Shown: piece after piece, positions 1 through 32,000 of the stretch | Layout: the number at the start of each line of letters is the position of its first letter | How positions within the stretch are numbered: position 1 is the stretch's first letter | Source: Candidatus Nanopusillus sp. | GTDB lineage: Archaea > Nanobdellota > Nanobdellia > Nanobdellales > Nanobdellaceae | Assembly (NCBI GenBank): GCA_049414405.1 | Contig: JBMSAQ010000008.1 | Span: forward strand, 1-32,000 | Reading direction: 5' to 3' | Length of the DNA: 32,000 nucleotides | Notes under the pieces: generated by a model | Told to the model about the DNA's origin: nothing | The model's database searches: none | The model's input: the letters and a program-made list of their open reading frames with translations, nothing else | Program-made: the position numbers and the translations under genes

Positions 1-249
1 ATATTAATATTGTTTATGATATTGTATTTTGTTTCAAATTTGCAAAATGATTTTTATTATCAACCAAATATTGGTAAATATATTGCACAAGATTTCTATG
101 TCAAATTATTATTGTATCCAAATTATTCTTCTATCATAAATCAAACATATTATAATATTTGTATGTGGAAAAATATTATATGTTATGATAATGGAACAAA
201 TATAATAGTTATAACTCAAAATTCTGAATATATATTAAATAAACCATAG
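1..249 (+). CDS. C-terminal part of a hypothetical protein; frame is open to the window edge
   Basis: Frame 1 has no stop from base 1 to TAG at 247-249. N/Y/I-rich composition matches neighbouring genes. No recognisable motif. Confidence 0.35.
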   Translation: MLILFMILYFVSNLQNDFYYQPNIGKYIAQDFYVKLLLYPNYSSIINQTYYNICMWKNIICYDNGTNIIVITQNSEYILNKP

Positions 250-323
250 CCCCCATCGTCTAGCCAGGTCCAGGATACGGGGTTCTCATCCCCGAGACCC
301 GGGTTCAAATCCCGGTGGGGGCA
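249..323 (+). tRNA. tRNA-Glu, anticodon CUC, no encoded CCA, no intron
   Basis: Manual cloverleaf. Acceptor GCCCCCA/UGGGGGC plus discriminator A. Anticodon stem CGGGG/CCCCG with loop UUCUCAU. T arm CCGGG-UUCAAAU-CCCGG. GC-rich island in AT-rich DNA. Confidence 0.9.
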
Positions 324-672
324 AACTATAATTTTTAATTGTAAATCTTGTAGAGTATTTAGAAATGTAAAAAATTAATTTCTTTGAAGTTAAGTAGTCG
401 ATAGCGTTAAAAAATTATGGATTAATCAAGGTAAATTAAGAGTTGAATCATGAGCTGTAAAAAAGATCTTATACAAAATTATAGAGATAATTCTTATACT
501 GAAGAGATTTAAGATATAGAAAATTAAAGTAGGTCAACTTTTGGAATAATGAAAAAATTTGAGAAAAAAGATAATATAGTATTAAATGTTGGATGTTAGT
601 AATTTTTCTTAGGAGTTTGAAAAAATTATTATAAATCATAATATTTATAAAGATTCTTTGAAATAAGCCTTT

Positions 673-2076
673 ATGAAAAATTCGGATGAAAATGTAAAAT
701 TTGGTATTTGTCCTGAATGTAAAGTAAGAGAAAATGATTCTTCTGAAAAAAAACTTTATCAATGTCCTTATTGTAAAGGATGGTTTTGTGAAAAACATAT
801 AGAACCTAAATTAGTAATGACTTGGAGTGTAATAGAAAAAACTAAAGATCCTATTTTAAAAGAAAAACTTTATGAAGAATGGAAAAAAGAGGAAGATCAT
901 CCTTGTTCTGTTTGGACAATGCAATATTTTGAAAATTTTGAAATGAAGGAAAAAGAAGAAAGAGAAAAATTTTTGAAGGCTTTAAATAAGTTAAAAAAAA
1001 TAGAAAAAATTACTTTATATACTAAATCTTCAGAAAAATTTCTTAAAAAAGGAATATCCTTTAAATTTCCGTCAATAGAAAAATTCTTTGAATTAAAATT
1101 TACTTCAAAAAGTATAGATGGAATAATTGTATTAGGGCTATTTTTATCCTTCTTTTCACTTTTTCTTCCATGGTTTTCTGTCTCTTTATTTGGATTACCT
1201 ATAGAAATTACATGGATTACCATGTTTCAAAAAGAAATATTAAAAATTCAGACGACAAGTTTATTGAATCATATTATAACTGCAAACCACATTCTAATAG
1301 CTCTTCTTATTCTTATTGTTTTAGGTTTTATAATTGTAATTCTTGGGTTATTACTTACTAAAAATTCTATTATTCTTACAGGTTCGTTATTTTTAATTAT
1401 TTCTGCATTATCTTTTTTGTATTATCTATCAACTTCTAGTGAGATAAGCTTAGTTAGCTCTGCTGGAATAGGATTTTGGATTTTTACAATAGGTTCTATA
1501 CTTATGGCTTATGGCTCAGCAAAAAACATATCAAAAATTAGAATTTTTTCTTCTTTATTGATTACTATTATTGTTTGTGCCTTCTTTCTATCGAATTTAG
1601 GGGCACTATTTATCGCAAAAATAAATGAACTAATAAATGGTTATTCTTATCCGTATAAGGAGGTAAAGTCTTTCATAGAAAATACTATAAGAGATTACCT
1701 GAAGACTCCGTCTCAGGTGTTGCATTTGTCTACAGGTAATGTTGTAGTATACTATTGGAGACTTATAGATGATCTTTTAACATCGGATAAACCGGTATTT
1801 AAAGGAAGCTTTGATGGTTTCACTGTTTGTGCCAATGGTGACTACAAATGTAGATATGGAAGTGAAAAGGGGGAAAATATCAATTACCTTTATTGTAGAC
1901 CTTATTCTTCTCCATATGTTTTCTGCTATAAAAAGATTATAACTTCTCCTACAGGAGAAATTCAAGATGTTATCAGAGGTTGTGTTTATAGTTTTGTTTT
2001 GGATCCAAATAAATTGGAAGTTGTCTCAATTCAATTTGGACCGATTCACGAATATGCTAAAACTTCATGCAAATAA
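673..2076 (+). CDS. Membrane protein with N-terminal AN1-like/zinc-ribbon Cys cluster, about 5 TM helices and a Cys-rich C-terminal domain
   Basis: 467-aa ORF. CPEC-x14-CPYC-x4-C-x2-H at aa 13-42. Hydrophobic segments at aa ~150-310. C-terminal 150 aa contain 7 Cys. Confidence 0.6.
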   Translation: MKNSDENVKFGICPECKVRENDSSEKKLYQCPYCKGWFCEKHIEPKLVMTWSVIEKTKDPILKEKLYEEWKKEEDHPCSVWTMQYFENFEMKEKEEREKFLKALNKLKKIEKITLYTKSSEKFLKKGISFKFPSIEKFFELKFTSKSIDGIIVLGLFLSFFSLFLPWFSVSLFGLPIEITWITMFQKEILKIQTTSLLNHIITANHILIALLILIVLGFIIVILGLLLTKNSIILTGSLFLIISALSFLYYLSTSSEISLVSSAGIGFWIFTIGSILMAYGSAKNISKIRIFSSLLITIIVCAFFLSNLGALFIAKINELINGYSYPYKEVKSFIENTIRDYLKTPSQVLHLSTGNVVVYYWRLIDDLLTSDKPVFKGSFDGFTVCANGDYKCRYGSEKGENINYLYCRPYSSPYVFCYKKIITSPTGEIQDVIRGCVYSFVLDPNKLEVVSIQFGPIHEYAKTSCK

Positions 2077-2264
2077 TTCATCACAAAACCAAACATTTAG
2101 AAAATTGATAAGATTCTGAATATTTTTGATTACTAGTTTGTGAATAAAACTTTTCGTCAATCTATATATATACTAAATTTATGTTTAGATTTTTCATTAA
2201 ATTTTGTGTGGCTTTTTATATACTCTATCTTATATTTTTATAAAATATAAATTAAGAAAAAATT

Positions 2265-2468
2265 TTATTGTCCAGCCCAAACACATTTTCCACCTTGTTC
2301 CTTTATCATTCCCTTATTTAAATATCTTGTAATTAATGCTTTTACAACTGATGGTTTCTTTCCTAATTTATTTGCTATTTGTTGTGCTACTTTATCTACG
2401 TCGTCCTTTGGTACACCCTTTTTGAATGCAGATTCAATTTCTGTTCTCAATTGAGATGGTGCTGCCAT
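2265..2468 (-). CDS. Small (67 aa) putative winged-helix-like protein, function unknown
   Basis: Clean ORF downstream of L19e on the same strand. The segment KKPSVVKALITRYLNKGMIKEQGG looks like a wHTH recognition helix plus wing. No family assignment possible. Confidence 0.45.
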   Translation of the reverse strand: MAAPSQLRTEIESAFKKGVPKDDVDKVAQQIANKLGKKPSVVKALITRYLNKGMIKEQGGKCVWAGQ

Positions 2469-2520
2469 AAAGAATATATAAATGAAATGATTATAAACTT
2501 TAAATAAAAAATTTTATAAA

Positions 2521-2991
2521 TTATTTATTTAAAATTTCATTTTCACTCTTTAATATTCCCAAATCCTTAAGATAAATTAAAATGGCTCTTTTACTCTTAA
2601 ACTCATTACTTTTTGCTTTTTTATATAACTCTCTATATAACCTTTTATCAATTATTTTTTTCTCTTTTAACTCTCTTAATAATTTTCTTATCGCCCTTAT
2701 TCTTTTAATCCATTGTTCTTTTTTTCCTGATCTAGCATTTTTACTTCCTTTTTTAGATCCTGGTCCTCTTCTTCTTCCTTTTTTCTTCTGTTCTTTAATA
2801 TAATTTGCCCATGTTCTAGACTGGCCCTTAACTTGTTTTACTCTTATTATTCCTTTATCAATTAAATCCAGAATATCAGATCTACTTAAGGCTTTAGATA
2901 CTTCTTGTATTTTATTTGGATCTATCCAAATTCTATCTTTTCCGACGCCAAGTATTTCGGATGCCAATCTTTTTTGTAATGATAAGTCCAT
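2521..2991 (-). CDS. rpl19e: 50S ribosomal protein L19e
   Basis: MDLSLQKRLASEILGVGKDRIWIDP... followed by a basic KKKGRRRGPGSKKG tract, typical of eL19. Its start overlaps the L15 stop by 1 nt. Confidence 0.9.
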   Translation of the reverse strand: MDLSLQKRLASEILGVGKDRIWIDPNKIQEVSKALSRSDILDLIDKGIIRVKQVKGQSRTWANYIKEQKKKGRRRGPGSKKGSKNARSGKKEQWIKRIRAIRKLLRELKEKKIIDKRLYRELYKKAKSNEFKSKRAILIYLKDLGILKSENEILNK

Positions 2992-3437
2992 TATTTAATT
3001 ATTACTTCTCCGCCAACGTTTTTAACCTTTTCTATCGCCCCTTCTGATGCTTCTCTTACATATATTTTCATTTTCTTACTAATTTTTCCAGCTCCCAATA
3101 ATTTATTAACACCTATTTCATCTAGATCAATTATATAATATCCCCCTTCATTTTTTATTATTCCTTCTGATAATAAGTAGTCGAAGTATTCTTCTATATC
3201 TCTTAAGTTAATTACAGATTTTTCAATGTTGTACTTAATACTTGTAAATCCTTTTTTATCTTCAAATCTTTCTGGAAATTCTTTAATTAACTTAATATAC
3301 TTTTGTTTTTTAAATCTCCATCCAGAGAAACCTGAACCACCTTTATTACCCTTACCTCTATTTCTATCATTATATCCTCTTCTAGCATATCTTTGTCCAA
3401 GATATTTCCTATATTTTTTCTTTCTATGAGCGACCAT
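2991..3437 (-). CDS. rpl15: 50S ribosomal protein L15 (uL15)
   Basis: Basic G-rich N-terminus (RNRGKGNKGGSG) and C-terminal ...KLLGAGKI...ASEGAIEKVKNVGGEV. Confidence 0.85.
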   Translation of the reverse strand: MVAHRKKKYRKYLGQRYARRGYNDRNRGKGNKGGSGFSGWRFKKQKYIKLIKEFPERFEDKKGFTSIKYNIEKSVINLRDIEEYFDYLLSEGIIKNEGGYYIIDLDEIGVNKLLGAGKISKKMKIYVREASEGAIEKVKNVGGEVIIK

Positions 3438-3480
3438 AGATAACCAAATATTTTATTAAACAATTTTTAAATTTAATATA

Positions 3481-4770
3481 ATGTATAATTTACCATCTGG
3501 ATTAAGAGATTTTCCTGCTGAAATAAAAATATTAAGAAATAAAATATTTAAAAAAGTGGAGGAAATATTTCAAAGATTTGGATTTGATCCTATAGAAACT
3601 CCAACAATAGAATATTGGGATACATTGAAAGGAAAATATGGAGAAGAGGCAGAAAATAAATTAATATGGAGATTTAAATTACTGTATTCTGATAAAGAAT
3701 ATGCATTAAGATACGATCAAACAGTACCTTTGGCAAGATTTTTTTCAAATTATAGACCCACCCTACCATTTAAAAGATATGTAATAGATAAATCTTATAG
3801 ATATGAAAATCCGCAAAAGGGAAGGTATAGAGAATTTTATCAGGCAGATTTTGATATAATTGGATCAAAAGAACCAGAATCTGATGCAGAAATATTAAAT
3901 ATAGTGAATTTTATATTTAAAGAATTTAATTTTTCAAATTATAAAGTTATAATAAATAATAGGGAATTTTTAAGATTTGTTTTTGAGAAAAAATTAAATA
4001 TAAGTGAAGAAAAAATAAAAAAAGTATATACAATAATTGATAAATTAGATAAAATTGGAATAGAAAATGTAAAAAAAGAATTAAATAATATTGTTGGGGA
4101 ATTGTCTGATAAAATTGTTGAAATAATATCATTGAGGAATCAGGAAGTAATTGATTATTTATCAAAATATGAAGAATTATCAAAAGAAATAAACTATTTT
4201 AACAATATTTTGGATTTGTTAAATGATAAAAGTAAAATAGAAATAAATTTGTCTCTAGTAAGAGGTTTAGATTATTATACTGGAATGATATACGAAGCGG
4301 TTGTTGAAAAACCAAAAATTGGATCGTTATCTGGAGGGGGAAGATATGATAATTTGTTAAAACTATTTATAAATGAGGAAATGCCTGCTGTTGGTGGGAG
4401 TATCGGGGTAGAAAGATTAATTGATGCAGGAATAGAACTGGGAATATTTAAGATTGATAAAAAAACTTATATAGAAATATGTGTTATATATTTTGAAGAT
4501 ACATTTAAAGATGCATGGAATATATGCAATAAATTGAGAGAGATTGGGTTGAACTGTTATATTGATTTAATGAAAAGAGATTTTAATAAGCAAATAAAAT
4601 ATGCAGTAGATAAAGATATAAGGTTTTTATTAATTGTTGGAAAAAAAGAATTACTAGAGAACAGTGTTTTACTACAAGATAGGCATACAAAGGAAAGAAT
4701 CAAAATCCCAATTAATAATTTGGAAAATATCTACAGAATAGTAAAAAATAGAAAGACAAATAGTTATTGA
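3481..4770 (+). CDS. hisS: Histidyl-tRNA synthetase (class II)
   Basis: Motifs RYDQTVPLARF, FYQADFDIIG, RGLDYYTG, GGGRYDNL and AVGGSIGVERL, followed by an anticodon-binding domain. Confidence 0.92.
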   Translation: MYNLPSGLRDFPAEIKILRNKIFKKVEEIFQRFGFDPIETPTIEYWDTLKGKYGEEAENKLIWRFKLLYSDKEYALRYDQTVPLARFFSNYRPTLPFKRYVIDKSYRYENPQKGRYREFYQADFDIIGSKEPESDAEILNIVNFIFKEFNFSNYKVIINNREFLRFVFEKKLNISEEKIKKVYTIIDKLDKIGIENVKKELNNIVGELSDKIVEIISLRNQEVIDYLSKYEELSKEINYFNNILDLLNDKSKIEINLSLVRGLDYYTGMIYEAVVEKPKIGSLSGGGRYDNLLKLFINEEMPAVGGSIGVERLIDAGIELGIFKIDKKTYIEICVIYFEDTFKDAWNICNKLREIGLNCYIDLMKRDFNKQIKYAVDKDIRFLLIVGKKELLENSVLLQDRHTKERIKIPINNLENIYRIVKNRKTNSY

Positions 4771-4848
4771 TAGGTTGTTAATATTATAAATATTTTTTAC
4801 TAGGATAAAGAAAATCTTAAAAATTATACTTATAAAATTTATTAAAAC

Positions 4849-4946
4849 AAAATTTATAAATTTCAAAAGCATATTATGCTATTTAATATTTTTGCTTTTT
4901 GTGCAAATAAAGTTTATATAGTACGCTTTTGAAATTTATAAATTTT
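4849..4946. repeat. 22-bp perfect inverted repeat (4849-4870 / 4925-4946) with a 54-nt spacer, between convergent hisS and the glycosyltransferase gene
   Basis: aaaatttataaatttcaaaagc is the exact reverse complement of gcttttgaaatttataaatttt. The right arm overlaps the stop codon at 4945-4947. The spacer contains T-runs. Confidence 0.8.
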
Positions 4947-6003
4947 ACTTCTCATATACAATACCTTTTGTAAAAACCCAATTAATTATAGCAGCGATAA
5001 ATATACCAATAAGTTGTGATAATAAGTAATTTATCCCAAATGTATAATAAAATAATAAGGCTGATAAATATTGAACAGAGCTTGATAATAAACCCCTACC
5101 TCCAAGAAATAATAAAAATCTTTCTAAAAGTTTTCTCTTTTTAGTTTTAAATACAAATAAATCGTTTAATATAAAATTCCATATAATTGAAATTAAAATT
5201 GCTAGAAAAGACGAAATATAAAATGGAAAATAAAATATCAGTAAGTATAAAGTTAATAAGTTAATAACAATTCCAGATAATCCTACTAAATAAAATTTTA
5301 TAAATTGGGAAATGTTGAATAATAAGAAAACTTGTTTCAAATATGAAAAAATTATTTTTTTACCCAGTTTAGATCTTCCATATTTTCTTTCTTTGAATGT
5401 ATATGGAATTTCTATTAATCTGTTATAATTTACTTTTACTAATATATCTAATAAAACTTTATAGCTAAACGGGTCTGAAACTTTAAAGTTATCTAGTAGA
5501 TCTTTTTTTATTAAAAAATATCCGCTTATCGGATCCTTTACTTTTAATGTTTCTGGTAGAAAAATATATGCAATAATTATTGCGGTTTTCGATATAAATT
5601 CTCTTATAATACTCCAATTTTCAATTTTTCCTCCTTTAATATATCTTGATGCAATAACTAAATCATAACCCTCCAAAGCTTTTTTATACATTTCCTTCAG
5701 TAATTCTGGAGGGTGTTGTAAGTCAGCATCCATTAATACAATATACTTTCCATCAGAATATTTTACTCCATCTAAAAAGGCAGATGATAAACCATTCTTT
5801 GATCCTCTTTCAATAAGTTTTATATTTTTATATTTCTTTTTTAGTTTTTCTATTTCTTTAATTGTTCCATCTTTTGATCCATCATCTACAAAAATTATTT
5901 CATATTTTATATCATTTAAACTTTTTTTTATTCTTTCTACCAATTCATTAATATTTTCCTTTTCATTTAATGTTGGTATTATTATTGATACATCAATATT
6001 CAT
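4945..6003 (-). CDS. GT2 glycosyltransferase (dolichol-phosphate mannosyl/glucosyl-transferase-like) fused to a GtrA-like 4-TM C-terminal domain
   Basis: IIIPTLNEKENI, FVDDGSKDGT and MDADLQHPP motifs. The C-terminal 120 aa are hydrophobic and GtrA-like. Confidence 0.85.
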   Translation of the reverse strand: MNIDVSIIIPTLNEKENINELVERIKKSLNDIKYEIIFVDDGSKDGTIKEIEKLKKKYKNIKLIERGSKNGLSSAFLDGVKYSDGKYIVLMDADLQHPPELLKEMYKKALEGYDLVIASRYIKGGKIENWSIIREFISKTAIIIAYIFLPETLKVKDPISGYFLIKKDLLDNFKVSDPFSYKVLLDILVKVNYNRLIEIPYTFKERKYGRSKLGKKIIFSYLKQVFLLFNISQFIKFYLVGLSGIVINLLTLYLLIFYFPFYISSFLAILISIIWNFILNDLFVFKTKKRKLLERFLLFLGGRGLLSSSVQYLSALLFYYTFGINYLLSQLIGIFIAAIINWVFTKGIVYEK

Positions 6004-6058
6004 TGATTATTTTAAGTTCCTTATTTACTTTAAAAATATTTCTTTATATTATCATTAA

Positions 6059-6223
6059 ATGACAAGATTGGGTGGTACGAATAAAGTAAATCATGTTATA
6101 TGTAGAAGATGTGGTAGAAAAACGTATAATCTCGATAAGGGATATTGTTCACATTGTGGATTTGGAAGAAGTAGTAAAATAAGGGCTTATGCATGGTCAT
6201 ATAAATTTAAAAGAAAATGGTAG
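6059..6223 (+). CDS. rpl37e: 50S ribosomal protein L37e (54 aa; absent from the ORF track)
   Basis: Hand translation: MTRLGGTNKVNHVICRRCGRKTYNLDKGYCSHCGFGRSSKIRAYAWSYKFKRKW. CxxC...CxxC zinc ribbon and RAYAWS tail typical of eL37. Its stop overlaps the S5 ATG (ATGGTAG). Confidence 0.88.
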   Translation: MTRLGGTNKVNHVICRRCGRKTYNLDKGYCSHCGFGRSSKIRAYAWSYKFKRKW

Positions 6224-6975
6224 AAGAACAAAAAGAAGTTGAAGAAATAAAAAAAGAACAAGAGGCTTTGGAAAAGATAGGAGCAAAAAAATTTAATATA
6301 GAATCTTGGAATCCAAAAACAAATCTTGGTAAATTGATAAAGGAAGGAAAAATAAATTCAATTGAGCAAATATTTAAAAAAGGATATAAAATATTAGAAC
6401 CAGAAATTGTGGACGCATTAATACCAGATTTGAAATATGGATATATTAGACTATCATTATCTAAAGGTAAATATAGAAGACCAAAGTTTGTAAAAATGGT
6501 TCAAAGAAAAACTGCTGAAGGTAATAAAACATCATGGGTTTCTGTTGCTGTTGTTGGAAATGAAAATGGATATGTTGGGGTAGGAATGGGAAAATCTTCA
6601 GATATTGCTCTATGTATGGAAAAAGCATTAAGAAATGCGAAACTAAATATTATACCAATTGCTAGAGGTTGTGGATCATGGGAATGTGCATTTAAGACCC
6701 CACATTCTTTGCCATTTAAAGTCGAGGGATCTTATGGTTCCGTAAGAGTCGTATTATTACCAGCTCCAAGAGGAGTTGGATTGGTAGCACCCGAAGAAAT
6801 GAAAAAAATATTTAGATTAGCCGGTATAAAAGATTTATGGATGAAATCTTTTGGACAGACTAGAAGGAGATATAATTTTGCAATGGCAGTTTATAATGCG
6901 TTAAGAAAAACAGTTGAATATAGAATAAAGGAAGAATATGCTAAATATTCCGGACTAAAGATTGGATTCGTATAA
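6217..6975 (+). CDS. rps5: 30S ribosomal protein S5 (uS5)
   Basis: VVGNENGYVGVGMGKS..., LLPAPRGVGLVA and an E/K-rich N-terminal extension. Confidence 0.92.
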   Translation: MVEEQKEVEEIKKEQEALEKIGAKKFNIESWNPKTNLGKLIKEGKINSIEQIFKKGYKILEPEIVDALIPDLKYGYIRLSLSKGKYRRPKFVKMVQRKTAEGNKTSWVSVAVVGNENGYVGVGMGKSSDIALCMEKALRNAKLNIIPIARGCGSWECAFKTPHSLPFKVEGSYGSVRVVLLPAPRGVGLVAPEEMKKIFRLAGIKDLWMKSFGQTRRRYNFAMAVYNALRKTVEYRIKEEYAKYSGLKIGFV

Positions 6976-6976
6976 A

Positions 6977-7447
6977 ATGGGGTTATTAGCAATTGTAAGG
7001 ATAAAGGGAACTGTTAAAGCAAATAAGGAAATAAAGGATACATTATATCTTTTAAGATTGAGAAGAAATAATTATGCAGTAATAATGAAAGATACAAAAG
7101 ATATAAGAGGAATGATAAAAAAGGTAGAACCATGGGTTGCATGGGGAGAAATAGATAAAGAAACATTAAAAGAATTGTTGTTAAAGAGAGGAAGGTTGGA
7201 AGGAAATAAGAGATTAACAGAAGATTATATTAAACAAACATTAAATATGGATATTAATATATTTATTGAAAAATTACTAAATAATGAAGTAGATTTAGAT
7301 GTAATACCAAAAATAAAGAAAGTATTTAGGTTAAAACCCCCATCAGAAGGCTATCCAAGAAAGGGTATAAAGGTCCCATACAGTCTGGGTGGTGCGTATG
7401 GATACTATGGAAAAGATATAAATATATTATTAAAGAAAATGATATAA
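6977..7447 (+). CDS. rpl30: 50S ribosomal protein L30 (uL30)
   Basis: MGLLAIVRIKGTVKANKEIKDTLYLLRLRRNNYAVIM. ATG at 6977, 1 nt after the S5 stop, is preferred over the TTG at 6962 given in the track. Confidence 0.88.
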   Translation: MGLLAIVRIKGTVKANKEIKDTLYLLRLRRNNYAVIMKDTKDIRGMIKKVEPWVAWGEIDKETLKELLLKRGRLEGNKRLTEDYIKQTLNMDINIFIEKLLNNEVDLDVIPKIKKVFRLKPPSEGYPRKGIKVPYSLGGAYGYYGKDINILLKKMI

Positions 7448-7448
7448 A

Positions 7449-8006
7449 ATGGCTAAGAGACCATGGAGAATATTTAGAGAAATAGAAAGACCCTATACAA
7501 GATTTTCATATAGTAAATCGTATAATAAAATTCCGGGTGCTCCAGTGTCAAAACTTAGGATGCAGATAATGGGAGTAACAAATATACCAAAAAATCAATG
7601 GAAATATGTTGGTCATCTAATTGCATTACATAACGTTCAAATATCTGATTATTCATTAGAATCAGTAAGAACAAATATATTAAAATACTTGGAAAGTGAA
7701 GTAAAAGAATTCTTATTCATTATAAGAAAATATCCACACCATGTTGTAAGAGAACATGCATTAGTATACGGTGCTGGTGCAGATAGAATTTCACAGGGAA
7801 TGAGGCATGCATTTGGAAAGCCATATACAAGAGCTGCTCAAGTATTCTATAAGGACATTATTTTATCAATATATTACAATAAGCAAGAATTCACAAGTAG
7901 AATAAGTTTCTATTTAGATGTTGCAAGAAAAAAATTGTCAGGAAAATATAAGAAATATATAGGAGAAAATAAGCCTGAAAAAACTATTTTATCATCTGTT
8001 GTCTAG
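7449..8006 (+). CDS. rpl10e: 50S ribosomal protein L10e (uL16)
   Basis: MAKRPWRIFREIERPYTR..., YGAGADRISQGMRHAFGKP. Confidence 0.88.
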   Translation: MAKRPWRIFREIERPYTRFSYSKSYNKIPGAPVSKLRMQIMGVTNIPKNQWKYVGHLIALHNVQISDYSLESVRTNILKYLESEVKEFLFIIRKYPHHVVREHALVYGAGADRISQGMRHAFGKPYTRAAQVFYKDIILSIYYNKQEFTSRISFYLDVARKKLSGKYKKYIGENKPEKTILSSVV

Positions 8007-9078
8007 ATATTTCATATTCTAATAATAATAGTTTTTTCAAATCTTTTATATCTTTGGAAATAAACAATCTTCCCCGTCCATATTTTACTATTTCTTTTGC
8101 AATTTTTTCTCCTTCACTATTTAATTGTATACCAATTATTGATATATAATAATATTGACTCAATTCTTTAGCTAACTTTAAAGTTCTTTCTACTGGATTT
8201 TTTCCCTTTGTTGGCAATGCATCGGTTATTAATATTATATGCCCTCTTTCTCCTTTATTTAATAAAAAATTAAATGCTAAAGCAATATCTGTACTTCCAT
8301 TTGGTATAATCATTAGTATATCCATTATATCCTTCAACCCTTTAACATTATTATATTCTTTAACAATCTTATCATTAAATAATATTATATCTAATAGATT
8401 ATTATCCTCTAATATCTTTGATATTAATAATATTAAAGCTTTTTTTGCTTCAAATATTTTCTCTCCAATCATGCTCCCAGATACATCTAATAAAATTATA
8501 TATTTGCCACCCTTACTTTCTCTTTTAACATCAACAACGAATCTTACAACATCTTTATTCTTTATAAATTTTCTTATTGTTTCTTTTATATTAATTTTAT
8601 TATATTTATCTCCTATACTAAAATATTTCTTGTAAAATTCTTCATCATTTCCAATATAATATGATAGATATTTTCCATATTCAAATATTCCTTCAATTTC
8701 CTTTTCTATATTTCCTATTAAATATTTAGAATATTCCATTAAAGATTTCTCGGTTAATTCTCCAGTTTCATTTATATACCCTTCGCTAATTAGTATTTCC
8801 TTTAATTTGTTTAGAGATTTTTTAAATTCCTTATTAAATCTATAATCTTTATCCTCTCTTATTCTTTTTTCATCGTATTCAGTTAGTTTCGATAGTATAT
8901 CAGAATATTCTCTTTTATTTTCCATAATTTTATCTATATCAAATATTGGATATCCTTCTTTTATAATCTTTTCAATTAATTCGTTTATACCTTTTTTAAT
9001 ATCTTTTGAGCTATATTTAAAGGATTCTCCAGGTCTATTTATTAAATTTTCCGAATCAACTCCGAAAATCTTTTCCAA
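7984..9078 (-). CDS. von Willebrand factor A (vWA) domain protein, partner of the upstream AAA+ ATPase
   Basis: MIDAS DxSxS motif in ILLDVSGSM. vWA fold in the C-terminal half (ITDALPTKG). 23-nt overlap with the upstream ATPase ORF. Confidence 0.75.
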   Translation of the reverse strand: MEKIFGVDSENLINRPGESFKYSSKDIKKGINELIEKIIKEGYPIFDIDKIMENKREYSDILSKLTEYDEKRIREDKDYRFNKEFKKSLNKLKEILISEGYINETGELTEKSLMEYSKYLIGNIEKEIEGIFEYGKYLSYYIGNDEEFYKKYFSIGDKYNKINIKETIRKFIKNKDVVRFVVDVKRESKGGKYIILLDVSGSMIGEKIFEAKKALILLISKILEDNNLLDIILFNDKIVKEYNNVKGLKDIMDILMIIPNGSTDIALAFNFLLNKGERGHIILITDALPTKGKNPVERTLKLAKELSQYYYISIIGIQLNSEGEKIAKEIVKYGRGRLFISKDIKDLKKLLLLEYEISRQQMIK

Positions 9079-10096
9079 TTATGAAAGAATTCCATTGATT
9101 TCTTATGTATTCTTCTTCATTTGTTTCCATCTTATATGATGGTTTTAATCTTATTCTATGAGGTAATATTGATAATAAAGATTCGAATATATGTTGGATT
9201 TCAACATTTTCTTTATTATCTATCATTGCTAATGCTTGGGTTTTTTCATAAATACCAATAGTGGATCTAACCGATGGTTTCCTTTCCAATTTATCATCTT
9301 TTCTTAATTTTTGTATAAATTCAATTGTTAATTCCAACAATTTTTCTGGAAAATTAACATCTAAATTTTTCCCGTATTTTAATATAATTTTCTTTTCTTC
9401 TTCAATATCTTTTGGATAATCCAAATTTATTATATCGAATCTATCTAGTAATACATCAGATATTTTTTCTGTTCCATAATAACTTTCAGGATTCATGGTA
9501 GCAATAAATATTATATCCAATGGTATTTGAAATTCATACATTCCAATTGTTATTTTCTTTTCTTCTAACAGTTCTAATAAACTATTTTGAACTTTTGGAG
9601 GAGCCCTATTTATTTCATCAAAAAACAATATGCCATGATGTGCCCGGAATATTTTCCCTGGTATAAAAGATTCTAAAGAATGTATACCATATTTTAATGC
9701 TTTTGAAGGATCAATATCTCCAATTAAATCTTCAACAGATAAATCATAAGAACCTTGTATTCTAATAAATCTATCTTCACCTTTTATTTTTATAAAAGGG
9801 CCTTCTCTCCATTTTTTTCTGTATTCTTCTGAGACAAAAGGGAATTCTTCGTATGCCCATAGTGGAATTCCATCCGGAAAATCTATTTCTGGCAATAGTT
9901 TTGCTATATTTTTTGCTAAAGTTGTTTTTCCAGTACCGGGAGGTCCAATTATTAATATATTTCTTCCGGAAATTAATGAAGATAATATTTGTCTTTTTGC
10001 ATTTTCTTGTCCAATTATAGAATCAAGGGGATCTTTTCTTTCCTTAACATAATTGTTAATTATTATTCTTCTTATCTCCTCCCTTATTTTAATCAT
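9056..10096 (-). CDS. AAA+ ATPase, ChlI/MoxR (Mg-chelatase subunit I-like) family
   Basis: Walker A GPPGTGKTT. Walker B and sensor region in ILFFDEINRAPPKVQNSLLELLEE...FIATMNPE...LLDRF. Confidence 0.8.
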   Translation of the reverse strand: MIKIREEIRRIIINNYVKERKDPLDSIIGQENAKRQILSSLISGRNILIIGPPGTGKTTLAKNIAKLLPEIDFPDGIPLWAYEEFPFVSEEYRKKWREGPFIKIKGEDRFIRIQGSYDLSVEDLIGDIDPSKALKYGIHSLESFIPGKIFRAHHGILFFDEINRAPPKVQNSLLELLEEKKITIGMYEFQIPLDIIFIATMNPESYYGTEKISDVLLDRFDIINLDYPKDIEEEKKIILKYGKNLDVNFPEKLLELTIEFIQKLRKDDKLERKPSVRSTIGIYEKTQALAMIDNKENVEIQHIFESLLSILPHRIRLKPSYKMETNEEEYIRNQWNSFIIGKDFRS

Positions 10097-10135
10097 AATT
10101 AATTATTTTATATCTTTCTTTAAAATATTATAATT

Positions 10136-10822
10136 ATGGTTGTATTCTATAACCTAAAGGGAGTAGTATTGGATCTGGATGGGACACTTATAAATAGCTT
10201 AAAGGTTTATGATGAAGTTCATAAAAAAGTATTGGGAAAATACAGTATAAATTTAGGTGGATCCTTAGATAATTCCGGAATGCCCTTAGAAGAAATAATA
10301 TACAATATAATAAGAAAATATAATTTAAACACATCAATTGAAGATTTAAAGAAAGAATTTGAGAATATAATAATAAATGAATATATAGAAAATATAAAAT
10401 TTAATCCAGGAGCAAAACAAATATTAAATTATTTTAAGGATAAAAAATATAAAATGGCAATTTTTACTTCAAATACTAGAAGATTAACAACAGAGATTTT
10501 AAAACGTCTACATATAGATAATTTATTTGATGTTATAATAACTTCTGATGATGTAAGACAGACAAAACCAGATCCAGAAGGTTATATTAAAATAGTAAGA
10601 GGATTTTTATTATTGCCAAATGAAATATTAGCGATAGAAGATTCGATATATGGTGTTATTGCTGCAAAAAGGGCTGGAATAAATGTAATAGGAGTTTCTA
10701 GTGGTGTAAATAAAAAAAGAGAACTACTTTCTGCTGGTGCTACGATGGTATTTAAAAATTTAAAGGAATTATATGACTATCTTATAAAAGAAGATAATAA
10801 GAATGATCAAAATAATAATTAA
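10136..10822 (+). CDS. HAD-superfamily (subfamily IA) phosphatase/beta-phosphoglucomutase-like hydrolase
   Basis: DLDGTLINS (DxDxT), FTSNTRR, KPDPEGY, EDSIYGVIAAKRAG. Confidence 0.8.
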   Translation: MVVFYNLKGVVLDLDGTLINSLKVYDEVHKKVLGKYSINLGGSLDNSGMPLEEIIYNIIRKYNLNTSIEDLKKEFENIIINEYIENIKFNPGAKQILNYFKDKKYKMAIFTSNTRRLTTEILKRLHIDNLFDVIITSDDVRQTKPDPEGYIKIVRGFLLLPNEILAIEDSIYGVIAAKRAGINVIGVSSGVNKKRELLSAGATMVFKNLKELYDYLIKEDNKNDQNNN

Positions 10823-11002
10823 TGTGATTAATAATATAATTGATAGTTGGTAAGAGTTTGATATTAATATTGGTATTGGGCCTATTAATATTAACCCGGC
10901 AAATTTTGTATTGGAAGAATTTGACAATAAATAAATAAATAATAAAATTATTGAAATAAATAAGAAAATAATTGCCAAAATTAGAAATATGTTATTGCTC
11001 AT
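10769..11002 (-). CDS. Small 2-3 TM membrane protein (DUF131-like, GPIPI motif)
   Basis: 77 aa and almost entirely hydrophobic, with LILIGPIPIL in the centre. Its start overlaps the upstream ORF's end by 11 nt. It overlaps the HAD 3' end convergently by 54 nt. Confidence 0.5.
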   Translation of the reverse strand: MSNNIFLILAIIFLFISIILLFIYLLSNSSNTKFAGLILIGPIPILISNSYQLSIILLITLIIILIILIIFFYKIVI

Positions 11003-11267
11003 CTATCTTTAATTTATAAAATTTTGAATGGCCAAAATGAACTATCAAATCAAACCCATATTTATCTAAATATATTGGTATATCACATCCGCCAAAATCA
11101 GATCCAAACCAAATATATATTTCAAGATCTTTATATTTTTCCTTTATTTTATCATATAATTCTTTTGAATATGGTTTTAGCCCATCGGGAAATTGTAATA
11201 ATACTTTTTTATATTTTTTTCTATCTAATATTTCAAATATTTTATCTAATTCAAAATCTATCTCCAT
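10992..11267 (-). CDS. Diphthamide synthase Dph2, N-terminal domain only (91 aa fragment or split gene)
   Basis: KKVLLQFPDGLKPYSKELYDKI...GSDFGGCDIPIYLDKYGFDLIVHFGHS aligns with the first ~85 aa of archaeal Dph2 (~340 aa), including the first Fe-S Cys (GxCD). There is no continuation in any frame. Confidence 0.7.
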   Translation of the reverse strand: MEIDFELDKIFEILDRKKYKKVLLQFPDGLKPYSKELYDKIKEKYKDLEIYIWFGSDFGGCDIPIYLDKYGFDLIVHFGHSKFYKLKIDEQ

Positions 11268-12013
11268 TTAAATATTTTTAATATATTATCTATAAGGCTA
11301 TTTCTAATTTCTAAACTCTTTCCAGTTATTTCTTCTGCAATTTTTATTATATCTTTAGATGCTATAGAATTTATATTGTAGTCTATCAGAGGTATACCCT
11401 TATCCATTGAAATTTGTACATTTTTATCGTAATGAATTACTCCAATTATTTGTTTTTTAAAAAATCTTTCAATTCTTATATAATTCACTCGTCCTTTAAT
11501 TTTATTTAAAACAATCCCAAAAGTTTTTATATCCAAATTATCTAAAACTTTTGTAACTCTGTATGCATCTATCAATGATGATTTTTCAACATTTGTTATC
11601 AATATTACTTCTTCTGAAGCTTTTAATGCCTCTACTGCTTCTTTGCCAATTCCAGCGGCAGAATCTATGATAATATAATCGAAATCATCATATATCTTTA
11701 TTATTCCCTTATGTAATTTTTCTGTAGAAATATATATTAAGTCCTTTATATCTAAACTTCCAGGAATTATATAAAAATTTTCTTTATACTCTTTTATACA
11801 GTCATCTATATCAATCTCACTCCTTAAAAATTTATGTATATTGTTATTTTCATTACCTAATCCAAGATTTATTGATACATTTGGTGTACTTAAGTTAAAA
11901 TCAATTAATAATGTTTTAAAATTTAATAATGAGACAGCTCTAGATAAATTTATAGAAAAGAAAGTTTTTCCTACCCCACCTTTTCCAGAGGATATTGTAT
12001 ATACTTTTGCCAT
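11258..12013 (-). CDS. minD: MinD/ParA-family P-loop ATPase
   Basis: Deviant Walker A SSGKGGVGKT, IIIDSAAG, and archaeal MinD-like length (251 aa). Confidence 0.85.
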   Translation of the reverse strand: MAKVYTISSGKGGVGKTFFSINLSRAVSLLNFKTLLIDFNLSTPNVSINLGLGNENNNIHKFLRSEIDIDDCIKEYKENFYIIPGSLDIKDLIYISTEKLHKGIIKIYDDFDYIIIDSAAGIGKEAVEALKASEEVILITNVEKSSLIDAYRVTKVLDNLDIKTFGIVLNKIKGRVNYIRIERFFKKQIIGVIHYDKNVQISMDKGIPLIDYNINSIASKDIIKIAEEITGKSLEIRNSLIDNILKIFKWR

Positions 12014-12465
12014 TATATATATTTATTAATAATCGTAGAAAATTTTTTAACAGATTCTGTAATATCTTTTAACATTTTTATATTTATTTCAAATTCTTCT
12101 CCACCTATTGTCTTAAATTTTATAACCATACTTTTTCTATATTCATTTATTATCTTTGCATCAGCATTTAAAGCAAGTTTTAATAGTTTATAATACCTTA
12201 ATGATTCTTCAAGTTCTTTGTCCTTTGTGATTTCGATTATTTTTTTATATCTTTTGATTGGGTTATTTGGAATTTCATCAATCTTTTTATTTTCATATAG
12301 TTTCTTAAAATATAATTCAATTGAATAGTCATAATATTCAATAACTGCTTTTATAAAACTTTTAACAGTTTCCAACCCCTTATTATTCTTTAATGAAACA
12401 TTAAATATATGCAAAACTTCCTTATATCTTCTATTATATTCTAAATCTTCTTCTAAATTAGGCAT
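12013..12465 (-). CDS. Hypothetical helical protein, first gene of the MinD operon
   Basis: 150-aa ORF whose stop overlaps the minD start by 1 nt. K/E/Y-rich with no recognisable motif. Confidence 0.5.
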   Translation of the reverse strand: MPNLEEDLEYNRRYKEVLHIFNVSLKNNKGLETVKSFIKAVIEYYDYSIELYFKKLYENKKIDEIPNNPIKRYKKIIEITKDKELEESLRYYKLLKLALNADAKIINEYRKSMVIKFKTIGGEEFEINIKMLKDITESVKKFSTIINKYI

Positions 12466-12613
12466 GATATATAAATATTTGCAATATATACTAAAGCCGC
12501 AAAAATAATTATAAATATTATTACTTTATTTCTATTTAATTTTATTTTTGACTTTTCTTTTCCAAACCTATATAGCCCAAGGTACGCAAATAATGGCACA
12601 CGGTCAGACATAA

Positions 12614-12621
12614 TTTATATA
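12614..12621 (+). promoter_or_regulatory. Archaeal TATA box (TTTATATA) for the structured RNA starting near 12644
   Basis: Canonical TTTAWATA-type octamer. Its centre lies ~26 nt upstream of the first base of the terminal helix (G12644). Confidence 0.55.
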
Positions 12622-12643
12622 GTTGGAAGAAATATATAAAAAG

Positions 12644-12873
12644 GTGGCCGTAGGAAGGTCTGCTTACCGATAAGCCACCGAGGAATCGGAGGGGGAAACC
12701 CTTGGCTACATAACCAGAAATCACGGGCATATACTCGATGAAGATGAAGAGTCAATACCCAGAGGTAACTCTGGGTAAACTTGGAGAGGGTGTATGTACC
12801 TTGAGAAGTATGTCCTGGCGGTACAAGGCCTGTCCGCTTAGAAAAATATATACTAAAAGCAGCCTACGGCCAC
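12644..12873 (+). ncRNA. Structured ~230-nt RNA, best read as a miniaturised RNase P RNA
   Basis: GC-rich island. Terminal helix GUGGCCGUAGG (12644-12654) / CCUACGGCCAC (12863-12873). CR-I-like AGGAAGGUCUGCUU (12652-12665) pairs with AAGCAGCCU (12857-12865) around a bulged U12659, which is a P4-like arrangement. P8/P9-like tetraloop hairpins at 12678-12689 (GGAA) and 12691-12702 (GGGG-GAAA-CCCU). ACCAGAAA at 12713-12720. GUAA hairpin at 12758-12775, then GUAAACUUGGAG. CUGUCC at 12830-12835. Loops are GNRA/GNAR only on the + strand. Confidence 0.55.
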
Positions 12874-12876
12874 ACA

Positions 12877-14589
12877 TTAATAACTTTTTCCAACATATAC
12901 ATAATATTTTACATTTGTATTGCAAAAAATACATTTTTTATTCTTTGCATCTTCTGGTATAACATCTGTTCCTCTTACATCTAATGAATATTTTTCTTTA
13001 ATATTCTTTGCACATTCTTCTCTCATACAAAAAGGAACCTTAAATGCTACATTTTTATCTAAATTATTTTCCAAATCCTTTAAACTGTCTATTTTTAATA
13101 TTTTATTTTCAAAATACTTTCTTGCCCTTTCCTTAATCTCTTTATCATATTCAATAATTAACCTATCTAACTCATTTAATAAATTTTCTAGTTTAACTTC
13201 ATAATTTTTTGATTTACTGTCATATTGCCTTACGGATATTGTAACTGTATTTTTTTCTAATTCTTTTTTTCCGATAGATATCCTAAATGGTACCCCCATT
13301 AATTCGTATTGATTAAATTTCCATCCAGGACTTTTTGTATCATCTTTATCAATTTTTACTCTATATTTTTCTTTTAATAAATTATATACATCTTCACAAT
13401 ATTTTAATATTTTACTTCTTTCATCTTCAGAATAATATATTGGAATGATTATTATTTGAATGTGGGATATTTCAAAAGGTAATATTAAACCTTTATTATC
13501 TCCATGTATTGAAATTACTGCACTTAAGGTTCTCATAGATATTCCAAATGATGTTTGCCAAACAAATTTCTTATTGACTAATTTATTTTCATTAAATTTA
13601 TTTTTAATTATATTATTCATTTTGTTTATTAAATTCTTATTATCTTCAGATATATTTCCATCAAATTCGATGTTTTCTTCATAAGATCTGATTGATTCTT
13701 TATTGTTATTATCATATAATCTTATTTTTATTTTATCTTCAATAATTTCTATTTCATATCTGTAATTATTTTCATTAAAGGCCTCGAATTTGTTTTTATC
13801 TATTTTTATAAATGGATGTTCATCCTCAAAAATAATATTAAATGCTTTAGAAAAATTTCTCCCCAATAAGTGTGTAGTTCCAATTTGTAAAAACTTTCCA
13901 TCCGGCAATATAGTATCTGCAGCAAATGTGTAATCTGCTCCAGCAAATTTATCCCAATCTGGTCTTTTTATCCATATGTGTGGTACTGATAAATGATCCC
14001 AAAAAACTTTTGAATATATTTCTATAGATTTCTTTATCGTTTTTTCAGCATCATCCAAATCCCTATGTGCTGTATGTGCTTCGTTCCATAAAATTTCTCT
14101 TCCTCTAACCAATGGTTTTGTTGCTTTAGTTTCATATCTATATACAGTATTTGTCATGTAAGTTAATAGAGGTAGATCTCTATATGATCTTATCCATAAA
14201 GAAAACATGTAATACATTTCTGTTTCAGATGTCGGTCTTAATATGTATTTTATTTCTTTTTCTTCTTCTACAGGTTTTGAGGGAGTAACATAAAATACTT
14301 CAGATTCAAAACCTTTTATATGTTCACTTTCTCTCTTAAATATATCATACGGAATTAATATTGGAAACCAGTAAGGTTCAAATCCACACTTTTCTAATTC
14401 ATTTTCTAAAATATTTAATATTTTCTTAATTGCAAAATATCCATTTGGATAGTAGACAGGCATTCCTTTTATAGGATATCTATCATCAATGATTTTAGAA
14501 ATTCTTATTATGTCGTTATACCATTCAGAAAAATTGACATTTTTATTTAAAATGCTCTCTTTCATAGTAGAAAAATCACAGTGATACAT
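12877..14589 (-). CDS. proS: Prolyl-tRNA synthetase (archaeal/eukaryotic type) with an ~80-aa insertion; the true start may be M9 (14565)
   Basis: FSEWYNDII..., RPTSETEMY, TYMTNTVYRYE, RGREILWNEAHTAH, QTSFGISMR, and a C-terminal Zn-like CMREEC...CIFC domain ending in Y. Confidence 0.9.
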   Translation of the reverse strand: MYHCDFSTMKESILNKNVNFSEWYNDIIRISKIIDDRYPIKGMPVYYPNGYFAIKKILNILENELEKCGFEPYWFPILIPYDIFKRESEHIKGFESEVFYVTPSKPVEEEKEIKYILRPTSETEMYYMFSLWIRSYRDLPLLTYMTNTVYRYETKATKPLVRGREILWNEAHTAHRDLDDAEKTIKKSIEIYSKVFWDHLSVPHIWIKRPDWDKFAGADYTFAADTILPDGKFLQIGTTHLLGRNFSKAFNIIFEDEHPFIKIDKNKFEAFNENNYRYEIEIIEDKIKIRLYDNNNKESIRSYEENIEFDGNISEDNKNLINKMNNIIKNKFNENKLVNKKFVWQTSFGISMRTLSAVISIHGDNKGLILPFEISHIQIIIIPIYYSEDERSKILKYCEDVYNLLKEKYRVKIDKDDTKSPGWKFNQYELMGVPFRISIGKKELEKNTVTISVRQYDSKSKNYEVKLENLLNELDRLIIEYDKEIKERARKYFENKILKIDSLKDLENNLDKNVAFKVPFCMREECAKNIKEKYSLDVRGTDVIPEDAKNKKCIFCNTNVKYYVYVGKSY

Positions 14590-14617
14590 TTTTAAATATT
14601 ACATTATTTAATATTAT

Positions 14618-14648
14618 GTATATGATCTTCTCTACATAAGGTAGAGAA
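14618..14648 (+). promoter_or_regulatory. Putative 23S rRNA promoter module: GTATATGAT (14618-14626), then N14, then GTAGAGAA (14641-14648)
   Basis: The same two blocks occur upstream of the 16S gene with 24-nt rather than 23-nt spacing. GTAGAGAAG is also the 3' arm of a 9-bp hairpin (14627-14649). Confidence 0.5.
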
Positions 14649-14680
14649 GTGAGCCTGATGATAATAGATGAGGGGGATGA

Positions 14681-14699
14681 GAGGGAATATATAGTCTCA
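14681..14699 (+). other. 5' strand of the 23S pre-rRNA processing stem (pairs with 17615-17633)
   Basis: gagggaatatatagtctca is the exact reverse complement of tgagactatatattccctc, giving a 19-bp perfect helix. GGGG (14673-14676) / CCCC (17636-17639) extend it across bulges. Confidence 0.85.
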
Positions 14700-17614
14700 G
14701 GAACCCGCCCGGTGGATGCCTTGGCTCGGAAGCCGAAGAAGGGCGCGGCAAGCTGCGAAAAGCCAGAGGGAGGTGCATGCAACCGTTGATCTCCGGATTC
14801 CCGAATGGGATATCCTGCCGAAAGGCATCCCGTAAGGGAAGGGAACGCGGGGAAGTGAAACATCTTAGTACCCGCAGGAATAAAAAACAAATTGTGATTT
14901 CCCGAGTAGGGGCGACCGAAAAGGAATAAGCCCAAACCGAATCCTCTAAAGTAATTTAGAGGAGATGTGGGGTAAAGGAGCGGGAGCTTCCCGTTATTGT
15001 ATTCTTAGAACTCCGGTGGAAGTCCGGGGCCGTAGAGGGTGACAGCCCCGTATGAGAATACAATAACGGAATTTCCCGTTTCCGGAGTACTGGCGGTTGG
15101 ATTTCCGTTGGGAATTTGGGGGAAACTAGCCCCCAAGGCTAAATACTCTCCGAGTCCGATAGTGTATCAGTAGGGCGACCGAAAGGTGAAAAGAACCCTT
15201 GGCAGGGGGTGAAAAGAGCCTGAAACCGGGCGGGGATAGTCTGGTAGGGCTAGTTAAGCATTCCATCTGGGAAAATCTGGTGACGGATGAGTACCAGATA
15301 GGATGCTAGCTGGTTCTACCGTGAGTTTGGAAGAACTTGCGGGGGAGTATACCCAAGTGGCGAGGTTAAGGTTTATACCGAAGCCACAGGGAAACCGAAA
15401 GCCCGCAACCTGGGCTTTCCCAGGTGAGGGGCGCCGTCTCATAAGGGCGGTTTAGTCACTCGGGTATGACCGGAAGCCGGGCGATCTACCCCGGGGCAGG
15501 GTGAAGCGGGGTTTCCCGTGGAGGCCCGAAGAGGTGGAGCTTACTCTTCTCATGACCCCGGGGTAGAGGTGAAAAGCCACTCGGGCCCGGTGATAGCCGG
15601 TCCCCGCCGAAACTGACCCCAGCCAGGTCTCGGGTTAGGATCCCTATGGTGTAGAGCGACGGATTCTGTACGGGTTTCCGTACGGAGTCCAACTCCGAAG
15701 CTATAGGGTCCGTAGCCCGGGAAACGGGGGTTGCGGGAAAGCCGCAACTCCGAGACGGGAACAACCGAGACCGAGGTTAAGGCCCCAAAGTGCTGGCTAA
15801 ACGATGCTGAAGGAGTCTGCCCCCTAAGACATCGGGGATGTGGGCCTAATAGTGGCTATCATCTAAGGAGTGTGTAACAACTCACCCGACGAGGGGGTAG
15901 GCTCCGAAAACGGACGGGTCTAAGCCAGCCGCCGAGACCTCGGTCCGCTGGCAAATGCCAGCGCGAGGTAGGCGGGCGTCCCGATGGCCTAGAAGGGTTC
16001 CTGAAAGGGAGCCTGGAGCCGTTGGGAATGAAGATCCCCGCGGTAGTAAGAATTAGACGGGTGAGAATCCCGTCGGCCGAAAGGGGAAAGGTATCCCAGG
16101 CAATGAAGATCAGCCTGGGGTTAGTCGATCCTAATCCAGGCTCCGAGAGGAGTCTGGAGAAAGGGAAAGGGGTTAATATTCCCCTACCGCCCCGATAGAT
16201 GCGGCAACGCAACGCCCTTTCCTGACTCGGAGGGCTAGGCATACATGGGGGTGGGGTAAAACCCACTTACTGTGCCAAGGGGGATAGGACCGGGGAGTAC
16301 CGTCATGGTGAGAACCGGTCTAAACCCTGATGGGCCCGAAAGGGTTACGCTGAGGCCTTCCGGCAATGAAAAGGGAAAGGGTGCGATTCGGGGCGATCGT
16401 ACCGAAATCCAGCATAGGTCCCCTGGGTGAGAAGCCTAAGGCCGTGGGGGTCAAGCCGGTCTAGGGAACTTGGCAAATTGGTCCCGTAACTTCGGGAGAA
16501 GGGATGTCTGCGGTGTGGACCGCAGGTCGCAGTGACAAGGACGGGCGGACTGTTTATCAAAAACATAGCTCCCAGCAAGCCCGAAAGGGTTTGTACTGGG
16601 GGTGACGTCTGCTCGGTGCCGGTATCTGAATCCCCCGTTCAAGGGGGGTAAGGACCGGTAAACGGCGGGGGTAACTCTGACCCTCTTAAGGTAGCGTAAT
16701 GCCTTGCCAGTTAAATGCTGGCTCTGCGAACGACGTAACTAGCCCGTCACTGTCCCGGGCCGGCGCCCCCTGAAAAGCTATCCTGGTGAGAAGGCCAGGG
16801 ACTTCCGATGGGTAAGAAAGACCCCGTGAAGCTTAACCGCAGCCTGTTGTTGCTCTGAAGAACCTGGTGTGTAGGGTAGCGGGGAGCAATGAATTCCTGC
16901 CGCTAGGTAGGGAGGATGCGACGATGAAACACCCGCCTCTGGGTTCTTCAGGGCTAACTTGAAAGGGGACAGCGGCAGGTGGGCGGTTTGGCTGGGGCGG
17001 CACCCTGCCGAAAAGATATCGGCAGGGTCCATAAGGTCAGCTCAGGCGGGTCAGAAATCCGCCGTAGAGGACAAGGCCAAAAGCTGGCTTGACTGCGCCC
17101 TGACCATCAAGGGGCGCAGGGGGGAAACCTAGGCCTAGCGAACCCCGTACTCTCACTAGTGGGGGTACGGGCTGGCGGAAAAGCTACTCCGGGGGTAACA
17201 GCGCCGTCGCGGGCGAGAGCCCCCATTGACCCCGCGGTTTGCGACATCGATGTCGTCTCTCTCCATCCTGGTGGTGCAGAAGCCGCCAAGGGTGGGGGTG
17301 TCCACCCATTAAAGGGGATCGTGAGATGGGTTCAGAACGCCGCGAGGCAGTTCGGTTATAACTGTCGGAAGTGCTGGCCGCCTGAGGGGAAGGTCCGCCT
17401 AGTACGAAAGGAACGGCGGGCCGGGGCCTCTGGTGTACGGGCTGTCCGAGAAGGGCATGCCCGGTAGCTACGCCTCAGGGGATAAGCCCTGAAAGCATCT
17501 AAGGGTGAAGCCCCTCTCAAAAATAGGCGGCCGTTAAGGGGTCGGATAAAAGATCCGGCTCAGAGCGGCGGTGTAAGCTCCGAAGAGGAGTTCAGCCGAC
17601 CGCTTGAAGTCCCG
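14700..17614 (+). rRNA. 23S (LSU) rRNA; ends approximate
   Basis: GGUGGAUGCCUUGGC at 14711-14725. PTC-region blocks (...AUCGAUGUCG..., GGGUUCAGAACG...). Sarcin-ricin loop at 17401-17414. About 2.9 kb and GC-rich. No AT-rich insertion suggesting an intron. Confidence 0.95.
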
Positions 17615-17644
17615 TGAGACTATATATTCCCTCGACCCCAAATT

Positions 17645-19138
17645 TTATTCAATATTATAATATTTCAAAACACTCTCTTTATTATAATAATACATTTGTA
17701 CAATTTTACTAAATGTTTGAAAATCCGAAATATTTAATTCGGACAATCTATATAGTAATTTTGCTCTTGTAAGATATTCTTCATATAGTTCTTTATACAT
17801 TATTCCATACTCATTTTCAATTAACCTAAATAGGTATTTTTTAGGATTTTCCAAATATTTCCTTTTAAAAGGATTCCATTTATACGCAATATTAAATTTA
17901 TTGTATTTTATAATTTCATTAATTTCTTTAATCCTCCTTAGGTTTGTTCCAAGAAAATTGTCGTGTTGCATTATTACGACAACATTTAATAGTTCAATTA
18001 ACGTTGGAGATAAATTTATTGGTTGTGTTGTTAATCTACTTGTTAGTGCTCTTGTATTTTCGGCATGCATTGTTGATAAAGAAGAATGACCAGAAGCCAT
18101 TCCTTGGAACATTACGTATGCTTCTTCTCCTCTTACTTCTCCAACAATTACATAATCTGGTCTTTGTCTGAAGGACATTCTTAATAACTCAAACATATCA
18201 ATTTCTCTATTTTTATCAGAAGAATATTTTACTACAGAGGGGATCCAATTAGAATGACATAATCTTATCTCTCTTGTATCTTCAATTGAAACAATTCTAG
18301 CGCTTGGTGGTATGAACATTGATATTGCATTTAACATTGTTGTTTTTCCAGAAGCTGTACCTCCTATTATGATTATATTTTTTCTAAATTCTACAGCTAG
18401 CCATAAATATGCAAATATCTCCGGAGTTGCGCTTCCCAATCTTATTAATTCTATGGGAGTCCATGGAATTTCTCTAAATTTTCTTATTGTAAATGTTGGA
18501 CCATGCGTAGTAATTTCTTGCGAATATGTTGCATTTACCCTCGATCCATCAGGTAATGTTGCATCTAAAATTGGCTCCGCATATGATATATGTTTTCCAG
18601 CTCTTAATGCAAATTTTTCAATTAGATCTCTAATTTCTTTATCATTTAAAATTATGTTAGTCCTTAAATTTCCAAAGTGTCTGTGAACAATAAATATTGG
18701 ATAGCCTGGACCAGAACATTCAATATCCTCAATTAATGGGTCTCTTAACAAAGAATCTACTTTATTGTATCCATAAAGATCTCTAAAAATATAATAAAAT
18801 ATTTTTTCATAAGAAGATTGTCCTAATTCTATTCCTAAATCATTTAATACAAAATCATATAATCTTTGTAAATAATTTATAACATCATTTAAATTATTTA
18901 TTTCAGATAATTTAATATATAATAATTTTTCAATATAAAAAATTATGTTTTTATAAATTTTTTCTTCATTTTCAGTTAATTTTGGCTCTATTATTTCATA
19001 TATAATATCATATGTACTTCTATCAAAATATATATGTGCATATGAAAAAGGCTCTATAATTGGATAAGTTATATTAGTTTCAAATTTATTCTTAGGTACA
19101 TTTATTTTTATATCATTAATAAATCTGATGTTTATCAT
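17645..19138 (-). CDS. flaI: FlaI/ArlI-type secretion ATPase (archaellum / type IV pilus assembly ATPase)
   Basis: N-terminal YPIIEPFSYAHI...YEIIEPKLTENEE. Walker A GGTASGKTT. IVSIEDTREI, YVIVGEVRGEEAY, and GHSSLSTMHA His box. Confidence 0.85.
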   Translation of the reverse strand: MINIRFINDIKINVPKNKFETNITYPIIEPFSYAHIYFDRSTYDIIYEIIEPKLTENEEKIYKNIIFYIEKLLYIKLSEINNLNDVINYLQRLYDFVLNDLGIELGQSSYEKIFYYIFRDLYGYNKVDSLLRDPLIEDIECSGPGYPIFIVHRHFGNLRTNIILNDKEIRDLIEKFALRAGKHISYAEPILDATLPDGSRVNATYSQEITTHGPTFTIRKFREIPWTPIELIRLGSATPEIFAYLWLAVEFRKNIIIIGGTASGKTTMLNAISMFIPPSARIVSIEDTREIRLCHSNWIPSVVKYSSDKNREIDMFELLRMSFRQRPDYVIVGEVRGEEAYVMFQGMASGHSSLSTMHAENTRALTSRLTTQPINLSPTLIELLNVVVIMQHDNFLGTNLRRIKEINEIIKYNKFNIAYKWNPFKRKYLENPKKYLFRLIENEYGIMYKELYEEYLTRAKLLYRLSELNISDFQTFSKIVQMYYYNKESVLKYYNIE

Positions 19139-19180
19139 AATAAAAGATTAATATGTTCTAGAATATATAAACTATTCATA

Positions 19181-20560
19181 ATGATTAATAAAAATATTTT
19201 AATAAACTTAGAAAAAAACATAGAAGAAATAGAAAGATATATTAATAAACTAAAAAATATTGTAAGGGAAATAAAAAGAAAGGAAGAGATAAAAAAATAT
19301 TTTTATAGATTATACTTAGACGGTCATTTTGATGAAAAAGAATATAAAAGAAGGATAACAATAGTTGAAAAGAAAATAAAGTATTTAGAAAGATCTAAAT
19401 ATTTAATATTGTATGATTTAATTAATTTAATAAATAATAGCCAAAAAATAATAAAATTTTTAAAGAATATAGAAGGAAAAAGTAAGGAAGAAAACAAAAA
19501 TATTCAATACTATCAAATGAAGATAAATGATACAATAAATTATATTAATAGGGTTTATCCCGATATATTCAAGAAAGAGGAGATAAAAATTAGTAAAAGA
19601 TTTGTTGAAGCATCAACTATATTATCTAAAAAGAAAGAAGAAAAAAAGAAAAAAATAAAACATAAATTAAAACTAACTAAAGAACATAAAATAGATTATT
19701 ATCAAGAGATTAAAAATATGTTAATAAGATTTTCATATAAAATATTTGGAAGTTTATCTAGAAAAATTTTAAATAGTAATCCAAAATTATATTTCTACTT
19801 AAAATATTCATTGAGGAAAGCTTATTATAATATAGAACCTGATGAATTATTATCTGCCATATTTTTATTTTCATCAATTATAATTCTTATTTCAATGTTT
19901 GTTTCATTATACTTTTTAAATATTTTCTATTTAATTTATGGTGTATTAATATTTTTGTTTGTGATGGGATTGCTTATTTCATATTTTAATTATAAAAAGC
20001 AAAGTATAGTAGAGGATATAAATAGAAATTTACCATTTGCTATAATACATATGGCCTCATTAGCAGATGCTGGAATAGAAATAAAGTATACAATAAAAAT
20101 AATAAGTGAAACTGAAGAATATGGATATTTATCTAAAGAATTTAAAAAAATATACGATAAAATAAATTTGGGAAGAGGGTTGGTGGAATCCTTAAGATCT
20201 GTTGCTGATGATACATTATCAAAAGATCTAAAAGATTTTTTAGAAGAATTAATATTGACTATTACATCTGGAAGAAAGATATCGGAATTTTTAATACTGT
20301 ATTCTCAGCAGGAAATGATAAGATATAATGCGTTTTTAAGGAGAACTAATCAGATAATGAAAACATTTTCAGATTTATATGTGGGGATGGTATTAACAAT
20401 CCCAATGATAATAATATCTATTGGAGTAATGTTATTATCAATAATGCAGCAAACTTATAATATAAATATTCGCGGAATATTAGAAATAATTACATATGTA
20501 GGGTTACCAATCATTAATGTTGGCTTTATGATATTATTCAATAAATTAACGAAAGAATGA
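19181..20560 (+). CDS. FlaJ/TadC-type platform protein, first T2SSF repeat, with a ~180-aa K/E-rich coiled-coil N-terminal extension
   Basis: TM pair at aa ~225-270, cytoplasmic helical T2SSF-like domain (LPFAIIHMASLADAGIE...) and terminal TM helices. Its stop overlaps the next ATG (ATGA). Confidence 0.75.
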   Translation: MINKNILINLEKNIEEIERYINKLKNIVREIKRKEEIKKYFYRLYLDGHFDEKEYKRRITIVEKKIKYLERSKYLILYDLINLINNSQKIIKFLKNIEGKSKEENKNIQYYQMKINDTINYINRVYPDIFKKEEIKISKRFVEASTILSKKKEEKKKKIKHKLKLTKEHKIDYYQEIKNMLIRFSYKIFGSLSRKILNSNPKLYFYLKYSLRKAYYNIEPDELLSAIFLFSSIIILISMFVSLYFLNIFYLIYGVLIFLFVMGLLISYFNYKKQSIVEDINRNLPFAIIHMASLADAGIEIKYTIKIISETEEYGYLSKEFKKIYDKINLGRGLVESLRSVADDTLSKDLKDFLEELILTITSGRKISEFLILYSQQEMIRYNAFLRRTNQIMKTFSDLYVGMVLTIPMIIISIGVMLLSIMQQTYNINIRGILEIITYVGLPIINVGFMILFNKLTKE

Positions 20561-21381
20561 GAGAGGAAATAATTATTATGCTTATTATTATAATTCTTAT
20601 ATTTTTATTATATTTAATATTCAATTTTAGTATTTTAAATTCAATTGTAACTGGGATAGTGGTCGGCATATTTCCTTATTTAATCTATCAAACAATTGTT
20701 AATAATATAGAAAAAGAAAAAGAAGAACAATTTATTAGATTTTCAGTAGATTTAATCGGATTATTGAAATCTGGATTATCACTGCCAATTGCATTAAAAC
20801 AATTGGAAAAAAACGATTATGGAAGAATTAATGAATTAGTAAAAAACCTATCATCTAGAATTGACTGGGGTATTAGTATTGAAGACTCATTTACTCAATT
20901 TGCAGAAGAAAGTAATAATAGAATGATTAAAAGAACAATACAATCTTTAGTAGATATATATAAGAAAGGAGGGAATCTTGAACAGGGTTTGGAAGCAATT
21001 ATAAATAGTATAATGGAGATTAGAAAAATAAAGGAAGATAAAAAGGTAGCAATGCATGAAAATATAATTCATTCATATATTGTATTTGTGTTTTTCTTAG
21101 GTATAGTATTTACATTTCAAATATTTTTATTACCTTTTTTACAAATTTCATTACCAGAACAATCATCAAATATTGATTTTGGCTTTATTAATGATCTAAT
21201 GTATTATATATCAATAATTCAGGCAGTTTTTGCTGGATTGTCAATGGGAAAGATGTATGATGGTTCATATAAAGCAGGAGCAAAATATATAGCAATATTT
21301 TTATTCATGGTTATAATACTATTTAACATTATAATTCCAATTGTTCCAAAAGGTATGTTTTTAGTGAATATAAATATGTAA
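20557..21381 (+). CDS. FlaJ/TadC-type platform protein, second T2SSF repeat as a separate ORF
   Basis: N-terminal TM pair, cytoplasmic domain (FSVDLIGLLKSGLSLPIALKQL...GGNLEQGLEAI) and C-terminal TM helices. 4-nt ATGA overlap with the upstream ORF. Confidence 0.75.
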   Translation: MREEIIIMLIIIILIFLLYLIFNFSILNSIVTGIVVGIFPYLIYQTIVNNIEKEKEEQFIRFSVDLIGLLKSGLSLPIALKQLEKNDYGRINELVKNLSSRIDWGISIEDSFTQFAEESNNRMIKRTIQSLVDIYKKGGNLEQGLEAIINSIMEIRKIKEDKKVAMHENIIHSYIVFVFFLGIVFTFQIFLLPFLQISLPEQSSNIDFGFINDLMYYISIIQAVFAGLSMGKMYDGSYKAGAKYIAIFLFMVIILFNIIIPIVPKGMFLVNINM

Positions 21382-21383
21382 AA

Positions 21384-21794
21384 TTATTTCTTTGCTTTCA
21401 TAAACTTAGAGGATTTGGAAGCACCGATACCCGGTGCTGAGTGTTGAACTTTCTTCGTTGTATATACAAATTCTCCCAACCTTCTTCCGATCATTTCTGG
21501 TTTTATTTCAAATTCAACAAATTCTTTTCCATTATATATCCCAACTTTCGCACCAACAATTGAAGGTAGTATTACTATTTCTCTTGCGTGTGTTTTTACC
21601 GTTTTCTTATATTTTCCTTGTAATTGTAAATAACATTTTCTATAGAAATTTTCCCATTCTGGTGGAAATCCAATTTTTAATCTCCTCAATAATGTTCTCC
21701 TTGTCCTACTATCCGCAACCTTTTGAGCAAAATCTTCAATACTCATACTTTTTAATTGATTCAATGTATACCCTCTGATCATGAATTCTGGCAT
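21384..21794 (-). CDS. rps19: 30S ribosomal protein S19 (uS19)
   Basis: KTHAREIVILPSIVGAKVGIYNGKEFVEFEIKPEMIGRRLGEFVYTTKKVQHSAPGIGASKSSKF. Confidence 0.92.
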   Translation of the reverse strand: MPEFMIRGYTLNQLKSMSIEDFAQKVADSRTRRTLLRRLKIGFPPEWENFYRKCYLQLQGKYKKTVKTHAREIVILPSIVGAKVGIYNGKEFVEFEIKPEMIGRRLGEFVYTTKKVQHSAPGIGASKSSKFMKAKK

Positions 21795-21817
21795 TATTTA
21801 TATTTAATGTATAATTT

Positions 21818-22315
21818 TTATAAATAATATTTTGAAAGGTAATCCAAGATATTTTTTATGCCAAAAACATATTTTTCTTTCATAGAAATTATTTCATATA
21901 TAAAGTTTAACATATCTTTATAATCTGTAAATATGTAGGGTTTTTTATTCAAATATTTTGATATATAATATTCTGAAATATTATATCCAATATTATAAAA
22001 ATATTTATTGTTTTTTTGAATTAAATATTTGTATTTTTCTTCTTTTTTATAATTATATGATAAAAAAGATAAAAATACACCTTCTATTGGTAATATTAAT
22101 ATCGAATTTTCCTTTATTTCAATTTCTTCAATTTTTCTATATATATTTAAATTAATTTTAAATTCCATATTGAATTTTTTATCTATTTTATTTATTATAT
22201 CTAAAACAAAATCTTTTGTATTAGATTCTAACGCAATTATGTTTATATTAGAATTCTTTTTGAATTTTTTTGAAATTCTGATTTCTTTTTTTGTCAGTTT
22301 TTCATATATATTCAT
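21818..22315 (-). CDS. Hypothetical protein (165 aa), translationally coupled to ArcTGT
   Basis: Its ATG overlaps the ArcTGT stop by 4 nt. N/K/Y-rich. Not recognisable as the ArcTGT C2/PUA domains. Confidence 0.45.
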   Translation of the reverse strand: MNIYEKLTKKEIRISKKFKKNSNINIIALESNTKDFVLDIINKIDKKFNMEFKINLNIYRKIEEIEIKENSILILPIEGVFLSFLSYNYKKEEKYKYLIQKNNKYFYNIGYNISEYYISKYLNKKPYIFTDYKDMLNFIYEIISMKEKYVFGIKNILDYLSKYYL

Positions 22316-23520
22316 TTTACATTTTTAAATGAGTTAAAAGGATATATATAATCAAATAAATCTTCAATATCTTTTTTATCAACTCTTTCATTTATTCTTT
22401 CTAACGCTCTTTTAACATCTGCTCTGATTTCATTCAATTCTCCGCCATAAAATATTCCAGATCTTTTTCTTATTGGTTCTAAAGATTTCAAATAATTATA
22501 ATATTTTCCTAGGATTAACTTTGTTGCTTTATATAACGAATAATGGGTATGTGCCTTAATTAATATTAAATCTGTTAAATATTCATTTTTTATAGCATCT
22601 TTTGCAATTTCTATTTCTTTAATTAAGTTATATAAATTGTGTTCTGCTAATATTCTTATTAATTCTTCATTATTATAATCTTTTATTTCTTCTATGTGAT
22701 ATATTTTGTTTTTTGTTTCAATATAGAAATTTTTTATTTCATCATATCTAAATGTACCATATGGTGTTAATATTCTTTTATCTTTAGCAAATAATACATA
22801 TGAGGCAGAATCAAATATATCAAATCCTAAATATATTGATAGTGGAATTATTAATGTATGACCCATTCCAAATAGATGAATGGGTTTATTGAACGGTAAT
22901 AAAAGCTTCGGTTCAATTGTCAATTCTAATAGCTTATAAAAATTATATTTTATCATGTATGGGACGATTGTACCGATTGCAAATATATCTACATTCAAGT
23001 TTTTTACATATTCGGCAGCTTTTCTTCTTAAGTCAATATAAACCCCGCCTTGTATTGCTCCATTAATCAATTTATCTCCTTTTAATTCTATTCCTTCTTT
23101 TATTCTTTCAATAGTAATATTTAATTCTTTTTCAGCTTCTTCTTTCGATTTATCGATATCTGTTGGTATATCTAGAACATTTAATATATCTGAGTTTATT
23201 TTTATTTGATATTCAATAATTTCTCTATTTGTTATTTCTAAATCTTTTTTATAATGTAACATTTGATATGATCCAGAGTCTGTTTCAATAATACCGTCGA
23301 AATTTAAGAATTTATGTATATTACCTTCAAACTTTTTTCTATATAAAATATATGCATTTGTAATTATTGCATCAATTTTGTATTTTTTTATTATATCTAT
23401 CGGTAAAATATTTTTATACGGATTTATGACCGGTAAAAGTGTGGGCGTCTCTAATTTTTTATTTTTATATTTAATAATTCCTATTCTTCCAGCCCCATCT
23501 CTATATTTTATTTCAAACAT
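22312..23520 (-). CDS. tgtA: Archaeosine tRNA-guanine transglycosylase, catalytic (TIM-barrel) part only; C2/PUA domains absent
   Basis: ETDSGSYQ, HLFGMGHT, FDIFDSASY and AEHNLYNL. 402 aa versus ~580-650 aa for full-length ArcTGT. Confidence 0.85.
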   Translation of the reverse strand: MFEIKYRDGAGRIGIIKYKNKKLETPTLLPVINPYKNILPIDIIKKYKIDAIITNAYILYRKKFEGNIHKFLNFDGIIETDSGSYQMLHYKKDLEITNREIIEYQIKINSDILNVLDIPTDIDKSKEEAEKELNITIERIKEGIELKGDKLINGAIQGGVYIDLRRKAAEYVKNLNVDIFAIGTIVPYMIKYNFYKLLELTIEPKLLLPFNKPIHLFGMGHTLIIPLSIYLGFDIFDSASYVLFAKDKRILTPYGTFRYDEIKNFYIETKNKIYHIEEIKDYNNEELIRILAEHNLYNLIKEIEIAKDAIKNEYLTDLILIKAHTHYSLYKATKLILGKYYNYLKSLEPIRKRSGIFYGGELNEIRADVKRALERINERVDKKDIEDLFDYIYPFNSFKNVK

Positions 23521-23548
23521 TATTCTATAATATAAGAAAATTTTATTT

Positions 23549-23562
23549 GGGGATTGCAGCGG

Positions 23563-23565
<3 letters not shown>
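23549..23565 (-). other. 3' strand of the 16S pre-rRNA processing stem (pairs with 25105-25124)
   Basis: Sense AUUCCGCUGCAAUCCCC pairs with leader GGGG-AUA-AUUGCAGCGGAAU: 13 bp, a 3-nt bulge, then 4 bp. Confidence 0.8.
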
Positions 23566-25058
<1,493 letters not shown>

Positions 25059-25133
25059 TCGGCGGATTTCCGCCGCGGGCCTAGCCCGAAAAGTACGGCC
25101 GCAGATTCCGCTGCAATTATCCCCTTTCAGATA

Positions 25134-25165
25134 TTCTCTACATATGTGCCATGTACATCATATAC
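25134..25165 (-). promoter_or_regulatory. Putative 16S rRNA promoter module: GTATATGAT (25165 down to 25157), then N15, then GTAGAGAA (25141 down to 25134)
   Basis: Same blocks and near-identical spacing as upstream of the 23S gene. The TATA-like block lies at the centre of the 35-nt palindrome. Confidence 0.5.
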
Positions 25166-25182
25166 TATATGATGTACATGGC
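25148..25182. repeat. 35-nt perfect palindrome (17-bp arms, 1-nt centre)
   Basis: gccatgtacatcatata-c-tatatgatgtacatggc. The arms are exact reverse complements. Confidence 0.9.
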
Positions 25183-25226
25183 TATACTAACAAAATATGC
25201 TATAATATTTTTAAAAATTTTAATAT

Positions 25227-25343
25227 CTATAAGGCTCTCATTCTAGCTAGTTTTCTCAGCCTTTTTTCTTCCCTAATTCTTCTTCTTTGCCATTTCCATC
25301 TAGATCTTAAATATTTTTTCCATCTCCTTGAACTTCTTCTCAT
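25227..25343 (-). CDS. rpl41e: 50S ribosomal protein L41e (38 aa; absent from the ORF track)
   Basis: Hand translation of the - strand: MRRSSRRWKKYLRSRWKWQRRRIREEKRLRKLARMRAL. The RSSRRWKK...RWKW...RR pattern is typical of archaeal eL41. Confidence 0.8.
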   Translation of the reverse strand: MRRSSRRWKKYLRSRWKWQRRRIREEKRLRKLARMRAL

Positions 25344-25376
25344 TTAAATATAATAAGTGACGATAATATTTTTAAA

Positions 25377-26357
25377 TTATGATAGAACAGTTATACTATT
25401 TATAAGTCCAATAGCAATACCTAAAGAAATTAACAAAATTCCAACCCATTTCGGTATTCTTGCTTTATATGAAGCTATGTATAAAATCATGACAGAAATT
25501 AATAAAACTAAAAATGATGAAATAATTGGTATAACATCTTCATTAGAGAATTTTATTGGATAAACCATTCCAAGAATTCCAGTAAATATTGTAAAACTTG
25601 CAATTGCTTCTCCCGAGATTGATGCCATACTAATATTGAGATCTTTATTTTTAAACCAAGCAAAATGACCATATAATATATCGGGTAATGTGAATAAAAC
25701 CAAAGCCATAGCATAACCAATCAATGGTATGGATAAGTCTAATTGTTGTAAGGTGTTTGAGATATTATTTAAAATACCTCCACCAACATATATTATCGAT
25801 ATTGCTAGAGCAATTTCCAAGGAGAAAACTATTGCTTTAAAATATTCATAAAATGAACTTTTCGTTATATATGTAGTATTTTCATTCCTTTTCCAATACT
25901 TATAAAATAAAAATATTGAAATTATAATGAATATAGCGTATAAAATAGATCCAAAAAGAAAATTTATCTCTTTAAACATTAATACAATAACATGTGCTAT
26001 TATTGAAATCATAATTAAGGAGAGTACATTACTGTCAAGCATTCCCTTTCCAAAATTGAATGCTAATATAAATGCACCTAGGGCAATCGTATAATCTAAT
26101 ACTACATTATATAATAAAAAATAATACCCCAACTTTGAATTTTCAGATAATGCTAATGATAAGGCTGGTAAAAATGATTGCAAAGCAGAAGCCATTCCTG
26201 CTGTATATATTAATAAATAATGTTTTGGCAATGCAGAATAGTATTTTGAATATTTATCAACGTATTTTAATATAATATTTTCGGATAAATATATTAAAAA
26301 AGCGTATATAAGTAAAGGTATGAATGTTGATATGATAATTATTGAATAAATTGTCAT
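25377..26357 (-). CDS. Polytopic integral membrane protein (~10 TM) with an apparent two-fold internal repeat; possible cation transporter
   Basis: 326 aa and hydrophobic throughout. Similar segments GMASALQSFLPAL and MASISGEAIASFTIF occur in the two halves. Family not resolved. Confidence 0.55.
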   Translation of the reverse strand: MTIYSIIIISTFIPLLIYAFLIYLSENIILKYVDKYSKYYSALPKHYLLIYTAGMASALQSFLPALSLALSENSKLGYYFLLYNVVLDYTIALGAFILAFNFGKGMLDSNVLSLIMISIIAHVIVLMFKEINFLFGSILYAIFIIISIFLFYKYWKRNENTTYITKSSFYEYFKAIVFSLEIALAISIIYVGGGILNNISNTLQQLDLSIPLIGYAMALVLFTLPDILYGHFAWFKNKDLNISMASISGEAIASFTIFTGILGMVYPIKFSNEDVIPIISSFLVLLISVMILYIASYKARIPKWVGILLISLGIAIGLINSITVLS

Positions 26358-26393
26358 AAAAGATTAATAATTATAAAGGTTTAATAATCTTTT

Positions 26394-26909
26394 ATGGATG
26401 ATTGTGTATACTGTAAAATCGCAAATAAAATATCACCATCCTACATTTTATATGAAGACAGTGATATTATATGTGTATTAGATATTTTGCCACCATCAAA
26501 AGGGTCTTTTTTAATATTTCCAAAATTACATATAGAGGATTATACAATTTTAAGTGATGAAATAAATCAAAAAATGATTACGATTGCAAAATATATATCA
26601 ATAATATTGAAAAATAAATTGAAATTTGACGGATTAAATATTTTATTATACTCTGGAGAAACTGGTCAAAGATACAAACATATTGTTGTTCAAGTAATAT
26701 CTAGGTTTAAAGATGATAACATTAGAATATCTTTCAATAGATTTAGAGAAGATTCCTCTTTTTTAGAAGAATTAAAAAATTATATAACTGCAGAATTAAT
26801 AAAAATGAGTCAGAGCTATTTAAGTTCTGAAAAAAAGGAAGAAAAGAAAGAAACTAAAAAGGATATGGATTATAAATTATTAAACCAGTGGTTTGAAAAA
26901 AGAATATAA
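26394..26909 (+). CDS. HIT-fold protein with a degenerate histidine triad, plus a K/E-rich tail
   Basis: CVYCKIANKISPSYILYEDSDIICVLDILPPSKGSFLIFPK matches the HIT N-terminal pattern. The triad position reads HIVVQVI (26679-26699) instead of HxHxHxx. Confidence 0.7.
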   Translation: MDDCVYCKIANKISPSYILYEDSDIICVLDILPPSKGSFLIFPKLHIEDYTILSDEINQKMITIAKYISIILKNKLKFDGLNILLYSGETGQRYKHIVVQVISRFKDDNIRISFNRFREDSSFLEELKNYITAELIKMSQSYLSSEKKEEKKETKKDMDYKLLNQWFEKRI

Positions 26910-26933
26910 ATAAATATTTCAAAAAATTATTTT

Positions 26934-28664
26934 ATGGCGGATCTTAAGGATGATATATTGAATAGTGAATATAAAGATAGAATAATTGGAATAATAGAAT
27001 TTAAAGAAAAGAAAGATAATATACTGAATTTATTGAAAGAATTAATTTATTATAGTTCTATAATAGTAAGGGAAGATTTATTTGAAAAATATAAAAGAGA
27101 AATAGAAGTATATAAACATTGGGTAATAATTTTATCAGATTTTGATTTAAATTCGGAAGAAAAAATAAAATTAAAAGCATCATTTTTGGAAAAATATTTA
27201 CAAAAGATAAAAAATGAAAAGTTAGATATATGGTTACATGTTTTATTGATTGAAGATATAAAAAATATTGCAATGGATTCAAGATTTGAATTATTGGATT
27301 TATTAGCAATTGGAAATGCAATATATGATAAGGGAATATTTGAAATATTTAAGTTAACAAGTATTCATAAAAAATTAATAATCGATATACTACAAAGATA
27401 TGTTGTTGCATACGTTTTAGCAGGTTCTCAGGTAAAAGGAAAAAGTATCGAATCTTCCGATATAGATGTATATGTTGTAATTGATGATACTGACGTTAAA
27501 CAACACACATTTGAAGAATTAAAAATAAAATTGATGGATTTAATAATAAGTAAAGCAATGGAAGTAAAAATATTAGTTAATTCTAATAAAGAATTGCACC
27601 CACAGGTTTATACTTTAACAGAGTTCTGGTTAGCAATGTCAGAATCAAATCCTGTAATAATTACATTCTTAAGAGATGGAATACCTTTATATGATAGAGG
27701 AATGTTTATTGCATGGAAACAACTATTATTAAAAGGAATTATAAAACCATCACAAGAAGCCGCTAATAAATACATAATTGCTGCAGAGAATACATTGAAA
27801 GAGGCTAGAAATAAATTGAAAAATATGATAAATAATTTAATAGTTGAAGATTTGGCAGTTGCAATGGTTACATCTGCCCAGGCAGTAATAATGGATTATG
27901 GTTTACTACCAGGAGATCCAAAAGAAACTCCAGAGATGTTAAAAAAATTATTCGTAGATAGAGGAATATTAAATATGGAGTATGTGAATATATTATCTGA
28001 AGTATGGAAAATGAGAAAAGATTTTGAATATGGTAAGGTAAGTGAATATAAATATGAAGATTTAATGAAAGTATTTGAAAAAGCTGAAAAATTTATATCC
28101 GAAATGAAAAATATAAAGCAAATTATTGATAAAGAAAACGAAAAGAAAATAATAGATAATTATATATTGATTTATGAAGAACTAAAAGTAAAGTTTCAAG
28201 ACCTATTTGATATTGAATATAATAATTACGTGAAAGAAAAAATGCCAATAGAATATGGTGGATTAGAAAATTTGGAAAATAATATTAAAAATTATAAAGA
28301 GAAGAAGTATGATATAGTCGAATTGGAAAAATTAAAGGAATTATTATTGTATCATATTAGAAATATAAGAAATTTAATTGAGAATAAGAGAGAAGAATTA
28401 TTATTAAGGTTTAAATATTCTATAATAGATAAAGAAAAAAACAAAAGTTATGATCTATATCTGTTAAAATCTAAATTATACATAGTAACAGAAAATGGAA
28501 TTGATGTATATGATTATAACGGGAATAAGATTGGTACATTTAATGATCTAAAATATAAGGAAGAAATGATTAAAGATATTAGTAAGGAAGGTTTAAATTA
28601 TATAGATAGTAATGTTATTGGTATGTTAAATAAAATATTTAAAGATTATTATATATCAAAATAG
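26934..28664 (+). CDS. Large protein with a degenerate NTase-like repeat, an intact minimal nucleotidyltransferase domain and a HEPN-like helical domain
   Basis: GS...DIDVYVVIDD at aa 164-185 (27423-27488). An earlier paralogous segment lacks GS/DxD. Helical region aa ~273-395 contains RKDFEY where HEPN has Rx4-6H. The C-terminal 180 aa are unassigned. Confidence 0.6.
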   Translation: MADLKDDILNSEYKDRIIGIIEFKEKKDNILNLLKELIYYSSIIVREDLFEKYKREIEVYKHWVIILSDFDLNSEEKIKLKASFLEKYLQKIKNEKLDIWLHVLLIEDIKNIAMDSRFELLDLLAIGNAIYDKGIFEIFKLTSIHKKLIIDILQRYVVAYVLAGSQVKGKSIESSDIDVYVVIDDTDVKQHTFEELKIKLMDLIISKAMEVKILVNSNKELHPQVYTLTEFWLAMSESNPVIITFLRDGIPLYDRGMFIAWKQLLLKGIIKPSQEAANKYIIAAENTLKEARNKLKNMINNLIVEDLAVAMVTSAQAVIMDYGLLPGDPKETPEMLKKLFVDRGILNMEYVNILSEVWKMRKDFEYGKVSEYKYEDLMKVFEKAEKFISEMKNIKQIIDKENEKKIIDNYILIYEELKVKFQDLFDIEYNNYVKEKMPIEYGGLENLENNIKNYKEKKYDIVELEKLKELLLYHIRNIRNLIENKREELLLRFKYSIIDKEKNKSYDLYLLKSKLYIVTENGIDVYDYNGNKIGTFNDLKYKEEMIKDISKEGLNYIDSNVIGMLNKIFKDYYISK

Positions 28665-28666
28665 AG

Positions 28667-29011
28667 ATGAAGGGTATAATATTAAATTATAGGATGGGTA
28701 GGCATCATATATATCCAAATCAAGTAATAGTAAAATTTGAAAATATAAATAATAAGTATGAGGCAAGTAAGTATATTGGAAAGCATGTGATATGGGTAAG
28801 TCCTGGAAAGAAAATTTTTATTGGAAAAATTGTTGATACACATGGAAATAAGGGTAATTTAAGGGTTAGATTTAATAAAGGAATACCAGGACAAGCTTTA
28901 GGAGATATTGTTTTATTAATTGATAATATAAATAAAGTAAAAGAAATAAAGGAAAAAATAAAAAATGCAAAAGATATAAATCAGATAAGGAGTATTTTAA
29001 TTAATGCTTAA
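28667..29011 (+). CDS. rpl35ae: 50S ribosomal protein L35Ae (eL33) with a K-rich C-terminal extension
   Basis: GIILNYRMGRHHIYPNQVIVKF...GKHVIWVSPGKKIFIGKIVDTHGNKGNLRVRFNKGIPGQALG. Confidence 0.85.
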   Translation: MKGIILNYRMGRHHIYPNQVIVKFENINNKYEASKYIGKHVIWVSPGKKIFIGKIVDTHGNKGNLRVRFNKGIPGQALGDIVLLIDNINKVKEIKEKIKNAKDINQIRSILINA

Positions 29012-29675
29012 ATTTACTAGAACTGAAGGTTTAATATTTTTTAATAAAATTTTAGTTATTTCTGATTTACATATAGGGATTGAAAAAGAATTGTATAAAA
29101 AAGGGATAAATATACCATCTCAGGTGAATTATTATATAAATAAAATAAGGAAAATATATGAAAAACATAATTTAAAATATTTGATTATTGATGGGGATTT
29201 AAAACATAATGTACCTGAAACGAGTTTACAAGAGATTTTTGATATCCCTTATTTTATAAATGAAATTTCCCAATATTTCAAGAAAATATATATAATAAAG
29301 GGAAATCATGATGGTGATATTGAAGATTTAATTACTGGGATAAATAATGTTAAAATTTTAAAGGCATTAAAGATAAAAAATGTTGTATTTACTCATGGAC
29401 ATTTAAATACAAAATTAAAGGGGAAATATTATGTTATTGGACATCATCATTTTGCAAAAATTATATCTACAAGTATTGGAGAAAGTATATATGAAAAGGT
29501 TTTTATAATTGGATATAAAGGTAATAAAGTAATTATAATTTTACCTGCATTTTCTGATTTGGCTGGATTATGGGATGTTGGAGAATTTCAAGGTCCGATT
29601 GCAAAGGGAATAGAAAAATATGAAGTATACACATTGGATGGAATATTAATTGAGGAAAAAGAAATTAAAAATTAG
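29004..29675 (+). CDS. Calcineurin-like metallophosphoesterase (small archaeal ICC/MJ0037-like type)
   Basis: SDLHIG, DGDLKH, GNHD, THGH, GHHH. Confidence 0.75.
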   Translation: MLKFTRTEGLIFFNKILVISDLHIGIEKELYKKGINIPSQVNYYINKIRKIYEKHNLKYLIIDGDLKHNVPETSLQEIFDIPYFINEISQYFKKIYIIKGNHDGDIEDLITGINNVKILKALKIKNVVFTHGHLNTKLKGKYYVIGHHHFAKIISTSIGESIYEKVFIIGYKGNKVIIILPAFSDLAGLWDVGEFQGPIAKGIEKYEVYTLDGILIEEKEIKN

Positions 29676-29689
29676 GGTTTAATATTCTT

Positions 29690-30319
29690 TTATCTCCCTC
29701 TGACAATTTTATTTTCTTCATTAATTATCTTTTCTTCTTCTTTTATATACTTTTTTAACTTATTTATCATGTTTTTTTCTTCATTAATTAATTTTTTTAA
29801 TTTTTTTAAATCTCTAATTATAGCTTCATTTTTAATCTCTTTCTCTAAGTTCTCTAATAGTCGATGTTTTTCATTATAAATATGGGCAATTTCATTAAGA
29901 ATTCTGTTTTCTTGGGCATGTTTTTCTGCTGCAGCTAATATTTCTGATTTTATTTTTTCAAGTTCATGTTTTTTAAATGATAAACCTTTTTGCTCGGCTC
30001 TATGTATTTCTTCATTGTAAGCGTTTAATACTTTTTCTAATGATCTTATTTCATTTGCTATATGTACACGTAAGCTATAGAGTATGTTGGCTTCCTTATC
30101 TATATTTGCTGAAAGTTCACAAAATTTTCTACCCAATTCATTACCTAAAAGATTATGATAAGCTTGATTATGACAATAACTTCTTATATATTTTTGTCTT
30201 TCTAAATTATTTTGTAATTTTGTTAAAATTGCAAAAAGTTCTTTTCTTTCATTTCTTATTTTTTTATTTAAATTTTTTAATGTGTTCTTAGCTCTATTAA
30301 GGAAGTTCTTGAGTACCAT
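29690..30319 (-). CDS. Hypothetical coiled-coil protein
   Basis: 209 aa with heptad-like K/E/L/N-rich sequence. No catalytic motif. Confidence 0.45.
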   Translation of the reverse strand: MVLKNFLNRAKNTLKNLNKKIRNERKELFAILTKLQNNLERQKYIRSYCHNQAYHNLLGNELGRKFCELSANIDKEANILYSLRVHIANEIRSLEKVLNAYNEEIHRAEQKGLSFKKHELEKIKSEILAAAEKHAQENRILNEIAHIYNEKHRLLENLEKEIKNEAIIRDLKKLKKLINEEKNMINKLKKYIKEEEKIINEENKIVRGR

Positions 30320-30443
30320 ATTTTAGTAGGAGATCTTGGAAATTATAAATTTTTATATAGGAAGATTTTATTTACTTATCTAAACTATTTTTAAATAAGT
30401 TAAATCACGATTTATAAAATAATAATTAGATATATACATATCT

Positions 30444-31592
30444 ATGAAGTATAATTTAAATAAAGAGATAGAAGAATTGTTCTTTGAAAGATTTAAGGAT
30501 TTTAATCCAATTCAAAAAATAGCAATTCCTGAAATATTAAATGGAAATAATACTTTAATTATTGCCCCCACAGGATCTGGAAAAACAGAAGCTGCAATAT
30601 TACCTGTATTCTCAAAAATATTAGAATTAAAGGAAAAAGGAATTGAAAACCAATTATTGGGGATTTATATAACACCATTAAGGGCATTGAATAGAGATAT
30701 ATTGGATAGAATAAAATGGTGGTGTGATAATTTGGGTATATCTGTTGCAATTAGACACGGAGATACAGAAGAAAAAGAGAGGGTAAGATTATCTAGAAAA
30801 CCTGTAGAATTTTTGATAACGACTCCAGAAACTTTTCAAGTATTATTTTTAGGAAAAAGATTAAGAGAACAGTTGAAAACGGTAAAATATGTTATTATAG
30901 ATGAATTACATGAATTATTAAATGAAAAAAGAGGAATACAATTATCTTTAGGTTTAGAAAGATTGGTAAATTATGCTGGAGAATTTCAGAGGATTGCGTT
31001 ATCTGCAACAATAGGTGATTTAGATGAAGCTTCAAAATTTATTTTTGGATATAGGAATTATAAAGTTGCATATTGGTATGCGGAGAAAAAATATCATATA
31101 GAAGTATATTATCCAAAAATTAGTGAAGAAGATTTGGAATTGGCAAGGAAATATAATTGGAATCCAAAAATAGCATGGAGTTTAAGGAAAATTAAAGAAA
31201 TATTAGATAAACATAGATCTGTAATAATATTTGTAAATACAAGAGAAATGGCGGAATTATTATCTTCAAGATTCAAGGTTTGGCTACCTGAATATAAAAT
31301 TGAAATACATCATAGTTCTTTATCAAGAGAAGTAAGAGAAAGAAACGAAAGATTATTTAAGGAAGGTAAAATTAAAGCAATTATTGCAACATCTTCTTTA
31401 GAACTTGGTATAGATATTGGATATGTTGATGCTGTTATTCAATATAATTCGCCTAGACAAGTTACAAGATTGATACAAAGGATTGGAAGGGCTGGTCATA
31501 AATTACATGAAGTATCCATTGGATATATAATTACAACAGATGTGGATGATTATGCAGAGAGTTTAGCGATTAAAAAATTTGTTTTAGAATAA
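30444..31592 (+). CDS. Lhr-type (large helicase-related) DEAD/DEAH-box helicase, two-RecA core only
   Basis: APTGSGKTEAA (motif I), TPLRALN, DELHEL (II), SAT (III), QRIGRAGH (VI). It stops after RecA2 at 382 aa, whereas Lhr proteins are ~850-950 aa. Confidence 0.8.
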   Translation: MKYNLNKEIEELFFERFKDFNPIQKIAIPEILNGNNTLIIAPTGSGKTEAAILPVFSKILELKEKGIENQLLGIYITPLRALNRDILDRIKWWCDNLGISVAIRHGDTEEKERVRLSRKPVEFLITTPETFQVLFLGKRLREQLKTVKYVIIDELHELLNEKRGIQLSLGLERLVNYAGEFQRIALSATIGDLDEASKFIFGYRNYKVAYWYAEKKYHIEVYYPKISEEDLELARKYNWNPKIAWSLRKIKEILDKHRSVIIFVNTREMAELLSSRFKVWLPEYKIEIHHSSLSREVRERNERLFKEGKIKAIIATSSLELGIDIGYVDAVIQYNSPRQVTRLIQRIGRAGHKLHEVSIGYIITTDVDDYAESLAIKKFVLE

Positions 31593-31617
31593 AGTTATAT
31601 TAAAAAGGTATAAAATT

Positions 31618-31992
31618 TTAGGACCAGCGATAATGGAAGGACCATTGATGGGGGAAATTCTGCCCTTGCCTGCATTTATCGGAGATTTTCGTTTGATAAT
31701 TTTCTATATATTTTTCTAATTTTTTTCTTAAGAGTGGGTATATAGGACTGCCTCTAGAATATTGACTAAAAAAAGAATTTATATCGCGCATAATTTTATT
31801 ATAAATGTCATAAAATTTCCTACAATTTTCTGGGACATTTTCATTACACTCAATATTACTAGATATATTTTCAAGATCTTTAATATCATCCTTAATTAAA
31901 GATATGAAGTTGCTAAAGCTCTCTAATCCATCAGCGAGTTCATTATAACGCCCATAAATTTTCTGGAATTCTTCTAGAGAGGCATCTACCAT
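31618..31992 (-). CDS. Hypothetical protein (124 aa)
   Basis: ORF with its ATG at 31992. No recognisable motif. Confidence 0.35.
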   Translation of the reverse strand: MVDASLEEFQKIYGRYNELADGLESFSNFISLIKDDIKDLENISSNIECNENVPENCRKFYDIYNKIMRDINSFFSQYSRGSPIYPLLRKKLEKYIENYQTKISDKCRQGQNFPHQWSFHYRWS

Positions 31993-32000
31993 ACTTTTAA

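What the first reader, a model, noticed from the sequence alone, without database searches (positions are those of the whole stretch)
12614..12875. Promoter-equipped ~230-nt RNase P-like RNA with no room for P2/P3
Seen in sequence:
- A GC-rich island sits in AT-rich DNA, with a canonical TTTATATA box centred ~26 nt before G12644.
- The ends pair: GUGGCCGU(AGG) at 12644-12654 with (CCU)ACGGCCAC at 12863-12873.
- Directly after the 5' strand comes AGGAAGGUCUGCUU (compare CR-I, GAGGAAAGUCC).
- A12656-G-G / bulged U12659 / CUGCUU pairs with AAGCAG-CCU (12857-12865). This reproduces helix P4 with its conserved bulged U.

The order of the other elements is collinear with E. coli M1 RNA as I recall it:
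- two adjacent tetraloop hairpins, CCGA-GGAA-UCGG and GGGG-GAAA-CCCU (M1 P8/P9 contains GGGGGAAACCC);
- ACCAGAAA (CR-II-like);
- a GUAA hairpin followed by GUAAACUUGGAG (CR-III-like GGUAAAC...GGAG);
- CUGUCC...AGAA before the P4 3' strand.

What is unusual:
- P1 abuts CR-I, so P2/P3 are absent.
- The RNA is ~70-100 nt shorter than type A archaeal RNAs.
- It carries AU-rich inserts (12842-12858).
- It has a tandem GAUGAA-GAUGAA (12737-12748) that could be a K-turn/L7Ae site.

N. equitans is known to lack RNase P entirely, so a minimal RNase P RNA in a related reduced genome would be an informative intermediate.
Basis: partly seen in the sequence, partly recalled or inferred. Interest (0 to 1): 0.75.

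Follow-up and report, generated by a model that had tools for sequence, protein, structure and literature searches.

The report
Nanoarchaeal RNase P RNA lacking P2/P3
This is the gene for the RNA subunit of RNase P (the enzyme that trims tRNA precursors) in a tiny hot-spring nanoarchaeon; it was already reported as oddly short, but comparison across relatives now shows it is well preserved and has lost two helices (P2 and P3) previously found in every cellular RNase P RNA.

Summary
Window 12644-12873 (+) encodes a 230-nt RNA with its own TTTATATA box and an oligo-T run.

- **Family match:** Rfam's archaeal RNase P model aligns end to end (66.6 bits, E 2e-18). That is below the gathering score of 84, but four syntenic orthologues pass it.
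- **Structure:** 33 distinct orthologues from Nanopusillus, Nanobsidianus, YN1 and Nanobdella give a covariation-supported fold (98.3% of cells paired; 41 of 66 pairs compensatory).
- **Kept:** P1, P4 with its bulged U, P5, the P7-P8-P9-P10/11 cruciform, a long P12 with a double K-turn, and all five conserved regions.
- **Missing:** P2, P3, L15/P16/P17 and P6. P15 is a 2-bp stub.
right on the essentials. It mislabelled CR-III (really UUGAGAAG, 12801-12808) and called the CR-IV/CR-V linker an insert.
- **Prior work:** Podar 2013 reported a short, "unfoldable" RNase P RNA in Nst1, and Samanta 2016 could not find POP5 there. The fold and the P2/P3 loss seem undescribed.
- **Inference:** Pop5 sits on the P2/P3 junction in the M. 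jannaschii structure, so RNA and protein were probably lost together. I could not test this.

The strong structural conservation argues for function, not decay.

The parts
12615..12622 (+). TATA box (TTTATATA) of the RNase P RNA gene
   Evidence: The core TTATATA is invariant in 14 orthologues and the first T in 11 of 14. There are 21-22 intervening nt to G1 in most of them, and up to 28. Promoter function is inferred from archaeal promoter rules.
12644..12873 (+). RNase P RNA gene (230 nt)
   Evidence: Rfam RNaseP_arch matches over its full length at 66.6 bits, E 2.2e-18. Orthologues score 84.3-91.3, at or above the gathering score of 84. 98.3% of cells pair and 41 of 66 pairs are compensatory in 33 sequences.
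12644..12651 (+). P1 5' strand, pairs with 12866-12873
   Evidence: 8 bp, 100% paired, 4 compensatory pairs.
12652..12665 (+). CR-I (AGGAAGGUCU) and P4 5' strand (12656-12665) with bulged U12659; follows P1 directly, with no P2 or P3
   Evidence: Aligns to the model's GAGGAAAgUCC. Model positions 12-34 are deleted. U16 is invariant in 33 of 33 sequences.
12666..12668 (+). P5 5' strand (ACC), pairs with 12820-12822
   Evidence: A-U changes to G-C in YN1 and Nanobdella; 100% paired.
12674..12677 (+). P7 5' strand (GCCA), pairs with 12816-12819
   Evidence: All 4 pairs co-vary and 100% are paired. The rival MFE pairing with 12703-12706 has no compensatory change and 83% pairing.
12678..12689 (+). 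P8 hairpin (CCGA-GGAA-UCGG)
   Evidence: 2 of 4 pairs compensatory. Aligned to the model's P8.
12690..12703 (+). P9 hairpin with GAAA loop
   Evidence: 4 of 5 pairs compensatory.
12704..12712 (+). P10/11 5' strand, pairs with 12809-12815
   Evidence: The P10 G-C pairs are invariant. 3 of 4 P11 pairs are compensatory.
12715..12721 (+). CR-II (CAGAAAU), J11/12
   Evidence: Aligns to the model's CAGAAA. NAGAAAU occurs in 32 of 33 sequences.
12725..12800 (+). P12: basal stem, double K-turn, middle stem, and distal stem with a GNRA loop (12756-12777)
   Evidence: 7, 3 and 8 compensatory pairs in the three segments.
12737..12748 (+). Double K-turn bulged strand (GAU-GA-A twice), opposite GGAGA at 12783-12787
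   Evidence: The KT3 G.A/A.G pairs are in 33 of 33 sequences and the KT2 pairs in 32 of 33. In Nanobdella both KT2 pairs become A-U. The motif follows Lai 2017 (PMC5499556). The exact register is not resolved.
12801..12808 (+). CR-III (UUGAGAAG), J12/11
   Evidence: Aligns to the model's aUGAAACG. UUGAGAA occurs in 32 of 33 sequences.
12823..12835 (+). J5/15 (ACAA) and a vestigial P15 (GG-N4-5-CC)
   Evidence: The model's 37-nt P15-P17 interior is replaced by 1 nt. GG and CC are invariant while the loop varies. The 2-bp stem shows no covariation.
12836..12857 (+). CR-IV (GCUUAGAAAAAU), AUAUAU linker in place of the P2 3' strand, and CR-V (ACUAAA)
   Evidence: The model's P2 3' strand GCcgcc is deleted. 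The linker is identical in 32 of 33 sequences and CR-V is ACUAAA in 32 of 33.
12857..12865 (+). P4 3' strand (AAGCAGCCU)
   Evidence: 5 of 9 pairs compensatory, 99% paired.
12866..12873 (+). P1 3' strand (ACGGCCAC)
12885..12889 (+). T5 run, the probable archaeal terminator; lies antisense within the last codons of ProRS
   Evidence: Read directly from the sequence. A T-rich stretch is present here in all 14 orthologues but is interrupted in several. Its conservation cannot be separated from ProRS coding constraint. Function is inferred.

Best explanation
The locus encodes the catalytic RNA subunit of RNase P in a Nanopusillus-type nanoarchaeon.

Transcription starts at or next to G12644, from a TATA box at 12615-12622, and probably ends at the T-run at 12885-12889.

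The RNA keeps a complete type-A-like specificity domain. This comprises the P7-P8-P9-P10/11 cruciform, the CR-II/CR-III module that in other RNase P enzymes stacks on the tRNA elbow, and a long P12 with a double K-turn for L7Ae and a GNRA cap.

Its catalytic domain is pared down to P1, P4 (with the universal bulged U), P5 and a 2-bp P15 stub, joined by CR-I, CR-IV and CR-V. P2, P3, L15, P16, P17 and P6 are gone.

With Rpp21-Rpp29, Rpp30 and L7Ae it most likely removes 5' leaders from pre-tRNAs by Mg2+-dependent hydrolysis in the P4 core, without base-pairing to the tRNA 3' end.

Shown here: homology to RNase P RNA, the secondary structure, the absence of P2/P3, conservation of the promoter box and the gene position, and purifying selection on structure across a clade whose RNAs are only 62-96% identical.

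Inferred: catalytic activity, the protein partners, and the idea that P2/P3 and Pop5 were lost together.
For: - Rfam RNaseP_arch aligns over its whole length (1-288) at E 2.2e-18, and nothing else comes close.
- Syntenic orthologues score 91.3, 86.6, 85.5 and 84.3 bits, at or above the curated cut-off of 84.
- Homology-based fold: 98.9% of cells paired with 37 of 66 pairs compensatory in 14 sequences. In 33 sequences the figures are 98.3% and 41 of 66. No shuffle out of 500 reaches these values, and the slid controls give 32-43% pairing.
- RNAalifold independently recovers P1, P4 with its bulge, P8, P9, P10/11 and P12.
- The bulged U, both K-turn G.A pairs and all five conserved regions are (near-)invariant.
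- The TATA core TTATATA is invariant at a near-fixed distance.
- The gene sits in the same place (23S rRNA, ProRS, RNA) in every lineage.
- It is absent from the corresponding place in N. equitans, which is known to lack RNase P (PMC4919922).
- Podar 2013 found p21, p29 and p30 genes in Nst1.
- In M. jannaschii, Pop5 sits on the P2/P3 junction and Rpp30 contacts P2-P3 (PMC6565675). POP5 was not detected in Nst1 (PMC4919917).
- The one tRNA gene in the window has no encoded CCA and no TATA box at the leaderless distance.
Against: - The window copy scores below Rfam's gathering cut-off (66.6 against 84).
- P2 and P3 belong to the set of stems described as common to all three domains (PMC2858038), and no activity has been shown for an RNA without them.
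- CR-V reads ACUAAA where the archaeal consensus is ACAGAA, so a strongly conserved G is an A in all 33 sequences.
- P15 has only 2 invariant base pairs and no covariation.
- No RNase P protein gene lies in the window, and I could not survey whole genomes.
- The POP5 absence rests on a draft single-cell genome.
- There are no expression data.
- Only one tRNA gene was available for the leader test.
Confidence: 0.85

Rival explanations
1. The RNA is a decaying relic of RNase P RNA, on its way to the complete loss seen in N. equitans, and is no longer functional. This is Podar 2013's 'partial degradation' reading taken literally.
For: It is short, lacks P2/P3 and P15-P17, scores below the Rfam cut-off, and deviates at a conserved CR-V position. 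A sister lineage lost RNase P altogether (PMC4919922). POP5 was reported missing.
Against: A pseudogene would not keep 98% base pairing through 41 compensatory pair changes while the sequences diverge to 62% identity. It would also not keep an invariant TATA core, an invariant bulged U and near-invariant conserved regions. The same 227-231 nt architecture is fixed in Nanopusillus, Nanobsidianus, YN1, Nanobdella and deeper MAG lineages.
Confidence: 0.04
2. The RNA is a functional, structured ribonucleoprotein RNA descended from RNase P RNA, but repurposed. It might have lost tRNA 5' processing and now cleave or scaffold something else, with tRNAs made leaderless as in N. equitans.
For: Removal of the P2-P3 stack and (reportedly) Pop5 strips the part of the enzyme that holds CR-IV and the 5' leader in M. 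jannaschii. There is a G-to-A change in CR-V. N. equitans shows that the phylum can do without RNase P.
Against: Every element used for tRNA recognition and catalysis elsewhere is retained and conserved: the CR-II/CR-III module, J5/15, P4 with its bulged U, CR-I and CR-IV. tRNA-Glu has no TATA box at -29 to -22. The nearest TATA-like element (227-239) would start transcription inside the tRNA, which implies a 5' leader or co-transcription. [quoted passage not shown]
Confidence: 0.08
3. It belongs to a different RNA family (SRP RNA, a C/D-box sRNA suggested by the GAUGA repeats, or a group I intron fragment), or the region is protein-coding.
For: There are weak sub-threshold Rfam matches to Intron_gpI (18 bits, E 0.03) and to a C/D snoRNA (13.5 bits, E 8.6). 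ORFs of 60-74 aa overlap the region.
Against: RNaseP_arch beats every other family by about 16 orders of magnitude in E-value and covers the whole RNA. No SRP match was reported. The GAUGA repeats pair with GA dinucleotides inside P12, as in the RNase P double K-turn. Substitutions are pairwise-compensatory rather than codon-patterned.
Confidence: 0.01

Closest known systems
Archaeal type A RNase P RNA (Rfam RF00373; e.g. Pyrococcus furiosus, Methanothermobacter)
   Same: P1, P4 with a bulged U, P5, the P7-P8-P9-P10/11 cruciform, CR-I to CR-V, and a long P12 with a double K-turn and a GNRA cap. It has no P13/P14 or P18. Full-length covariance-model alignment.
   Different: It lacks P2 and P3 on both strands. 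It also lacks the L15 loop, P16, P17 (with its K-turn KT1) and the P6 pseudoknot, and P15 is a 2-bp stub. CR-V is ACUAAA, not ACAGAA. It is about 58 nt shorter than the consensus and the structure is fully nested, with no pseudoknot.
Archaeal type M RNase P RNA (Methanococcales, Archaeoglobus; 252 nt in M. jannaschii)
   Same: Truncated P15 without the L15 recognition loop, no P16 or P6, and a double K-turn in P12 (PMC4919922, PMC5499556).
   Different: Type M lacks P8 but keeps P2 and P3. This RNA keeps P8 and lacks P2 and P3. In the M. jannaschii enzyme, P2-P3 and Pop5 build the dimer interface (PMC6565675), which cannot form in the same way here.
Type T/P RNase P RNA of Thermoproteaceae (Pyrobaculum; Rfam RNaseP-T)
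   Same: A naturally miniaturised archaeal RNase P RNA found together with loss of a protein subunit (Rpp21 there).
   Different: The reduction is the opposite way round. Type T keeps the whole catalytic domain, including P2, P3, P15-P17 and P6, and loses most of the specificity domain. This RNA keeps the specificity domain and trims the catalytic domain.
Nst1 RNase P RNA reported by Podar et al. 2013 (PMC3655853)
   Same: It is the orthologue: 92.6% identical, same genomic position (L012). Its shortness and the comparison with N. equitans were already published.
   Different: [quoted passage not shown] Here a covariation-supported fold is given, the missing parts are identified precisely, and the RNA is shown to be under structural selection across several genera.
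Highly reduced mitochondrial RNase P RNAs of yeasts (from my own recollection of Seif et al. 2003; not checked here)
   Same: These are natural RNase P RNAs reduced to little more than P1, P4 and CR-I/CR-V, and they have lost P2/P3-type helices.
   Different: They are organellar, extremely AU-rich, lack most of the specificity domain and depend on a large unrelated protein. The RNA here belongs to a cellular organism and retains a full specificity domain.

Membership tests
RNase P RNA (archaeal, Rfam RF00373) | Reaches the curated Rfam gathering score (84 bits) | tested here: inconclusive
   The window copy scores 66.6 bits, below the cut-off, with E 2.2e-18 and a full-length match. Syntenic, fully alignable orthologues score 91.3, 86.6, 85.5 and 84.3 (pass) and 81.9, 68.2 and 63.9 (fail). 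Membership follows by orthology, not from the window's own score.
RNase P RNA (archaeal, Rfam RF00373) | P4 helix with the universally conserved bulged U, flanked by CR-I and CR-V | tested here: met
   9 bp plus bulged U12659; 5 of 9 pairs compensatory; U invariant in 33 of 33; CR-I reads NGGAARGUCY. One deviation: CR-V is ACUAAA against the consensus ACAGAA.
RNase P RNA (archaeal, Rfam RF00373) | CR-II and CR-III flanking P12 in the specificity domain | tested here: met
   AGAAAU (12716-12721) and UUGAGAA (12801-12807) align to the model and are present in 32 of 33 sequences.
RNase P RNA (archaeal, Rfam RF00373) | CR-IV (AGNNNNAU) between P15 and the P4 3' strand | tested here: met
   AGAAAAAU at 12840-12847. 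AG and AU are invariant, and the motif aligns to the model's AGucGAAU.
RNase P RNA (archaeal, Rfam RF00373) | Terminal helix P1 | tested here: met
   8 bp, 100% paired, 4 compensatory pairs.
RNase P RNA (archaeal, Rfam RF00373) | Helices P2 and P3, which are among the stems common to all three domains (PMC2858038) | tested here: not met
   Only 4 nt (AGGA) separate P1 from P4 on the 5' side. Model positions 12-34 and the P2 3' strand are deleted. The same holds in all 33 orthologues.
RNase P RNA (archaeal, Rfam RF00373) | P7-P8-P9-P10/11 cruciform | tested here: met
   P7 has 4 of 4 pairs compensatory, P8 2 of 4, P9 4 of 5 and P11 3 of 4.
RNase P RNA (archaeal, Rfam RF00373) | Cleaves pre-tRNA 5' leaders, alone or with RPPs | not testable with these tools
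   This needs in vitro reconstitution.
RNase P RNA (archaeal, Rfam RF00373) | Genome encodes the protein subunits Rpp21, Rpp29, Rpp30, Pop5 and L7Ae | not testable with these tools
   None lies in the 32-kb window, and there is no Pop5 in the nanoarchaeal DNA held here. Literature for Nst1: p21, p29, p30 and L7Ae present, POP5 not detected.
Archaeal type A structural class | P15 internal loop (L15), P16, P17 and the P6 pseudoknot | tested here: not met
   The model's 37-nt P15 interior is replaced by 1 nt. What remains is GG-N4-5-CC.
Archaeal type M structural class | Absence of P8 (together with absence of L15, P16 and P6) | tested here: not met
   P8 is present and co-varies (12678-12689). 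The P15-region reduction is shared with type M.
Type T/P (Thermoproteaceae) structural class | Specificity domain almost entirely absent; catalytic domain intact | tested here: not met
   The specificity domain is complete (P7-P12, CR-II, CR-III) and the catalytic domain is the part reduced.
Double K-turn module of euryarchaeal RNase P RNAs (Lai 2017) | Two overlapping K-turns in P12: 3-nt bulges followed by tandem G.A/A.G pairs, with the NC helix of one serving as the C helix of the next | tested here: inconclusive
   (GAU)GA-A-(GAU)GA-A lies opposite GGAGA. The G.A/A.G pairs are in 33 of 33 sequences (KT3) and 32 of 33 (KT2), and both KT2 pairs become A-U in Nanobdella. This is consistent with the motif, but the shared helix has 2 rather than 3 pairs in my register. 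L7Ae binding is untested.

The most novel reading that the evidence does not exclude
This would be a fourth archaeal RNase P architecture. A whole clade of hot-spring Nanoarchaeota (Nanopusillus, Nanobsidianus, YN1, Nanobdella) would run an active RNase P whose RNA has discarded the P2-P3 helical stack, until now part of the common core of all cellular RNase P RNAs, together with its protein rider Pop5. The near-invariant AUAUAU linker between CR-IV and CR-V, or some clade-specific factor, would take over the job of positioning CR-IV at the active site. The RNA would then be a stable, selected minimal catalytic domain and not a step towards loss.
Probability: 0.4. Interest if true: 0.72.

Novelty: new variant of a known kind. 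Interest (0 to 1): 0.55.

Why it matters
P1-P4 and P10/11 are treated as the helices shared by all cellular RNase P RNAs, and the cryo-EM structure of the archaeal enzyme places Pop5 and Rpp30 on P2-P3. A natural RNase P RNA that has been conserved over a long period without P2/P3, in a lineage where Pop5 could not be found, gives three things:

1. It redraws the minimal catalytic domain.
2. It offers a clean natural test of what Pop5 and the P2-P3 stack contribute, because they can be added back or a type A RNA can be trimmed to match.
3. It complements the type T RNA, which lost the other domain. Together the two bracket what an archaeal RNase P can do without.

It also changes the reading of the Nst1 RNA from 'degraded' to 'streamlined and selected'. 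In practice, standard annotation misses the gene in several genomes because it scores below Rfam's cut-off, so a dedicated covariance model would fix that.

Tried and rejected
- **Single-sequence MFE fold.** Its three private helices (31-34/61-64, 164-169/206-211, 170-182/188-199) have 0-1 compensatory changes and 83-90% pairing. I rejected them in favour of P7, P11, P5 and P15.
- **RNAalifold's alternative helix 174-178/191-195.** It is broken in KM16 and YN1, where P7 is kept by compensatory changes. Rejected.
- **P1 extension AGG/CCU.** Pair 9-222 is broken in 3 of 14 sequences, so these bases are assigned to P4.
- **Other RNA families and the minus strand.** Only chance-level Rfam matches appear.
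- **Overlapping ORFs of 60-74 aa.** Rejected, because the substitutions are compensatory in stems.
- **The 150-aa ORF next to the RNA gene as a hidden Pop5 or new subunit.**
  - It is conserved and clade-restricted.
  - Its model is confident (pLDDT 88).
  - Foldseek gives no RNase P protein among its listed matches, only weak HEPN-toxin similarity (TM 0.5-0.6, E about 0.4).
  - HHalign against Pop5 gives 0.3% probability.
  - The whole gene block is syntenic, so adjacency alone says little.
- **P2/P3 supplied in trans by a second small RNA.** The window has no other unexplained GC-rich island. This is not excluded genome-wide.
- **tRNA 5'-leader test.** Only one tRNA gene (Glu) was within reach, and its upstream region is 94% identical in the one relative available. 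Inconclusive.
- **The 52-aa ORF as Sec61-beta.** This was my own recollection, and Pfam does not support it.
- **The 13-nt repeat of the linker sequence upstream.** Most likely a TATA-box coincidence.
- **Metagenome scan.** It added 17 sequences but no deeper lineage.
Full report
**What is in the sequence**

Window 12556-12879 is a 44-50% GC island in DNA that is about 22% GC locally and 30% over the whole window. A TTTATATA box lies at 12615-12622, and 21 nt later the sequence GUGGCCGU begins (12644). Its complement ACGGCCAC ends at 12873. A T5 run follows at 12885-12889.

The 230-nt stretch folds far better than shuffled versions (z = -5.6). The reverse strand does too (z = -5.2), so folding energy alone does not give the strand.

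**What family it belongs to**

At Rfam's curated thresholds the window shows only 23S rRNA (14688-17626, +), 16S rRNA (23565-25058, -) and tRNA-Glu (249-323); nothing is reported at the locus.

A permissive scan of 12500-13000 gives one strong match. RNaseP_arch (RF00373) aligns over its whole length (1-288) to 12641-12877 on the + strand, at 66.6 bits and E 2.2e-18, against a gathering score of 84. The next best matches have E of 0.03 or worse.

The alignment is informative:
- The model's P1, CR-I, P5, P7, P8, P9, P10/11, CR-II, P12, CR-III, CR-IV, CR-V and P4 3' strand are all matched.
- Model positions 12-34 are deleted. These are the P2 5' strand, J2/3 and nearly all of the P3 hairpin.
- The P2 3' strand (GCcgcc) is deleted.
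- The 37-nt interior of P15 (L15, P16, P17) is replaced by a single nucleotide.

**Organism and relatives**

The flanking gene at 12877-14589 (-) is prolyl-tRNA synthetase. Its closest relatives are Nanopusillus and Nanobsidianus genomes: 95% identity to MAG RSNP5, and 88-89% to Nst1 and N. acidilobi. Identity falls to 71% in Nanoarchaeota YN1, 63% in Nanobdella aerobiophila and 46% in N. equitans.

nhmmer finds the RNA immediately downstream of, and convergent with, ProRS in 13 nanoarchaeal loci. It does not find it in N. equitans or in a more distant MAG.

A pattern scan of metagenomes added 20 loci, of which 17 carry new distinct sequences, all close relatives; one is identical to the window. 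Two deeper MAG lineages were reached through a neighbouring gene.

Rfam scores for the orthologues are 91.3 (CTOTU), 86.6 (KM08), 85.5 (YN1), 84.3 (L103), 81.9 (L100), 68.2 (N. acidilobi) and 63.9 (Nanobdella). Four therefore pass the curated cut-off. The window RNA is their orthologue: same length, same position, alignable end to end.

**Secondary structure**

I wrote a structure from the homology with type A RNAs and tested it on the alignments.
- In 14 sequences, 98.9% of cells pair and 37 of 66 pairs carry a change on both sides.
- In 33 distinct sequences, whose RNA identity goes down to 62%, 98.3% pair and 41 of 66 pairs are compensatory.
- In both cases 0 of 500 shuffles reach the observed values, and sliding the partners by 1-3 columns drops pairing to 32-43%.

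Helices, numbered with position 1 = 12644:

| Element | Positions |
|---|---|
| P1 | 1-8 / 223-230 |
| P4 | 13-15 and 17-22 / 214-222, with U16 bulged |
| P5 | 23-25 / 177-179 |
| P7 | 31-34 / 173-176 |
| P8 | 35-38 / 43-46 |
| P9 | 47-51 / 56-60 |
| P10 | 61-62 / 171-172 |
| P11 | 66-69 / 166-169 |
| P12 | three segments: 82-93 / 145-157, 106-109 / 136-139, 113-121 / 126-134, closed by a GNRA loop |
| P15 stub | 184-185 / 191-192 |

P7 is the clearest case. GCCA/UGGC becomes GGCA/UGCC, GUUA/UAAC, ACUA/UAGU, AACG/CGUU and ACCA/UGGU. The MFE alternative, which pairs 31-34 with the invariant GGC at 61-63, has no compensatory change.

RNAalifold, given only the alignment, recovers P1, P4 with the bulge, P8, P9, P10/11 and all of P12. 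Its one different helix is broken exactly where P7 co-varies.

Because P2, P3 and P6 are absent, the whole structure is nested and has no pseudoknot.

**Why P2 and P3 are really absent**

In RNase P RNA the 3' strand of P2 lies upstream of the P4 3' strand, and the 3' strand of P1 lies downstream of it. Here the terminal helix's 3' strand (12866-12873) directly follows the P4 3' strand, so that helix is P1.

On the 5' side only AGGA (12652-12655) separates P1 from P4. That leaves no room for a P2 strand or a P3 hairpin.

Where the P2 3' strand should be there is AUAUAU (12846-12851), identical in 32 of 33 sequences. The sequence upstream of G12644 lies between the TATA box and the start site and is not conserved outside close relatives, so it cannot supply P2.

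**Conserved single-stranded elements**

| Element | Sequence | Frequency |
|---|---|---|
| CR-I | NGGAARGUCY | all 33 |
| CR-II | NAGAAAU | 32 of 33 |
| CR-III | UUGAGAA | 32 of 33 |
| J5/15 | ACAA or AAAA | all 33 |
| CR-IV | AG-NNNN-AU, AG and AU invariant | all 33 |
| CR-V | ACUAAA | 32 of 33 |

CR-V differs from the archaeal consensus ACAGAA at the G, which is an A throughout the clade. I cannot say what that means for catalysis.

**K-turns**

The tandem GAUGA-A-GAUGA-A (12737-12748) faces GGAGA (12783-12787). The pairs G103.A142 and A104.G141 are present in 33 of 33 sequences, and G97.A144 and A98.G143 in 32 of 33.

In Nanobdella both members of the latter pairs change, giving two A-U pairs. 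That supports the register and shows that one K-turn has been replaced by ordinary helix.

The arrangement fits the 'double K-turn' of type A and type M RNAs, in which the NC helix of one K-turn serves as the C helix of the next (PMC5499556). In my register the shared helix has two pairs, not three.

**What was already known**

Podar et al. 2013 reported that Nst1, unlike N. equitans, has an RNase P. [quoted passage not shown]

Samanta et al. 2016 added that POP5 appears absent in Nst1 and suggested that the catalytic domain had been remodelled (PMC4919917).

I found no later description of the architecture in the searchable library. So the existence of the gene and the 'intermediate' idea are published. 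As far as I can tell, the fold, the precise list of missing helices and the evidence for selection are not.

**Mechanism**

Reviews describe three archaeal forms:
- Type A is the bacterial type A form without P13/P14 and P18.
- Type M also lacks P8, P16, P6 and the L15 loop.
- Type T/P lacks nearly the whole specificity domain (PMC4919922).

The stems common to all three domains are given as P1-P4, P10 and P11 (PMC2858038). This RNA fits none of the three types. It has a type-A specificity domain, a type-M-like P15, and uniquely no P2 or P3.

[quoted passage not shown] Rpp30 contacts P2-P3. Rpp29-Rpp21-L7Ae bind P1, P9, the T-loops and P12 (PMC6565675).

The parts retained here are exactly those that bind Rpp21, Rpp29 and L7Ae and that form the active site. 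The parts lost are the Pop5/Rpp30 platform. I therefore propose that P2/P3 and Pop5 were lost together, and that the enzyme still cleaves pre-tRNA using P4, CR-I, CR-IV and CR-V with the CR-II/CR-III anchor. That proposal is inference.

Nothing Pop5-like lies in the window or in the nanoarchaeal loci held here, whereas the same tblastn search finds Pop5 in 15 Methanosarcinales loci as a positive control.

The single tRNA gene available (Glu) encodes no CCA and has no TATA box at the leaderless distance. That is weakly consistent with a need for 5' processing.

**Rival readings**

A decaying relic is very unlikely, given 41 compensatory pairs, an invariant TATA core and fixed length across genera. 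A repurposed RNP cannot be excluded without biochemistry, but it is disfavoured because every tRNA-recognition and catalytic element is kept. Other RNA families and protein coding are excluded.

**Side leads**

- The promoter region is mirror-symmetric. A second TTTATATA on the minus strand (12640-12633) lies 21 nt upstream of the ATG (12611) of a conserved 52-aa membrane-protein ORF. The two genes therefore appear to share interleaved divergent promoters.
- The next gene (150 aa, 12013-12465, -) is a clade-restricted protein of unknown function with a confident predicted fold. It resembles HEPN toxins only weakly and is unrelated to Pop5.

**Verdict**

The RNA is an RNase P RNA of a new structural variant. 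Its existence was already reported, which limits the surprise.

Noticed in passing
window 12611-12644: Two identical TTTATATA boxes lie on opposite strands (12615-12622 on +, 12640-12633 on -). Each is 21 nt upstream of a start: G12644 of the RNase P RNA, and the ATG at 12611 of a 52-aa ORF, which would be a leaderless mRNA. This looks like a pair of interleaved divergent promoters within 34 bp.
   Followed up: partly
window 12453-12611 (-): A 52-aa ORF encodes a small protein with a conserved PLF-Y-GLY-FGKEKSKIKL motif and a C-terminal transmembrane helix. It is conserved at 56-90% identity out to Nanobdella. It reminded me of archaeal Sec61-beta, but Pfam gives no support.
   Followed up: partly
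window 12013-12465 (-): A 150-aa ORF with an invariant HI[FY]NVSLKNNKGLE block sits in the same position beside the RNase P RNA gene in every lineage. It is restricted to this nanoarchaeal clade (18 clusters, no Pfam domain). The AlphaFold model has pLDDT 88. Its only fold matches are HEPN-domain toxins (TM 0.5-0.6, E about 0.4). It is not Pop5-like.
   Followed up: yes
window 12483-12495 and 12845-12857: The 13-mer AATATATACTAAA occurs twice on the + strand. One copy is inside the RNA (the CR-IV/CR-V linker). The other is 18-30 nt upstream of the ATG of the 150-aa minus-strand ORF, where its reverse complement looks like that gene's TATA box. There are 4 matches with at most 1 mismatch against 0.6 expected, and the second copy is kept in about half of the close relatives. 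This is probably coincidence, but it could mean the linker doubles as an antisense TATA element.
   Followed up: partly
window 12852-12857 (CR-V): CR-V reads ACUAAA in 32 of 33 orthologues (ACAAAA in one). The Rfam archaeal consensus is ACAGAA, in upper case and so strongly conserved. The G is therefore replaced by A throughout the clade.
   Followed up: partly
L011 7687-7913 (Nanobdella aerobiophila RNase P RNA): The first K-turn of P12 is converted to plain helix. Both sheared pairs (G.A and A.G) become A-U through changes on both strands, while the second K-turn is intact. This is a natural single-K-turn variant.
   Followed up: partly
window 14688-17626 (+) and 23565-25058 (-): The 23S and 16S rRNA genes are unlinked and on opposite strands, about 6 kb apart. 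Between them lie type IV pilus/archaellum-type ATPase and membrane genes (T2SSE, two T2SSF), ribosomal protein S19 and a tRNA-guanine transglycosylase. The block 23S rRNA, ProRS, RNase P RNA is conserved in all relatives examined.
   Followed up: no
window 10992-11267 (-): A 91-aa ORF matches only the first 58 positions of the 302-position diphthamide synthase profile. It is an N-terminal fragment of a split gene, as Podar 2013 listed for Nst1 (DPH2 split).
   Followed up: no
window 249-323 (+) and upstream: tRNA-Glu(CUC) has no encoded CCA and no TATA box at -29 to -22. A TATA-like AATATATATTAAA at 227-239 is too close to serve as its promoter, and an ORF (10-249) ends at the first base of the tRNA. 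This suggests a 5' leader or co-transcription.
   Followed up: partly
L082, L084, L096 (metagenome RNase P RNAs): Three close relatives carry U18-to-C without the matching change at A218. That leaves a C.A opposition in the middle of P4, in an otherwise perfectly paired helix.
   Followed up: no
window 7984-10096 (-): An adjacent MoxR-type AAA+ ATPase (346 aa) and a VWA-domain protein (364 aa) overlap by 23 nt. This is a typical MoxR-VWA chaperone pair.
   Followed up: no
L024-L047 (Methanolobus, Methanococcoides and other Methanosarcinales loci): A Pop5 gene lies about 5-6 kb downstream of ProRS in 15 Methanosarcinales loci (tblastn E down to 1e-26). It served only as a positive control.
   Followed up: no
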